A stretch of DNA of 64,000 nt from Gammaproteobacteria bacterium (GTDB lineage: Bacteria > Pseudomonadota > Gammaproteobacteria > Natronospirales > REEB76): contig JBAWFA010000012.1 in assembly GCA_049591455.1 (NCBI GenBank), positions 71,824-135,823 of the forward strand, given 5' to 3'. Positions 1 through 64,000 of the stretch are shown one piece after another. The notes below the pieces were generated by a model, which saw only the letters and a list, made by a program, of their open reading frames with translations, was not told where the DNA came from and did not search any database. Position numbers and translations under genes: made by a program. Numbering within the stretch: position 1 is the first letter of the stretch; each line of letters opens with the position of its first letter.

Positions 1-1
1 C

Positions 2-970
2 AATCCTTCGCTAATCAGGGCGCGCCGCGTCGCGGTCCTGGGTTTTGGCGCCCAAGGGCGGGCGCAAGCGATGAATCTCAAGGATTCCGGCGTCAATGTA
101 TGCGTCGGCCTGCGGTCCGGTTCGGCCTCACGCACGGCGGCGGAAGCGGCCGGGCTGAAGTTCGCAGAACTCGCTGCGGCGGTGGCCAAGTCCGACGTGG
201 TTGTGATGCTGCTTCCAGATGAAAGCCAGCCAAAGATCTATGAGGAAATCGTGGTGCCGACGCTCAGGAAAAACGGTGCGTTGATATTTGCCCACGGTTA
301 CAACATTCATTATCAGAGGATTGTTCCGCGCGCCGATTTGGACGTGATGCTGGTTGCGCCCAACGGTATCGGAGAGCAGGTCCGCGCGCAGTACCTGGCG
401 GACCGCGGCGTGCCCGCACTGGTGGCTGTGCATCAGGATGTCAGCGGCAATGCGCGTGCGCTGGCTTTGTCCTATGCATGGGCCCAGGGGCACGGGCGTG
501 CCGGCATTATCGAGTCGAGCTTCCGCGAGGAAACCGAGACTGATTTGTTTGCAGAGCAAGCGGTGCTGTGTGGCGGTCTGACCCATCTGATTCTGGCGGC
601 ATTCGACACATTAGTGGACGCTGGTTATGAATCGGAAGTGGCGTATTTTGCCTGCCTGCATGAAGTGAAGCTCATGGCCGATATGATTTGCAAAAGCGGC
701 ATCGCCGGCATGCGGGAATCCATTTCCACGACCGCTGAATTCGGCGATTACACCCGCGGTCCACGGGTTATCGGTGAAACATCGCGTGCGGCCATGAAGG
801 ATATACTGAATGAAATCCAGGGCGGCAAGTTCGCCGCGGAGCTCAGCCGCGAACTGGATGCCGGCATGCCCACTATCAAGGTGGAACGCATTCGGGCGCG
901 TACCCAGCTCATCGAGGCCGTAGGCAAGACGCTGCGGGAGCGCATGCAAGGCCGCAGCCGATCTGTCTGA
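2..970 (+). CDS. ilvC: Ketol-acid reductoisomerase-like protein (class I KARI family), 5' end outside window
   Basis: The frame is open from the window edge, upstream of the listed Met (..VAVLGFGAQGRAQAMNLKDSG Rossmann motif). KARI hallmarks GLRSGSAS, FAHGYNIHY, EETETDLFAEQAVLCGG and ISTTAEFGDY are present. The usual APKGPGH motif reads APNGIGE (see findings). Confidence 0.85.
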   Translation, partial: NPSLIRARRVAVLGFGAQGRAQAMNLKDSGVNVCVGLRSGSASRTAAEAAGLKFAELAAAVAKSDVVVMLLPDESQPKIYEEIVVPTLRKNGALIFAHGYNIHYQRIVPRADLDVMLVAPNGIGEQVRAQYLADRGVPALVAVHQDVSGNARALALSYAWAQGHGRAGIIESSFREETETDLFAEQAVLCGGLTHLILAAFDTLVDAGYESEVAYFACLHEVKLMADMICKSGIAGMRESISTTAEFGDYTRGPRVIGETSRAAMKDILNEIQGGKFAAELSRELDAGMPTIKVERIRARTQLIEAVGKTLRERMQGRSRSV

Positions 971-1033
971 GGGGTTTATTCGCTCCACACAGCCGGTCAT
1001 GGCATCATAGTGTCCTCATTCAGAGGCCATGAC

Positions 1034-1870
1034 ATGTCTTTACCCATGAATCCCGATCCGGACGTTGATACTGAAGTCGGTATTGACGAGCAGGTGGGCG
1101 AAACGGACGACGCCGGCGTTGAAGGCCCGCGCCGCCGCGGCATCTATCTGTTGCCCAATCTGTTCACCACCGCAGGTTTATTCGCCGGCTTCTATGCAAT
1201 TGTTGCTGCCATGGCCGGTTATTTTCAAGCGGCCGCCATCGCGGTGTTCGTGGCCATGATCATGGACGGACTCGACGGACGCATCGCGCGGCTTACCCGT
1301 ACCGAAAGCGCGTTCGGCAAGGAATACGACAGCCTTTCCGACATGGTGTCGTTCGGTCTGGCGCCGGCGCTTGTCATGTACGAGTGGGCCTTCAAGGACA
1401 TGATCAATTACGGCTCCGTGTGGGGTAAGGTCGGCTGGCTGGGTGCGTTTTTCTATGCCATCACCGCGGCCTTGCGCTTGGCGCGTTTCAACGTGCGCAC
1501 CGGCGTGGTGGATAAGCGCTATTTCCAGGGTCTGCCGAGTCCGGCTGCCGCCGGTGTCGTTGCCGGTAGCGTATGGCTGGGCGTGGATCTGGGCATTCCC
1601 GGCCCGGCGCTAGTGATTCCCGCGTATGTGCTCACGGTGGCGGCGGGTGCGCTGATGGTGAGCAGTATCGGATATTACAGCTTCAAGGATGTCAATCTGC
1701 ACGGCCGTGTACCATTCACAACCATCCTCATAGTAGCCATCGCGATCATCGTACTGTCCCTGAGCACACCGAAGGTGCTGTTCATCGTGTTCTTTATTTA
1801 CGCCTGGTCCGGCCCTGTGACGGCACTATGGCGCTTGCGCCGGCGCCTGGTGCACCGGCACGTCCATTGA
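1034..1870 (+). CDS. pssA: CDP-diacylglycerol--serine O-phosphatidyltransferase (CDP-alcohol phosphatidyltransferase type)
   Basis: Carries the motif DGLDGRIARLTRTESAFGKEYDSLSDMVSFGLAP (DG..AR...G...D...D) and several TM segments. I chose the ATG at 1034, preceded by AGAGG, over the GTG at 1010. Confidence 0.85.
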   Translation: MSLPMNPDPDVDTEVGIDEQVGETDDAGVEGPRRRGIYLLPNLFTTAGLFAGFYAIVAAMAGYFQAAAIAVFVAMIMDGLDGRIARLTRTESAFGKEYDSLSDMVSFGLAPALVMYEWAFKDMINYGSVWGKVGWLGAFFYAITAALRLARFNVRTGVVDKRYFQGLPSPAAAGVVAGSVWLGVDLGIPGPALVIPAYVLTVAAGALMVSSIGYYSFKDVNLHGRVPFTTILIVAIAIIVLSLSTPKVLFIVFFIYAWSGPVTALWRLRRRLVHRHVH

Positions 1871-1876
1871 GCATAC

Positions 1877-2575
1877 ATGGATGCGCAACGCGCCCAGTAT
1901 TTGCGCGATCTCGGCATCACGGCCTGGGAGCGGCGCGAACGACTGAATGACTCGCAGGCTGCATCACCGGTGGAGCCCCCAGGCCTTCCCTCGGGTTCGC
2001 GCGATGCGGCCATCGCCGTCATGGACTGGCCGGCCCTGGAACAGGCGGTCAAGGTTTGCACTGCCTGCGGTCTGCGCGCCGGTTGTACTCAAACGGTTTT
2101 CGGCGTGGGGAATCGTCAGGCGGACTGGCTGGTGATCGGCGAAGCGCCTGGAGCCGATGAGGACAAGCAAGGTGAACCTTTCGTGGGCCGCGCGGGACAA
2201 TTGCTCAACTCCATGCTGCTGGCCATCGGACTCAAGCGCGAGCAGGTGTATATCGCCAACATTCTGAAATGCCGTCCGCCCGGCAACCGCGACCCGAAAC
2301 CAGAAGAAGCGGAACTCTGCCGGCCGTTCCTTGTTCGCCAGATCGCGCTCATCCAGCCGAAATTGATTCTCGCCGTGGGCCGCATTGCGGCCCAGAATTT
2401 GCTGAATACCGACACACCCATCGGCCGCCTGCGCGGCCACGTGCATCGGGTGAACGACATTCCAGTGGTGGTCACCTATCATCCGGCTTACCTGTTACGG
2501 TCGCCCGGCGAGAAACGTAAGTCCTGGGCTGATTTGCAGTTCGCTGTACGTGTTCTGAAGGGCGAACAGGCATGA
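1877..2575 (+). CDS. Uracil-DNA glycosylase, family 4
   Basis: Carries [18 protein letters not shown] and [12 protein letters not shown], with HPAYLLR near the C-terminus. The stop overlaps the rimI start. Confidence 0.85.
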
Positions 2576-3039
2576 GCGCGGTCGTCGCCATCATCGAATC
2601 ACCGCTGTACCGCCCCATGCGCGAGGAGGATGTGCGCGCGGTCATGGAGATCGAAAAGCGCGCCTACCAGTTCCATTGGACCGAAGGCATTTTCCGCGAT
2701 TGTCTGCGGGTAGGCTACGGCTGCTGGATCATGGAGCTGGGTGACGGCATCGGCGGCTACGGCATTCTGTCGCTGGTGGTGGGCGAGGCGCATCTGCTGA
2801 ACGTCTGCGTGGCGCCAGAATGGCAACGGCAGGGTTACGGCCGGCTGCTGCTGGAGCATTTTATCGAACTGGCGCGTGAGCGCGGCGCTTATCAAATGCT
2901 GCTGGAAGTGCGGCCTTCCAACAAATCCGCGCTGCGGCTGTACCGCACTCGCGGTTTTGAGGAAGTTGGTTTGCGCAAGAATTACTATCCAGGCACCCAC
3001 AGCCGGGAAGACGCGATTATCTTGAGCTTGCCGCTATAA
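2572..3039 (+). CDS. rimI: Ribosomal-protein-alanine N-acetyltransferase (GNAT)
   Basis: Has a GNAT core (VAPEWQRQGYGRLLLEHF, LEVRPSN..ALRLY), is about 150 aa long, and has a 4-bp overlap with the upstream gene. Confidence 0.8.
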   Translation: MSAVVAIIESPLYRPMREEDVRAVMEIEKRAYQFHWTEGIFRDCLRVGYGCWIMELGDGIGGYGILSLVVGEAHLLNVCVAPEWQRQGYGRLLLEHFIELARERGAYQMLLEVRPSNKSALRLYRTRGFEEVGLRKNYYPGTHSREDAIILSLPL

Positions 3040-3095
3040 ATCGTCCGCGCGCTGCAATCAGGTAAAATACGCGCTTTCCCTAGGGTTCCGTATCC

Positions 3096-4691
3096 ATGTT
3101 CGACCAGGAAATCGGCCGGCGTCGCACCTTTGCGATCATTTCGCACCCGGATGCCGGTAAGACCACACTGACGGAGAAGCTGCTGTTGTTCGGCGGCGCG
3201 ATCCAGTTGGCTGGCGCTGTGAAGGGCCGCAAGGCCGCGCGCCACGCTACCTCCGACTGGATGGCATTGGAGCAGCAGCGCGGCATTTCCGTCACCTCTT
3301 CGGTGATGCAGTTTCCGTACAAACACTGCATCGTAAATCTGTTGGACACTCCGGGTCACGAGGATTTTTCCGAGGATACTTACCGCACCCTCACGGCGGT
3401 GGATTCCGCGCTCATGGTGATTGACTGCGCCAAGGGCGTGGAGGAACGCACCATCAAACTCATGGATGTGTGCCGTCTGCGCGACACACCCATCATGACG
3501 TTTATCAACAAACTGGATCGCGACGGCCGCGACCCAATGGGCTTGCTGGATGAAGTAGAATCAGTTTTGAGAATCCGCTGTGCGCCTGTTACCTGGCCCA
3601 TCGGCATGGGCCGCGAGCTGAAAGGCATCTACCATTTCTCCGAAGACCGCATCTACATATACGCAGATGACAAGACCGGTCGGCTGGGCGAGACGCGTAT
3701 CATTCAGGGCTTGTTGAGCGAAGAAGCCCATGCGGTGCTGGGCCGCGATGCGCAGAGTATCCGTGCTGAAGTGGAACTGGTGCGCGGAGCATCACATGCG
3801 TTTGACAAGCAGGAATATCTTGCCGGCCGATTGACGCCGGTGTTTTTTGGCTCAGCCATCAACAACTTTGGCGTGCGTGAACTGCTGGATTCCTTTGTGG
3901 AACACGCGCCAGCGCCGCGCGCGCGCGCGGCCGCCACCCGCGTAGTGCAGCCGCTGGAGGACAAACTCACCGGTTTTGTGTTCAAGATACAGGCCAACAT
4001 GGACCCACAGCACCACGACCGCATCGCCTTCATGCGCCTGTGCTCGGGGCGTTACGCGCCCGGCATGCGCGCCCAGCACGTGCGCATCGGCCGTGAGGTC
4101 AAGATTCCTGACGCGCTTACCTTCATGGCGTCCGAGCGCGAACGCGTTGATGAGGCATTTGCCGGGGACATCATCGGTATCCACAATCATGGCACTGTCG
4201 CCATCGGTGACACGTTCACCCAGGGCGAGAATTTGCAGTTCACGGGAATCCCCAACTTCGCGCCGGAACTGTTTCGTCGCGTAATACTCAAAGATCCGCT
4301 CAAGTCCAAGGCGCTCAATAAGGGGCTGGACCAATTGTGCGAGGAGGGCGCTACCCAGTTATTCCGGCCCCTGCGCAACAACGAACTCATTCTGGGCGCA
4401 GTAGGCCTGCTGCAGTTCGATGTGGTGGCATTCCGGCTCAAGAGCGAATACGGCGTGGATTGCATCTTCGAGAGCGTGCCGGTGGCCACCGCGCGCTGGA
4501 TCGAATGCGACGATGCAAAAAAACTCGATGAATTCAAAAACAGAACCTTCGATAATCTGGCACTGGATCATGCCGACAGTCTAGTGTACGTGGCGCCTAC
4601 GCAGGTGAATCTGCAACTCACCCAGGATCGCTGGCCGGACGTGCGGTTCCGCAAGACGCGTGAACATGGTGTTGAAGCCGCCGTCACTTGA
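3096..4691 (+). CDS. prfC: Peptide chain release factor 3 (GTPase)
   Basis: Carries [26 protein letters not shown] and NKLD G-motifs, and RF3-like sequence runs the full 531 aa. Confidence 0.95.
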
Positions 4692-4832
4692 ATTCGTTGC
4701 CGGTTGGTATAAGCCCAGCGCTATCGAAGCTCAATCTTCCTATGCGGTGCCACAGTCTAATCATATCTATATTCAATAGCGGCTTTGCCTTATTCCTGCT
4801 AGCCTGTGCCGGTCATTTTTGGGAGCCGTGAC

Positions 4833-6119
4833 ATGCAGTTGCTGAAGAACCGCAAGCTGTTGGGCTGGGCATCCTATTACTGGGGCAACCACGCCTACAC
4901 GACTTCCATTATCACGGTGTTCTTTCCGATCTTCTTTCGGGAATATTGGGCTCACGGTGCATCCGTAACCCTGACCACCTTCCGGCTGGGCTTGGCGAAT
5001 TCCATCGCCAGTTTGGTAGTGGCACTATCGGCTCCGATGCTGGGTGCGATTGCCGACAGCGGTGGCCACAAGAAGCGCTTTCTCATTTCAACCGCTTTTT
5101 TGGGCGCCGTCATGCTATTGGCCCTGCATTTCGTCAAATTGGGGGAGTGGCAATGGGCATGGTTGTTCTACGTGGTTGCGTCCATCTGCTACTGGTGGGG
5201 CAATGTATTCGGCGATTCCATGCTGGTGTCGGTGGCCGAACCGGGCAAACTGGATATGACCTCGGCCATTGGCTATTTCGCCGGCTATCTGGGAGGTGGA
5301 TTGTTCCTGATCTTGGGCGTCGCGATGAGCCTCAAGCCCCAGTGGTTCGGGTTGAGTGGTTCCGCCGCCGCCGTCCGGCTGATCCTGATTTTCACTGCCA
5401 TCTGGTGGGTGGTGTTTTCGCTGCCCTTGCTGTTCTGGGTGCCGGAGCCAAACAAGCCGGTAAAAAAAATGAGCTTGGTCAAGACAGTACGCTCAGGCTT
5501 CAGTCAACTGGCGGAAACCTTTCGCCATGTGCGCGCGTACAAGCCGGTGTTCATGTTCCTGATCGCGTATTGGGTCTACATAGATGGCGTGAATACCGTG
5601 ATCCAGATGGCGGTGGATTACGGCAAAGCCATCGGTTTCAGCACTAGCGACCTGATCCTGGCAGTGCTGCTGGTACAGTTCGTGGGGGTGCCGGCGGCCA
5701 TTCTATTTGGGCGGCTGGGGGAGCGCATCGGTCCGAAGATCGCCATATTCATCGGCCTCGCGGTGTATGTGTTCATTACGGTGTTCGCCGCTTTCATGCA
5801 CCATTCCTGGGAATTTTTTGTGCTGGCGGGACTGGTAGGGCTGGTACAGGGCGGGGTGCAGCTTTTGAGCCGTTCCTATTACGCGCGATTGGTTCCCCAT
5901 GAGCGGGCTGGCGAGTTCTTTGGTTTCTACAACATGCTGGGCGAGTTTGCCGCCATCATTGGCCCGTTCCTGATTGGCTTTGTAAGCTATATGACCGGCA
6001 GCCCGCGGCTGTCCATCCTTTCCGTAATCCTGCTATTTGCCGTGGGCGCGGTGCTGTTGGCGCTGGTGGACACCCGCCAGTCGCATATCCCGGCACCCGT
6101 CGTAGGCGCCCCCCGCTGA
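4833..6119 (+). CDS. MFS transporter (UMF1/Atg22-like)
   Basis: About 12 predicted TM helices. The N-terminus LGWASYYWGNHAYTTSIITVFFPIFF is typical of UMF1-type MFS. The ATG at 4833 is preceded by GGGAG. Confidence 0.75.
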   Translation: MQLLKNRKLLGWASYYWGNHAYTTSIITVFFPIFFREYWAHGASVTLTTFRLGLANSIASLVVALSAPMLGAIADSGGHKKRFLISTAFLGAVMLLALHFVKLGEWQWAWLFYVVASICYWWGNVFGDSMLVSVAEPGKLDMTSAIGYFAGYLGGGLFLILGVAMSLKPQWFGLSGSAAAVRLILIFTAIWWVVFSLPLLFWVPEPNKPVKKMSLVKTVRSGFSQLAETFRHVRAYKPVFMFLIAYWVYIDGVNTVIQMAVDYGKAIGFSTSDLILAVLLVQFVGVPAAILFGRLGERIGPKIAIFIGLAVYVFITVFAAFMHHSWEFFVLAGLVGLVQGGVQLLSRSYYARLVPHERAGEFFGFYNMLGEFAAIIGPFLIGFVSYMTGSPRLSILSVILLFAVGAVLLALVDTRQSHIPAPVVGAPR

Positions 6120-6227
6120 GGCGCGGGATTTAATCCATATTGGAACCTGCGAAATCGGGCCAGTCGTGGCACAATCTGGCCTTGGGCGATGGCATGTTGC
6201 CGTTGCCAAAACTGGCGGGAGGGATTT

Positions 6228-6944
6228 ATGAAGCGGTTGTTTCTGAGCCTGATTCCCTTGGCTCTGGCAGGGCTCGCGGTGGGCTGCAGTTCTTCGGGTT
6301 CGGGCTTTGTGCTCGTAGGCGTGCCCGGGCAGAATTCCTATACCGACAGCGCCAATATCCTGATAGGCAACGGTCAGTGCAGCTATGTCATCTATCGCGG
6401 CGACGGCGTGAATCCTCCAGAGGTGGTGACACCTTGCGCGGTGGTTGCGGATAAGAAGGATGCTCTGGGCAACCCCCACGGCCACATGCAGATTGGGTTT
6501 AATACTACAAAGGGAGTACAGATCCTTTCGCTCAGCGAAACCGGCACCAACGGCGAATTTGCCAGTGCCATCCCTGACATTGGCGTGTATCTGCCAAACA
6601 ACTGGAATATCGTACCTCCGGCTGACAGCCTGATCCTCAAAGCCGCTGCACAAGGAAGTGTCTATGCGAACCTGATGGTGTCCATAGGCGGTGCCCGTTG
6701 CTCCCTGACAGTCGTACCGGCTGCCAGCAATGTCCCGGTCAACATGCCCTGTGGGTTGATGTCCTGGAGCGACACTTCGGTGTCAATCAGCATACCAGGG
6801 GCGCTGGTCTCGACGATCTATACCGCACGTTCCTGGCCACTGCATTTCGCCGTAGATGCAACCAAAAGTGGTAGCTGGAATCTTTTGACGCCCCCACTTG
6901 GATTTCCCACCACCTACGTGGTGGCAAGTGGTTCAGGCAGCTAA
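6228..6944 (+). CDS. Lipoprotein, unknown function
   Basis: The ATG at 6228 follows GGGAGGGA. The signal peptide has a lipobox (LAGLAVGC-SSSGSG). I recognised no family. Confidence 0.6.
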   Translation: MKRLFLSLIPLALAGLAVGCSSSGSGFVLVGVPGQNSYTDSANILIGNGQCSYVIYRGDGVNPPEVVTPCAVVADKKDALGNPHGHMQIGFNTTKGVQILSLSETGTNGEFASAIPDIGVYLPNNWNIVPPADSLILKAAAQGSVYANLMVSIGGARCSLTVVPAASNVPVNMPCGLMSWSDTSVSISIPGALVSTIYTARSWPLHFAVDATKSGSWNLLTPPLGFPTTYVVASGSGS

Positions 6945-7031
6945 AGCATCCGGTAAGATCGCCGGATGATGCGTGGGCACACTTTTTAGAGGGGAAGCGC
7001 AGGGTGTGCCTGCGCATTAGGATATATCTCA

Positions 7032-7799
7032 ATGAACAAAACCCATAGATTAATGCTTGTCTTATGCCTGTTCGTCACGGGCTTGTGCACTGCTGCTACC
7101 GCACCATCGGAATCATGGGTCACGACTTCCAAAGCACCGTGTGATGGATTGACCATCGGCTGGACACCCCGGCTTGACGTGTTGCAAAAAGCACTTGGTT
7201 CCCGCTGGCAACCAGCGGAAGGGCCGGTAAAAGGCCACGGCATCCTGTTGTTGTTCGCCACTTCCTGTCCGCAATCCCATATCGGTAAAATCGCCAGTGG
7301 ACCATTCACCATCGGCGCAGTCATCATCCCGGTGCAGACGCCAAAAGATACGCACGGTGTACAGCAATCAAACGGACACGGTTGGGCGGTGATACCGGAT
7401 GCGCTCGGGCCGGCATCCGGCGCCGTCATGCATTTATTCAAGCGCCATGGTTTCGCCGTCACCGATGCCAAGGTGGCGCTCGGCATTCACAAAACCCCGA
7501 AGGGCAACGAAACCAGCATGAGCTTCATGACAGCGGAGGGGAATATCGAGGTCCGCGCGTTGATATTGGGGCCGGCCAAACGCTTCGGTTACGTTAGTGC
7601 ACTCGCCGGGGCCAATCCGTCGGTCTTTTCGCTTTTCACCGGATCTGAATCGGCGTCGCGACAAGCACAAGGTACTGCCACCGTAACGGCGCAAGGCAAC
7701 ACCTGGGTTTCGCGCTTGGGACTGGATGCGAAACCGAAGATGGTGATGCTGGATCAAGGCTTTATCTGGTCTTTTCAGTTTTCAGATAAGCCGTATTGA
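7032..7799 (+). CDS. Secreted protein, unknown function
   Basis: N-terminal signal peptide MNKTHRLMLVLCLFVTGLCTAATA. A 17-nt palindrome (7807-7823) follows the stop. Confidence 0.55.
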   Translation: MNKTHRLMLVLCLFVTGLCTAATAPSESWVTTSKAPCDGLTIGWTPRLDVLQKALGSRWQPAEGPVKGHGILLLFATSCPQSHIGKIASGPFTIGAVIIPVQTPKDTHGVQQSNGHGWAVIPDALGPASGAVMHLFKRHGFAVTDAKVALGIHKTPKGNETSMSFMTAEGNIEVRALILGPAKRFGYVSALAGANPSVFSLFTGSESASRQAQGTATVTAQGNTWVSRLGLDAKPKMVMLDQGFIWSFQFSDKPY

Positions 7800-7832
7800 T
7801 CTGAACAGGTACGCCGCGTACCTACACATCAT

Positions 7833-7999
7833 CGACCTCAGCATTATGAGCTTGGACTTAGAATTTGCGTCTCTAACCAAATCAGTCACTTACGGCGCTT
7901 GCCTTTTCCAAAACCGCATCTCAATAGTCAGTAAACGCATCGCAGCGCATGCTGGCGTGGCACAATTCAGGCACAGTGAACACTGACTGCAGTCGGCCA
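7833..7999 (-). repeat. R1: 18-nt tRNA-Met(CAU) core (7833-7850) plus 149-bp conserved U flank (7851-7999)
   Basis: CGACCTCAGCATTATGAG matches the tRNA-half copies at 13164 and 14302. The adjacent 149 bp differ at only 4 positions from 13209-13357. Confidence 0.85.
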
Positions 8000-8666
8000 A
8001 CTGCGGACCATCAGCTCTCGAAATCTGGCGCCTGAAACCAGACATTCGGCCGGTTTGCAGGCTTCTATATTGATGATGGTGCCGCTGATTGAAACGGCAA
8101 TTCCGATCTCAGTATCGAGTTCTACGAGCGTATCGAGCTCCCATCCGTATATAGTCACACGCCGCGATAGCGCTGAACAGTATTGAAGACGACGCAAGCT
8201 TCATACCCGGTGGTTCGATTATGTATGCTCCTATTGGTGCGAATTGGATAATCTGGCGTCGCTTGTGTATGCAAATTCTTCCCGGCAGAGCGCAGTCAGC
8301 TACAGCGCGATAAATGACTTCTGCCGAGTCACAAAGATGGTCTGACGGCGTTCTGCGGCCTAGACGGGTCGGGCGCTTGACATTGAAAGGTGATAGGACT
8401 AGACCCTTAACATGGACACTGCGAATATCCGAGAATCTTGATGGGTCAGATATCGAGGCGATACTGAGCTGAAAGCCGCGCACAAGAGAATCGGCATAAC
8501 ATGCAGATGGTGAAAGCCGTGTACACGTTAAGCGCTGGAATTAAGGACGGCCGTAGTCTGCTGAAATGTGCGAGTTGCTGCCGAGCGTGTTACATCGTTA
8601 GACGACCCATCTGAACCCAGGAATACCCGGACCTTCCACTTTTCGAGGCGTCACTGGGAGCAGGCC

Positions 8667-10097
8667 GTGAACAAAACATTCCTGATACAGAGAAAACGTT
8701 TTGGGGTTTGGCGTGTGCGCAGTGATGCCCTCCCGATGGCCGCGCTACTTTTAGCCCTAGCTGTCGGCTTTTCGGCGTTCGTAAGCAGCGCGTTCGCCGG
8801 GACCCCGTCGGCTTACAGCCAGGTAATTGGGGCGACCCATATTTTGTCGTTGTCCATTCCAGCTGCCGCAAATATACCAAAGCAACCAAATACTGTTACC
8901 TACATCACCCTAACCGTCAGCGACACGTACTTATACCCGGTCATATTCGAGTGCACTATTGATGGTGTTCCGACTCCCGACGTCGTCACACCGACTGACG
9001 ACGGCGCGCCGAGCACCGGCGGTGCCACTGCGGTGTGGAATCCGACTCCCGTCGGAACAGGAAACGAGACTATTCTAACCATGGCGACCATGCTCCAGAC
9101 GGAGCCGGCGGTCTACACGATTACGGTTTCCGGAATCGGAGTGTTATGCGGACAGTACCCCAGCAGCACCATCATAATGACGCTGCTACCGGCTCTCACC
9201 CTGCAGCGAGATGATTTGACGACTGTTGAGGCTACCGGCTACCCGTCGACGGGCGGCACATTCGGCTATACCGTCGCGCCGGTGGCGGGATCGAGCGCAG
9301 AGGATGTCTCGGTTGGGTTTGCGACGGGCAACAACGCAACGACGGATCCGAACACAGCCACACTCACGGCCCCTGCACTCAATTGCAACCCTCCGGGAGC
9401 CCCGTGCCATGGAGGTTTGGTGAGCGTCACGACCAATTTCATGGACAACATGCTGACCGCGTCCAACGACACGGACAATCCCTACGAAGTCGCGACCTTC
9501 GGCACCTCCTGTTACGACACCGCGCTCGAATCGGACTGGGGTAACCCGGGTGCGCAACCCCCGCCGCCGCCGCCTGGCCTGAAGTTTCCGCCTCCTCCGG
9601 TTGGGGTTCTGCCTGGCCAGAATTCAACTTGCACGAGCATATCGTACAACGGTATCACGTATTCGGGCGTTGTCGAGAATCCGGATGGGCTTACCGGCAC
9701 CTATTGCAGTTCATTCATTTTGGATGCGGAACTGCAAGGCAGTGCCCAGCTCAGCTACCACCCCATTGCCCCACAGATATATATCCAATACAACTCGTCT
9801 ACTGGTACGTTCAGCTACGTCAGCGTAATCGAAGCTGCGGACGGTACTCCACCAGTCGCGAACCAGACGGTCGCGCGAGATCGGGCCATCATTCCGGTTC
9901 ACAACAGTTACATTGACTTGGATCAGATCGGCACCGGACTCCTCGCCAACGATATAGGCGGGGCCATTACGGGTTATCGGATCGATCTCTACAAAGGCAT
10001 CGGTCAACAGGTTTGCGTCGACTACAACAACATCATGACGGTGGGCGCGTGCGAGACAGCTGGGCAAGCAAATTGCCCAACCAGTCCGTTGCAATAA
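8667..10097 (+). CDS. Secreted protein with proline-rich linker and C-terminal 3D (MltA-like) domain
   Basis: The GTG at 8667 follows GGGAG. Signal peptide ..MAALLLALAVGFSAFVSSAFAG, a PPPPPPPGLKFPPPPVG linker, and the C-terminal VARDRAIIP...LANDIGGAITGYRIDLYKG pattern with three conserved Asp. The start is uncertain (the ATG at 8736 is an alternative). Confidence 0.65.
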   Translation: MNKTFLIQRKRFGVWRVRSDALPMAALLLALAVGFSAFVSSAFAGTPSAYSQVIGATHILSLSIPAAANIPKQPNTVTYITLTVSDTYLYPVIFECTIDGVPTPDVVTPTDDGAPSTGGATAVWNPTPVGTGNETILTMATMLQTEPAVYTITVSGIGVLCGQYPSSTIIMTLLPALTLQRDDLTTVEATGYPSTGGTFGYTVAPVAGSSAEDVSVGFATGNNATTDPNTATLTAPALNCNPPGAPCHGGLVSVTTNFMDNMLTASNDTDNPYEVATFGTSCYDTALESDWGNPGAQPPPPPPGLKFPPPPVGVLPGQNSTCTSISYNGITYSGVVENPDGLTGTYCSSFILDAELQGSAQLSYHPIAPQIYIQYNSSTGTFSYVSVIEAADGTPPVANQTVARDRAIIPVHNSYIDLDQIGTGLLANDIGGAITGYRIDLYKGIGQQVCVDYNNIMTVGACETAGQANCPTSPLQ

Positions 10098-10109
10098 AAG
10101 GAGAGTGCC

Positions 10110-11192
10110 ATGAAACAGATTACCACGATGGTGTTGATGTTGGTCTTGATGTTGGTGTCCGCGGGCGCCATCGCCGCCGGCGACCAGATAGACACGGTCA
10201 TCGTCAAGAATAATGAAATCTATCTTTCGGTTGGATCGGGGCCGATGGTGCGGCTTACCCATGACGGTATCCGCAAAGGTTACCCGCTGTTTTCGAAGGA
10301 CGGTTCCAAGATCGCATTTATCGAGAAACCTGACCGTCCCGCCTTGGACATGATCATCGTTATCAACAGGCAGGGACGTGAACTGGACCGCGTCTACGTC
10401 CACCCGCAGCAGGCAGTTGGAGCACAGGAAGCTGACCCTAGCCTAATTGGAATGTCCTACGTGGAACAGATGGAATGGCTTAACAATTCACGCATCGCGG
10501 TCCGCGGTGGCATTAACCCGTCTACCTCCGAAAACCTCATCTATGATCTGCCGCCACACGGCTTGCCGGTTCAGTTCTCAGATGATGGGGTTGTAAGTTA
10601 TTCTCCTGACGGTCGGCACTTCGCATACGAAAATGGCATGCCGCACTTCACACCGGTAAACGAGCAGATGCCTACCTTGAACATTAACTACAAGCCCGTC
10701 TATCCTACTTCGCATAGTCAGGTCGAATTCATTTCCGCGCTGCGGTGGTCTCCGGGTAGCGAGGCGCTTGCGGTGCTGGTGCGGGATTCCCATTCCGGCT
10801 CGCTGAAACTCGCGATCTGGCACGTTGGCGGCGCCGTCACCACTGCCCTCTTGCCGGCCACGGGGACTGCCCTGGCGCTCTTGCCGGACGCCAACACCGG
10901 TGCTTATCACGCGGACGTGTACTATGCCAATGATGGCTGGATTGTGAAATCTACAGGCCAGGGCGGTGTGGGATCCATGGGCCAGGGTGAAATGCAGTCC
11001 ACAGGCCACAGCGGAGCCTGGCAGTTATCGGCAGACGGCCAGAGTTTTCAGCCTCTTCAAGGCGAGGTGCCACCTGATCCCATGGTGGCGGCGCAAGAAC
11101 TGCGACACCAGCTTGTGATGCACGCACCCCCTGTCGGGACGGGCTCTGTGGATTTCTGGTGCAAGAGTTGCGCTTTATCCGTATTGCCATGA
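10110..11192 (+). CDS. Secreted PD40/TolB-like beta-propeller repeat protein
   Basis: AAGGAGAG SD sequence and a signal peptide. PD40-type repeats are present (LTHDGIRKGYPLFSKDGSKIAFIE, YSPDGRHFAYE, RWSPGSEALAV). Confidence 0.7.
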   Translation: MKQITTMVLMLVLMLVSAGAIAAGDQIDTVIVKNNEIYLSVGSGPMVRLTHDGIRKGYPLFSKDGSKIAFIEKPDRPALDMIIVINRQGRELDRVYVHPQQAVGAQEADPSLIGMSYVEQMEWLNNSRIAVRGGINPSTSENLIYDLPPHGLPVQFSDDGVVSYSPDGRHFAYENGMPHFTPVNEQMPTLNINYKPVYPTSHSQVEFISALRWSPGSEALAVLVRDSHSGSLKLAIWHVGGAVTTALLPATGTALALLPDANTGAYHADVYYANDGWIVKSTGQGGVGSMGQGEMQSTGHSGAWQLSADGQSFQPLQGEVPPDPMVAAQELRHQLVMHAPPVGTGSVDFWCKSCALSVLP

Positions 11193-11280
11193 CGCATGGG
11201 CACCGATTGAGCGTTGGTAAAACCTTGGGCCGTGCTCGCCACATTTTCCACGCTGCCGCTTGACCTTTTGGATTAGACAA

Positions 11281-11314
11281 ACACCCGCATGATCATCTAC
11301 GGTCATGCGGGTGT
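11281..11314 (+). terminator. 12-bp stem hairpin downstream of the beta-propeller gene (possible terminator, no T-run)
   Basis: ACACCCGCATGA-10 nt-TCATGCGGGTGT form perfect inverted arms. Confidence 0.35.
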
Positions 11315-11321
11315 GATGTAA

Positions 11322-12230
11322 TTGCTACCGAAGTGGCTATGGATGCTGCTTTGCCCAACCGAGGAATCGAATGCGCGTTGGAAAAACCACCTGCCTCGTG
11401 CAGATCGCAGTTTTGTGCACGGTACTTATTCGACCAGCGCCTGGGCAGCCGCAGCGGTAACCCACACCCAGCCACTCCTTACCCTGAGTCTCGCTCAGGC
11501 AAATTCCGCCATCGCGTCCGCCAGTCATGGCCAAGCGCACGCCCTCAAGTTGTTTCGCGGCCCAGACGGGCTGGTCGGCGCAGTTATTGAAGGGCCGTCA
11601 AAGACGCTTGGCATCGCGTGGCTCACGCGACACGGCAAAGCGGTGCTGAGTGGAGACATGCTGATCGGTCCCGGCGGCACCGATCTCACCAAGGAGGCGA
11701 TGTTCTCGCAGGGGCTGCTGTTGCGCCCTGCTGCGGCGCTTGAGCAGGCGGCGGCACTGGCGACCCACGGAATCATGGTTGGGACAGCCGGACCACGCAT
11801 TACCGTGTTCTTTGACCCAAACTGCATCTACTGCCACCAGCTCTACCTGGCTTTGACTCCCCAAGTGGCTGCCAGCAAGGTGCGCGTGCGCTATGTGATT
11901 GTCGGGGTGCTCAAGGAGAGCAGCCTGCCGCGCGCCGCGTCAATACTGGCCGCCAAGAATCCGTCGCAAGCGTTGAATCTCGACGAGGCCGACTTCGATG
12001 TGAAAACCGAGGAAGGTGGCTATCCGGTCGCCGCCGCTCTCAGTCCCGCATTTAAACGCGCGGTCGAGGCAAACAACAGCCTGTTCAGTCGCGCGGGCCT
12101 CGATGGTACGCCGACCATTCTTTACTGTGTCAAGGCGACGAAGGACGTCCAGGTGTTTACCGGTATCCCGAAAGACATCATGACCTTTGTCGCTAGCGCG
12201 GGCGATGGCGCAGCCAAAGTGTGTGAATGA
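11322..12230 (+). CDS. DsbC/DsbG-family thiol:disulfide interchange protein (start uncertain)
   Basis: Thioredoxin-fold core ITVFFDPNCIYCHQLY (CxxC) and a cis-Pro region GTPTILY. The N-terminal part resembles a DsbC/G dimerisation domain. A signal-peptide-like MRVGKTTCLVQIAVLCTVLI lies in a different frame at 11371, so the 5' end may be frameshifted or mis-set. Confidence 0.65.
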   Translation: MLPKWLWMLLCPTEESNARWKNHLPRADRSFVHGTYSTSAWAAAAVTHTQPLLTLSLAQANSAIASASHGQAHALKLFRGPDGLVGAVIEGPSKTLGIAWLTRHGKAVLSGDMLIGPGGTDLTKEAMFSQGLLLRPAAALEQAAALATHGIMVGTAGPRITVFFDPNCIYCHQLYLALTPQVAASKVRVRYVIVGVLKESSLPRAASILAAKNPSQALNLDEADFDVKTEEGGYPVAAALSPAFKRAVEANNSLFSRAGLDGTPTILYCVKATKDVQVFTGIPKDIMTFVASAGDGAAKVCE

Positions 12231-12316
12231 AGGCGACACGGACTCAAGGCCACGCCTAACATCAGCTTGTTGTCATCGGGCTGCCATAGAGCGGACGGTC
12301 GCCACCGTCTGGAAAA

Positions 12317-12666
12317 GGGTTGAAAACGGTCTATAGCCGAAAGCAAATCTGCAGTTATTTACAAAATCAAATGCCAACGATTATGGAATTGGTGGCTATG
12401 GGTGGGCGCGAAGCATTGCTTCGCGCGGGCAGGCAGGAAGCCTGCACTGGGCAGGTGAATTGCACAGGATGTGCAACTCACCGACGGACTACCGGCCTCA
12501 TATATCAGCATTATGAGCTTGGACTAGGAATTTCCATTTCTAACTTAATCAGTCACTTACGGCGCTTGATCTTTCCGATACCGCATTTCAATTATCAGTA
12601 AACGCATCACAGCGCATCCTGTCGTGGCACAATCAAGACACAGTTAACAATGACGGCAGTCGACCA
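12317..12666 (-). repeat. R2: D flank (12317-12389) + tRNA acceptor copy (12390-12405) + about 100-nt structured insert + core (12506-12517) + diverged U flank (12518-12666)
   Basis: The D flank has 3 mismatches to 14229-14301. TGGTGGCTATGGGTGG is identical to the other copies. The insert contains three hairpins. The U flank is alignable to 7851-7999 with many substitutions. Confidence 0.8.
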
Positions 12667-12695
12667 GACGCAGACATTCATATGCAAGGTAGACT

Positions 12696-13052
12696 ATGAA
12701 CAAACGCATTATACGAAATATGTGTTTTTTAGCAGCAACTCTGTTGATAATCATTTTATTGATGATTTTATCCCCTCTTCGTTACTATCCTGGCGTAACT
12801 GTTGATAAAATGAAGGTGGAACTTAATTCAAATCTTCCGGTCGGCACACCAAAAGATAAGGTCATAGCATTTCTTGATAATCATCACATAGAACGTTCAG
12901 AATATTCTATGAATGATCATGATATCGGTGCAATTATCCGAAACACATGTTGGAGTGGTCTCTTAGAATGTGATATTGAAATGAAATTCACCTTTGATTC
13001 AAATGGCATGTTGGTTAGAACAACTGTTGCAGAGGGTTTGACCGGACTATGA
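12696..13052 (+). CDS. Small membrane-anchored protein, unknown function (AT-rich)
   Basis: 118-aa ORF with an N-terminal TM helix (CFLAATLLIIILLMILSPL). Its base composition is clearly lower in GC than its surroundings. No family recognised. Confidence 0.45.
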   Translation: MNKRIIRNMCFLAATLLIIILLMILSPLRYYPGVTVDKMKVELNSNLPVGTPKDKVIAFLDNHHIERSEYSMNDHDIGAIIRNTCWSGLLECDIEMKFTFDSNGMLVRTTVAEGLTGL

Positions 13053-13163
13053 GCGATCCATACTGTTTCAATGGAACGAAATGAATGCCCGCTTAGGGTC
13101 GATAGCAGCTTGCGATCGTAGGTGTACATTACGATTAATTGCGGCAATGGTTTCTGATCAAAT

Positions 13164-13357
13164 TAGTGGCTATGGGTGGACTCGAACCACCGACCTCAGC
13201 ATTATGAGCTTGGACTTAGAATTTGCGTCTCTAACCAAATCAGTCACTTACGGCGCTTGCCTTTTTCAAAACCGCATCTCAATAGTCAGTAAACGCATCT
13301 CAGCGCATGCTGACGTGGCACAATCCAGGCACAGTGAACACTGACTGCAGTCGGCCA
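13164..13357 (-). repeat. R3: tRNA-Met(CAU) 3' half (13164-13208) plus U flank (13209-13357)
   Basis: The reverse complement reads CTCATAATGCTGAGGTCGGTGGTTCGAGTCCACCCATAGCCACTA (CCA reads CTA). The U flank is near-identical to 7851-7999. Confidence 0.85.
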
Positions 13358-13414
13358 GAAGCCGAAGTACGGATCCTCGAATTGCCTTCCCACCAGCGGA
13401 CGTTCATAAACCAG

Positions 13415-14098
13415 TTACCGACGCACTCCCGCATATTGCAGTTGAGCGCACTGCCCTGGTTCCAGATGAATCGACTCAGGATTCGTATAGATTTCGCTGT
13501 ATATGGTCTGTTCGACGATGTTTGGGGCGACATGCACACTATATAGACCAGGCGGCACCCGCATCGAAAATAGACCCTTATTATTCGATACCACCCTGTG
13601 GATCCCACCCAGGCCAGTGGCGACTACCGAGACACCCGGCAGAGGCGAGGAGTAGTCTGCCGCCAGTACCTCACCTTCAATTATTGCAAACGTTTGCTTT
13701 GAAGCTTGCAGTCGCTCTATTTCCGCAGACACTACTGCCACTTTGGACGGATCAGACAATGGTTCTTCATCGCAGCCGATTTCCAACCGGTTATCGTTCC
13801 GATAGGCAAACAAGACATACTTGGCGCCTGCGTCCAAAGAGAGCCTACCGGAGTCGTTGCCTGTATCGAAGTACCGTGTGGGAAGCTGCTGACCTTTAAA
13901 AGTCTTTTCAATGCTGATTTTGTAGTGAATCCAATCTGCATTGCGTTGCACGGACAACACTTTCCCACGCACGACAACGTCCGCCTGGAAATACGCGCTG
14001 CAGACCTTTGGAGGCGGCGCAGAACAAAATGCGCTCGCAACGCCGCTCATGAATACGGCGGCAGTTCCAAGCCCAATAGCAAAGTATCTCTTGCTCAT
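13415..14098 (-). CDS. Secreted protein: TIMP/NTR-like N-terminal module plus carboxypeptidase-regulatory-like domain
   Basis: Signal peptide, then CSAPPPKVCSAYFQADVVVRGKVLSV...YKISIEKTFKG...YVLFAY...IGC, which follows the TIMP N-domain pattern. The C-terminus IEGEVLAADYSSPLPGVSVVATG...GLFSMRVPPGLYSV follows the CarboxypepD_reg pattern. Confidence 0.6.
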   Translation of the reverse strand: MSKRYFAIGLGTAAVFMSGVASAFCSAPPPKVCSAYFQADVVVRGKVLSVQRNADWIHYKISIEKTFKGQQLPTRYFDTGNDSGRLSLDAGAKYVLFAYRNDNRLEIGCDEEPLSDPSKVAVVSAEIERLQASKQTFAIIEGEVLAADYSSPLPGVSVVATGLGGIHRVVSNNKGLFSMRVPPGLYSVHVAPNIVEQTIYSEIYTNPESIHLEPGQCAQLQYAGVRR

Positions 14099-14228
14099 CG
14101 CGTAACCCTCTCCGCTCGGGACTTGAGATCAAGTCGAAACCCCAAACTCGCTGCATCCAGCACGCGCTGTACTGACTGATGCCGTAATTCTAGGCGTCCG
14201 ATAACGGCCCGTCACGAAGGTCAACTCT

Positions 14229-14346
14229 GGGTCGAAAACGGTCTATAGCCGAAAGCAAATCTGCAGTTATTTACCAAAACAAATGCCAACGATTATGGAA
14301 TTGGTGGCTATGGGTGGACTCGAACCACCGACCTCAGCATTATGAG
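14229..14346 (-). repeat. R4: D flank (14229-14301) plus tRNA-Met(CAU) 3' half (14302-14346), abutting and overlapping the tgpA stop
   Basis: This is a full 45-nt 3' half including CCA. Sequence beyond 14346 is the tgpA coding end, not a tRNA 5' half. Confidence 0.85.
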
Positions 14347-16313
14347 TGCGAAGGTCGGAAAGTTCGGACCAGACTCCTGAATTCCTGCGCGCTGCCCATT
14401 TCCGCGTAGCGCAGATTTATATATAGCGACGTGATCGTATTTACACGATCCGCCAAGTCAGGCCGCGAGCGGCCGATGCGTTTGGCGTAATCCATCGGTC
14501 CTTCATGAGACTCACGCGCCAAACCGCACTTCGCGAGTTTGTTGCAGAAACGGCGGTAATCACGCAACACTGCAGACGGTGGCGGCGTCCGCAGTCGCCA
14601 CCAGAATATCAGCCATACCAGAATCAGGATTCCGCCGATGAGTATCAGCAGCACCAGCGCCAGTTGCAGCCAGTTACCGTAATTCAGACCCACGCGGGCG
14701 AAAAAATGCTGCTGCAATTCCGGTCCATAGGCCAGCACCCACTGGTACCAGCCGTTGTTGACCGCGTCCCAGGTATCGCGCAGATTTCCAACCCAGGGAT
14801 GGGCATTGAAGAAATAGCCGGGTACTTCACCGGCGGGCAGCGCCGCGGCCAGGCCTTCATCCACCCGTGCCGGGTCCACGGCTGCAGTGGGGTCCACCCG
14901 CACCCAGCCGTGGCCGGCGAGCCAGACTTCCGCCCAGGCATGGGCGTCTTCCTGACGCACGATGTAATACCCATCCACCGGGTTCTGCAACCCACCCTGA
15001 TAACCGATAACCACGTGCGCTGGAATGCCGGCAGCGCGCATCAGAAACACGAAAGCACTGGCGTAGTGTTCGCAGAATCCACGGCGCGTGTCGAACAGGA
15101 ATTCATCAATGCGGTTTGGGCCTGTAAGCAGATCGGGTTGTAGCGTGTACCGGAATGGCTCATCGTGGAATAGGCGTAATGCATCCCCGACAACTTGCTG
15201 CGGAGTCGCAGCGCCGGAGCCCCATTGTTTTGCCAATGCGCGAGCCTTGGGATCAACGCTATCCGGCAGCCGCAGGTCACGGCGCAAGATCCAGCTTGGC
15301 GCGTTAGCGCCATGACTGTAATCCGTGTAAGAGGTGACGGCATACAGCTTGCGGTCCGTGACGGTTTGCGGCGTGACCAACTCGTAGTCAGCTGTTAAAT
15401 GTGTGTTGTCAGGGACCTGTACCGGCAGGTCCAGAGCGTAAAGCACGTGAAGGTTATTGGGTTCCAGAGTCACTTGATAGCGTACCGGTGTGCCGCGGGT
15501 TGAAAGGGTTTCGCTGCTGCTCCACAAGGGGTTGCCGGTAGTCCAGGTCTTACCGTCGTAGTCGTGCAGCACCAGTGCGCGCCAGTAAAGTTGCGAGCGG
15601 GGAGGAGGGGCGCTCAGGAATTTCACCTGGAAGGCGATGGCATCGGATTGGGCCAGCCTGCTGAGACTGCCGGGCGACATGTGGGTGGACAGGCCAGTGA
15701 CCGCCGAATGCTGCGGCAGAGCCAGCCCCCACAAGGGACCCGGGATACGCGGAAATAGCAGGAACAGCACCAGGGCGATGGGCAGCGCGGGCAGCAGCAT
15801 GCGCGCGGCGGTTTTCACCGACGCCAGGGGCGTGCGGCTAATATCCGGATGGGCCACGTTGAGCAGTGCCGCGATGGCGAGCCACACGGCGGGGATCATG
15901 TAGATGGCCAGCGGAATGGTCTGATCGTACAGAAAATTCGCAATGCCGATAAATAGCGTGATCACCATTACCAGGAAATAATCCCGCAAGCCTTTGGCTT
16001 CCATGAGCTTCAGGGCCGCCAGCAGAATCAGCAATGCGGTGCCCGCTTCCGGTCCGTTGAAGGTGCGGTAGGTGGCGAACACGCCGAGGAAAATCAGCAG
16101 GCCAAATCCGATGCGCGTGTAACGGTTGAATAGCGGCCAGCCGCGGTAGGCCGCAGCCAGCCGCCACAGCACGATCAGGGCGGCGGCGAACACGATCCAG
16201 GGTGCGAGATGCAGCAGATGAGGCAAGGTCATGAGCAGCATGGCCGCAAGTACCCATAGCAGCCGCGTACGTTCCATGCGCGCATCTAGATTCATCGGCA
16301 ATATCGCGTTCAT
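14340..16313 (-). CDS. Transglutaminase-like membrane protein (TgpA type: N-terminal multi-TM region, transglutaminase core, C-terminal TM)
   Basis: Cys-His-Asp core GFCEHYASAFVFLMRAAGIPAHVV...DAHAWAEVW. I set the start at ATG 16313, which makes an ATGA stop/start overlap with the DUF58 gene. The track ORF extends further upstream, which is implausible. Confidence 0.85.
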   Translation of the reverse strand: MNAILPMNLDARMERTRLLWVLAAMLLMTLPHLLHLAPWIVFAAALIVLWRLAAAYRGWPLFNRYTRIGFGLLIFLGVFATYRTFNGPEAGTALLILLAALKLMEAKGLRDYFLVMVITLFIGIANFLYDQTIPLAIYMIPAVWLAIAALLNVAHPDISRTPLASVKTAARMLLPALPIALVLFLLFPRIPGPLWGLALPQHSAVTGLSTHMSPGSLSRLAQSDAIAFQVKFLSAPPPRSQLYWRALVLHDYDGKTWTTGNPLWSSSETLSTRGTPVRYQVTLEPNNLHVLYALDLPVQVPDNTHLTADYELVTPQTVTDRKLYAVTSYTDYSHGANAPSWILRRDLRLPDSVDPKARALAKQWGSGAATPQQVVGDALRLFHDEPFRYTLQPDLLTGPNRIDEFLFDTRRGFCEHYASAFVFLMRAAGIPAHVVIGYQGGLQNPVDGYYIVRQEDAHAWAEVWLAGHGWVRVDPTAAVDPARVDEGLAAALPAGEVPGYFFNAHPWVGNLRDTWDAVNNGWYQWVLAYGPELQQHFFARVGLNYGNWLQLALVLLILIGGILILVWLIFWWRLRTPPPSAVLRDYRRFCNKLAKCGLARESHEGPMDYAKRIGRSRPDLADRVNTITSLYINLRYAEMGSAQEFRSLVRTFRPSHS

Positions 16314-17293
16314 GATGTGCGGCCGCTGGTTGTGCCGAACAAAGCCAGCGCTTCGAGACAACGATCCCGGTGGGTATCGCCACCGGCGACAGGAATTGCA
16401 GTGCCGGGCATACGCAAGCCGTAATTCAGATTTTCCGCATGCGCTGTGAGCACCCAACGGCATAATACCGACAAGCGTTTTTCCGGATCGAGCCCCGGCA
16501 GTGCATCCCATTCCAGCCAGCGTTGTTCCTCGCCGCTGCCGGTAAATTGTTTGGTGAGGAGCTTTTGTTCGCGCGCCGAAGCTTTCCAGGCAATATGCCG
16601 CGGCGAATCGCCGGGCCGGTAACCGCGCAAACCGCTGAAATCTTCTTCACCCCGATCCGTGGGCCGTTCGCCACCGCGCCCGCTCTGGGGCGGAGGCAGG
16701 GGCGGGGCGGCATCCGCGGGCTTCGGATACACCAGCATCCACAGGTCCATATAAACCCAGCTCCAGGCGCGGAACAAACCAAAGGGATAAGTGGTTTCCA
16801 CCTCCAGCCGCTCCAGTTTGAGCCAGCCGCGTTTCTCCGCCAGCAGCGGCACTGCCACGCTGCCGTGATTGGCCGCAGCGACATCACCCGTGATGGTGGT
16901 GTCGCCGTTTTCGGCGCTCAGCGTAATGGCAATGCGCGCCGCGCGGCCCGGATTGTTTATATGCAGGCGGAACCGAGCAGTTTCGCCGGCAAACACCGCC
17001 AGTGTTTTGCCCGCGCTGATTTCCAGTCCCGTGAGGTTGGCGTGGCAGGCATGCATGGCCACGAAACTCAGGCCGGTCAGCATGAAGGTCAGCATGAAGC
17101 CCATGCTGTTGGAATAGTTCATGGAACCCAACAGCATCACGAACACGGCAAAACCGTAAAGCAGACCTTGACGTGTGGGCAGTATGTATATACGGCGGCG
17201 TTCGAGGCGCACCACGTCACCGTCCGGTCCCTGGCGGCGGCGCGCCCAGGTTTGTATGCGGCGATTCAGGAAGTCACGCGTGGCGGCTAACAT
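16310..17293 (-). CDS. DUF58 family protein (MoxR-associated)
   Basis: DUF58 signature DFSGLRGYRPGDSPRHIAWKASAR, two N-terminal TM helices, and a position between moxR and tgpA. Confidence 0.85.
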   Translation of the reverse strand: MLAATRDFLNRRIQTWARRRQGPDGDVVRLERRRIYILPTRQGLLYGFAVFVMLLGSMNYSNSMGFMLTFMLTGLSFVAMHACHANLTGLEISAGKTLAVFAGETARFRLHINNPGRAARIAITLSAENGDTTITGDVAAANHGSVAVPLLAEKRGWLKLERLEVETTYPFGLFRAWSWVYMDLWMLVYPKPADAAPPLPPPQSGRGGERPTDRGEEDFSGLRGYRPGDSPRHIAWKASAREQKLLTKQFTGSGEEQRWLEWDALPGLDPEKRLSVLCRWVLTAHAENLNYGLRMPGTAIPVAGGDTHRDRCLEALALFGTTSGRTS

Positions 17294-17469
17294 GTATTAA
17301 AGATAGATGCCGGGTACTCAGTAAACCCAAATCGAACTTCACACTCAGCACGCGATGTACATGGATACACAAGTTCCACGGGAGGCATGGTAGATTTTCA
17401 CTCTTGCAAAATCTATATTTCCGTCATCCCTGGTGGTCAGATGCCAGGAGCGGTCGGCACGCTTTCAAG

Positions 17470-18456
17470 TCACGGAATCGGCACGGCTTCGAGCAATTCC
17501 TTTGCGGCGGTTACCGACGCGGTGCTCTCATGGGTAGATTTCAGGCGCAGGCGGTGGCCCACGACACCTGGCAGCACTGCCTGCAAGTCCTCGGGAATGA
17601 CACCAGCGCGTCCCATGAGAAGTGCCCAAGCCTGGGCGGCATGCTTGAGGGCGATGGCGGCGCGCGGTGACAGGCCGTTCTCGTAGCGCGGCGCTTCGCG
17701 GGTGTGGCGCACAAGTGCTTGCAGATAGTCCAGCAAGGCATCGGATACGTGCAGTTTGAAAGCGGCCGCGCGCAAGGCCAACAGCTCGGGGGCACTCAAC
17801 ACCGGTTGCAGATCGTGCAGCAGTTCGCGCCGGTCGCGGCCCTGCAATAAATCCCTTTCCGCCAACTCGCCGGGATAACCCAGGCCGATGCGCATGAGGA
17901 AACGGTCAAGTTGAGATTCCGGCAACGGAAAGGTGCCTACCTGATGGAGGGGATTTTGGGTGGCGATGACAAAAAACGGCTGGGGCAGCGGACGGGTTAT
18001 ACCGTCCACCGTCACCTGACGTTCTTCCATGGCTTCCAGCAGGGCGCTCTGGGCCTTGGGTGTGGCGCGGTTCACCTCGTCCGCCAGCACCAGATGCGCG
18101 AAAATAGGGCCTTGGTGGAAGCGGAACTCCCCGCTTTGGCGTTCATAGATGGAGGCGCCGATAATATCCGCCGGCAACAGGTCACTGGTGAACTGGATGC
18201 GCTGGAATGACAGTCCCAGCAGACGTGCCAGGGTTTGAGCCAGAATGGTCTTGCCCACTCCGGGGATGTCTTCGATGAGTAAGTGTCCACCGGTAATCAA
18301 ACACACCAGGCTCAGACGGATCTGCGCCTCCTTGCCGAGGATAACGTGATTGGCTTCGGCAATCACCGCGCTCACCTTTTGCACCAGGCTGCGGGCCGGG
18401 AGTTCGCGGATCGGAATCGGCTGGTCGTTGGGCATGGGCTTCTCCGTGAGGTTCAC
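17470..18456 (-). CDS. MoxR-family AAA+ ATPase
   Basis: Walker A GHLLIEDIPGVGKT, Walker B VLADEVNRA, and MoxR-like length and C-terminus. Confidence 0.9.
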   Translation of the reverse strand: MNLTEKPMPNDQPIPIRELPARSLVQKVSAVIAEANHVILGKEAQIRLSLVCLITGGHLLIEDIPGVGKTILAQTLARLLGLSFQRIQFTSDLLPADIIGASIYERQSGEFRFHQGPIFAHLVLADEVNRATPKAQSALLEAMEERQVTVDGITRPLPQPFFVIATQNPLHQVGTFPLPESQLDRFLMRIGLGYPGELAERDLLQGRDRRELLHDLQPVLSAPELLALRAAAFKLHVSDALLDYLQALVRHTREAPRYENGLSPRAAIALKHAAQAWALLMGRAGVIPEDLQAVLPGVVGHRLRLKSTHESTASVTAAKELLEAVPIP

Positions 18457-18520
18457 ATTATGCTAAAACCGGGAAGCCGTCCATAACACAATCAAAGTGG
18501 CTGAAGATTTGGAGGTTATT

Positions 18521-18991
18521 GTGAATACTCCGGGCAAATATTTTTCGGGCATGGTGCTGGCGGCTCTATTAGTCGGTTGCCAAAGCGGCCACAACGCAGA
18601 CGTCGCTTCCACCCAATCCCTCATCCGTACCGATAACGCTTTTTCCGCACTCTCCGCGCAACAGGGGTTTGCGACTGCCTTCCGACGCTATGCACTGGAT
18701 GACGCCATCTTGTTACCGGAGAACCGCGCGGCGCTCCAGAACAGGAATACGATTGAACAGAGCTTGCAGAATCTGCCTGCCAGCACCAAATTGAGCTGGA
18801 CGCTCCAGCACGCGGACGCTTCCGGCGATCTGGGTTACACCTGGGGCATATACACGCTTATCGGTAGCAACACCGCCGCCCAGACCATGATGGCTTACGG
18901 CAAATACCTCTCCGTATGGAAGAAACAGTCCGGCGACTGGAAACTCAGCGTGATGATGACCAACCAATCACCGGGTCCGATGGGTGGATGA
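18521..18991 (+). CDS. Lipoprotein, NTF2-like/DUF4440-like
   Basis: The GTG at 18521 follows GGAGG. Lipobox LLVGC. The C-terminal YGKYLSVWKKQSGDWKL pattern is typical of SnoaL/DUF4440 folds. Confidence 0.6.
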   Translation: MNTPGKYFSGMVLAALLVGCQSGHNADVASTQSLIRTDNAFSALSAQQGFATAFRRYALDDAILLPENRAALQNRNTIEQSLQNLPASTKLSWTLQHADASGDLGYTWGIYTLIGSNTAAQTMMAYGKYLSVWKKQSGDWKLSVMMTNQSPGPMGG

Positions 18992-19126
18992 ATTCAGCTG
19001 CCTTGATGCCAGGAATGTCAGGATTCAATCAGAAATAAATCAGGCGCGTTTTAGAAGATTGGAAACGAGCTATGCCGGTAAGTGGCTACAATTCACCGTA
19101 CCCGTGTATGTGGCGGGTTAGCGGCA

Positions 19127-19615
19127 ATGAGAAATGACATGCAAAACATGCGGCATACTCCACTGGCAGCCGTCTTGTCCGGCGGGTTGATTGCCGGCAC
19201 CATAGACATCGGCGCTGCTTCCTTGATCAACTGGATCAGCCCGGTCATCATCCTGCATGCCATCGCCAGTGGGATTCTTGGGAAAGCCTCCTTTAATGAA
19301 GGGTTACCTGCCGCGCTGTTAGGGCTTGGATTGCAATGGGCAATGGCATTGCTAATCGCCACAATCTACCGGGTCGGTACTTATAAACTCACATGGGCGA
19401 GACAGCACTGGGTTCCTGCCGGTGTGATCTATGGCGTGGGGATTTTTATTGTCATGAATTACGTGGTCGTGCCGTTGTCGGCCGCTCCATTCAAGATGCA
19501 CTTCAATATCCAGAAGATTGGCGAGAATCTTCTGGCAATGATTCTTTTTGGTTTAATCGTCGCTTTTTTCTCACGAAGCGCGAGTAACGGGACGGCCACA
19601 CAGCCAGTCGCGTGA
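19127..19615 (+). CDS. Integral membrane protein, unknown function
   Basis: Four or five hydrophobic helices. The start is ambiguous among three nearby ATGs. Confidence 0.5.
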   Translation: MRNDMQNMRHTPLAAVLSGGLIAGTIDIGAASLINWISPVIILHAIASGILGKASFNEGLPAALLGLGLQWAMALLIATIYRVGTYKLTWARQHWVPAGVIYGVGIFIVMNYVVVPLSAAPFKMHFNIQKIGENLLAMILFGLIVAFFSRSASNGTATQPVA

Positions 19616-19716
19616 TATTCCCGTTACTACAAAAGCTATTCAGCTATGGAATTGCCGTCAGGTGATGGAGGGCTGATGGCAATGAGCGGCGTCTGGCACC
19701 TAACCATCGGCCTGCC

Positions 19717-21162
19717 TCACAGAATCGGCGCAAACAAGCGTGCCACGTGCATCAGCAGACGGTGTCCAAGTGTCGCGTGTTCGTATTCCCCGGGTTTGAC
19801 AAGTCGTGCTTCTTTGAAATCCTTTTGCAACATCTCCGTCACCCGGGCTGCGAAGTGCCGGTCCACGGTCAGAACTGTGATCTCGAAATTCAACCGGAAG
19901 GAACGATTATCGAGGTTGGCGCTGCCGACCGCGGCGGCGTCATCGTCAATCAGCAACACTTTCTGGTGCAGGAAACCGGGCTTGTAGCGGTACACTTTGA
20001 TGCCGGCGCGCACAGCCTCATTGGCATACGAGGATGAGGCGTTGAACACGATGAAGTGATCGGGACGGCTGGGAATCAGTATGCGCACGTCCACGCCACG
20101 GAGCACGGCTAGCTTGAGCGCGGCGAACACCGCCTCATCAGGCACCAGATAGGGCGTCGTGATCCACAGTTTCGTGTGTGCTGAGTTTATGGCCTGCACG
20201 AAGAACAGTGCGCAGGTTTCCTGTTCGTCCGCCGGGCCGCTGGGCACCACTTGGCAGTGCATGTTGGCGGTATGTGATGCGGGCTGCCAGCGCAGTTCCG
20301 GCAACTGACCGTTTACCCAGTACCAATCCTCTACGAACGCCAGCTGGATGCCGGTTACCGCCGGACCAGCCACTTTGATGTGCGTGTCCCGCCAAGGGCT
20401 GAGCGGCGGTTTGAGCCCCAGATACTCGTCGCTTACGTTGTGCCCGCCCACGAAGGCCCACTCACCGTCGACCACCACGATCTTGCGGTGGTTGCGGAAA
20501 TTCAACTGGTAGCGGTTGGTGAGTCTGCGCCCTCGGGTGACAAACTCCTGCGTCTGCACGCCTTTGACACATAGTTCATTCAGATAACTTGCAGGTAAAT
20601 CATGACTTCCGATACCGTCGTAAAGAAAATACACTGGTACGTCTTCGGCAGCCTTGGCTATGAGTGCTGATCGCAGTCTCCGGCCGAGACCGTCGTCTGC
20701 CACTATGAAAAATTGCACTATCACATAGTGTTTAGCGGCGGCGATGGCTTTGAAAATGGCATCAAATGTCTGTTCACCGTTGATCAGCAGTTCTACCTGG
20801 TTGCCACGCGAGAAAGGCAAGCCGGTAAGCGCGGTCAAGGCCCGGATTCCAGTCAGACCGTGACCCAACTGTATCTCGACCTCGGTTCGTGCTCTTTCGG
20901 TCTGCCGGAACGCACGGGCATGCTCGCGAAACTGACGGTTGCGTGCGCGGCGTGTTTCGACGTAGCCGGCGAACTTGCTGCGTCCGAAAATCAGATAAGG
21001 GATGAGTGCCAAATACGGCATGAATACCAGCGACACGGCCCAGGCGATGGCTCCCTGGGAAGTGCGTGCCGTGAGCGCGGCATGCGCCGCCGCCATCAGG
21101 CCGAGCACATGGATGAGCACGATGCCGGAACCGATCAGCAAATGGAGAGCATAGCTGTTCAT
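19717..21162 (-). CDS. cls: Cardiolipin synthase (PLD superfamily)
   Basis: Two HKD motifs (HRKIVVVDGEWAFVGGHNVSDEY and HQKVLLIDDDAAAVGSANLDNRS) and two N-terminal TM helices. Confidence 0.9.
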   Translation of the reverse strand: MNSYALHLLIGSGIVLIHVLGLMAAAHAALTARTSQGAIAWAVSLVFMPYLALIPYLIFGRSKFAGYVETRRARNRQFREHARAFRQTERARTEVEIQLGHGLTGIRALTALTGLPFSRGNQVELLINGEQTFDAIFKAIAAAKHYVIVQFFIVADDGLGRRLRSALIAKAAEDVPVYFLYDGIGSHDLPASYLNELCVKGVQTQEFVTRGRRLTNRYQLNFRNHRKIVVVDGEWAFVGGHNVSDEYLGLKPPLSPWRDTHIKVAGPAVTGIQLAFVEDWYWVNGQLPELRWQPASHTANMHCQVVPSGPADEQETCALFFVQAINSAHTKLWITTPYLVPDEAVFAALKLAVLRGVDVRILIPSRPDHFIVFNASSSYANEAVRAGIKVYRYKPGFLHQKVLLIDDDAAAVGSANLDNRSFRLNFEITVLTVDRHFAARVTEMLQKDFKEARLVKPGEYEHATLGHRLLMHVARLFAPIL

Positions 21163-21203
21163 TCAGAGCAAATCTCCCCAATGCGGGTTGCAATTGTCTG
21201 TCA

Positions 21204-24122
21204 TCACTCCGCTGCGCGCAGGCGGGTGATTTGGTCCTGCATCCGTGCGATTGCGCTTTTCAGTTCCGTGATTCTGGCACGTACCCCCGCGGTCACTTCG
21301 GCGGGTGCGCCGTTCACGAATGCGGCGTTTTCAAGCTTTGCCGCGGTGCGCGCATATTCCTGGTGCAATTTATCCAACTGCTTTTCGAGTCTTGCTAATT
21401 CTGCAGGCACATCAATCAGGCCATTCAGCGGGATCATGAGTGTCGCCCGATCCAGTACCGCGACGGCGGCGGGCGGCGCGAGTTCTCCGGGTTCAAGCAC
21501 ACGCAGCGAATCCAGCCGCGCCAGGAATTTCAGCGAAGCTTCCAGGCGCGGCCAACATTGCGGGTCGGTGCCCTTGTCTTCAATCAGCAGTGGCACGTTC
21601 AGGGATGGCGACAGGTTCATCTCGCTGCGAATGCTGCGGATCTGAATCACGGCTGCGATCAAGTACTCGATGTCTGTCGTCGCGGTGGAATCGGCCAGGC
21701 TGACGAATTCCGGGTAGTCCTCCAGCGATATGGTTTTGCCCTGTTTACAGAGTTTCGGTGCCACCTGATGCCAGAGTTCTTCGGTGATGAAAGGAATAAT
21801 GGGATGTAGTGCGCGCAGCAACGTCTCGAGAACATACAGCAGTGTATGGCGCGTGGAATCCGCAGCTTCGCGGTCGTTGCCGTTCAGCGCGGGCTTGGAA
21901 AGTTCCAGGAACCAGTCACACAAATTATTCCAAGTGAATTCATAAAGGTCTTGAGCCAGAAGGTCAAAGCGGTACGTTTGATAGTGACCTTCAATGGCTA
22001 TTAGCAGGTTTTCGAGCTTGTTGTAGATCCATTTCTCAGCAGAAGTATTCAAGGGCGGAGTACCGCTCGCGCTGAAATTCTCGCAATTCATCAGTACGAA
22101 ACGTGTGGCGTTCCAGAGTTTGGTGCAGAAGTTGCGGTAGCCTTCGCAGCGCTTGAGATCGAAGTTTATGGTGCGACTGTAACCGGCGAGCGCCGCGAAG
22201 GTGAAGCGCAGCGCGTCGGCACCCACCGCAGGAATACCCTGGGGATAATCCTTGCGGATGCGTTTTGCCACTTTCTCGCGCACCTGTGGAATCAGCAGCG
22301 ACGCGGTTGATTTTTTCACCAGCGCGTCCAAACCGATGCCGTCTATCAGGTCAAGCGGGTCCAGAGTGTTGCCCTTGGACTTGGACATCTTCTGACCTTC
22401 GGCGTCGCGCACGATGGCGTTGATATACACCTCACGGAAGGGTACTCGTCCGGTGAAATACTTGGTGGCCATGACCATGCGCGCCACCCAGAAAAAAATG
22501 ATGTCGAAGCCCGTGACCAGCACCGAGGAGGGCAGGAAAATCTGATCCTGCTGCCAGTTGGCGACGATCTCGCCGTGCGCGTTTTTCACCGGGCCGTCCG
22601 CGGGCCACCCGAGAGTTGAGAATGGCCACAGGGCCGAGCTGAACCAGGTGTCCAGCACGTCCCAATCTTGAAGTAAGTCACCAATCGGTTGCTTTGTGCT
22701 GTGCGCGATCGCGTCTTCTTTTGTTTCACCAACAAAAACATTGTGAGCCTCGTCATACCAAGCGGGAATACGATGGCCCCACCAGAGCTGGCGGCTCACG
22801 CACCAGTCCTGGATGTTTTCTAGCCATTGGATATAAGTGGCTGCCCAGTTTTCCGGCACGAATTTAATCTCGCCACTGCGTACCGCGTTCAGCGCAGGAT
22901 CGGTGATGGCTTTGCGGCCTTTCTCACTGGTCAGGTCCAAAAACCATTGATCGGTCAGCATGGGCTCGATGATGGCATCGGAGCGTTGGCTGATGGGCAG
23001 AATGAGCTTGTGCTTTTTTGTGTCGACCAGTAATCTTTTGGTATTGAGGTCAGCAATAATTTGCTTGCGCGCAGCGAAACGATCGAGTCCACGATAAACG
23101 GCTGGGATGTCATCAACCGAGAATTTTGGATATGGGCGATGAATTAAAGTGCCGCCAGTTTCTAACGGCGCATAATAATCATGTTCTTTTTGTTCCCAGG
23201 TTAGACTTCCGCCGGGTAGCCCAATTACCTTAGCATCGAGAGTGAAAATACTGAAGTAAGGTAGGTCATGTCTACGAGCAAGTTTGTCGTCATTAAAATC
23301 ATGAGCCGGCGTGATTTTTACTGCGCCGGTGCCGAATTCCCTGTCCACGTATTCGTCTGCGACGACAGGAATCTCGCGGCCGGTGAGCGGTAGCTTGAGT
23401 TTTTTGCCGATAAGTTTTTTGTAGCGTTTATCGTCGGGATGTACGGCGACCGCCACGTCGCCCAATATGGTTTCGGGCCGTGTGGTGGCGACCACCACGC
23501 CGTCGCCGCCATCAGCGGCCGGGTAGCGGATAAACCAGAGATGGCCGTCGCGCTCCTCGTTGTTGACTTCAAGATCGGACACGGCGGTTTGCAGCACCGG
23601 ATCCCAGTGCACCAGCCGCTTGCCGCGGTACAGCAGGCCGGCGCGGTACCAGTCAACAAACACCTTGCGTACCGCAGCGGACAATCCCGCGTCCATGGTG
23701 AAGCGTTCACGCGACCAGTCAATGGAGGCGCCGAGTCGTCGCATCTGGCGACTTATGCTGGAACCGGATTCCTGTTTCCAGGTCCACACGCGCTCGATGA
23801 ATTTCTCGCGGCCAAGGTCTTGACGGGTTTTGTGTTCCTCAGCTAACTGGTTCTCGACCATCTTCTGGGTGGCGATGCCGGCGTGATCCGTGCCACCCTG
23901 CCACAGCACGTGTTCGCCGCGCATGCGGTGGTAGCGGACGAGCGCGTCCATAAGAGTTTGCTGGAAAGCATGACCCATGTGCAGGGTGCCGGTGACATTG
24001 GGCGGCGGCAACAGGATGCAGTAGGGCGTGCCATTGCCCTGTGGGGCGAAGCTGCCGCTTTTTTCCCAATGCTCGTACCAGCGGTGTTCTATGGCTTTGG
24101 GGTCGTAGGTTTTATCTATCAT
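21204..24122 (-). CDS. valS: Valyl-tRNA synthetase
   Basis: PPPNVTGTLHMGHAF, KMSKSKGN and a C-terminal coiled coil. The start is set at MIDKTYDPK (ATG 24122). Confidence 0.95.
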   Translation of the reverse strand: MIDKTYDPKAIEHRWYEHWEKSGSFAPQGNGTPYCILLPPPNVTGTLHMGHAFQQTLMDALVRYHRMRGEHVLWQGGTDHAGIATQKMVENQLAEEHKTRQDLGREKFIERVWTWKQESGSSISRQMRRLGASIDWSRERFTMDAGLSAAVRKVFVDWYRAGLLYRGKRLVHWDPVLQTAVSDLEVNNEERDGHLWFIRYPAADGGDGVVVATTRPETILGDVAVAVHPDDKRYKKLIGKKLKLPLTGREIPVVADEYVDREFGTGAVKITPAHDFNDDKLARRHDLPYFSIFTLDAKVIGLPGGSLTWEQKEHDYYAPLETGGTLIHRPYPKFSVDDIPAVYRGLDRFAARKQIIADLNTKRLLVDTKKHKLILPISQRSDAIIEPMLTDQWFLDLTSEKGRKAITDPALNAVRSGEIKFVPENWAATYIQWLENIQDWCVSRQLWWGHRIPAWYDEAHNVFVGETKEDAIAHSTKQPIGDLLQDWDVLDTWFSSALWPFSTLGWPADGPVKNAHGEIVANWQQDQIFLPSSVLVTGFDIIFFWVARMVMATKYFTGRVPFREVYINAIVRDAEGQKMSKSKGNTLDPLDLIDGIGLDALVKKSTASLLIPQVREKVAKRIRKDYPQGIPAVGADALRFTFAALAGYSRTINFDLKRCEGYRNFCTKLWNATRFVLMNCENFSASGTPPLNTSAEKWIYNKLENLLIAIEGHYQTYRFDLLAQDLYEFTWNNLCDWFLELSKPALNGNDREAADSTRHTLLYVLETLLRALHPIIPFITEELWHQVAPKLCKQGKTISLEDYPEFVSLADSTATTDIEYLIAAVIQIRSIRSEMNLSPSLNVPLLIEDKGTDPQCWPRLEASLKFLARLDSLRVLEPGELAPPAAVAVLDRATLMIPLNGLIDVPAELARLEKQLDKLHQEYARTAAKLENAAFVNGAPAEVTAGVRARITELKSAIARMQDQITRLRAAE

Positions 24123-24201
24123 TTTTATATGTGACAACGTCATGCGCCTCGCGCACGAGGCACGCATGATTATAACAGCGGGTTCAGGCTGAACCGGACG
24201 G

Positions 24202-24528
24202 TCAACCGCTGTGGCCGTTTTCCTTGAGCGCGGTGGCGACGATGGCGGGTATTTCCTTACGCAGTTTTTCCCAGATCTTGTCCATGAGCAGATCCTGGAT
24301 GTCCGCTGAAGCCTCGCGTAACAGCCGGTCGGTCAGGGCGGCGATGCGCTCCGTGAGCATGTGTTCCAGGATGTCATGGGAGATGACCGGGGCCGCGGGT
24401 TTCGGTGCCGACGGCACCGTTGCCCGGGATTTCGGCGGCACGGGATTGCCGTCGCCGGGTGTTACCACATCTTGCAGTACGGGAATGTCCAGCGGTGGGG
24501 GAGTATCAAATGGGCGAATGGGTGGCAT
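24202..24528 (-). CDS. Small conserved-position hypothetical protein (Pro-rich N-terminus, helical C-terminus)
   Basis: 108-aa ORF starting 8 nt after the holC stop and co-oriented with holC and valS. No family recognised. Confidence 0.45.
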   Translation of the reverse strand: MPPIRPFDTPPPLDIPVLQDVVTPGDGNPVPPKSRATVPSAPKPAAPVISHDILEHMLTERIAALTDRLLREASADIQDLLMDKIWEKLRKEIPAIVATALKENGHSG

Positions 24529-24536
24529 GAAGGCAC

Positions 24537-24956
24537 TCAGAGTTTGTGGGTTTCCAGAGGATAGCCCCGATCCTTGTAGAAGCGGAAGCGCTCCCGGCCC
24601 TGCTCGCGTAGGCGGGCATCATTGTCCACCACCTCCGCCACCCGCTCAAAGCGGCTGAAGAAGCGCGGCACCTCGGCCGACAGATTGATGAGCAGATGAA
24701 ATTCCTCCCCCGGTTCCTGGCCGAAACCCAGATGCACCGGTACCGGCGCGTTTTCATCAACCAGGCAGTGAGGCAGAAAACTGCGGTCGCGAAACGTCCA
24801 CATGAGCGCGTCCAGTTCCCGCGCCTCGGCTTCCGAAGGCAGGTGCACGAAGCTGCGATGACCCAATCCGTAGGCTTTTTCCGCCAGCTTGCAGGCGAAC
24901 AATGCGCGGCCACGCGGTGTAGTTTCCGGAAGGATGTAGAAATCAACTTGCGTCAT
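24537..24956 (-). CDS. holC: DNA polymerase III subunit chi
   Basis: N-terminus MTQVDFYILPE...RALFACKLAEKAY and LMWTFRDRSFLPH, about 140 aa long, with pepA/valS neighbours. Confidence 0.85.
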   Translation of the reverse strand: MTQVDFYILPETTPRGRALFACKLAEKAYGLGHRSFVHLPSEAEARELDALMWTFRDRSFLPHCLVDENAPVPVHLGFGQEPGEEFHLLINLSAEVPRFFSRFERVAEVVDNDARLREQGRERFRFYKDRGYPLETHKL

Positions 24957-25144
24957 GTTGCTATCTTACCGCATCAAATTGTGAGGTCCGAAAATAGCCA
25001 GCGATCCGTAGCACGAAGACTATAGTTGAAACGAAACCGGTTTCCGCCGCATGCATCATGCACGCGACGATGGGTTCTTTGTTGGCTATTCCGGCCGCGC
25101 ACCGCTGCGCGCGAACGCGGCCGGGCTATATGGAGGATACGGCA

Positions 25145-26446
25145 ATGAAAAGTGTATTTGTTCGTTGGGTGGCCATAACTGTGGCTGTAGTGATTGGTGG
25201 TCTTGCTTATGGCAGTGCGCAAGCGTCAGCGCCGAGGTTGCCACAGTATCTGGTCGTTAATCTCGGTAACCCAAATGGAGGGATCCCCAATAACGGTGAA
25301 ATTAGCCAGGGCAGCAGCATTACCAATAGTGGCTGGATTGCCGGATTTGCAACCGAACCGAATGGGGTCTTCCATGCGGAGGCGTGGGTGTATGGGTTTC
25401 CCCTGGATTTGGGTACGCTTGGCGGGCCGAGCCAACCTGCATTGAACAGCGCAGTCGCCTGGCCGAACCGCAACGAACACGGTGTGGTTGCGGGAATCTC
25501 GGAGACTGCAGCGGTAAACCCGTTGAACGAGAATTGGAGCTGTTCACAAGCAGTTTTCAACAATGCGATTCCAAATGGAGTGGGTCAGCACGTCTGCCTA
25601 GGGTTTGTATGGCAGAACGGCGCAATGAGTGCGTTGCCCACGCTCGGCGGCTATGACGGTTTTGCCACGGGGATAAACAACCATGACCAGATCGTCGGCT
25701 GGGCAGAAAATACCATTCACGATCGGACTTGCAGCAACGCCAACGGCCAGTCGCCAGGCGGCCAGGTACTCCAGTTCGAGGCGGTTAAGTGGAGCAACGA
25801 AAACGGTCACTACGTGGCGGAAGAATTGCCGCCGTATGGCAACGATCAGGACGGCTCCGCCACTGCGATCAATGAGGAAGGTCAGGTCGTGGGAATTTCC
25901 GGTCTTTGTGGCGGCGCTATCGGAGGAGAAACCGCCGAGCACATGGTCATGTGGCAGGATGACCATGTGGTGCAGAAATTGCCGGGATTGGGTGGGTCAT
26001 ATTGGAACACACCCATGGACATTAATAATCGCGGTGATGTGGTGGGCTTTGCCGATCTTCCGGGCGATGGCGTTGGCAACCCCAGTTTCCAACCATTCTA
26101 TTGGTCACAAAGGGCCTTCGTCTGCCAGCAAGGCCAAAGACCTAAAGCGGGTATCTGTAACTTGACACCCGGCGTAACCGGGTTCTCAGGCGAGGCTTTG
26201 GGCGTCAACGACCGGGATCAGGTAGTAGGGGTATCCTTCGTGACGGGTCATGCCTTTATATGGCAAGACGGTTTCATGACTGATCTCAACACTTGTGTGG
26301 CGTCGGGAAGCGCCAATCTGGTTTTAACCGATGCTCAGGAAATCAATGACGTCGGCGTGATTACCGGCCAGGCTTCCGATCCTGCCACTGGCACACTGGT
26401 GGCGTTTGTGGCTATTCCCGTAGGCGGTACCTGTCCGACCAATTAA
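25145..26446 (+). CDS. Secreted HAF-family repeat protein
   Basis: Signal peptide MKSVFVRWVAITVAVVIGGLAYGSAQA. Repeats of the type LGTLGG...INNHDQIVGWA / INEEGQVVGIS / INNRGDVVGFA / VNDRDQVVGVS...HAFIW. Confidence 0.7.
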   Translation: MKSVFVRWVAITVAVVIGGLAYGSAQASAPRLPQYLVVNLGNPNGGIPNNGEISQGSSITNSGWIAGFATEPNGVFHAEAWVYGFPLDLGTLGGPSQPALNSAVAWPNRNEHGVVAGISETAAVNPLNENWSCSQAVFNNAIPNGVGQHVCLGFVWQNGAMSALPTLGGYDGFATGINNHDQIVGWAENTIHDRTCSNANGQSPGGQVLQFEAVKWSNENGHYVAEELPPYGNDQDGSATAINEEGQVVGISGLCGGAIGGETAEHMVMWQDDHVVQKLPGLGGSYWNTPMDINNRGDVVGFADLPGDGVGNPSFQPFYWSQRAFVCQQGQRPKAGICNLTPGVTGFSGEALGVNDRDQVVGVSFVTGHAFIWQDGFMTDLNTCVASGSANLVLTDAQEINDVGVITGQASDPATGTLVAFVAIPVGGTCPTN

Positions 26447-26956
26447 GGTAACAACGCATTGGGGCAACGTGAGGGCAGGGCTTTCCTGCCCTCGCGGTTA
26501 CCGGGCGAAGTGATCATATTTGCAGATGGCTATTCGCAGTAGCACTTCTGATCCCTGCGCCATGATGGGTGAGCAGCGCAGCAGAATGTCTGCGTAAGAT
26601 GGATAGCGCCAACGATGAGCCAACAAGAGCAGAGATCTGTCTGATGCCTGCAGGTGCAATAAAGATAAGCGAAATTTCAGAAATTATTCATATTGGGTCG
26701 TATGAAGTCGGCTATAACTTAGAACTGCAACTTAAAGAACCTCTGATCGATTCCATATGGACTGCGCTGTTAGTTTCCTGGGCACTGAGCGGTCGAGCCC
26801 GGATCATCGCCAAGCCCCATTGGGTTGTCCCGTGGTTCAAGCCACCTTGGCTAGGATCGAAACTGGCCGCTCAAGACCATAACCGTGCAACTTCGTCGCA
26901 AGCCTGAGAGGTCCTGACTTCGCCGGCTTTTTGACGCACATGAGAGAAGAAAGTAT

Positions 26957-27769
26957 ATGAAAGACCTATCACAGTTTGGCCGTGTTCTGTTCATCTTTGC
27001 CATCGGCGCACTAGGCGTGCAAGCTTTTATCTGTTCTGCGGTCATCTATGAACTCGAGCCCGTACCTTCCTGGATTCACGCACAAGTAATTTTGGCGAAT
27101 CTGACCGGTTTTTTTCTCGTGGCTGTCAGCATTGGAATGGCTATCAACAAACTGACTCGCCTGGCAGCTATCTCATTGGGCGTGATGTTACTGCTTTGGG
27201 TACTGCTTCTTCACTTGCCATTGTTGGTGCCTCATCCGGCCCCGGACTTGTCATTTGCATTTGAGACGCTGGCTTTATCCAGTGTGTCCTGGACTTTGGC
27301 GACAGACGCGTCACCGGATACGAACGCAATGACACGCTGGAACGCCGCAATCCAGCATCTAGCCAACCTCGGCCGGTACGGCTTTGGGATTTCGCTGCTC
27401 GCGTTCTGCGCCGTAAATTTCATCTATCACGATTTTATCGCTGGCATGATTCCAGCCTGGATTCCCGCGCATCAGTTTTGGGCATACTTCACTGGCATCG
27501 CCTCGCTTGCCGCTGGCATAAGTATCCTCACCGGGGTACAGGCTCGACTAGCTCTCATCTTGCTCGGAATCATGTATGGTTCCTGGGTGCTGGTTATCCA
27601 TATTCCCTACGTCGCCACGCATCCACATGAAAGGGGCATGTGGACCGATATGTTCATCACCCTGGCCCTGTCTGGCGGCGCCTGGTTCCTGGCTGGCAGC
27701 GTGCCCGTTGACAAGTCGGTCACTTGGCTTTTGCGAGGTTTGTTGATACGAATCAGAGCTAAGCCATAG
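26957..27769 (+). CDS. Integral membrane protein (about 8 TM), unknown function
   Basis: Hydrophobic throughout. The ATG follows GAGAGAAGAAAG. No secure family call. Confidence 0.55.
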   Translation: MKDLSQFGRVLFIFAIGALGVQAFICSAVIYELEPVPSWIHAQVILANLTGFFLVAVSIGMAINKLTRLAAISLGVMLLLWVLLLHLPLLVPHPAPDLSFAFETLALSSVSWTLATDASPDTNAMTRWNAAIQHLANLGRYGFGISLLAFCAVNFIYHDFIAGMIPAWIPAHQFWAYFTGIASLAAGISILTGVQARLALILLGIMYGSWVLVIHIPYVATHPHERGMWTDMFITLALSGGAWFLAGSVPVDKSVTWLLRGLLIRIRAKP

Positions 27770-27780
27770 AGGAAGCAAGC

Positions 27781-28290
27781 ATGTATAAATGGATCCTGGT
27801 GGTTGTGCTATTGGCCCTCGGCCTGCCTGCGTTCGCGGCTCCGTCGCCTGCCTGCACTGCGCCCGAATATCACCGGCTCAATTTCTGGCTTGGGGACTGG
27901 GACACCTACGAGGCAAACGGCAAGGGTCCGTCGGAGGCACGAAATCGCGTCACGTCTATCCTCGGCGGTTGCGTAATCCTGGAACATTACGAAGGTACGG
28001 ATGGCGCTATCGGAGAGAGCTTCACGATCTATGACGCGTCACGCAAGGTCTGGCACCAGACCTGGGTGACCAACCGTGGTCATCTACTGGTGCTGGAAGG
28101 TGGATTCAAGGGCTATGCGCTCACACTGGAAGGCTCCGACACAGACGCTGACGGCAAGCCGGAGCTGATCCGTGGGGTATGGATGCCGCAACTGGACGGC
28201 GTGCGCGAAACGGCCTATATGTCCAGAGATGGCGGCAAGACCTGGAAGCTGGACTTCGACATTCTGTTCAAGCCGCATCGTGGAAAGTAA
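27781..28290 (+). CDS. Secreted protein, unknown function
   Basis: Signal peptide MYKWILVVVLLALGLPAFA. It starts 12 nt after the previous gene and follows GAGGAAG. Confidence 0.55.
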   Translation: MYKWILVVVLLALGLPAFAAPSPACTAPEYHRLNFWLGDWDTYEANGKGPSEARNRVTSILGGCVILEHYEGTDGAIGESFTIYDASRKVWHQTWVTNRGHLLVLEGGFKGYALTLEGSDTDADGKPELIRGVWMPQLDGVRETAYMSRDGGKTWKLDFDILFKPHRGK

Positions 28291-28315
28291 CAAGCACGAA
28301 GTTTCGAAACTTTAG

Positions 28316-29800
28316 CTATGCGCGATCCAGCAGGTATTGCACCAACAGCGGGACCGGCCGGCCGGTGGCACCCTTTTCGCTACCGCTTTTCCAGGCAGTG
28401 CCGGCAATGTCGAGATGCGCCCAGCGCATGCCTTTGGTGAAGCGCGATAGATAACACGCGGCGGTGATGGCGCCGCCTTCGCGTCCCGCCACATTGGCGA
28501 AATCTGCGAAGTTGCTTTTCAACCCATCCTGGTAATCCTCATACATGGGGAGCTGCCAAGCACGGTCATCGGATTTCTCACCGGCGTTCCACAACTCCTT
28601 CACGAGGCTCTCGTCGTTGCCGAACAGACCGGATACCACGTTGCCCAATGCGATCACGCAGGCGCCGGTGAGCGTCGCCATATCCACGATGGCAGCGGGT
28701 TTGAAACGCTGCGCGTAGGTGAGTGCATCGCATAGAATCAAACGGCCTTCCGCATCGGTGTTGAGGATTTCCACCGTCTGGCCCGACATGGTCTTGACGA
28801 TGTCCGCCGGCTTCACGGCGTTGCCGTCCGGCAGGTTCTCGGAACTGGGCACGACACCCACCAAGTTCATTTTGAGTCCCATTTGCATGACGGCTTTGAT
28901 GGTGCCGAACACACTGGCAGCGCCGCACATGTCGAATTTCATTTCATCCATGGCCGCAGACGGCTTGATGGAGATGCCGCCGGAATCGAAAGTGATGCCT
29001 TTGCCCACCAGCACCTGAGGTTTCGCGCCTTTGGCGCCGCCGTGGTATTCCATGATGATGAGCTTCGCCGGCTGGCGGCTGCCCTGGGATACCGCCAGCA
29101 GCGCGCCCATGCCGAGTTTTTTCATCTGGGCTTCTTCCAACACCGTGACTTTCAGCTTGGCGTTCTTGCCGAGCTTGCGCGCCTCACCGGCGAGATAGCT
29201 AGGCGTGCAGATGTTCGGCGGCAGATTGCCGAGATCTTTCGCGAGCGCCATGCCGGCGGCGATGGCGGCGCCGTCGCGGAGGCCGCGTTCCGCTGTGCGC
29301 AGGTCCTTGCGGTCGGCTACCAACAGTGTCAGTTTCTGCAGCGCCGGTTTGTGCTTTTCGGCTTTGCCCTTGCACTGATCGAAACGGTAGCCGGCGTCTT
29401 CGGCGCATTCCACCGCATGCCGGGCGCGTTGGTAAGCATCGGCATTGGGTAGCGCGAGGGCGGATAGCGTACTGGCTGCGTCCTTGACGCCGCCTTCGTT
29501 GAGGGCGCGTGCCGCCTTATATGCCGCCTTGCGATAGGCACGCAGGTTGAATTCCTTCTCCGCGCCCAGTCCCACCAGCAGGAGCCGCTGACTGGCCATG
29601 CCCGGCACCTGAAACAGCAATAGAGTCTGACTACTGCGTCCTTCGAACGCGCCGCTTTTGACAAGTTTGGTGAGGTAACCGTGGCTGGTCTTATCCAGCG
29701 CCTGCGCCGGCGGGGTGAGCTTGCCGCCGTCAAACACGCCCGCCACCAGACAGGCGGATTTGAGCTGTTTCAGGTCAAGTATGCTCACTGAAAATTGCAT
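28316..29800 (-). CDS. pepA: Leucyl aminopeptidase (M17)
   Basis: NTDAEGRLILCDALTY signature, VGKGITFDSGG, and full-length M17-like sequence. Confidence 0.95.
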   Translation of the reverse strand: MQFSVSILDLKQLKSACLVAGVFDGGKLTPPAQALDKTSHGYLTKLVKSGAFEGRSSQTLLLFQVPGMASQRLLLVGLGAEKEFNLRAYRKAAYKAARALNEGGVKDAASTLSALALPNADAYQRARHAVECAEDAGYRFDQCKGKAEKHKPALQKLTLLVADRKDLRTAERGLRDGAAIAAGMALAKDLGNLPPNICTPSYLAGEARKLGKNAKLKVTVLEEAQMKKLGMGALLAVSQGSRQPAKLIIMEYHGGAKGAKPQVLVGKGITFDSGGISIKPSAAMDEMKFDMCGAASVFGTIKAVMQMGLKMNLVGVVPSSENLPDGNAVKPADIVKTMSGQTVEILNTDAEGRLILCDALTYAQRFKPAAIVDMATLTGACVIALGNVVSGLFGNDESLVKELWNAGEKSDDRAWQLPMYEDYQDGLKSNFADFANVAGREGGAITAACYLSRFTKGMRWAHLDIAGTAWKSGSEKGATGRPVPLLVQYLLDRA

Positions 29801-29908
29801 GTAAATCTCCCTTGAGGTCTCAGGATGATGGGCTGGTATGATTAGCGCCGGTGCGAACCCGGCCGCGTAGCCTGGAGAAAAGCAGGCGCTAGTTTAACGT
29901 ATTAGCAA

Positions 29909-30046
29909 GTTGTTGAAAAACAACCTGGTGGACGGGTACGGGGATGTACCCGCATTTTTCAATCAGTCCAGCCGATTGAAAAATGGAGAAAATCGGAAAT
30001 TGCATTTTCGATTTTCGAGTTAAAAAAGGCCATGCATGGCCTTTTT
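29909..30046. promoter_or_regulatory. Cluster of five consecutive hairpins in the pepA/lptF divergent intergenic region
   Basis: The hairpins are GTTGTT-GAAA-AACAAC (29909-29924); CGGGTAC-6 nt-GTACCCG (29933-29952); CATTTTTCAATC-9 nt-GATTGAAAAATG (29953-29985); GAAAATCG-13 nt-CGATTTTC (29988-30016); and AAAAAAGGCCATG/CATGGCCTTTTT (30022-30046). Confidence 0.5.
30022..30046. terminator. Bidirectional terminator-like hairpin (A6-GGCCATG/CATGGCC-T5) 45 nt upstream of lptF
   Basis: Perfect GC-rich palindrome flanked by an A-run and a T-run. Confidence 0.4.
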
Positions 30047-30090
30047 CAATAAGCTGTTAGATTTGGTTACCGACATCACCGGGAGCCACA

Positions 30091-31200
30091 GTGGCACGCA
30101 TTGTTGACCGTTATCTTGTCCGCGAAACCACACTCACCTGGGCGGCGGTGACCGCCATCCTAATGCTGATTCTGCTCAGCAACCGATTCGCGGTGCTGCT
30201 GGGCGACGCCGCCGCGGGCCAGTTGCCGCGGGACACGGTGTTTGAGTTGCTGGGGCTGGCGTCGGTCAGTTATTTCATCGTGGTGATCCCGGTGGCGTTG
30301 TTTCTGGCGGTGATGCTGGCGCTCGGGCGCCTCTACCGCGACAGCGAAATGACCACGCTCATGGCCTGCGGCGTGAGCCCTGGCCAGATTTATCGGTCGC
30401 TCATGGTCATGGCCGTGGTCCTCGCCATCGTTCTCGCCGGCCTGACGCTGCAAGTGGCGCCCTGGGCGGTGCGGCTCACCACTCTGATCAAAACGTACGG
30501 CCAGCACAACGCCCAGGTGGGCAGCTTCGAATCGGGACGTTTCAAAGTGGATCAGAACGGCCGCGGCGTACTGTATGCGGCGGGCGTAAGCCGGGACGGT
30601 CTTGAGCTGCAAAACGTGTTCATGGAAGGACCGAACAAGCAACGTCTGGACGTGATTTCTGCCAGCAGCGGCACACGTCAGGTGAGCGGTGATCAAGGAA
30701 CCGGTACCCTGGTGCTGCATGACGGCTACCGCTACGACGGCACACCCGGCCACGCAGATTTCCGCATCGTGCAATTTGCCGAGCACGGCATCCGCATTTT
30801 GCCGTCCGAACCCAATCTGGGTCCGGAAGGTTACGGCGCCATGCCGACACACATGTTGTTGCGGTCTCCTGATTTGGGCGCGGTTTCGGAACTCCAATGG
30901 CGCCTGTCGGTGCCCCTGTCCGCGCTGTTGCTGGTGTTTCTGGCCGTGCCGCTGGCGCGTACCTCGCCTCGCCAGGGCCGCTACGGAAAATTGTTCATCG
31001 CCATTCTGGCGTATGTGATTTATTCCAACCTGATAGGTGTCGCGCGAGTTTGGCTGGAGAAAAAGGTTCTCCCTACAGGCATCGGTATTTGGTGGGTCCT
31101 GGTGCTGCTGTTGCTGGCCGCGCTCATTTTACTGTATCAGCAATACGGCTGGCGCGGTCTGTTCTTTCCGCACCGGAGTCGCGCCCATGCTGGTAATTGA
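30091..31200 (+). CDS. lptF: LPS export ABC permease LptF (YjgP/YjgQ family)
   Basis: N-terminus ARIVDRYLVRET, 6-TM topology with a large periplasmic loop, divergent from pepA as in E. coli. Confidence 0.85.
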   Translation: MARIVDRYLVRETTLTWAAVTAILMLILLSNRFAVLLGDAAAGQLPRDTVFELLGLASVSYFIVVIPVALFLAVMLALGRLYRDSEMTTLMACGVSPGQIYRSLMVMAVVLAIVLAGLTLQVAPWAVRLTTLIKTYGQHNAQVGSFESGRFKVDQNGRGVLYAAGVSRDGLELQNVFMEGPNKQRLDVISASSGTRQVSGDQGTGTLVLHDGYRYDGTPGHADFRIVQFAEHGIRILPSEPNLGPEGYGAMPTHMLLRSPDLGAVSELQWRLSVPLSALLLVFLAVPLARTSPRQGRYGKLFIAILAYVIYSNLIGVARVWLEKKVLPTGIGIWWVLVLLLLAALILLYQQYGWRGLFFPHRSRAHAGN

Positions 31201-32251
31201 CCGCCACATCGCCATCCAGGTGATCATCAATACGCTGCTCGTGTTGCTGGTGCTCACCGCGCTTGCCAGCCTCATTACCTTTGTGGGCGAATTCAACAAC
31301 GTGGGCCAGGGCCATTACAGCCTTGCGGATGCGGTTCTGTACACACTGCTGTACATACCCTCACAGGCTTACAGCATGTTCGTGGTGGCGGTGTTGTTAG
31401 GTGCCATGCTGGGGCTGGGCGATCTGGCCGTACACAACGAACTCATGGTAATGCGCACAGCCGGACTTTCGGTGGCGCGCTTGGGTCTGTCCACCATGGC
31501 TGGCGGCGCGGTACTTCTGTTGCTGTGCGTGGTGCTGGGTGAGTTCATTGCACCACCGGCGCAGCGTTATGCCGACAACCGGCGTTCATTGTTGCTGTAC
31601 AACCAGACTAATGTGTTGGGAAGCGGCGGCATCTGGGCCAAGGATGGCGATACCTTTTTGAATGTCAAGCAGATGAACAATCGCAACGGTGCCCAGGGCA
31701 TCTATATCTATCGCATAGACAGCAGCCATCATCTGCTGAGCATTGGCGAAGCGGATTCAGCGGCGTTCAACCAGGGTACTTGGCTGCTCAAGGACCTGCG
31801 GGAAACGAACTTGACAGCCGACGGTGCCAGCATCCGGAATCTTCCCAGTCTCGAATGGCGCACTTTCCTGAGTCCGGGACTGTTGAGCCTGTTCGTGGTG
31901 GACAGCGACAGCCTCTCGGCCCACGGGCTGTATCAATATATAGCATACCTGCGCAGCAACGGGATCAATGCCAACCGCTACATCGCCGCCTTCTGGAGCC
32001 GCGTGGTGCAGCCTTTGTCCCTGCTGGTGATGTTGATCCTGGCGCTGCCATTTGTATTCGGTCCGTTGCGCTCTGCTACCACCGGTCAGAGGCTTGTGAC
32101 CGGCATGCTTATCGGCATAGGGTTCTTCGTGTTCAACAGCATTTTCACCCAGAGCGGCGTGGTATTCGGTCTGAATCCCGTACTCACGGCGTGTCTGCCG
32201 ACGGCGCTGCTCGCCATTATCAGCGGCATCGCGGTGAGCCGCATCCGGTGA
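31187..32251 (+). CDS. lptG: LPS export ABC permease LptG
   Basis: Start set at MLVIDRHIAIQV (ATG 31187), overlapping the lptF end by 14 nt. YjgP/YjgQ-like topology. Confidence 0.85.
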   Translation: MLVIDRHIAIQVIINTLLVLLVLTALASLITFVGEFNNVGQGHYSLADAVLYTLLYIPSQAYSMFVVAVLLGAMLGLGDLAVHNELMVMRTAGLSVARLGLSTMAGGAVLLLLCVVLGEFIAPPAQRYADNRRSLLLYNQTNVLGSGGIWAKDGDTFLNVKQMNNRNGAQGIYIYRIDSSHHLLSIGEADSAAFNQGTWLLKDLRETNLTADGASIRNLPSLEWRTFLSPGLLSLFVVDSDSLSAHGLYQYIAYLRSNGINANRYIAAFWSRVVQPLSLLVMLILALPFVFGPLRSATTGQRLVTGMLIGIGFFVFNSIFTQSGVVFGLNPVLTACLPTALLAIISGIAVSRIR

Positions 32252-32327
32252 GAGAGCGAGGCGTGAGGTACAAAAGATTGGGCGGTGGTGGGGATGAACT
32301 ATCCCCGCCACCCGTCTGACGTCCTTG

Positions 32328-32732
32328 TTATTCGCTCGGACCCGCTGCTTCCAGCACCTCTGCAATGCGTGCTGCGTCCTGGCGAGCGGCATCGAGGCTG
32401 TTGGCATGCAAGGCGCGTTCCGCCATGGTCAGTGCCCGTTCCAGCTTGATATGTGCTGCCGGTGCATGGCCGATATCATTCAACGCCCCATCTCCCATGC
32501 CTTGGCAGGGATCTCCCACCTTCGCATCGAAGCTTTTGCTATTCGGGCCGACAAGGCAGTTGATTACATGATGCAGGTGCATAATGGCCGTGGGCATATC
32601 GCCGGCGGCAGTGCCCATTTTCGCGTGAGTCGTGGCAGTGGAAATTTCTTGATCCGCGTTGCCAGCAAAGCTCAGGGGCGTGATCAGCAGCAGCGCGACG
32701 GCGACCACGAGAGTTAATGTATGTTTCTTCAT
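32328..32732 (-). CDS. Periplasmic helical protein with His/Cys/Met-rich motifs
   Basis: GGAGG SD sequence and signal peptide MKKHTLTLVVAVALLLITPLSFA. Carries MHLHHVINC and GDPCQGMGDG motifs. Confidence 0.5.
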   Translation of the reverse strand: MKKHTLTLVVAVALLLITPLSFAGNADQEISTATTHAKMGTAAGDMPTAIMHLHHVINCLVGPNSKSFDAKVGDPCQGMGDGALNDIGHAPAAHIKLERALTMAERALHANSLDAARQDAARIAEVLEAAGPSE

Positions 32733-32895
32733 GCTTGATTCCTCCAGATGGTTAATTCAAGTCCGACTCTAAGCATTTGCGTGCGCGGATGAGACTGGTG
32801 GGCAACGCACGCGAGTCAGGGTGGGTATTCGGACCTCAAATGATACGCGGGGAAATGGTCATTCTCCATATTTCCGCTGTAGTTTGGCCGCGCCG

Positions 32896-33483
32896 CTAAT
32901 CCTGCCTGGCCCTGCGGATTTTCGGCAGCAGCATCAGGCGGGTGCCTGAGAGGTGGTCGTGCCAGGCCAGCCGATGTGGATCGAAAGCCGGCCATAGGAA
33001 GGCCGCGAGGGCCAGCAGAAAAATCACCGCAGCGGCGGTGTGCAGCATGCTTGTGCCCAGCTGACTATGGGCCTTGATCAGGAACTCGCAGCCCAGCAAG
33101 ATCAGCAGCCAGGGAATCAGCATAGTGAGGTAACGGACGAGTGCGCGATACCAATCCAGCGGCATACCGTCGATACGCACCACCCGCAGGTTCCAGGTGC
33201 GCATGCCGATGGTCTGGCCGCCATGGGTCCAGAAGCCACCGAAGAAGGCAAATCCCAGCGCCAGGAGTCCGAACTGGTAGATCAATTTTACGCCTGCATG
33301 ATGGGCATAAAAGGATTCGAAAGACCTGCCCTGAGTGAAAGGCATGATGAGAAAAGTCGCCAGGATGCAGATGGCGAGCATGATGATGGCATCGTAAAAA
33401 CCCGACGCCAGGCGCCGGAATACTCGTGGCGCGGCGGGCGATGTACAGTCCGTTGCAGGCTGTGAGGAATGGGGCGCATTCAT
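32896..33483 (-). CDS. RDD-family membrane protein
   Basis: RRLASGFYDAIIMLAI N-terminal pattern and 3-4 TM helices. Confidence 0.6.
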   Translation of the reverse strand: MNAPHSSQPATDCTSPAAPRVFRRLASGFYDAIIMLAICILATFLIMPFTQGRSFESFYAHHAGVKLIYQFGLLALGFAFFGGFWTHGGQTIGMRTWNLRVVRIDGMPLDWYRALVRYLTMLIPWLLILLGCEFLIKAHSQLGTSMLHTAAAVIFLLALAAFLWPAFDPHRLAWHDHLSGTRLMLLPKIRRARQD

Positions 33484-33505
33484 GGCTGGGGTTATACCCG
33501 CAAGA

Positions 33506-33581
33506 TGGCGCTCCCTACCGGATTCGAACCGGTGTTTAAGCCTTGAGAGGGCTCCGTCCTAGGCCTCTAGACGAAGGGAGC
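33506..33581 (-). tRNA. tRNA-Glu (anticodon CTC)
   Basis: The reverse complement GCTCCCTTCGTCTAGAGGCCTAGGACGGAGCCCTCTCAAGGCTTAAACACCGGTTCGAATCCGGTAGGGAGCGCCA folds as a cloverleaf: acceptor GCTCCCT/AGGGAGC, anticodon loop CT-CTC-AA, T arm ACCGG-TTCGAAT-CCGGT, and an encoded CCA. Confidence 0.9.
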
Positions 33582-33601
33582 GGGGATATAAAGGGAGTGG
33601 T

Positions 33602-33629
33602 ATTATACGGACACACCGGATTTGCTCAA
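33602..33629 (-). promoter_or_regulatory. Putative sigma70 promoter for tRNA-Glu (TTGAGC-16 nt-TATAAT)
   Basis: A consensus -10 lies about 20 nt upstream of the tRNA 5' end on the minus strand. Confidence 0.4.
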
Positions 33630-33668
33630 GCTCAACATCAAATAAAAAGGCAACCCTCCGGACTCCAC

Positions 33669-35012
33669 GTGAGCAAACAGGAACCCTTCGCCATTTCACC
33701 CGCCATCATTTCCCGCGCCGATCACAATATCTCGCGGGCTCACATTTCCGAAAATGCTCTCAAGGTGCTCTACCGTCTGAAAAGCGCGGGTTACGAGTCC
33801 TATCTGGTGGGCGGCGGTGTGCGTGACCTGCTGCTGGGCCGCGAGCCCAAGGATTTTGATGTGGCCACCGATGCGCGCCCTGAGCAGGTGCACACGCTGT
33901 TCCGAAATTGCCGCATCATCGGCCGGCGCTTCCGGCTCGTGCACGTGCAGTTCGGTCGCGAGATCATCGAGGTGGCGACTTTCCGGGCCAGCCAGCCTGT
34001 CGCTCGTGACGAAGATTCTGATGCAGATGATGCCCGCCACGATAACGGCCGCATCCTGCGCGATAACACTTATGGCACGCTGGAACAGGACGCGTTCCGG
34101 CGCGATTTCACCGTCAACGCGCTTTATTACGATATCCGGGATTTTTCCGTCAAGGATTATGCGGATGGACTCGCCGATTTGCGCAGCGGCATCCTGCGGC
34201 TCATCGGCGATCCGGAAATCCGTTATCACGAGGACCCAGTGCGCATGTTACGCGCGGTGCGCTTTGTGGCGAAGCTCGGATTTCGCATGCATCCGGATAC
34301 TTCCGCACCCATCGCAGCACTCTCGCCGTTGCTGACGGACATCCCGCCGGCACGGGTGTTCGAGGAAATTCTGAAGCTGTTCCTGTACGGGTTCGGAGTG
34401 CAATCCTTCGAAACCCTGCGGCATTACGGCCTGTTCGCCAGGTTGTTCCCAAGCACTGATGCGGTGCTGCATACGGAAGAGCAGGGTTTCCCACACACCT
34501 TCATTGCCAAGGCGCTGGCCAGCACCGATGCGCGCGTGAATGAAGACAAACCTGTCACGCCCGCGTTTCTGTTTGCGGTACTTTTGTGGGAACCGGTGCG
34601 CCAGCAGGCGGGCAGGCTCGAGGCCCAAAGCGTTCCTCCCGGCGAAGCCCTGCGGCGCGCCGCGGACGAAATCGTCTCGGAACAGATTGCCCATGTGGCA
34701 CTGCCGCGCCGCTTCACCACGCCCATGATCGAGGTGTACCAGATGCAGCCGCGCTTTGCGCAGCGGGAAGGCAAGCGGCCTTTGCGCCTGCTGGCCCATC
34801 CGCGATTTCGTGCCGCCTATGATTTCCTGGTGTTGCGTGCCGAAGCGGGCGAAGTGGAGCCGGAGCTGGCTCAATGGTGGACGCGGATTCAGGAAGCCGG
34901 CGCAGACGAGCAGCGCGGCATGCTGACGGCTTCACCGGGGACAGCACTTGGGAGCGGGCGGCGCCGCTCGCGTCATCGAAGGCGGCGCCATGAGAGTTCC
35001 CAGCCGGCTTGA
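33669..35012 (+). CDS. pcnB: Poly(A) polymerase I
   Basis: LKVLYRLKSAGYESYLVGGGVRDLLLGREPKDFDVAT, followed by a basic C-terminal tail. The start is uncertain; I chose GTG 33669 so that the gene does not overlap the tRNA-Glu gene and promoter. Confidence 0.85.
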   Translation: MSKQEPFAISPAIISRADHNISRAHISENALKVLYRLKSAGYESYLVGGGVRDLLLGREPKDFDVATDARPEQVHTLFRNCRIIGRRFRLVHVQFGREIIEVATFRASQPVARDEDSDADDARHDNGRILRDNTYGTLEQDAFRRDFTVNALYYDIRDFSVKDYADGLADLRSGILRLIGDPEIRYHEDPVRMLRAVRFVAKLGFRMHPDTSAPIAALSPLLTDIPPARVFEEILKLFLYGFGVQSFETLRHYGLFARLFPSTDAVLHTEEQGFPHTFIAKALASTDARVNEDKPVTPAFLFAVLLWEPVRQQAGRLEAQSVPPGEALRRAADEIVSEQIAHVALPRRFTTPMIEVYQMQPRFAQREGKRPLRLLAHPRFRAAYDFLVLRAEAGEVEPELAQWWTRIQEAGADEQRGMLTASPGTALGSGRRRSRHRRRRHESSQPA

Positions 35013-35016
35013 CGCA

Positions 35017-35523
35017 ATGCGCGCCAGCATCCGCGTTTACATCGGTCTCGGCAGCAATCTCAATGGTCCTTCTGAACAGTTGTGGCGCGCGTTCACAGAG
35101 CTGGACCAACTCCCCCGCACGCGCATGCTGGCGCGTTCCCACTTATATAAAAGCAAACCGCTGGGTCCCCAGGACCAGCCGGATTACCTGAACGCGGTGG
35201 CGGTGCTGGACACCCGGCTTGAACCGCTGGATCTGTTGCGCATGCTGCGCGAGCTGGAAACACGGCACGGTCGCCGGCGTGCGGAGGAAGCGCGCTGGGG
35301 ATCACGCAGCCTGGACCTGGACATGCTTGTTTACGGCAACATTCGCATGCAGACGCCGGAATTGACGCTGCCACATCCGGGGCTGCATGAACGCAGTTTC
35401 GTCCTGTATCCTCTGGCGGAGGTGGCGCCGGCACTGGTGATTCCGGACCATGGGCCGGTGCAGGCTTTACGCGACCGCTGTCATTCACCTCCGATTGAGA
35501 GGTACGAGAAAACCGATGACTGA
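35017..35523 (+). CDS. folK: 2-amino-4-hydroxy-6-hydroxymethyldihydropteridine pyrophosphokinase
   Basis: VYIGLGSNL, SRLYKSKP-like (SHLYKSKPLGPQDQPDYLN), RWGSRSLDLDML, LTLPHPGLHERSFVL. Confidence 0.85.
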   Translation: MRASIRVYIGLGSNLNGPSEQLWRAFTELDQLPRTRMLARSHLYKSKPLGPQDQPDYLNAVAVLDTRLEPLDLLRMLRELETRHGRRRAEEARWGSRSLDLDMLVYGNIRMQTPELTLPHPGLHERSFVLYPLAEVAPALVIPDHGPVQALRDRCHSPPIERYEKTDD

Positions 35524-36160
35524 TGCCCGGTCCCGTTATCTGGTGGTCGAAGGCCCCATCGGCGTGGGCAAGACCAGCCTTGCCCAGTTGCTGGCGGAAA
35601 CTTTCGGCGCCGAGATGCTGCTGGAGCGTGCGGACGAAAACCCGTTCCTGGAACGCTTCTACCGCGATCCCAAAAACGCCGCGCTGCCCACCCAGTTGTC
35701 GTTCCTGTTCCAGCGCGCACGCCAGTTGCAACAGTTGCGTCAGGGAGACATTTTCACGCCCGCCCGCGTCGCCGATTTCATGCTTGAGAAAGACCGACTG
35801 TTCGCGCAGCTCAATCTGGACGATGACGAGTTCGCACTCTACGAGCAGGTCTATCAGCATCTGGCACTGGATGCGCCGGTGCCGGATCTGGTGGTGTACC
35901 TACAGGCGCCGGTGGACGTGCTGATGCGGCGCGTCTTGCGTCGCGGCGTCTGTTTTGAACAATTCATCCAGCGGGAATACCTGGAACGCGTCGCAGGCGC
36001 CTACGCACATTTCTTTCATTACTACAACCGTTCGCCGCTCTTGATCGTGAATGCCAGCGACATCAACTTGGTGGACAGCGAGGAGGACTACGGGCTGCTG
36101 GTGCGGGAAATCAACCGCGTCAAGAGCGGCCGCCACTATTTCAACCCTTCGGCGCATTAG
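35516..36160 (+). CDS. Deoxynucleoside kinase family protein
   Basis: P-loop VVEGPIGVGKTSLAQLL, ENPFLERFY, and a dNK-like LID region. It overlaps the folK end by 8 nt. Confidence 0.75.
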   Translation: MTDARSRYLVVEGPIGVGKTSLAQLLAETFGAEMLLERADENPFLERFYRDPKNAALPTQLSFLFQRARQLQQLRQGDIFTPARVADFMLEKDRLFAQLNLDDDEFALYEQVYQHLALDAPVPDLVVYLQAPVDVLMRRVLRRGVCFEQFIQREYLERVAGAYAHFFHYYNRSPLLIVNASDINLVDSEEDYGLLVREINRVKSGRHYFNPSAH

Positions 36161-36217
36161 ACTTGATGTTTAAGCCGCTGGCCGTCATGCTGATACGAGG
36201 CAAAACAGGGAATCCGC

Positions 36218-37045
36218 ATGTACACTCAACCTGAAAACCGCAATCAGGCTGAAAGACTCACCATCAGAACGCTGGCGAAAATGAAAGCTGCCGGCGAAAA
36301 GATTGCCTGTCTTACCGCCTATGACGCAAGTTTTGCGACCTTGCTGGATATCGCCGGCGTGGATGTAGTGCTGGTGGGTGATTCACTTGGTAATGTCATC
36401 CAGGGTCATGACACCACCGTGCCCGTGACCATGAACGACATGGTGTATCACGCTCGCTTGGTGCAGCGCAGTCTCAAGCGCGCGTTTTTCATCGTGGACA
36501 TGCCGTTCATGAGTTATCCGGCGCCGGAACGTGCGCTCGATAATGCCGCGCGGCTCATGCAGGAAGCGGGCGCACAGATGGTGAAGCTGGAAGGCAGCGG
36601 CCATCAGGCTGAGATCGTGAGTTATCTCAACGCGAACGGAGTGCCGGTGTGTGCGCATCTCGGTTTGCGTCCCCAGCAGGTACACAAGCTCGGCGGATTC
36701 CCGACCCAGGGACGCGACCAGGCCGCAGCACGGCAGATGCTGGAAGATGCGCTATTGCTGGAGCAGTCCGGTGCCGACATCATCTTATTGGAGAAGATAC
36801 CGAAGGTGCTGGCGGCGGAAATCACCCGCAAGGTAAAGGTACCGGTCATCGGCATCGGGGCCGGCCCCGATGTAGATGGACAGATTCTGGTGCTTTACGA
36901 CATGCTGGACATCACGCCCGGTCGCCGCGCCAGGTTCGTGCGCAATTTCATGCAAGGTGCTGCCAGCCCGCGCGCCGCCGTGGAAGCCTATGTGAAAGCC
37001 GTGAAAGATGGCAGTTATCCTGCTCCGGAACATTGCTTCGACTGA
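36218..37045 (+). CDS. panB: 3-methyl-2-oxobutanoate hydroxymethyltransferase
   Basis: LTAYDASFA, VGDSLGNV.QGH and KLEGG-like motifs, with full-length similarity. Confidence 0.9.
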   Translation: MYTQPENRNQAERLTIRTLAKMKAAGEKIACLTAYDASFATLLDIAGVDVVLVGDSLGNVIQGHDTTVPVTMNDMVYHARLVQRSLKRAFFIVDMPFMSYPAPERALDNAARLMQEAGAQMVKLEGSGHQAEIVSYLNANGVPVCAHLGLRPQQVHKLGGFPTQGRDQAAARQMLEDALLLEQSGADIILLEKIPKVLAAEITRKVKVPVIGIGAGPDVDGQILVLYDMLDITPGRRARFVRNFMQGAASPRAAVEAYVKAVKDGSYPAPEHCFD

Positions 37046-37205
37046 AGGGTGATATCAATCCAGCGTTTTGAGGGAAGGTTTAACCATTGACTCCGTTCGA
37101 CCTGGGCCTGTCGAAGGGCGGTTATCGGCAAACTAATAACAATTCCGTTAATGCTTTGACAGGCTCGGCATGCACGGAATTTGAGGGTTTCCTCAAGCAC
37201 TTTAC

Positions 37206-38078
37206 ATGTTGACCCTGCACAGCGTTATTGAACTTCGCGATTGCATCAGCCGCTGGCGTTTTACCGGCCAGCGTATTGCCCTCGTGCCCACCATGGGCAA
37301 TCTGCACGCCGGTCATTTGAAACTGGTGGAACTGGCACGGGAACATGCCGAACGCGTGGTGGTGAGCATCTTCGTCAATCCCCTGCAATTCGGTCCCAGT
37401 GAGGACTTCAAGAGCTATCCGCGCACCCTGGAAACGGACAAAGTCCAGCTGCTGGCGGCAAATGCCGATCTGCTGTTCGCGCCGCCGGTGGACGAGATGT
37501 ATCCCGGTAACCGGGAGCAGATCACGCACGTGGAAGTCCCGGAGCTATCCGCCATCCTGGACGGCAAGTTTCGCCCCGGTCATTTTGTCGGCGTGGCCAC
37601 GGTGGTAGCAAAACTCTTCAATATGGTGCAGCCGGACGTGGCGCTGTTCGGCGAAAAGGATTATCAGCAGTTGGCGGTGATCCGCCGGATGGCAGCGGAC
37701 CTTTCCCTGCCGGTGGAAATCATCGGCGTAGCCACGGTGCGCGAGGCCGACGGCCTCGCCATGAGTTCGCGCAATCAGTATCTCGCACCGTCCGAACGCA
37801 CATTGGCGCCACTCTTGTATCGCACGCTTCACGAAGTGTCGCAGGCATTAATGGAGGGGCGGCGTGATTTCCAGAAGCTTGAATCCGAAGCCGTGCGCAA
37901 ACTTTCAGACGGCATGCGGCCTGATTATGTTTCCATCCGCACGGCGCGCACGCTGATGCCTCCGGCCGCGGGCACGACACATTTTGTGGTGCTGGCTGCC
38001 GCCTGGCTCGGCAAAGCACGCCTCATAGACAATATTGAAGTGCATATCCAGACGCGGGTGGAACAGAACAATACTTGA
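37206..38078 (+). CDS. panC: Pantoate--beta-alanine ligase
   Basis: VPTMGNLHAGHL, SIFVNPLQF, FGEKDYQQ. Confidence 0.9.
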   Translation: MLTLHSVIELRDCISRWRFTGQRIALVPTMGNLHAGHLKLVELAREHAERVVVSIFVNPLQFGPSEDFKSYPRTLETDKVQLLAANADLLFAPPVDEMYPGNREQITHVEVPELSAILDGKFRPGHFVGVATVVAKLFNMVQPDVALFGEKDYQQLAVIRRMAADLSLPVEIIGVATVREADGLAMSSRNQYLAPSERTLAPLLYRTLHEVSQALMEGRRDFQKLESEAVRKLSDGMRPDYVSIRTARTLMPPAAGTTHFVVLAAAWLGKARLIDNIEVHIQTRVEQNNT

Positions 38079-38135
38079 GGGCCCGTAAAGGGCAAGGTAA
38101 AATTGGCACTCGTCCCGCCAAACTTTGTGATTCCA

Positions 38136-38516
38136 ATGCAACTAACCCTGCTAAAAGCCAAGCTGCATCGCGCCCACGTGACCCATGCGGAGCTGCATTA
38201 CGAAGGTTCCTGCGCCATTGATGGCAGCCTGCTGGAAGCGGCCGGTATCCTGCCCTACGAGCAGATCCAGATTTACAACGTCACTAACGGTGAGCGTTTC
38301 ACCACCTACGCCATCCACGCCGAAGCCGGTTCGCGCATCATTTCCGTGAACGGTTCTGCTGCGCACCGCGCCAAACCCGGCGACATCGTGATTATCTGTG
38401 CCTACGCGCAGCTCAACGCCGCCGAAGCGGTCAACCACAAACCACGGCTTGTCTATCTCGATGAGCACAACAACATTGCCCGCACGTCCAACGCCGTCCC
38501 CGTCCAAGCCGCCTGA
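38136..38516 (+). CDS. panD: Aspartate 1-decarboxylase
   Basis: [16 protein letters not shown]...YEGSCAIDG (the self-processing G-S site). The start is set at ATG 38136. Confidence 0.9.
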
Positions 38517-38640
38517 AAGCGAATTTTTTGTTCTTGCCTTCTCCTCGACCGGAGAGGGCAACGGTGAGGATGAGTTGACAAGTGGCTCAGTTGACTGCAA
38601 AGGCCAAAGGATTAAGCTGACACATTCTTAAGCAACCTGG

Positions 38641-39378
38641 ATGCGCATGAGCGTTCCCGCCAGCCACTCACCCTCGTCCCCCGGTCACGCCGAACAATTC
38701 CGGAAAAGCGGCTACACCGTGCTGCCGCAAGCCATCAGTGCTGAAAGCGCGCGCTTCATGGCGACGTATGCGCTGCTGCAACGCAACGACGCGGGCTATT
38801 ACGAGCGTGAAGACATGTTCCGCGCTGCCATCGGCCGGTATGCTGACGCCTTCAGCGAAACCCTGCTGCTGGAACTGAAATCATCTGTGGAACAGGCTAC
38901 CGGCCTGGAACTGTTACCGTGCTATTCCTATCTGCGCATCTACGGCAAGGGTGCGATCCTGCCGAAACACCTGGACCGGCCATCCTGCGAGATCAGCACC
39001 TCGCTTACGCTCGGTTTCCAGGCGCCCGCATTGTGGCCGCTGTGCGTCACCGCGGGCGGCGTGGACAAGGCCCTGGCCCTCACGCCCGGCGACATGCTCA
39101 TCTACCGCGGCGCCGATGTGCCCCACTGGCGCGAACCTTTCTCCGGCGAGTGGTGGGCACAGACCTTTCTGCATTACGTGGACGCCAACGGTCAGTACAC
39201 GGATTTCAAATACGATGGCCGCGAACGCCTCGGCCCCTTCGACAAACTCACCATGCAGCGTCATTTCAAGCGTCCGGCCAGCCTCGGTCAGTACGACACC
39301 ATGGCCATCGTGGGGCCCGACGCGCCTTGTCCCTGCGGCAGCGGTCTGCGCTTCCGCGACTGCCACGGCAGAAGTTAG
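38641..39378 (+). CDS. 2OG-Fe(II) oxygenase-like protein with C-terminal SEC-C zinc motif
   Basis: H-x-D (PKHLDRP) and a distal His (DVPHW) in a jelly-roll-like context. The C-terminal CPCGSGLRFRDCHG is a SEC-C motif. Confidence 0.6.
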   Translation: MRMSVPASHSPSSPGHAEQFRKSGYTVLPQAISAESARFMATYALLQRNDAGYYEREDMFRAAIGRYADAFSETLLLELKSSVEQATGLELLPCYSYLRIYGKGAILPKHLDRPSCEISTSLTLGFQAPALWPLCVTAGGVDKALALTPGDMLIYRGADVPHWREPFSGEWWAQTFLHYVDANGQYTDFKYDGRERLGPFDKLTMQRHFKRPASLGQYDTMAIVGPDAPCPCGSGLRFRDCHGRS

Positions 39379-39467
39379 AGAAGTATCTGGAAGTGCCGCT
39401 TGCTATAAAAATCGGATTTGTTCTTTAAGTGCCGTACGTTAGGTAAAAGTAAGCTATGCAGGCAACC

Positions 39468-40553
39468 CTACGCGGAGGTGGCACGTTTGATTGCATGCTG
39501 CTCAAGCGCCCAGCGCACATGCTCGCGCACCAATTCCGATGGGTGTTTAGCGCGCGCTTTCAGGGCGGCAGTGATTCCCGGTGAACCTGGTGCGTTGCCC
39601 AAGGCAATGGCGATATTGCGCAACCAACACTCATAACCAACGCGGCGGATGGCGCTGCCTTCAGTGCGTTTCAGAAATTCTTCCTCTGTCCAGTTGAACA
39701 GCTCCACCAGCCCCGCGTCATCGAGGCCGTGACGTGGCTTGAAGTCCTTTTCGTCAGTGGGTTGCGCGAATTTGTTCCAGGGACAGAAGAGCTGGCAGTC
39801 GTCGCAGCCGAACACACGGTTGCCGATGGCCTTGCGAAATTCAAGCGGAATAGAGCCTTTGTATTCGATCGTGAGGTAGGCGATGCAGCGGCGCGCATCT
39901 AGTTGATAAGGTGCGACGATGGCCTGGGTAGGGCAGACATCTATGCAGCTGCGACAGCTTCCGCAGTGCTCCGTTGCGGGCGCATCCACCGGTAGCGGCA
40001 GATCGGTGAAAAGCTCGCCGAGAAAAAACCAGGAGCCGGCGTCTTTGTTGATGAGATTGGTGTGTTTGCCGATCCAGCCGAGGCCGGAGTTGCGCGCCAG
40101 TGCCTTTTCCAGTACCGGTGCGCTGTCGGTGAAGGCGCGGTAGCCAAAGGAGCCGATTTGTTGCTGGATACGATCCGCGAGTTCTTGCAGGCGCGCGCGC
40201 AGGAGTTTGTGGTAATCGCGGCCCAGCGCATAGCGTGCGATATAGGCGCGATCTTTTTCCTCCAGTAATCCTTTGGCTTCCGTCGCGTCATGCAGCCAGT
40301 AATCCATGCGCGCAGAAATCACCCGCAGTGTACCGGGCAGCAATTCCGCTGGCCGGCTGCGGCGCGTGCCGTGGCGCTGCATATAGTTCATCTCGCCGTG
40401 CCGCTCCTGTCTGAGCCAGTCCAGTAAACGCTGTTCGTCTTCTGGCAGTTCCACGCCGCTGACACCAACCTGCTGGAAACCCAGTTCCCGCGCCCACTCG
40501 CGTATGCGCCCGGCAAGAGCAGTGAAATCCGGCACGTTTTCCGCCGGCCGCAA
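39468..40553 (-). CDS. queG: Epoxyqueuosine reductase
   Basis: 4Fe-4S motifs CGSCRSCIDVCPTQAI and CDDCQLFCPWNKF, plus a HEAT-like C-terminus. Confidence 0.9.
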   Translation of the reverse strand: MRPAENVPDFTALAGRIREWARELGFQQVGVSGVELPEDEQRLLDWLRQERHGEMNYMQRHGTRRSRPAELLPGTLRVISARMDYWLHDATEAKGLLEEKDRAYIARYALGRDYHKLLRARLQELADRIQQQIGSFGYRAFTDSAPVLEKALARNSGLGWIGKHTNLINKDAGSWFFLGELFTDLPLPVDAPATEHCGSCRSCIDVCPTQAIVAPYQLDARRCIAYLTIEYKGSIPLEFRKAIGNRVFGCDDCQLFCPWNKFAQPTDEKDFKPRHGLDDAGLVELFNWTEEEFLKRTEGSAIRRVGYECWLRNIAIALGNAPGSPGITAALKARAKHPSELVREHVRWALEQHAIKRATSA

Positions 40554-40558
40554 CGCGG

Positions 40559-42196
<1,638 letters not shown>

Positions 42197-42253
42197 GGAT
42201 GCCTCTAACGGTGATAGCAACACGCGGAGTCGCGTGTGTATTATGATGATTCC

Positions 42254-43723
42254 ATGTCGCAACTTCCAGAAGCACTTTATTCCGCAGCGCAGATGCGCGA
42301 GTTGGACCAACGCGCCGTCGCGTGCGGCATTGCGATTGAGGAACTCATGGCGCGCGCCGGTGCGGCGGCGTGGAAGGCACTGGAGAACCGCTGGCCGCAG
42401 GCAAGGCATATCGCTGTGCTCTGCGGCAGCGGCAACAACGCCGGGGACGGTTACGTGCTGGCGATCTGTGCCTTGAAAGCCAAGCGGCAGGTAACGCTGC
42501 TGAACGTGGGCGATGTGAAAAAGCTCTCCGGTACTGCCGCAACCGCGCGCAAGCGGTATCTGGCAGCGAAGGGTCAGGAACAGAAGTTTTCCGCGGCCTT
42601 GCCGGATGATGCGGATGTGATCGTGGATGCAATGCTCGGCATCGGCTTGGATCGGCCACTGCAGGATGACTGGCTCCAGGCCGTGCAGATCATCAATGCC
42701 AGCGGCAGACCGGTATTGTCGCTGGATATTCCTTCGGGCCTGAATACAGATACGGGTACGGTGATGGGCGCGGCTGTACGCGCCACGGCGACTGTGACGT
42801 TCATCGGCATGAAACCGGGACTCTTTACCGGCGAGGGACCTAACAGCGCGGGCGAGATCACGCTTGCGACACTGGATGTTCCCGCGGCAACCTACGAAAG
42901 CATCCGGCCATTCGCGCGCTGTATCGGCAAGGCGGATATACATTTGCCGCGGCGTGTGCGCGCATCGAATAAAGGCATGTTCGGCCACGTGCTGGTGATC
43001 GGCAGCGACCACGGCATGGGCGGCGCGGTACGACTCACTGCGGAAGCGGCCTTGCGCAGCGGGGCAGGCATGGTCACTGTCGCCACGCGGCCCACACACG
43101 TAGCGGGATTGTTGGCTGGGTTACCGGAAGCCATGGTGCGTGGCATGGATGACCCCGCCGATGTGGCACCGCTGCTGACACGCGCCACGGTCATCGCGAT
43201 AGGTCCAGGACTCGGCCAGGACGATTGGGGACGCATTCTGCTGGCGCGGGCCCTGGATACGCCGCTGCCGCTGGTGGTGGATGCGGATATGCTCAATCTG
43301 CTGGCAGCCCATCCGGTGGCGCGTGGTCAGTGGGTGCTCACACCGCATCCGGGCGAAGCGGGCCGTTTACTCAAACAGACCACCGAGGCCGTGCAGCAGG
43401 ACCGTTTTCAGTCGGCGGCGCAGTTGGTGGAAAAATACCGCGCCGTGGTGGTGTTGAAAGGCGCCGGCAGCATCGTGGCCACGGCGGATGAAATTCCCGC
43501 GGTATGTGTCTACGGCAATCCTGGCATGGCGGCGCCCGGAATGGGCGACGCGCTGACCGGCGTGATCGCCGCGCTGATTGCTCAGGGTTTGCCGCTGGCT
43601 GATGCAGCTCGCGCCGGCGTGCAATTCCACGCTCTGGCAGGCGACCGTGCCGCTCAAGCTGGTGAGCGTGGATTAATGACACGTGATCTGATTGCGGCGC
43701 TGCGTAATGTGATGAACCCATGA
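42254..43723 (+). CDS. nnr: Bifunctional NAD(P)H-hydrate repair enzyme (epimerase/dehydratase)
   Basis: YjeF N-domain (CGSGNNAGDGY) and C-domain (GHVLVIGS..GMGGA, GMGDALTG). Confidence 0.85.
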   Translation: MSQLPEALYSAAQMRELDQRAVACGIAIEELMARAGAAAWKALENRWPQARHIAVLCGSGNNAGDGYVLAICALKAKRQVTLLNVGDVKKLSGTAATARKRYLAAKGQEQKFSAALPDDADVIVDAMLGIGLDRPLQDDWLQAVQIINASGRPVLSLDIPSGLNTDTGTVMGAAVRATATVTFIGMKPGLFTGEGPNSAGEITLATLDVPAATYESIRPFARCIGKADIHLPRRVRASNKGMFGHVLVIGSDHGMGGAVRLTAEAALRSGAGMVTVATRPTHVAGLLAGLPEAMVRGMDDPADVAPLLTRATVIAIGPGLGQDDWGRILLARALDTPLPLVVDADMLNLLAAHPVARGQWVLTPHPGEAGRLLKQTTEAVQQDRFQSAAQLVEKYRAVVVLKGAGSIVATADEIPAVCVYGNPGMAAPGMGDALTGVIAALIAQGLPLADAARAGVQFHALAGDRAAQAGERGLMTRDLIAALRNVMNP

Positions 43724-44217
43724 ATGAATTTTTTGTTGCCGATGCAGGCGCCATGGGGAGGCTGGGCGCGCAATTGGGCCGCGCCTTGAACGGCGGCGCT
43801 GTGGTGTATTTGCAGGGCGAACTGGGCGCCGGCAAAACTACCCTGGTGCGCGGCGTGCTGCACGGCCTGGGTTTCAGGGGGCATGTGCGCAGTCCTACTT
43901 ATACCCTGGTGGAGGGTTACGAGTTCTCGGGGCGCTTGTTCCAGCATTTGGACCTGTATCGCATCCGCGCGCCGGCTGAACTGGAGTACCTGGGGATTCG
44001 GGAACTGGACGATCCGGATTTGTGGGTATTCGTGGAATGGCCCGAACGGGGCGAGGGCGCTGTGCCCCCGCCGGATCTGGTACTCGGTTTGGAAGTGCAC
44101 GAACCGGGCCGGCGGTTGAAGCTAAAAGCCTCAAGTGAACGTGGGCGCAAGCTGGCGGAAGCATGGCAAGCGGGGGTCCGAACTGCCCGCGAACCGGAGC
44201 TGGCATCGGGCGGTTGA
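43720..44217 (+). CDS. tsaE: tRNA t6A37 biosynthesis ATPase TsaE
   Basis: LQGELGAGKTTLVRG, SPTYTLV, H.DLYR. A 4-bp overlap with nnr. Confidence 0.85.
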   Translation: MNEFFVADAGAMGRLGAQLGRALNGGAVVYLQGELGAGKTTLVRGVLHGLGFRGHVRSPTYTLVEGYEFSGRLFQHLDLYRIRAPAELEYLGIRELDDPDLWVFVEWPERGEGAVPPPDLVLGLEVHEPGRRLKLKASSERGRKLAEAWQAGVRTAREPELASGG

Positions 44218-44280
44218 GGCGGTTTCTCAGGTCTCTCTCTAAGATATCGTCGTATCTTCATAAATTCATTCACAAAAACC

Positions 44281-44308
44281 TTGAAATTTCTCAGGGATGA
44301 TGTATAAC
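44281..44308 (+). promoter_or_regulatory. Possible sigma70 promoter upstream of the amidase gene (TTGAAA-16 nt-TATAAC)
   Basis: Hexamers were read directly from the sequence. There is no experimental support. Confidence 0.3.
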
Positions 44309-44338
44309 TACCCCATGTCTTCGCATCGCGGACCGGGG

Positions 44339-45565
44339 ATGAAAGTAGTACTGGCCCTGATATTGCTCTGGCCGGTGGCGGCGCTGGCCGCTCCGGTGAA
44401 CGTGCAGGGGGTGCATTTTGCGCCTGCGGCCGGACAGACAACCCTGATTTTCGACCTGTCCGGACAGGTGGACCACCGGATTTTCACCCTCAGCAATCCC
44501 AATCGCGTCGTGATTGACGTGGACAACGCACGCCTCACCGCGGTGCTGCCGGCCGGACAAGGGCTGGTGAAGGATTTGCGCAGCGGCGTGCGCGGCCAGA
44601 CCGGCTTGCGGGTGGTGCTGGACCTCGCGTCACACGCCACACCCCGCAGCGTGACCCGCACCGGAACTTATGGCACGCAACTAGTGGTGGATCTTTATGC
44701 CGAGGGTCAGCAGGTGGTACGTAAACCTGTGCTGACCGCGTCCAGCGCCGTGCCTAAGACCGGCCGCGACATCGTGGTGGCCATAGACGCGGGTCACGGC
44801 GGCATTGATTCCGGCTCCCGCGGACCCGGTGGCGGCATGGAAAAAACCATCACCTTGCAGATTGCGCGACGGCTTGCGGCGCTGGTAGCGAAGCAGCCGG
44901 GCTTCAAACCTTTCCTGACTCGCGACGGCGATTATTACCTCACCTTGCGCCAGCGTATTGACCGCGCCCGGGCTGCGCACGCCGACATCTTCATATCCAT
45001 TCATTGCGATGCGGCCCACAATCGCTATGCCGGCGGCGCCACGGTGTATGCACTTTCCCTGCACGGTGCCACCAGCGAACATGCGCGGCTGCTGGCGCAA
45101 CGGGAAAACGATTCTGATCTGCTGGGCGGCGTGAACCTGGCTGACAAGAGTTCCATGCTGGCCTCGGTGTTGCTGGACTTGTCCCAGACCGCCACCATCA
45201 GCGCCAGTCTCGATGTGGGTAATCGCGTGGCGCGTTTGTTGTCCAGGCTCGGACCTATGCACCGTGACGATACGCAGCAGGCGGCGTTCGTGGTACTCAA
45301 GTCGCCGGATATTCCGTCCATCCTGGTGGAAACCGACTACATCAGTAACCCTCGCGAGGAGCAGCTGCTTATGAGTTCCGCTTACCAGGATAAAGTCGCC
45401 AAGGCCATACTCGGCGGTGTGAGCAATTATTTCAATCAGTATCCGCCGCCCGGTACCGAACTCGCCATGGCAAGAACGCGTGGCCAGCAACCCATTGTGG
45501 AAACTGCTGTCGCGGGCCAAGCCACGGACTATAGCGTCGCCAGCCGCAATCAGCGCGGCCAATAG
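44339..45565 (+). CDS. amiB: N-acetylmuramoyl-L-alanine amidase with AMIN domain
   Basis: Signal peptide, AMIN domain (TTLIFDLSG...RVVIDVDNARL), and Amidase_3 core (VVAIDAGHGGIDSG, SIHCDA, LVETDYISN). The symbol is assigned from tsaE-amiB-mutL synteny. ATG 44315 is an alternative start. Confidence 0.85.
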   Translation: MKVVLALILLWPVAALAAPVNVQGVHFAPAAGQTTLIFDLSGQVDHRIFTLSNPNRVVIDVDNARLTAVLPAGQGLVKDLRSGVRGQTGLRVVLDLASHATPRSVTRTGTYGTQLVVDLYAEGQQVVRKPVLTASSAVPKTGRDIVVAIDAGHGGIDSGSRGPGGGMEKTITLQIARRLAALVAKQPGFKPFLTRDGDYYLTLRQRIDRARAAHADIFISIHCDAAHNRYAGGATVYALSLHGATSEHARLLAQRENDSDLLGGVNLADKSSMLASVLLDLSQTATISASLDVGNRVARLLSRLGPMHRDDTQQAAFVVLKSPDIPSILVETDYISNPREEQLLMSSAYQDKVAKAILGGVSNYFNQYPPPGTELAMARTRGQQPIVETAVAGQATDYSVASRNQRGQ

Positions 45566-45633
45566 TTTCAGCATCCTTTCTACAGCATCCGCAAGCCGTT
45601 AAGCTAGGCATCTGCCTATCCTTGCGGTGCCCC

Positions 45634-47397
45634 ATGCCCATCCGTTCCCTGCCGCCCCAGCTCATCAACCAGATCGCCGCCGGCGAAGTGGTGGAACGCC
45701 CTGCCTCGGTAGCGAAGGAGTTGCTGGAAAACAGCCTAGACGCAGGTGCCACGCGCATTGACGTGGAACTGGAGCAGGGCGGCGCGCGACTCATCCGCGT
45801 GCGTGATGACGGCGGCGGCATTCCCAAAGACGAACTGGCGTTGGCGGTGGCGCGACATGCCACCAGCAAGATCGCTACGCTGGATGATCTTGAACACGTT
45901 GCAACGCTGGGTTTCCGCGGTGAAGCCTTGCCGAGTATCGGTGCAGTGGCGAGATTGAGCCTCACCTCGCGCACCAGCGACGAGGAACACGGCTGGCGCA
46001 TCGAAGGCGACGGTCACGGCCATTACAACGTGCCCGCGCCGGTGCCTCATCCCATTGGCACCACTGTCGAGGTGCGCGAACTGTTCTTCAACACGCCGGC
46101 GCGGCGCAAATTCCTGAAGAGCGAGCAGACGGAATTCAGCCACGTGGATATGGTATTGCGACGCCTGGCGCTGGCGCGCATGGATGTGGCACTGCACGCG
46201 CGTCACAACGGCCGCCACGTGTACGCGCTCAATGCAGCAGGTCAGCAGCGCGAGCACGAGCAGCGGGTGGCAGTGCTGCTGGGCAAGGAATTCACGCTCC
46301 AGGCGTTGCATCTTACCCACACCATGACCGGTTTGATTTTACGCGGCTGGATCGCGCGACCCACGTTTTCACGCAGCCAGCCGGACTTGCAGTATTTCTA
46401 TGTGAATGGCCGGATGGTACGCGACAAGCTGCTGGCGCATGCCGTGAAACTGGCCTATCACGACGTGCTGTTTCATGGCCGGCATCCTGCCTACGTGCTG
46501 TACCTGGAGCTGGATCCGGCGCGGGTGGACGTGAACGCCCATCCGGCCAAATATGAAGTGCGCTTCCGCGATGGCCGGTTGGTGCACGATTATGTATTCC
46601 GTACCGTGGAAGCGGCCCTGAAAGACACTACGCCGCAACCGCCGGCGCAACACGCGCCGGCACACCCGGATCAGGTGCACGCTTCCGCAGCTTACGCGGG
46701 TGTACACACGCAACAACCCATGGCTTTGCATGTCGCGGAAAACATGGCCGCCTATGCGCGACTGCATGAAGCTCCGTCGCGGCCTCCGGAAACTTTGACC
46801 AATGCAGCGAGTGTGCCGCCACTGGGTTATGCGCTGGCGCAGCTCCACGGTGTTTACATTCTTGCCGCCACGACCGACGGCCTGGTACTGGTGGATATGC
46901 ATGCGGCCCACGAGCGCATCACCTATGAGCGCATGAAAACCGCGCTGGCATCCGGCCGGGTAACATCGCAACCGCTGTTGGTGCCAATAAGCGTGGTGGT
47001 GAGCCGCCGCGAAGCGGATTTGGCCGAATCGGCTGCGGCTGGATTGATCGAAACGGGCTTTGTGGTGGACAGGCGCGGACCCGAGACCTTGGTGATCCGG
47101 GAAGTGCCGGCCTTGCTCAAGGATGAAAATATATCGCAATTACTGAAAGACTTGTTGGCGGATCTGGCTGAAAATGGCAGCAGCCGGCGTCTCAACGCTG
47201 CACTGGAACATGTGCTGGTGACGCGTGCCTGTCATACCTCGATGCGTGCGCACCGGATACTCAATCTCGCTGAAATGAATGCCTTATTGCGTGAAATGGA
47301 GCGTACGCCGCGCGCCGATCAGTGCAATCACGGCCGTCCCACCTGGATGCGTCTGAGCATGACGGAACTCGACAAGCTGTTTCTGCGCGGTAAATGA
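45634..47397 (+). CDS. mutL: DNA mismatch repair protein MutL
   Basis: [33 protein letters not shown], and C-terminal CNHGRPT. Confidence 0.9.
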
Positions 47398-48338
47398 AAC
47401 CACTGCCTCCGGCGATTCTTTTGATGGGTCCCACCGCGTCAGGAAAGACGGAACTGGCGGTGGAACTGGTAAGGCAATTTCCATGCGACATCATCAGCGT
47501 GGATTCAGCCATGATTTATCGCGGCATGAACATCGGCACCGCGAAGCCTGACGCAGATATTCTGCGCATCGCGCCCCACCGGCTCATTGACATTCTCGAT
47601 CCCATTGAAAGTTATTCTGCCGGCCGGTTCCGTGAAGACGCACTTGCAGCCATGAGCGAAATCACCGCAGCCGGCCGCATTCCATTATTGGTGGGCGGCA
47701 CCATGCTGTACTTTCATGTACTGCAACACGGGCTTGCAGCACTGCCCGCCGCCGATGCGCATCTGCGCGCCGAGCTTGACGCCCGCGCCGCTAAAGAGGG
47801 CTGGGGTGCGCTGCATGCAGAGCTCCAGCGGGTGGACCCGGCCGCCGCAGCGCGCATCCATACAAATGATCCGCAGCGTATCCAGCGGGCCCTGGAGGTT
47901 TTTTATCTTACCAGCCGGCCGCTTTCGGAACTGCATGCGGCGGACGAGGTCAAACCCTTGGCATATCGCCTGATTAAACTGGCGGTCGCAACCGCAAGCC
48001 GTGCAGTCCTGCATGAACGTATTGCACAACGTTTCCGGACCATGGTGTCGGCAGGATTTCTGGAAGAAGTAGCGGGTTTGCGGGATCGAGGTGATCTTAC
48101 CCGCGCGCATTCGTCCATGCGTTCGGTGGGTTATCGCCAGCTCTGGGAACACCTGGATGGTGATTGCGATCTGGACGCGGCGGTGCAACGCGGCATCGTG
48201 GCCACGCGCCGCTTCGCCAAGCGCCAGTTGACTTGGCTGCGCGCGGAAGCCGGAGTGCATTGGTTCGAAAGCGCTGCCCCGCGGCAGGCGAACGAGGTTC
48301 GGGACTTGGTATCCAGAACGCTGGAAACGCGGACCTGA
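47394..48338 (+). CDS. miaA: tRNA dimethylallyltransferase
   Basis: [28 protein letters not shown], and a 4-bp overlap with mutL. Confidence 0.9.
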
Positions 48339-48435
48339 GGAGTGCTGTGCTACAATGTCGCGGTATTTAACACAACAGCAGACCTCTGAAATCAGGCGGT
48401 CTGCAGCAGACATAATTAAAACGAGGAGACGAGTC

Positions 48436-48693
48436 ATGGCCAAAGGTCAGTCCCTGCAGGAACCCTTCTTGAACACACTGCGCCGGGACAAAGTGCCGGT
48501 TTCGATTTATCTTGTGAATGGCATCAAACTGCAAGGGCAGATCGAATCCTTCGATCAGTTCGTGATTCTGCTCAAGAACAGCGTGAGCCAGATGGTGTAC
48601 AAGCACGCCATTTCCACGGTGGTGCCGAGCCGGCATGTGAACATGGTGCCCGAAGAAGAGGGCGGCGGTGCGACGGGCGGCGAGAGCGCCTGA
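48436..48693 (+). CDS. hfq: RNA chaperone Hfq
   Basis: [56 protein letters not shown] sequence precedes ATG 48436. Confidence 0.95.
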
Positions 48694-48715
48694 TACAGCA
48701 TGCCGGGGCGGCGCA

Positions 48716-49999
48716 TTGTTTGAGCGTCCGAAGAGCGGTGAACGAGCCGTTCTGGTTCACCTCAATCTCGATCCCGCAACTGGCAACGAACTGCTCCAGG
48801 AATTCACCGAACTTACCAGGGCCGCAGGCGCGGAAGTGCTCGCCACGGTGACCGGCAACCGGCGCGTGCCGGAGCCGCATTTCTTCATCGGTGAAGGCAA
48901 GGCAGAAGAAGTGCGGGCGCAGGTGCTGGAGCACAAGGCCGATCTGGTGCTGGTGAATCACGCTCTCTCCCCCAGCCAGGAACGCAATCTGGAAAAATTC
49001 CTCAGTTGCCGTGTGCTGGATCGCACCGGCCTCATCCTCGATATCTTCGCGCAACGCGCCCGCAGTTTTGAAGGCAAGCTGCAGGTGGAACTCGCCCAGC
49101 ACCGGCATCTGGCCACGCGCCTAGTGCGCGGCTGGACGCACCTAGAACGGCAGCGTGGTGGCAGCATCGGTCTGCGCGGTCCCGGCGAAACCCAGTTGGA
49201 AACCGACCGGCGGCTCATTGGCAAGCGCATCCAGCAATTGGCGAAGCGCCTGCAACGCACGCGCGAACAGCGGGAACAAAATCGCCGCACGCGCCTGCGC
49301 CGTGAGGTGCCGACGGTTTCGCTGGTGGGTTACACCAACGCCGGCAAATCCACCTTGTTCAATGCGCTCACCGGCGCGGAAATGTTCGCCGCGGACCAGT
49401 TGTTCGCGACCCTTGATACCACCCTGCGGCGCCTCCATCTCGGACAGGGCTCCGAGGTGGTGCTGGCGGATACCGTGGGCTTCATCCGCGAACTGCCCCA
49501 CGATCTGGTGGCGGCGTTCCGCTCCACGCTCCAGGAAACCGAAGAGGCGGCACTGTTGCTGCACGTGGTGGACGCGAGTGATCCGCAGCGGGATACATAT
49601 ATAGAGACCGTGAACCAGGTATTGGCGGAAATCGGCGCGCAAAACGTGCCGCAGCTCGAGGTATTCAATAAGATAGATGTCACCGGCCAGCCACCGGCGG
49701 TGGAGCAGGGTCCCGACGGCAAGCCGCGGCGTGTCTGGGTATCGGCACAAAGCGGCGCGGGACTGGAGGCGCTGGCTGCGGCCATCGCGGAACGGCTACG
49801 CAGCGAAACGGTGCAAGGCTGGCTCAGGCTGGCGCCCGCCAAAAGCCGGGCGCGCGCGGCATTTTTCCAGTTGGGAGCGGTGCGGGAGGAGAAACAGGAA
49901 CAGGACGGCAGTTATCTCCTGCAGGTGCAACTGCCGCGCAGCGAGTACCAGCGCCTGTGCCACCGCGAAGGTTTGAGTCCTTCGCTGCTTGCTTTTTAG
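48716..49999 (+). CDS. hflX: GTPase HflX
   Basis: FERPKSGERAVLVHL N-terminus and G-motifs GYTNAGKSTLFN, DTVGF, NKID. The TTG start at 48716 is tentative. Confidence 0.85.
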   Translation: MFERPKSGERAVLVHLNLDPATGNELLQEFTELTRAAGAEVLATVTGNRRVPEPHFFIGEGKAEEVRAQVLEHKADLVLVNHALSPSQERNLEKFLSCRVLDRTGLILDIFAQRARSFEGKLQVELAQHRHLATRLVRGWTHLERQRGGSIGLRGPGETQLETDRRLIGKRIQQLAKRLQRTREQREQNRRTRLRREVPTVSLVGYTNAGKSTLFNALTGAEMFAADQLFATLDTTLRRLHLGQGSEVVLADTVGFIRELPHDLVAAFRSTLQETEEAALLLHVVDASDPQRDTYIETVNQVLAEIGAQNVPQLEVFNKIDVTGQPPAVEQGPDGKPRRVWVSAQSGAGLEALAAAIAERLRSETVQGWLRLAPAKSRARAAFFQLGAVREEKQEQDGSYLLQVQLPRSEYQRLCHREGLSPSLLAF

Positions 50000-50025
50000 A
50001 TTCAGTCACTCGGGAGTTTTCTGTC

Positions 50026-51162
50026 ATGGTGTGGAAAGAGCCGGGGAAAGACAAGGATCCCTGGAACAGCGCGGAGCGTCCGCCGGATCTGGAGCGGATG
50101 GTGAAGAGCCTGCAAAAGCGGCTGGGCTGGCTGTTCGGCAGCAAGCGCGGTGGCCAGCAGCATTTCCACGCAGTCACCTTCTGGTGGCTGGTACCCCTCA
50201 TCATCATTGCCTGGCTGCTATCGGGTTTTTACAAAGTCGCGCCCGGTGATCGCGGCGTAAATTTCGTGTTCGGCCGCTATCTGAACGTCACACAACCCGG
50301 ATTGCACTGGCATACGCCCTGGCCCGTGGGTCATGCGGACATTATCAGCGGCGTGGAAGGCCGTGACTATGCGTATACCTACAATCGGTTGCTTACCCTA
50401 GACGGCAATATCGTTGTGGTGGATGCGGTGGTGCATTATCACGTGGTGAATTTGCACGATTACCTGTTCAATGCTGCCAGCATAGCGCCATTACCTGAAA
50501 GTGCTGATGCGGGCACCAAGGTATTGCTGGGCGCATTCGCAAATGCGGCTGTACGTGCTGCTGTGGCCAAAAGCACGCTGTCAAACATTCTGGGCACTGG
50601 CCAGGACGCAGTGGAAGTGGATGCGCGCCAGCGCTTAAGTGCCGCACTTATTCCCTATGACGCTGGCATCACCGTGACGGGTTTGACGTTCCAGCATGTG
50701 AGTGTGCCGGAAGCCGTGGGCAGCGCCGATGCCGACGTGCAGGGCGCGCAACAGGCCGCCGACCAAGCGCAAGATGCCGCGCGTGCCTACGCCGATAATT
50801 TATTGCCCGAGGCCCAGGGTGAGGCGGATGCCAAAATTACACAGGCGCAAGCCTACCGCACTACGCTGGTGAGCCAGGCTCAAGCAGATACTGCGGATTT
50901 CGACGCAGTGCTGGGCGCCTATCGCAAGGCGCCGGCCCTCACTCGCGAGGAACTGTATGTGCGAACCATGGAAGATATTCTCGGTAGCGCTAATAAGGTC
51001 GTGGTGGATACCCGCAACGGCGGCGTGACGGTGCAACTGGGTCAGCCATTCCAGGCGCCGATGAAAAACCCGCCTGCGGCGCCCGCGCCGGAGAAAACTC
51101 CGGTCACCGGCGAACATCCCGCCAGCACCGCTCCTGCTGCCGGCACCAGGGGAGGCGTGTAA
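50026..51162 (+). CDS. hflK: FtsH modulator HflK (SPFH/band 7)
   Basis: MVWKEPGKDKDPWN N-terminus, a TM helix and an SPFH domain, located downstream of hflX. Confidence 0.85.
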   Translation: MVWKEPGKDKDPWNSAERPPDLERMVKSLQKRLGWLFGSKRGGQQHFHAVTFWWLVPLIIIAWLLSGFYKVAPGDRGVNFVFGRYLNVTQPGLHWHTPWPVGHADIISGVEGRDYAYTYNRLLTLDGNIVVVDAVVHYHVVNLHDYLFNAASIAPLPESADAGTKVLLGAFANAAVRAAVAKSTLSNILGTGQDAVEVDARQRLSAALIPYDAGITVTGLTFQHVSVPEAVGSADADVQGAQQAADQAQDAARAYADNLLPEAQGEADAKITQAQAYRTTLVSQAQADTADFDAVLGAYRKAPALTREELYVRTMEDILGSANKVVVDTRNGGVTVQLGQPFQAPMKNPPAAPAPEKTPVTGEHPASTAPAAGTRGGV

Positions 51163-52067
51163 TGCAATTACACCGCTCTCTCATCAGCCTCGTCATCGCT
51201 ATCATCGTGCTGATTCTCATCAGTCAGAGTGTCAGCGTGGTACACCAGGGCCAGATGGGCGTACGTATGCGCGGTGGCAACGTTACGGCAACCGGTCTCA
51301 AGCCCGGTTTGCATTTCAGAGTGCCGTTCATCGGTCATGTCGCCGGGCTTGATGCTCACTGGATCACGCTTGACAGTGACCGCCAGAACGGTGGCCGTCT
51401 TAAATTGACGAGCAGTGACGGCAAACCCCTGGAAGCGGGTTATGCCGCCGTGTGGCACATCAGCGATGCGGCCGCTTTCTGCCAAGCCACCGGTTGCGAT
51501 GAGAGTACAGGTGCGCGGCGCATTAACGATACCCTTGCACCCATACTCCAGCAGTTGTTCGCTGCCCATCCCGCCACCGACCTGTTGGCCGGCCAGGACA
51601 GCGTGCTTCTGAGAGACGTGCCTGCGAAACTCAATTCGCAGCTGCACGATTTGGGTGTGGAAGTCCAGGCGGTGCATCTCACGGAACTCACCCTGCCGCA
51701 GGATCAACTGGACGGGGTGTACCAACGCATGCGCGCCGCGCAGTCGGATCAGGCCATGCAAATCCGTGCCCAGGGCGTTGCCAGCGCCGATGAAATCCGC
51801 GCCAAGGCGGATCAGCAGAAGGCTGCCATTCTCGCCCGGGCCGAAATCCAGGCGCAGACAGTCCGCGGCCAGGCCGAAGCCGAAGCCACGACCATCTACG
51901 CGCGTGCCTATAACGAGGATCCGGAATTTTTCCGCTTCTACAGAAGTCTGGAGGCTTACAAGCGGACTATCAAGAGCAGTAACAGTGTCATCGTGCTGGG
52001 TCCGGACAGCGGATTCCTGAAATACTTCGACGGGCTCGGAGCGCCACCGGCGGAAAAGCGCCATTGA
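51162..52067 (+). CDS. hflC: FtsH modulator HflC (SPFH/band 7)
   Basis: N-terminal TM helix and SPFH domain. The start overlaps the hflK stop. Confidence 0.85.
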   Translation: MQLHRSLISLVIAIIVLILISQSVSVVHQGQMGVRMRGGNVTATGLKPGLHFRVPFIGHVAGLDAHWITLDSDRQNGGRLKLTSSDGKPLEAGYAAVWHISDAAAFCQATGCDESTGARRINDTLAPILQQLFAAHPATDLLAGQDSVLLRDVPAKLNSQLHDLGVEVQAVHLTELTLPQDQLDGVYQRMRAAQSDQAMQIRAQGVASADEIRAKADQQKAAILARAEIQAQTVRGQAEAEATTIYARAYNEDPEFFRFYRSLEAYKRTIKSSNSVIVLGPDSGFLKYFDGLGAPPAEKRH

Positions 52068-52134
52068 GTGCCGTGGCGGAATTTGTGAATTGTGGGAATG
52101 GCCCTGACGCGATCCAAACAGAGGGTGATCGAAT

Positions 52135-53651
<1,517 letters not shown>

Positions 53652-53697
53652 ATTCGCTGTGACCTAATATTCCACATTTAGGTAAATATGGAGCAAT

Positions 53698-54486
53698 ATG
53701 GTGAATATAAAAATATTAGTTCCAACTATATTAACGGCATTGCTTTGTGCATGTGCTAATCCCTTTGTTCAGTATTATCATCCGAATAATTTTTATGACC
53801 CTTCACGACGTGTTGGCCCACCCTCAGCCTCTCCACAAATCTATGCAGGAAGCGATTTCAAACAGGATACAAAATACTATCTTGAAGAAGGATACGCTGT
53901 TATAGGTACGAGCAGTTTTAACGGACCTAGTGGCCAATACAGTAAAGCCGTAGACGAGGGGGAAAAAGTCGGTGCAGATATAGTCATTCTCTATTCACGT
54001 TATACAAATACAGTCAGTGGCGTAATGCCATTAACAACTCCGCACACAGAAACTTCAACGACAAATATGAATGGCTCCGTATATGGCACGGGAGGTATGG
54101 TAACCATAAATGGTACGGCCACAACGGATACCTATGGCTCACAAACTACTTATATTCCGTATTCTGTTAATCGTTCAGATTATATGGCAGTTTATCTGGC
54201 AAAGAGTAAACCGCGATTCGGCGCATACTATATTAATTTGAGCGACAATGAGCGTCAAACAATCGGATCAAATAGCGGAGTTAAAATTACATTGATTGTA
54301 AATGAATCACCAGCATTTTATGCTGACATACTGCCAGGCGACATTATCTTAAAGATCAACGGCCTTGCTGCTTCTGACGTACAAACCTTTATATCTGAAT
54401 CACAACAATTTGGCGGGCAACAAGTTAAATTGACAATTTTGCGTAACGGTAAGACGATTCAGAAAAGTGTAAAGCTTAATGAGTAA
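53698..54486 (+). CDS. Lipoprotein with C-terminal PDZ domain (AT-rich gene)
   Basis: Signal plus Cys (ILTALLCAC). C-terminal PDZ pattern GVKITLIVNESPAFYADILPGDIILKINGLAASDV...KLTILRNGK. GC content is much lower than in the flanking genes. Confidence 0.65.
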   Translation: MVNIKILVPTILTALLCACANPFVQYYHPNNFYDPSRRVGPPSASPQIYAGSDFKQDTKYYLEEGYAVIGTSSFNGPSGQYSKAVDEGEKVGADIVILYSRYTNTVSGVMPLTTPHTETSTTNMNGSVYGTGGMVTINGTATTDTYGSQTTYIPYSVNRSDYMAVYLAKSKPRFGAYYINLSDNERQTIGSNSGVKITLIVNESPAFYADILPGDIILKINGLAASDVQTFISESQQFGGQQVKLTILRNGKTIQKSVKLNE

Positions 54487-54587
54487 TATACAAATCCATA
54501 TGGGAGTAATATGGGTTAGAGCGAATAATTAGAAAAGTATTAGACACCGATTACGCCCCCTCCATATATTTGGGGTCAGAGTAAAAA

Positions 54588-55493
54588 CTAGAGGTTTGTA
54601 CGCCTGATCCAATCCCAATCCAGTCTGTATGCAGGCTCTGCCTTTTGTGCAGATGGCGGGAACCATGCATCCCATGCTTCCTTGATACGCGCTTCGCCCC
54701 TGTCGTGCAAAAAGTCTGGTAGCTCTTGTTCGGCACCCTCGCGGACCGGAAATCCGGCTTCTTGCACTTTCCGCAGAATTTCATTGGCGCGTTCCGTTCG
54801 CTGCTCGGGTGTCCGGACTTCGTCATAAACGCCACGGAGTATCCTAAGCGCCAGGATAGGTGCACTCGTGCCCCTTAGCTTCTCTGTCGGACTGCGCAGT
54901 TCCCGCTCGGCGGCTTGCATAGCGTCCCGCAATCCTTCGCCACGCACCATTACGCGGTAAAGCTCCTTCATGGCGTCATGAAGCGACCCTTCATCCACGC
55001 CCGTCGAGAGCCCTACCGCGGACGCAAAGGGGGCCACGTGCTCGTGGACTTTCATTGCTGCAATTGCGGCGAATCCCCAGCAAGTCGCACCTATGACCAG
55101 GAGCCGGAATCCACTTGCTTCATTGAGCGGAGCTAGCCAGTCGCCGAGTTCAATCCAGGGCAATCCAGGAGCGGCATCCAACCCGAACTCCGCCTCTCGA
55201 ACGTCGCGTCCTTGAAACGGATTTGAACCATGTGATTCGATATGAATCACTGGAATTCCACGCGTCCCGACGTTGGCCACTGCGCGCTTGAGTGCGGCAC
55301 GAATATCGTCGACCTTGTCACATCGGACAAGACACGTGGAGATGGGCAGGCCTTGAAGAAATTGATGCAGCTCCTCACCAGTCCGCCGATCCTGTGTAGA
55401 CAACCATTCGAGGATCAGGACGTAATTGAACGTTAGAGTCAACTTTGGTAGAAGCACAGGATGTCCTTCAATCACGCGATTCGCGAGAGGCAA
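54588..55493 (-). CDS. Minimal CHAT/caspase-like protein (His-Cys dyad), start codon uncertain
   Basis: IPVIHIESHG (His) is followed about 50 aa later by RLLVIGATCWG (Cys), with the spacing and hydrophobic context of caspase-fold/CHAT proteases. There is no in-frame ATG near the 5' end (TTG at 55493; GTG candidates lie downstream). Confidence 0.55.
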   Translation of the reverse strand: MPLANRVIEGHPVLLPKLTLTFNYVLILEWLSTQDRRTGEELHQFLQGLPISTCLVRCDKVDDIRAALKRAVANVGTRGIPVIHIESHGSNPFQGRDVREAEFGLDAAPGLPWIELGDWLAPLNEASGFRLLVIGATCWGFAAIAAMKVHEHVAPFASAVGLSTGVDEGSLHDAMKELYRVMVRGEGLRDAMQAAERELRSPTEKLRGTSAPILALRILRGVYDEVRTPEQRTERANEILRKVQEAGFPVREGAEQELPDFLHDRGEARIKEAWDAWFPPSAQKAEPAYRLDWDWIRRTNL

Positions 55494-55561
55494 ATAGGAT
55501 CAGAGCGAGTATAAGGAAACACCCATTTAATTTGTGATGCTGACGGTGCATTTAGAGGCCT

Positions 55562-56689
55562 TCACCATCCTCTCACATGCGTATCATTGCCGAGTTCCAT
55601 ATATGCTTGTTTTTCCTGACCGTTATACGTAATCAATCCCAGAATACCCAGGTAATCTGCAAAACAGGGTGTGGAGTTGCCGTAATAGGTCAGGAGTTGA
55701 CTCACGGCTTGCGGCGACAGGTCCGTGAGACTAAAGAATGAAATCAATTTGATCTGATCCGCGTGGGCGTCCCAGGCGCTGAATATCTGATCTATGAATT
55801 GAGACTGCAGGGCTTCGGAGCTGGCGCAACCGGTGCTTGATGGATAACCTGCTTCCAACAAGTAGATGATGCGTCCCGGGTAGAGGTCGGTGAGGGTGTT
55901 GAAATCGGTGCTCACCACCGTGGGGGATTCAGGGCTGAAGTTGAGGTTCAACGGATAATAGGTGACTTGCACAGCATCGCTGTATTGATTCAGTGCCTGC
56001 ATGTTGGCCTGCGCCGGGCCGCTCATGCCGGCAAATGTTCCTTTCACGCCCACCTTGAGGCCGGGCCGCAATGTGCGTGCATAGGCTGAGACCTGCTGAA
56101 AGAATGTGATGTACTGGGGCCACTCGCTGGGGTTATTGTCCAGGTACACATCCACTTCGTTGCCGATGGTCAAGGAAGTGAGCTGCAGGTCGGGTATCTG
56201 AGAAAACGCCCATTGCAGCAAACTTTCATACCGGCTGATAACTAAGGGATTATCAAACGGGAGCGACATCAGGTCGCTGGGCATTCGCCGTTTGACTGTA
56301 TCAATGGGGTTTATTTCTAGTGAAATTTGCGTGTTGACGCCGGGATAGAATGATTCAGCGATGGCAAGATTGTTGGGATTAGGGTTATAGGTATTGGGAG
56401 AGGTTTCCAGATCATCCCAGTCGAGTGCCAAGCTTGTAGCCTGCATGCCGAGCGCCTGACCTTGAGCAAAGGCGTTGTTGAAATTATTATCGGCGCCCGG
56501 ATTGATGGCCACCGACAGGATGCGGTCACCTTTCATCACCACTGTCGAAGGCGGTGGCGGTGGATTGGAGGTGTTCGCCGAATTATCGGACGAAGAACCT
56601 TGGCAGGCGGATAGCACGAACAACGGAAGGAGTAGCCACAGCAGAAGCAGTGGGTATTGATTTGTGTTGTGTGATCTCTCCAGTTCCAT
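55562..56689 (-). CDS. Lipoprotein, TIM-barrel glycoside hydrolase-like (clan GH-A pattern)
   Basis: Lipobox FVLSAC, a Ser/Pro-rich linker, TIGNEVDVY (acid/base NE motif) and IIYLLEAGYPSS (nucleophile-Glu-like). Confidence 0.6.
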   Translation of the reverse strand: MELERSHNTNQYPLLLLWLLLPLFVLSACQGSSSDNSANTSNPPPPPSTVVMKGDRILSVAINPGADNNFNNAFAQGQALGMQATSLALDWDDLETSPNTYNPNPNNLAIAESFYPGVNTQISLEINPIDTVKRRMPSDLMSLPFDNPLVISRYESLLQWAFSQIPDLQLTSLTIGNEVDVYLDNNPSEWPQYITFFQQVSAYARTLRPGLKVGVKGTFAGMSGPAQANMQALNQYSDAVQVTYYPLNLNFSPESPTVVSTDFNTLTDLYPGRIIYLLEAGYPSSTGCASSEALQSQFIDQIFSAWDAHADQIKLISFFSLTDLSPQAVSQLLTYYGNSTPCFADYLGILGLITYNGQEKQAYMELGNDTHVRGW

Positions 56690-56956
56690 GACCGCACTTA
56701 TGCTCCAATTTAAAAAGAGCGTAGCACAAAGAAACTTGGGATTCGAACGATTGATTTTGACCAGTGAGAGAGATCCATAGGGTCAGACTCGACTGATTAT
56801 CGAGACCATGCGGCCAAACCGCGGAAACCTAAGTCTTGGTAGTAAAATTGACCTATTTTGCCAAAGGCAGAGGACGACCCCTTCCGATCATTCACGACCG
56901 CCCGTTTTCCGGAGTCATTTGACTGCCGTGAAATAGCCGATTTATGCTTCTATCAC

Positions 56957-58021
56957 ATGACTCCTTTCACCCTTGCCCAGGTGCCCGAACGCATCGTAGG
57001 CCCCGCCGCGTGGTACGGCCCGGCGCTGGCCCGGCGGCGCGATTGGATTGAGACTCTCTCGTCTGCGGAGATCGAAGAAATAGACCGCGCGACCCAGCGC
57101 CTTGCCGACCGCGATACCGACCTCGCGACGATCCAGGCAGCGGATTTTCCCCTGCCTACACTCGCGCTGCGCCTGCAGCACATCGTCGGTGAGCTGCTCG
57201 ATGGTCGAGGTTTCGCGCTTATCCGCGGACTCGATATCGGCCGCTATGACCGGCGCATGGCGGCTATCGCCTTCCTCGGTCTGGGCAGCCACTTCGGCAG
57301 CGCGCGCCCCCAGAACGCCAAGGGGCATATCCTGGGCCACGTAAAGGATCTCGGATTGTCGAGCGCTGACCCGAACGTTCGCATCTACCAGACCCACGAG
57401 CGCCAAACCTACCATACGGACTCCTGCGATGTCGTTGCACTGCTGTGCCTTAGGACTGCGAAGGCCGGCGGACTCTCGACACTTGTGAGTGCCATCACGA
57501 TCTACAACGAGATGCGTGCACGGCAGCCGGATCTCGCCGCGGTACTGTTCGAGCCTATCGAGACCGACCGCCGCGGCGAGATCCCAGCAGGAAAGTTGCC
57601 TTATTTCTGTATTCCTGTGTTCACCTGGCATGACGGCCTACTCTCGGTGATGTACCAACGCCAGTACATCGAGTCTGCGCGCCGCTTCGCTGAATTGCCG
57701 CCTCTGACGCCGCGCCAGATTGCGGCCCTCGATCTGTTTGACTCGCTGGCGAACGACCCTGCGCTCAACCTGCACATGGCTTTCCAACCCGGCGATATCC
57801 AACTCGTGCACAACCACACACTACTGCACGATCGCACGGCCTTTGAGGACTGGCCCGAACCGGAACGTCGGCGGCATCTCCTGCGCTTGTGGCTCGCTCC
57901 TGCCAACGCGCGTCCCCTGCCTGCCGTGTTCGCGGAGCGCTACGGCACAGTGAAGCCCGGAACGCGCGGGGGAGTCCTGGTGGCGGGCGTACGTCCCTCC
58001 GCTCCGCTTGAGGCTGTCTAG
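56957..58021 (+). CDS. TauD/TfdA-family Fe(II)/2OG dioxygenase
   Basis: HTDSCD (HxD) and a distal LLHDRTAF His, with TauD-like length. The start is set at ATG 56957. Confidence 0.75.
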   Translation: MTPFTLAQVPERIVGPAAWYGPALARRRDWIETLSSAEIEEIDRATQRLADRDTDLATIQAADFPLPTLALRLQHIVGELLDGRGFALIRGLDIGRYDRRMAAIAFLGLGSHFGSARPQNAKGHILGHVKDLGLSSADPNVRIYQTHERQTYHTDSCDVVALLCLRTAKAGGLSTLVSAITIYNEMRARQPDLAAVLFEPIETDRRGEIPAGKLPYFCIPVFTWHDGLLSVMYQRQYIESARRFAELPPLTPRQIAALDLFDSLANDPALNLHMAFQPGDIQLVHNHTLLHDRTAFEDWPEPERRRHLLRLWLAPANARPLPAVFAERYGTVKPGTRGGVLVAGVRPSAPLEAV

Positions 58022-58237
58022 AATAATGGCGGCGGTATTACCAGCAAGTGCACGTGATGGGTCACAAGCACATAGCTTGTGAACCACGGATCCACGTTGC
58101 TGGCTCCTTCCCTCAACCAAACACAGCACTGGAGTGATCCCACTCAGCAGCTTAGGCTTCCGCCAGAAATACATGTTTCCGATGTTCGGAATTAGCCGGC
58201 TTTTTGGCAATTTTGAAGTACAAAAGGAATTTAGCGC

Positions 58238-59749
58238 ATGACTGAAACGAATTCTGGGATAAAGTTTCCGGCTGTTGTAGCGGGAAGGAAGGGGTTGGCG
58301 CGGGTAACTGGGAGCGTCGTTATCGCATTATCCGCCCTGTCACAGGAATACGGCAGCGGTATCAATTTTGTCGTCCCTCAAGGGTTGGGAAAATACCCCG
58401 GGACGGAGAATCTTGTTCCGCTGGCCATATTTATAGCGGGTTTAGTATTGATTCCGGGCGTTGTGCTTTTTGCCCGCTACGCCAGAGTCATGCCGACTGC
58501 GGGTGCCAGTTATGTTTGGCTGACGCGAGCGTTGGGGCCAGTGACAGGTTTCGCCACAGCTTTTATGTGGCTTATTGGTCTTTGTGGTTCGATAGGTTTT
58601 GTGGCCTATGTGTCCGCCACCTTTGTTGGAGACACGTTGCAAACTATGGGTCTGCCCGCGACGTGGGCAGTCAGTGCGGCCGGACATTTGACCATTGGTC
58701 TGGTGGCAATCTGGTCGTTGACTGCCCTGCACTGCTCAGGTGTAAAACGTTATGGCCGCTTTATTTATGTGGTTGGTGCGATTGTATTCATTGTCGCCGC
58801 GATAACAATATATGTCTGCTTTTCCACATCGCCGGCTGTAACGGCTGCTAAGCTTACTGACTTGACGAATGTCAAGGCCACGTCACTGGTTGCCAAACCC
58901 TCTGGTGTCGCATTTTTTTCCGCCACGGCACTTTTTATATTTTCCTATGGAGGGCTGGATGGCGGGGCGTCGCTGGGCGGGGAAGCGGCCAACCCCGCGC
59001 GTTCAATGCCCCGGGGTATTGTATTTGGCTGGGCCTTGGCGCTGGTGCTCTATACTGCGGTCACGTTTGCACTGTTTCACGCTGTACCCTGGGGGCTCGC
59101 GGTTTCGATCCTGAAGAGCGGTCAAGGTCATGTGCTCACCGTCCCGTTCATAACTGGAATTCTGGTATCAAAACCGATTGCAGTCTTTATTAACATACTG
59201 GTCACGGTGGTGGTCATAAAGACGCTCGCCCCACAGCTTCTCAGCGCCAGTCGTTATCTATATGGGTGGGCGGAAGATGGATTTATCCCTTCTGCCGTGC
59301 AATCAACAAATCGTTTTCATGTGCCAGCGCTTGCAGTGATGATATCGGCGGTGCTAGGCAGTTTGTTCTTGATCAATGAGGTCTTCTCTGGTTGGGAAAT
59401 CGGTGTCGCCGTTCGATCTTTCAGTCTTATCCTTGCATTCACCATGCTTGGTGTGGGTATCTTGGTGCTTGCCATTTCATCAAGATGGAGCACAGTCCGG
59501 AGCTTTTCGAATGAACTCACATCCGGCGCTGCGATTAAAGCTATGGCCGTCGCCGCCGTGGTAATTGGGTTACCGTTGATGATTATTGTTGCTTATGAGC
59601 CTGGTACGACGTGGTATTTACAGCCGTGGTTCCAGGTGCTTGTAACGAGCATAGCATCCATAGGTATTAGCCTATTGGCGCGTGCTCGGTACGAGAACAA
59701 ATATCACGTGGCCTTTGAACAGAATTTCTTAAGCGTGCCTGAGCAGTAA
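58238..59749 (+). CDS. APC-family amino acid/polyamine permease
   Basis: About 12 TM helices, with an APC-like N-terminal region (ALSQEYGSGINFV, PTAGASYVWL). Confidence 0.8.
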   Translation: MTETNSGIKFPAVVAGRKGLARVTGSVVIALSALSQEYGSGINFVVPQGLGKYPGTENLVPLAIFIAGLVLIPGVVLFARYARVMPTAGASYVWLTRALGPVTGFATAFMWLIGLCGSIGFVAYVSATFVGDTLQTMGLPATWAVSAAGHLTIGLVAIWSLTALHCSGVKRYGRFIYVVGAIVFIVAAITIYVCFSTSPAVTAAKLTDLTNVKATSLVAKPSGVAFFSATALFIFSYGGLDGGASLGGEAANPARSMPRGIVFGWALALVLYTAVTFALFHAVPWGLAVSILKSGQGHVLTVPFITGILVSKPIAVFINILVTVVVIKTLAPQLLSASRYLYGWAEDGFIPSAVQSTNRFHVPALAVMISAVLGSLFLINEVFSGWEIGVAVRSFSLILAFTMLGVGILVLAISSRWSTVRSFSNELTSGAAIKAMAVAAVVIGLPLMIIVAYEPGTTWYLQPWFQVLVTSIASIGISLLARARYENKYHVAFEQNFLSVPEQ

Positions 59750-59914
59750 TGAATTGTGGCGAGTTATGACTGAGTCTAAATGAAAGTCCTGGGTCAAAAG
59801 ACGGTGTAATTGAACGGCGCACTCAAGTTCGGGCCCCACTTTTTGCACAAGATTCGGCAAAATCGTCTACCCCCATGCAGCATGCGCTTCAATGGGAGGG
59901 CGTGAGACTCCGAG

Positions 59915-59943
59915 AAACAAAAAACCCGCTTTCTCTGCGGGTT
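59915..59943 (-). terminator. Rho-independent terminator (minus strand), probably the original tRNA-Leu terminator
   Basis: The minus strand reads AACCCGC-AGAGAAA-GCGGGTT followed by TTTTTTGTTT. Confidence 0.6.
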
Positions 59944-59998
59944 TGTGCGGTAACATGAGACTGATTGAGATTGGATGAGATTGTATTAAACAGTCATG

Positions 59999-60127
59999 TG
60001 GTGCCCAGGAGAGGGTGAGGTTGGTGCATTTAGCGCGAGCATTGCTCGCGCCCGGCCGAACGCCCGTCATGGATGACGGGCCGGACCGCATACCAGGGAT
60101 GGTTCAATGAGTGTGAAGTATTCGAGG
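59999..60127 (-). mobile_element. 16-nt duplicate of the tRNA-Leu 3' end (59999-60014) plus a 113-bp structured insert (60015-60127)
   Basis: TGGTGCCCAGGAGAGG occurs at 59999-60014 and again as the tRNA 3' end at 60128-60143. The insert carries the hairpins GCGCGAGCA-T-TGCTCGCGC (60033-60051) and GCCCGTCAT-GG-ATGACGGGC (60062-60081). Confidence 0.55.
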
Positions 60128-60212
60128 TGGTGCCCAGGAGAGGACTCGAACCTCCACGGTGTTACCCACTGGTACCTGAAACCAGCGCGTCTACCAATTC
60201 CGCCACCTGGGC
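60128..60212 (-). tRNA. tRNA-Leu (anticodon CAG)
   Basis: The reverse complement is GCCCAGGTGGCGGAATTGGTAGACGCGCTGGTTTCAGGTACCAGTGGGTAACACCGTGGAGGTTCGAGTCCTCTCCTGGGCACCA. It has acceptor GCCCAGG/CCTGGGC, anticodon arm CTGGT-TTCAGGT-ACCAG, a long variable arm and an encoded CCA. Confidence 0.92.
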
Positions 60213-60249
60213 ATGGGCAGGTTCAATCAGCCTGCCGCGAGAGGGCGGC

Positions 60250-60278
60250 ACTTTACCCACCCCCATAATCCATGTCAA
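60250..60278 (-). promoter_or_regulatory. Putative sigma70 promoter for tRNA-Leu (TTGACA-17 nt-TAAAGT, GC-rich discriminator)
   Basis: Hexamers and spacing were read on the minus strand. The -10 lies about 37 nt upstream of the tRNA 5' end. Confidence 0.45.
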
Positions 60279-60305
60279 TGTTCGTATCCAGGATGAGCAC
60301 CCATA

Positions 60306-62573
60306 ATGCCTAAACGTTCCCAGAACAAACCCAATCACAAGAAGATGCCGCCTGCCGATCCGTTTGCGGAACGCGAGGCGCAGAAATATGAGCGCCCCAT
60401 CGCCAGCCGCGAGGCGATCCTGCACTGGCTGGAGCAGACCGGCAAACCGCTGCGCTTCGAACAACTGGCCCATGATCTGCATCTGCGACATACCGACGAA
60501 ATTGAAGCCCTGAGCCGGCGGTTGGCTGCCATGCTGCGCGACGGCCAACTGGTGCAGAACCGCCGCGACGAATACTGCCTGGTGAAGCTCCTGCCGCTGG
60601 TAGCGGGCACGGTAATCGGCCATCGTGACGGTTTCGGTTTCCTGAAACCCGATGAAGGCGGCGATGACGTGTTTCTGTCACCGCGGCAGATGCGCACGCT
60701 CATGCACGGCGACCGGGCGCTGGTGCGTGTGCAAGGCAAGGATGCACGCGGCCGCATGGAAGGTTCGCTGGTGGATGTGCTGGAGCGTAACACGCACGAA
60801 GTGGCGGGCCGCTACGTGGAAGAGCACGGCGTGAGTTTTGTGCAGCCGGATAATTCGCGCATCGCGCACACGGTGCTGGTGCCGGTTTCGGAACGCAACG
60901 GTGCGCGCCCCGGCCAGATGGTGGTGGTGGAACTGACGCAGCAGCCGGACAAGCAGAGCGAACCCATCGGGCGGGTGACACGCATCCTGGGCGAACGGCA
61001 TGCACCGGGCATGGAAGTGGAATTGGCGGTGCACGCCCATGGTCTGCCGCACGAATGGCCGGCGGACGTGGAAGCGGAAATCCGTACTTTAGGCGAGCAG
61101 GTGCCGGAAAACGCCAAGCACGGGCGTCTGGATTTGCGCGGCACGCCGCTGGTGACCATTGACGGCGAGGACGCGCGCGATTTCGACGATGCGGTGTATT
61201 GCGAGCGCAAGGGCGCTGGTTTCCGGCTGGTGGTGGCCATCGCCGATGTTTCCCATTACGTGCAGCCCGGCAGTGCGCTCGATCACGAAGCGCGCAACCG
61301 CGGCACCTCGGTGTATTTTCCGGATCGCGTCATTCCGATGTTGCCGGAAGTGCTGTCCAACGGCTTGTGTTCCATCAATCCCGAAGTTGATCGGCTGTGC
61401 ATGGTCTGCGACATGCAGGTGAGCGCGGAAGGGCACATCGGCCGCGCGCACTTTTACGAGGGTCTGATGCGCTCGGCGGCACGGTTCACCTATACAAAGG
61501 TGGCCAGCATTCTGGTTGATAAAGACAAGGCATTGCGCAGGCAATACGCCTCATTGGTGCCGCATCTGGAAAACCTGTATGGCGTCTATCGTGCACTTGC
61601 CAAAGCGCGCGCAAAACGCGGCGCCATTGATTTCGACAGCACCGAAACCCGCGTCATCTTCGGCGAGGACCGCAAGATCGCCAGCATCCAGCCGCTGGTG
61701 CGCAACGATGCGCACCGCTTGATAGAAGAATGCATGATCGCCGCGAACGTGGAAGCGGCGCATTTCCTGGAAAGGCACCAAATACCTACGCTGTACCGCG
61801 TGCATGCCAGTCCGGATGCGGACGGCCTTACGGAGTTGCGCACCTTTCTCGGTACCCTCGGGCTGTCGCTGGGCGGCGGCATGAAGCCGGAAGCCGCGCA
61901 TTATGCCAAGCTGCTGGACAAGATAAAGGCTCGGCCCGACAAGGCGCTGATTCAAACAGTGTTGCTGCGCTCCCTGTCGCAGGCAGTATACGGCCCCGGT
62001 AACGTGGGTCATTTCGGTCTGGCGCTGAGTCATTACGCCCATTTCACTTCGCCCATCCGCCGTTACCCGGATCTTCTGGTGCATCGCGGCATTCGCCATG
62101 TCTTGCGCGGCGGCACTGCAAAAAACTTCCAGTATTCCCTCACCCAGATGGAAAATCTGGGCAGTCATTGTTCCATGGCAGAGCGGCGTGCCGACGAAGC
62201 CACGCGCGACGCCATGGACTGGCTCAAAGCTGAATATATGCAGGACAAGGTAGGCGAGGAGTTCGATGGCCTTATCACTGGGGTACTACCCTTCGGCCTG
62301 TTCGTGCAGTTGAAGGGCTTGTATGTGGAGGGTTTGATCCACGTGACTGCATTGCCCAGTGATTATTATTCCCACGATCCGGTGGGCCATCGCATGGTGG
62401 GCGAACGATCCGGACGCATATTCAGGCTGACGGATCCCATCCGTGTGCGCGTGAGCAAGGTCAATCTCGAAGAGCACAAGATTGATTTCGAGCCGGTGTT
62501 GTCGGCGCGGGAAGTACGCAGTTCGCGGCCGGTTGGACATCCCACCAGGAAACCTCGCCACAAGAAACGCTGA
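60306..62573 (+). CDS. rnr: Ribonuclease R
   Basis: Cold-shock-like N-domains, RNB core (TIDGEDARDFDDAV, YFPDRVIPMLPE), a C-terminal S1 domain and a basic tail. Confidence 0.95.
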   Translation: MPKRSQNKPNHKKMPPADPFAEREAQKYERPIASREAILHWLEQTGKPLRFEQLAHDLHLRHTDEIEALSRRLAAMLRDGQLVQNRRDEYCLVKLLPLVAGTVIGHRDGFGFLKPDEGGDDVFLSPRQMRTLMHGDRALVRVQGKDARGRMEGSLVDVLERNTHEVAGRYVEEHGVSFVQPDNSRIAHTVLVPVSERNGARPGQMVVVELTQQPDKQSEPIGRVTRILGERHAPGMEVELAVHAHGLPHEWPADVEAEIRTLGEQVPENAKHGRLDLRGTPLVTIDGEDARDFDDAVYCERKGAGFRLVVAIADVSHYVQPGSALDHEARNRGTSVYFPDRVIPMLPEVLSNGLCSINPEVDRLCMVCDMQVSAEGHIGRAHFYEGLMRSAARFTYTKVASILVDKDKALRRQYASLVPHLENLYGVYRALAKARAKRGAIDFDSTETRVIFGEDRKIASIQPLVRNDAHRLIEECMIAANVEAAHFLERHQIPTLYRVHASPDADGLTELRTFLGTLGLSLGGGMKPEAAHYAKLLDKIKARPDKALIQTVLLRSLSQAVYGPGNVGHFGLALSHYAHFTSPIRRYPDLLVHRGIRHVLRGGTAKNFQYSLTQMENLGSHCSMAERRADEATRDAMDWLKAEYMQDKVGEEFDGLITGVLPFGLFVQLKGLYVEGLIHVTALPSDYYSHDPVGHRMVGERSGRIFRLTDPIRVRVSKVNLEEHKIDFEPVLSAREVRSSRPVGHPTRKPRHKKR

Positions 62574-62575
62574 AC

Positions 62576-63328
62576 ATGCCCGGCGAAAACCTCGTTTACG
62601 GTTTGCATGCGGTCATGGCGCTGTTCGAGCGGCAGCGGTCGGTGCGGCAACTGTGGGTGCAGGACAGCCGCAGCGATTCGCGGCTGGAATCCTTGCTGGC
62701 CCAGGCGGCGCAACAAGGAGTTTCCGTGCAGCGCGTGCCGCGGGAAAAACTCGATCAACTCACCGGCAATGGCCGGCATCAGGGCGTCGTGGCAGAAGCG
62801 GGCGCGGCACAGGCGGGCGATGACGACGACCTCAAAGCCTTCGTGAAGGCGCTCGAAGCCCCGGCATTTCTGTTAGTGCTGGACGGCGTTCAGGATCCGC
62901 ATAATCTCGGCGCCTGTCTGCGCAGCGCCAATGCCGCGGGCGTGCATGCGGTCATCGCGCCCCGGGACCGCGCTGCGGAGCTGACGCCGGTGGTGCGCAA
63001 AGCCGCGGCGGGTGCCGCGGAGATGACGCCGTTCTTCCAGGTTACGAATCTTGCGCGCACTCTGCGCTGGCTCAAAGAACAGAACATCTGGCTGGTGGGC
63101 CTTGCGGGTGAGGCGGACGACGAACTTTACAGCCTCGATCTGAAAGGACCATTGGCAATCTTGCTCGGCGCGGAAGGTTCCGGCCTGCGGCGTCTGAGCA
63201 AAAGTGAATGTGACTTTCTCGCTCGCATTCCCATGTCGGGCGGCGTCGAGAGCCTCAATGTCTCGGTCGCCGCCGGCGTGGTGCTGTTTGAAGCGCTGCG
63301 GCAACGGCGCGCAAGACAGTCAAACTGA
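62576..63328 (+). CDS. rlmB: 23S rRNA (guanosine-2'-O)-methyltransferase RlmB (SpoU/TrmH)
   Basis: SpoU motifs LVLDGVQDPHNLGACLRSA, LLGAEGSGLR, IPMSGGVESLNVSVA. It lies directly after rnr. Confidence 0.9.
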   Translation: MPGENLVYGLHAVMALFERQRSVRQLWVQDSRSDSRLESLLAQAAQQGVSVQRVPREKLDQLTGNGRHQGVVAEAGAAQAGDDDDLKAFVKALEAPAFLLVLDGVQDPHNLGACLRSANAAGVHAVIAPRDRAAELTPVVRKAAAGAAEMTPFFQVTNLARTLRWLKEQNIWLVGLAGEADDELYSLDLKGPLAILLGAEGSGLRRLSKSECDFLARIPMSGGVESLNVSVAAGVVLFEALRQRRARQSN

Positions 63329-63370
63329 TATTCTGCACGAACGAATCTTTTCAGCGCCCTTGGAGTGCAA

Positions 63371-64000
63371 TCAAGATAACCGCCGGCGCCGCAGTCTCCA
63401 ACCAATTCCCAGCAAACCCAAACTCAAGAATCCCAGCGCGCCGCCGCTTTTGCCACCGCCGGAAGAACTTGAGCTGCCACCACCGCTGCTACTACTTGTT
63501 GTGAGCGTCGTACTGGTATTGGTCACGCCCAGCAATGGCTGATCGGCGCTGGCGCTCACGATGTCGGTGAGCGTACCGGCGGTGGAGGGGGTCTTGACCG
63601 TGATGGACGGCGCCCAGGGGTTTTGACTGTTGTTGCCGGGCGCGAGACTCGCGAGCGTACAGGTCACGGTGCTGCCGCTGTTGCTGCAACTGCCGTTGGC
63701 GGTGTCGCTCGATACATAGCTGGTGCCGGCCGGCAGCGTGTCGGTGAGTACCACGTTGGTGAGCGTGGTGGCCGGGAAACTGCCATTGGCTGTATCGGCA
63801 TTGGTGAAGGTCAGATTGAAGGTTGCATCCGAACCCGGCGTTACCGGGTTGGCAGCCGGGATCACCAGCATATTGATGCTGGCGGGCGAGCTGTACACAT
63901 AGCCGTCGCCGGCAGTGGAATTCGCGTTCGCCGCCCCACCGAGTACCGTCTGGCCGTTTGACGCCACCGCCAGGGACCAGCCCAGGCCTGCGCCGCCTTG
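63371..64000 (-). CDS. Surface protein with DUF11-type repeats and a GlyGly-CTERM/PEP-CTERM-class sorting tail; 5' end outside window
   Basis: The frame is open to the window edge. Carries VVLTDTLPAGTSYVSS...TVTC (DUF11-like). The C-terminus is a Ser/Gly-rich linker, then GGALGFLSLGLLGIGW, then RLRRRR. Confidence 0.65.
   Translation of the reverse strand, partial: QGGAGLGWSLAVASNGQTVLGGAANANSTAGDGYVYSSPASINMLVIPAANPVTPGSDATFNLTFTNADTANGSFPATTLTNVVLTDTLPAGTSYVSSDTANGSCSNSGSTVTCTLASLAPGNNSQNPWAPSITVKTPSTAGTLTDIVSASADQPLLGVTNTSTTLTTSSSSGGGSSSSSGGGKSGGALGFLSLGLLGIGWRLRRRRLS

Follow-up and report, generated by a model that had tools for sequence, protein, structure and literature searches.

Organization of the Tract

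In the 64-kb stretch of DNA that was analyzed, hereafter the window, the end of the transglutaminase gene tgpA and a conserved chromosomal gene convergent with it enclose a tract in which three cargo segments alternate with four 3′-half or core copies of a tRNA-Met(CAU), all of them direct repeats on the minus strand (Table 1). Three of the four copies carry an upstream arm of about 149 bp (U) and two carry a downstream arm of 73 bp (D); the remainder of the window holds no further U or D, and window shuffles gave no match to the 45-mer CTCATAATGCTGAGGTCGGTGGTTCGAGTCCACCCATAGCCACCA, which defines the full half. The coordinates reported for the repeats in a preliminary description of this DNA, made from the letters alone, were all exact on re-checking, and its statement that the tract holds no tRNA 5′ half agrees with ARAGORN and Rfam, which find no tRNA gene there; the window contains only a tRNA-Glu at 33.5 kb and a tRNA-Leu at 60.1 kb.

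TABLE 1. Features of the tract and its borders, from tgpA to the distal flank.
Feature	Position	Strand	Match
tgpA (transglutaminase TgpA), target gene	14340..16511	-	Pfam TgpA_N, Transglut_core, DUF4129
Copy 1, full tRNA-Met 3′ half (anticodon loop to CCA), 5′ side fused to tgpA; attL-type junction	14302..14346	-	exact match to the 45-mer; 45/45 Legionella tRNA-Met
D1, 73-bp arm downstream of copy 1	14229..14301	-	95.9% to D2 over 73 nt
Module E1 cargo, whole segment	13358..14228	-	
E1 gene: CarboxypepD_reg-like protein, 227 aa, N-terminal leader	13415..14098	-	Pfam
U2, 149-bp upstream arm	13209..13357	-	97.3% to U1 over 149 nt; 80–89% to metagenome U copies
Copy 2, full 3′ half, U2 before, non-D sequence after	13164..13208	-	1 mismatch to the 45-mer (CTA for CCA)
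Module E2 cargo, whole segment	12667..13163	+	
E2 gene: small protein, 118 aa, N-terminal membrane anchor	12696..13052	+	
U3, diverged upstream arm	12518..12666	-	83% to both U1 and U2
Copy 3, long half, followed by D2	12390..12517	-	homologous to L026, L027, L028 long halves
D2, downstream arm	12317..12389	-	95.9% to D1
Module E3 cargo, whole segment, three genes	8000..12316	+	
E3 gene: DsbC-like thioredoxin	11322..12230	+	Pfam
E3 gene: PD40/Tricorn-like beta-propeller	10110..11192	+	Pfam
E3 gene: 3D-domain protein	8568..10097	+	Pfam
U1, distal upstream arm of the array	7851..7999	-	97.3% to U2
Copy 4, 18-nt core CTCATAATGCTGAGGTCG, native flank directly after; attR-type junction	7833..7850	-	
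Conserved chromosomal gene just beyond the insertion site, convergent with tgpA; encodes a 255-aa protein with N-terminal leader	7032..7799	+	homologues adjoin tgpA in L007, L009

Copy 3 had been described as an interrupted half; its location stands but a plain interruption does not, as it is a "long half" with an insertion of about 90 nt, rich in hairpins, in the T loop and one of 7 nt after TGCT. The long-half type is also found in four other metagenome lineages, a conservation on which random disruption was rejected, and the long halves of L026, L027 and L028 are homologous to copy 3 along their entire length; no Rfam family matches it. The U arm contains direct repeats (TGTGCC twice and RRATGCGNT three times), as would be expected of protein-binding arms.

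The three segments share their ends and carry mutually unrelated cargo, as first noticed in the preliminary description. The modules measure about 1.1 kb (E1), 0.65 kb (E2) and 4.5 kb (E3) and differ in GC content, the E2 cargo being at about 38% GC against about 57% in the surroundings; the first part of E3 (8000–8567) is a stretch of about 570 nt with no Pfam-matching ORF. Secreted or envelope functions are plausible for the cargo, judging from the hydrophobic N-terminal leaders and from the Pfam domains (3D, PD40, Thioredoxin_2, CarboxypepD_reg). A Pfam search of 59 non-overlapping ORFs (at least 90 aa each) covering the whole window revealed no domain of an integrase, transposase or excisionase, so that the earlier observation of a recombinase-free tract and window is upheld, and E1, E2 and E3 contain no detectable integrase remnant.

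The source is a MAG contig, in which the internal order of the segments hinges on the resolution of 97%-identical repeats, and the genome is known from one sample only (SRR28024125). The Logan unitigs of this sample (L001, L002 and L043), a second assembly of the only sample carrying these proteins, support the layout of the tract: the segments termed cargo A and cargo C each have D at one end and U at the other, and L043 independently carries the junction of native flank, core and U.

Origin of the Core

The 45-mer is identical (45/45) to positions 32–76 of an intact tRNA-Met of Legionella adelaidensis and matches at 44 of 45 positions the intact tRNA-Met genes that end three IMG/VR proviruses, in two of which an integrase-like ORF begins about 220 nt downstream of the tRNA gene. 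The fragment in the tract is, on this identity, a genuine 3′ half of an elongator tRNA-Met.

The Insertion Site

The tgpA gene is intact, since the DUF4129 match reaches residue 719 of 723, and its TAA stop codon (14342–14340) falls within the CTCATAA "anticodon loop" of copy 1. Orthologues of tgpA were found in 18 MAG loci at 58–84% identity and in a 19th at 41%; all 19 loci lack a tRNA gene, both arms (U and D) and the cargo. The native tgpA end of the relatives, CAGCA-CTCATAA-TGCTG, resembles an anticodon arm. In L009 and L003 the gene ends in CAGCACTCATAATGCTGAGGT and CAGCACTTATAATGCTGAGGCCGGCAGTTC, respectively, a near-perfect mimic of the anticodon arm with decayed sequence of the half behind it (matches of 20/22 and 27/32; p<0.001 by shuffling). 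In L008 and L015 the end is CAGCAGTGATA, already similar to CAGCACTCATA, and a lipoprotein gene lies about 130–185 nt after tgpA, an arrangement that looks like the empty-site state. On the far side of the tract, the native flank following copy 4 (7800–7832), which holds the hairpin GGTACGCGGCGTACC, is conserved together with the neighboring gene in L007 and L009.

Because no relative has a tRNA beside tgpA and the stop region mimics an anticodon arm, the region around the tgpA stop codon looks like a secondary attachment site and not like a tRNA gene, and several lineages (the window, L003 and L009) seem to have used this pseudo-site or retained it. The initial proposal of repeated site-specific integration at a tRNA 3′ end is thus retained as regards the attL/attR-type junctions and revised as regards the target.

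Recurrence in Other Metagenomes

The junction between U and the core, AGTCCAAGCTCATAATGCTGA, recurs in 6 JGI/GenBank metagenome contigs and in 6 further ENA/NCBI contigs, in which U extends over about 120–145 nt with 80–89% identity. Several of these contigs adjoin a conserved chromosomal neighborhood (MAPEG, HD-GYP), and the cargo upstream of U is different and unrelated in each and again lacks an integrase. Every U found outside the window (12 metagenome or MAG contigs) is fused to the same tRNA-Met core and U is absent from phage and plasmid collections, which argues against a generic dispersed repeat. D turned up in no other sequence searched, a result that speaks against the accretion reading proposed below.

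Further integrase-less modules have the same pieces at their borders: in L027 a HigBA pair is flanked by tRNA-Met fragments, and in L029 an integron with a pseudogenized intI lies between two U copies. In L028 and L031–36, a C-terminal tyrosine-recombinase fragment abuts U; it is a member of a family of ICE integrases that lie next to tRNA genes (tRNA-Leu in L048) and appears to be a piece of a decayed ICE within the island, not demonstrably the enzyme for the U sites. No cognate integrase for the U/D sites was identified anywhere. Homologues of the E1 gene elsewhere are not flanked by U, D or the half. Cargo A has homologues in three further settings, all without U, D and tRNA half, and these give no evidence of a circulating pool of such mini-elements.

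Proposed Mechanism

The outer junctions of the tract are complementary, tgpA being joined to the half and D (copy 1, with no U) at one end and U being joined to the 18-nt core and the native flank (copy 4) at the other, as would be produced by recombination between attP and attB; the internal copies 2 and 3 both have U and the half, with D additionally on copy 3. The sequences support the view that the repeats behave as attL, attR and attP-like junctions whose core is the anticodon loop and 3′ half of tRNA-Met. On balance, we regard the tract as probably a set of CIME-like modules, devoid of a recombinase, that was built by tandem accretion through site-specific recombination.

Insertion would have been the work of a tyrosine integrase that naturally targets the anticodon loop in an elongator tRNA-Met gene. 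The incoming DNA would have carried an attP-like site composed of U, tRNA-Met from position 32 to CCA, and D (or another downstream arm in E2), and the recipient would have been the tgpA terminus, where the final codons together with the 3′ flank look like an anticodon arm (CAGCA-CTCATAA-TGCTGAGGTCG). A crossover within the common 18 nt, presumably in the loop, would give tgpA joined to the half and D (attL), and U joined to the core and the native flank (attR). The internal junctions of U, half and D may derive from later insertions into either junction, or from a composite pre-assembled at the true tRNA-Met locus. The 3–4% divergence among the U and among the D copies indicates that the insertions are not very recent or that the donors had already diverged. 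Furthermore, the long half adjoins D in the window and native chromosomal flank in L026–28, so that crossovers in the loop would not suffice and other recombination also shuffles the sites. Each module retains flanking att sites and itself encodes no integration functions, and any present-day movement would need an integrase from outside the window; the mobilization in trans put forward earlier is not supported, no cognate integrase, circular form, empty site or strain polymorphism having been found for a genome known from a single sample.

Alternative Explanations

An unlikely alternative is that three ordinary integrase-bearing islands or prophages integrated successively and then lost the integrase and most of their genes through deletion, leaving inert scars that were never mobile mini-elements and could not be mobilized today. 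An origin by integration is common to this history and to the accretion of CIME-like modules, and the two differ only in history and present mobility. Decayed integrases are common at such sites, as in the recombinase fragments at U and the intI pseudogene mentioned above, most tandem partners are decayed elements according to reviews (PMC5704250), and the divergence of the U and D copies, the CTA for CCA in copy 2, the degenerate copy 3 and the homologues of cargo A without such ends all point the same way. However, the deletions in E1 and E3 would have had to share their end points, at the inner borders of U and D (14229/12317 and 13357/7999), those in the 1.1-kb module would have spared only one intact cargo gene, and none of the three modules has a detectable integrase remnant. 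It is improbable that U, half and D form a MITE- or REP-like repeat of about 270 bp spread into the intergenic spaces of an existing gene cluster, in which case the genes between would not be cargo. The start of U (GGYCGAC) and the end of D (TCGACC) do form a weak inverted repeat of 6–7 bp, L044 is homologous to the cargo A region almost precisely up to the inner borders of D and U, and the T-loop insertion is rich in hairpins, as in REP-type sequences; yet copies 1 and 4 each hold one part of the unit and complement each other, with the split exactly at the core common to the native tgpA end, a pattern of reciprocal site-specific recombination, the 19 relatives have no cargo at the orthologous locus, U never occurs without the tRNA-Met core, and no target-site duplication was seen.

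Less probable again is an assembly artefact in which segments truly located at the tRNA-Met locus of the genome were mis-joined to tgpA through the tRNA-derived repeats. The MAG origin of the contig, the near identity of the repeats and the fact that the Logan unitigs break at each of them would allow for it, but both outer junctions are unique (tgpA straight into the half, and U via the 18-nt core into native flank), the second is independently present in L043, and the remnants of tRNA halves at the tgpA stop in L003 and L009 show that the site is real; if mis-assembly occurred, only the internal order could be wrong. The least probable of the alternatives is that the repeats are functional RNA genes, either tRNA-like or permuted tmRNA-like, with the T arm and acceptor 3′ strand pairing with GGCUAUAG in D, or an sRNA made of U and the half. 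D1 does contain GGCTATAG, complementary to the acceptor 3′ strand, and the Rfam model beta_tmRNA, a two-piece, permuted family, matches 14333–14231 (E=9.5e-5), pairing CAUAGCC with GGCUAUA over a 44-nt loop and aligning UUUCGAC. With 24.7 bits this match stays well below the gathering threshold of 84 bits; it covers only model positions 82–161 of 331, and it has neither a tag reading frame nor a pseudoknot region, nor G3:U70 in the acceptor. Moreover, copy 2 lacks D and copy 4 the T arm, the predicted fold of the half with D does not surpass that of shuffled sequences (z=-0.3), 10 aligned U copies yield -14 kcal/mol, to which covariation contributes about 0, so that U is without RNA structure or covariation despite its sequence conservation, and the long halves are not matched by any Rfam model.

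Comparison With Known Systems

In integron cassette arrays and CALINs, single-gene units without a recombinase are separated by a conserved recombination site and the integrase is encoded elsewhere. The tract is similar in its recombinase-less units and conserved intervening site, but this site is tRNA-derived and about 270 bp long, the window has no IntI, and the tract has no attC-like palindromes, which the identical scan picks up in the true integron of L029. Integrases of phages and ICEs also use secondary (pseudo-att) sites that merely resemble the core of the primary attB, the secondary attachment sites of lambda being an example. Insertion into a look-alike of the primary core would be common to the tract, whose pseudo-site differs in overlapping a stop codon and in being apparently used or kept in the three lineages named above.

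Anticodon-centered attP sites are the commonest tDNA class (PMC4383910), and the class A islands of Islander share with the tract an identity block from the anticodon loop to the tRNA 3′ end, displaced 3′ fragments in direct orientation and tandem arrays (PMC4383910; Williams 2002 cited there); islands of this type, however, are bordered on one side by an intact tDNA and each encode an integrase, and both features were tested for in the tract and are absent. The tycheposons of Prochlorococcus resemble it in tRNA-site integration, hypervariable islands, successive insertions, scattered partial tRNAs and degenerate elements, the latter carrying niche-adaptive cargo, but their definition requires a tyrosine recombinase and replication modules carried by the element itself, neither of which the tract has (bioRxiv 10.1101/2020.12.28.424599). 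Similar in layout are the ssrA islands of Dehalococcoides, 15 of which lack an integration module and have been proposed as CIMEs: the tandem islands are delimited by a tDNA 3′ fragment repeated many times in direct orientation, with a conserved sequence beside each repeat (PMC3146451). Those islands lie downstream of an intact ssrA and involve a serine recombinase and a 20-bp repeat (PMC3146451), whereas the tract has a 45-nt tRNA-Met half starting from the anticodon loop and no intact target gene at the locus.

CIMEs and tandem accretion, as exemplified by ICESt1/CIME of Streptococcus thermophilus (PMC5704250), offer attL/attR-type flanks, no integration or transfer genes, stacking at one site and a movement presumed to depend on the integrase of a related element. 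The modules described here are very small (0.65–4.5 kb, with one to three genes), their target would be a secondary site, located where a protein-coding gene has its stop codon, and no partner ICE/IME or integrase is visible; the likeness is one of sequence, and ICE/IME descent would be conjectural. Nevertheless, the modules fit the published sequence-level definition of CIMEs (PMC5704250, PMC3146451), and an architecture that had at first been left without a known family can be placed beside them. The tract would thus be a new example of a known route by which genomic islands pile up, and not a new kind of element.

The tRNA-Met Fragments and Their Arms

The accessory tract between tgpA and the MFS gene holds four fragments of a tRNA-Met(CAU) gene, and both a direct reading of the minus strand over 7500-14700 and pattern searches placed them where the preliminary description had reported them (see the table; copies are numbered from the tgpA side). 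The 45-nt 3' half of this tRNA, which had no match in shuffled controls, parses as loop CTCATAA, stem TGCTG, variable loop AGGTC, T arm GGTGG-TTCGAGT-CCACC, acceptor strand CATAGCC, discriminator A and CCA. Its identity is 45/45 with the 3' part of the intact tRNA-Met of Legionella adelaidensis and 44/45 with the intact tRNA-Met genes that end three IMG/VR proviruses. The full gene (GGCTATGTAGCTCAGCCGGTTAGAGC...) we take to resemble the elongator tRNA-Met of E. coli, and neither the initiator nor tRNA-Ile2. A provirus (L023) carries a 17-nt 3'-end repeat of the same tRNA-Met. The copies are flanked by two arms, U (about 149 bp, upstream of the 18-nt core) and D (73 bp, downstream of the half). 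By repeat finding and BLAST, U1 and U2 are 97.3% identical over 149 nt, U3 is 83% identical to each of them, and the two copies of D are 95.9% identical over 73 nt.

Coordinates of the repeat copies, arms, cargo modules and related features
Feature	Location	Strand	Description
Copy 1	14346-14302	minus	exact match to the 45-mer
Copy 2	13208-13164	minus	one mismatch, CCA to CTA
Copy 3	12517-12390	minus	split
Copy 4	7850-7833	minus	18-nt core
U1	7851-7999		arm U
U2	13209-13357		arm U
U3	12518-12666		arm U, diverged
D1	14229-14301		arm D
D2	12317-12389		arm D
E1	13358-14228		module with cargo A
E2	12667-13163		module
E3	8000-12316		module with cargo C
T-loop insertion	window:12406-12504	minus	in copy 3
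T-loop insertion	L026:446-540		in long half
T-loop insertion	L028:2307-2395		in long half
T-loop insertion	L027:427-508	reverse complement	in long half
Integrase-family fragment	L031:10001-10246
Integrase-family fragment	L028:1964-2146
L003 interval			porin-like gene
L004 interval	L004:9621-14214		ABC sugar transporter
L005 interval	L005:8054-11007		RHS toxin and putative immunity gene
L006 interval			cytochrome b561, YceI, peroxiredoxin
L009 interval	L009:8049-14373		permease and two paralogous membrane proteins
Small integron	L029:830-3560		between two U copies
IntI-like gene	L029:2286-3227		pseudogene
attC-like palindromes	L029:975-1064 and 1492-1594		strong; bound two cassettes

Each copy starts at CTCATAA, that is at loop position 32, and is preceded by tgpA or by U; the 5' strand of the tRNA anticodon stem is never present upstream of any copy, and neither ARAGORN nor Rfam finds a tRNA gene in 7.5-14.7 kb. 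All four copies are in direct orientation, so the displaced tDNA 3' fragment that characterizes Islander islands is present, as is an anticodon-centred (class A) identity block; a block running from the anticodon loop marks the commonest class of tDNA attachment, with 2083 of 3919 Islander islands (PMC4383910). Two defining features of the Islander definition, an intact tDNA at one end and an integrase in each island, are absent from the tract.

A Proposed Attachment Site at the End of tgpA

A TgpA scan of species-representative genomes returned 19 loci, all but one from MAGs of uncultured Gammaproteobacteria, and at none of these orthologous loci was there a tRNA gene near tgpA, or any U, D, or T arm plus acceptor sequence. 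By synteny, tgpA has the MFS gene as its convergent neighbour: the two nearly adjoin in four relatives at a greater distance (L010, L013, L014, L017), and in two others (L008, L015) they are separated by a lipoprotein gene alone, the one at 6189-6944 of the window, about 130-185 nt after tgpA. A comparison of the orthologous intervals, in the spirit of the check proposed in the preliminary description, shows that each closer relative has different DNA between the two genes, no integrase is visible in the intervals of L003-L009, and the 6.5-kb tract is specific to the source genome among the loci compared. Since the interval DNA differs so much between relatives, the tgpA-MFS interval is a lineage-wide hot spot.

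The CTCATAA loop of copy 1 ends in the TAA stop codon of tgpA (14342-14340), and the gene is intact, as the DUF4129 match reaches residue 719 of 723. In two relatives, the 3' end of tgpA (L009, CCGCAGCACTCATAATGCTGAGGTGGGAGG; L003, CCCCAGCACTTATAATGCTGAGGCCGGCAGTTCTCCGGTG) contains a complete mimic of the anticodon arm (CAGCA / loop / TGCTG), after which comes a decayed remnant of the tRNA half. The L009 end agrees with the half at 20/22 positions and the L003 end with the long-half variant described below at 27/32, extending past the T-loop insertion point; in each case 0/1000 shuffles did as well. The tgpA ends of L008 and L015, CAGCAGTGATA (protein ...QQ*), already resemble CAGCACTCATA. From these ends we infer that the native tgpA terminus served as a fortuitous pseudo-attB for a tRNA-Met-specific integrase, and integration there would have altered the last codons to ...QHS*. 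Removal of the tract in silico leaves a plausible convergent intergenic region of 51 nt with a terminator-like hairpin, reading tgpA...CGCA-CTCATAATGCTGAGGTCG-ATGATGTGTAGGTACGCGGCGTACCTGTTCAGATC and then the end of the 7032-7799 gene.

Junctions and Modules

At copy 1, tgpA is followed by the loop-to-CCA sequence and then by D, and at copy 4, U is followed by the 18-nt core and then by the native flank; the reconstructed attB and attP are identical over exactly 18 nt. The internal junctions are attP-like, with U, half and D at copy 3 and with U, half and a different downstream arm at copy 2. To judge from this arrangement, the outer junctions are the complementary halves expected of an attP x attB exchange, that is, of site-specific recombination. 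The reading of the tract as repeated site-specific integration at a tRNA 3' end thus stands as regards the recombination and its tRNA-Met core; its target has to be corrected from a tRNA gene to a pseudo-att site at the tgpA stop codon, and the mobilisation in trans proposed with it is hypothetical.

Modules E1 and E3 have both arms in common and carry unrelated cargo, whereas E2 has a diverged U, another downstream arm and a GC content of about 38%; two or more subtypes of element and several donors were therefore involved. In the window, the segment 12501-13000 has a GC fraction of 0.378 against about 0.55-0.62 around it, and coincides with the single small gene of E2; the low GC of this region implies a recent low-GC donor. 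The cargo of the tract consists of a 3D-domain protein, a PD40 propeller, a DsbC-like thioredoxin, a CarboxypepD_reg protein and a small membrane protein. As far as sequence alone can tell, each module has the attL/attR flanks of a CIME, since it lies between two core copies with conserved arms; none of the three contains integration or transfer genes, or ICE or IME remnants. Related U-bearing islands hold decayed ICE parts, namely an integrase fragment and RadC, and TrwC is found in related contigs.

The source of the window is a MAG contig, in which both outer junctions are unique sequences with independent support, and the internal order rests on resolving near-identical repeats. Logan unitigs of SRR28024125 independently reproduce cargo A (L001) and cargo C (L002), each with D and U ends, as well as the flank-core-U junction (L043). 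When the proteins of cargo A, of cargo C and of the 7032-7799 gene were looked up by exact match, this sample alone was returned. Homologues of cargo A occur in three other contexts (L044, L045, L047) with neither U nor half, which argues against a widely circulating pool of cassettes; a possible diverged D upstream in L044 is not significant (41/500 shuffles score as well). The L044 homologue, from another sample, is 83% identical, and its homology to the cargo A region stops within a few nt of the inner ends of both D and U (L044:1-146 and 1040-1184); it adjoins what appears, read by eye, to be a cob(I)alamin adenosyltransferase gene, at the C-terminal end.

Arm U and the Long Half in Other Lineages

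The junction 21-mer AGTCCAAGCTCATAATGCTGA led to six metagenome contigs, and protein-guided look-ups to six further contigs with U and half. An alignment of 8 to 10 copies of U shows a core of about 120-145 nt with 80-89% identity, an invariant block (GCGCCGTAAGTGACT) and direct repeats (TGTGCC twice, RRATGCGNT three times), preceded in every aligned copy by unrelated sequence. RNAalifold gives this alignment only -14 kcal/mol with a covariation term of about 0, so U looks like protein-binding DNA rather than structured RNA. In nine of the metagenome and MAG contigs (L026, L027, L028, L031-36) a conserved stretch of chromosome (MAPEG, HD-GYP, GGDEF-EAL) comes after the half. It probably marks the tRNA-Met locus native to these hosts, where U and half would represent an ordinary attR. 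The acceptor strand differs by lineage (CATAGCC, CGTAGCC, CGTAGCT), as expected if the halves come from the tRNA of each host. Upstream of the external U copies the cargo is made up of small proteins, hypothetical or secreted, of an IS21 or of decayed remains of ICEs, with no intact integrase within 2-5 kb. L027 has a HigBA pair between tRNA-Met fragments, also with no integrase. Three more tRNA-Met pieces lie between HigBA and MAPEG in this contig (reverse complement 1410-1610), a 16-nt 3'-end fragment, an inverted core copy (CCGACCTCAGCATTATG) and a partial long half, which suggests inversions and repeated rearrangement at its native tRNA-Met locus.

Copy 3, previously described as interrupted, is indeed split, and it proves to be a conserved long-half variant rather than a mere interruption: it is homologous over its full length to the long halves of L026, L027 and L028, in which a hairpin-rich insertion of about 80-98 nt stands in the T loop after GGTGGTTCG. 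This insertion, for which Rfam has no matching family, occurs in five lineages or more. Its hairpins are not consistently kept across copies and so give no sign of function; a T-loop-targeting element could have left it behind as a scar, or it could have arisen by insertion of a REP-like sequence. The long half adjoins D in the window and the native flank elsewhere; as crossovers confined to the anticodon loop cannot yield the two situations, this reading of the junctions requires a further process, either homologous recombination from half to half or the action of a second integrase on the 3' end of the tRNA.

The Search for a Recombinase and Other Readings of the Tract

The absence of a recombinase from the tract and the window, noted earlier, is borne out: Pfam found no PF00589, integrase, resolvase, transposase or excisionase domain among 59 non-overlapping ORFs (90 aa or longer) that span the whole window and comprise only housekeeping and envelope genes, and tblastn with three integrase queries found nothing in the window. 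A C-terminal tyrosine-recombinase fragment that abuts U in L028 and L031-36 at first looked like a candidate enzyme. All of its 28 closest homologues are short (28/28), and the fragments end at differing points between contigs; a profile search (6948 hits) shows a normal family of integrases, about 345 aa long, and one member (L048) adjoins tRNA-Leu(TAA) in an ICE with T4CP, TrwC and RadC. Since the family is an ordinary one with a member in an ICE beside another tRNA, the fragment is treated as part of a decayed ICE inside the L028 and L031-36 islands, and is not established as the cognate enzyme. A split integrase of the SSV type was rejected on the in-frame stops in the reverse complement of U, the differing truncation points and the ordinary family. 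The best-scoring members of the family (...FHDLRHEAISRLFE.TDLDVMEI.AISGHKTLQMLARYTHLR...; P0001-P0144) are nearly all C-terminal pieces of 60-205 aa and the L048 copy beside tRNA-Leu is frameshifted; decay of this family seems unusually common.

Other known architectures were compared with the tract. An integron or CALIN has single-gene units between repeated sites, and a small integron does lie between two U copies in L029 (JGI contig Ga0307372_10005517), where the distal attC abuts the degenerate core (TTCATAGTGC) of the first U copy. The IntI-like gene there directly adjoins a U-half unit and has two in-frame TAG codons, and the integron is itself cargo between U copies; in the window there is no IntI, and the fold-based scan for attC sites (imperfect RYYYAAC ... 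GTTRRRY palindromes) that finds two in L029 finds none in 7.8-14.3 kb, so that an integron is rejected for the window. A two-piece (permuted) tmRNA or tRNA-like RNA, a reading likewise rejected, is suggested by D, which in the window (14231-14333, minus) holds GGCTATAG, complementary to the acceptor 3' strand, about 52 nt after CCA, and then GTTTTCGAC, whence a weak beta_tmRNA match (24.7 bits, E=9.5e-5); this score stands against a gathering threshold of 84 and covers 80/331 model positions, and the acceptor pair 3:70 is C:G, not G3:U70. When D is taken as a spacer plus the 5' end of a second tandem tRNA-Met, GGCTAT is the only matching piece, and the complementary stretch may be due to chance or be a relic of such a 5' end. 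Nor do U and D behave as a dispersed REP- or MITE-like repeat in the sequence covered: within the 64 kb both arms are confined to the tract, and every external U is fused to a tRNA-Met core or core-like sequence. In viral contigs neither the U junction nor internal blocks of U and D were matched, the D junction had no match in viral or metagenome contigs, and in phage and plasmid collections only the tRNA part matched, in the mobile-element search that had been proposed for U and D. The modules are not phage satellites (PICI, P4-like, tycheposon) either, having no integrase of their own and no replication or packaging-hijack genes.

Comparison With Known Systems

The tract shows how tRNA-specific integration can turn a protein-coding gene with no more than a likeness to an anticodon arm into a hypervariable hot spot, and that att-flanked modules without a recombinase can consist of a single gene. 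Island finders built on the Islander logic, for which both an integrase and an intact tDNA are required, would miss it completely. The tgpA-MFS interval, whose envelope or transport cargo changes between nearly all the relatives compared, may serve as a marker locus for accessory-gene flux in this uncultured lineage. If mobilised individually, the modules would be among the smallest CIME-type elements, blurring the line with gene cassettes.

A bolder proposal, which we consider quite improbable, is that an uncultured gammaproteobacterial lineage captures genes in the manner of cassettes, with U-half-D (about 270 bp) as the recombination site. A trans-acting integrase would capture, shuffle and stack short operons or single genes that bear nothing but this site, with tRNA-Met and mimics of the anticodon arm, such as the tgpA stop codon, as targets; integrase-less modules in three independent lineages (E1-E3 of the window, HigBA of L027, the integron of L029) fit such a system. 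Its working would be similar to that of an integron, with a tRNA-derived site in place of attC.

Tandem accretions of CIMEs with ICEs or IMEs are well described (PMC5704250). In Dehalococcoides, tandem islands are bounded by repeats of the ssrA 3' end, and 15 of them without an integration module have been proposed to be CIMEs (PMC3146451), while the tycheposon islands of Prochlorococcus show successive insertions at tRNA sites and scattered partial tRNAs (bioRxiv 10.1101/2020.12.28.424599). What is unusual in the tract is a secondary site that overlaps a stop codon, the very small size of the modules and an arm family not previously described.
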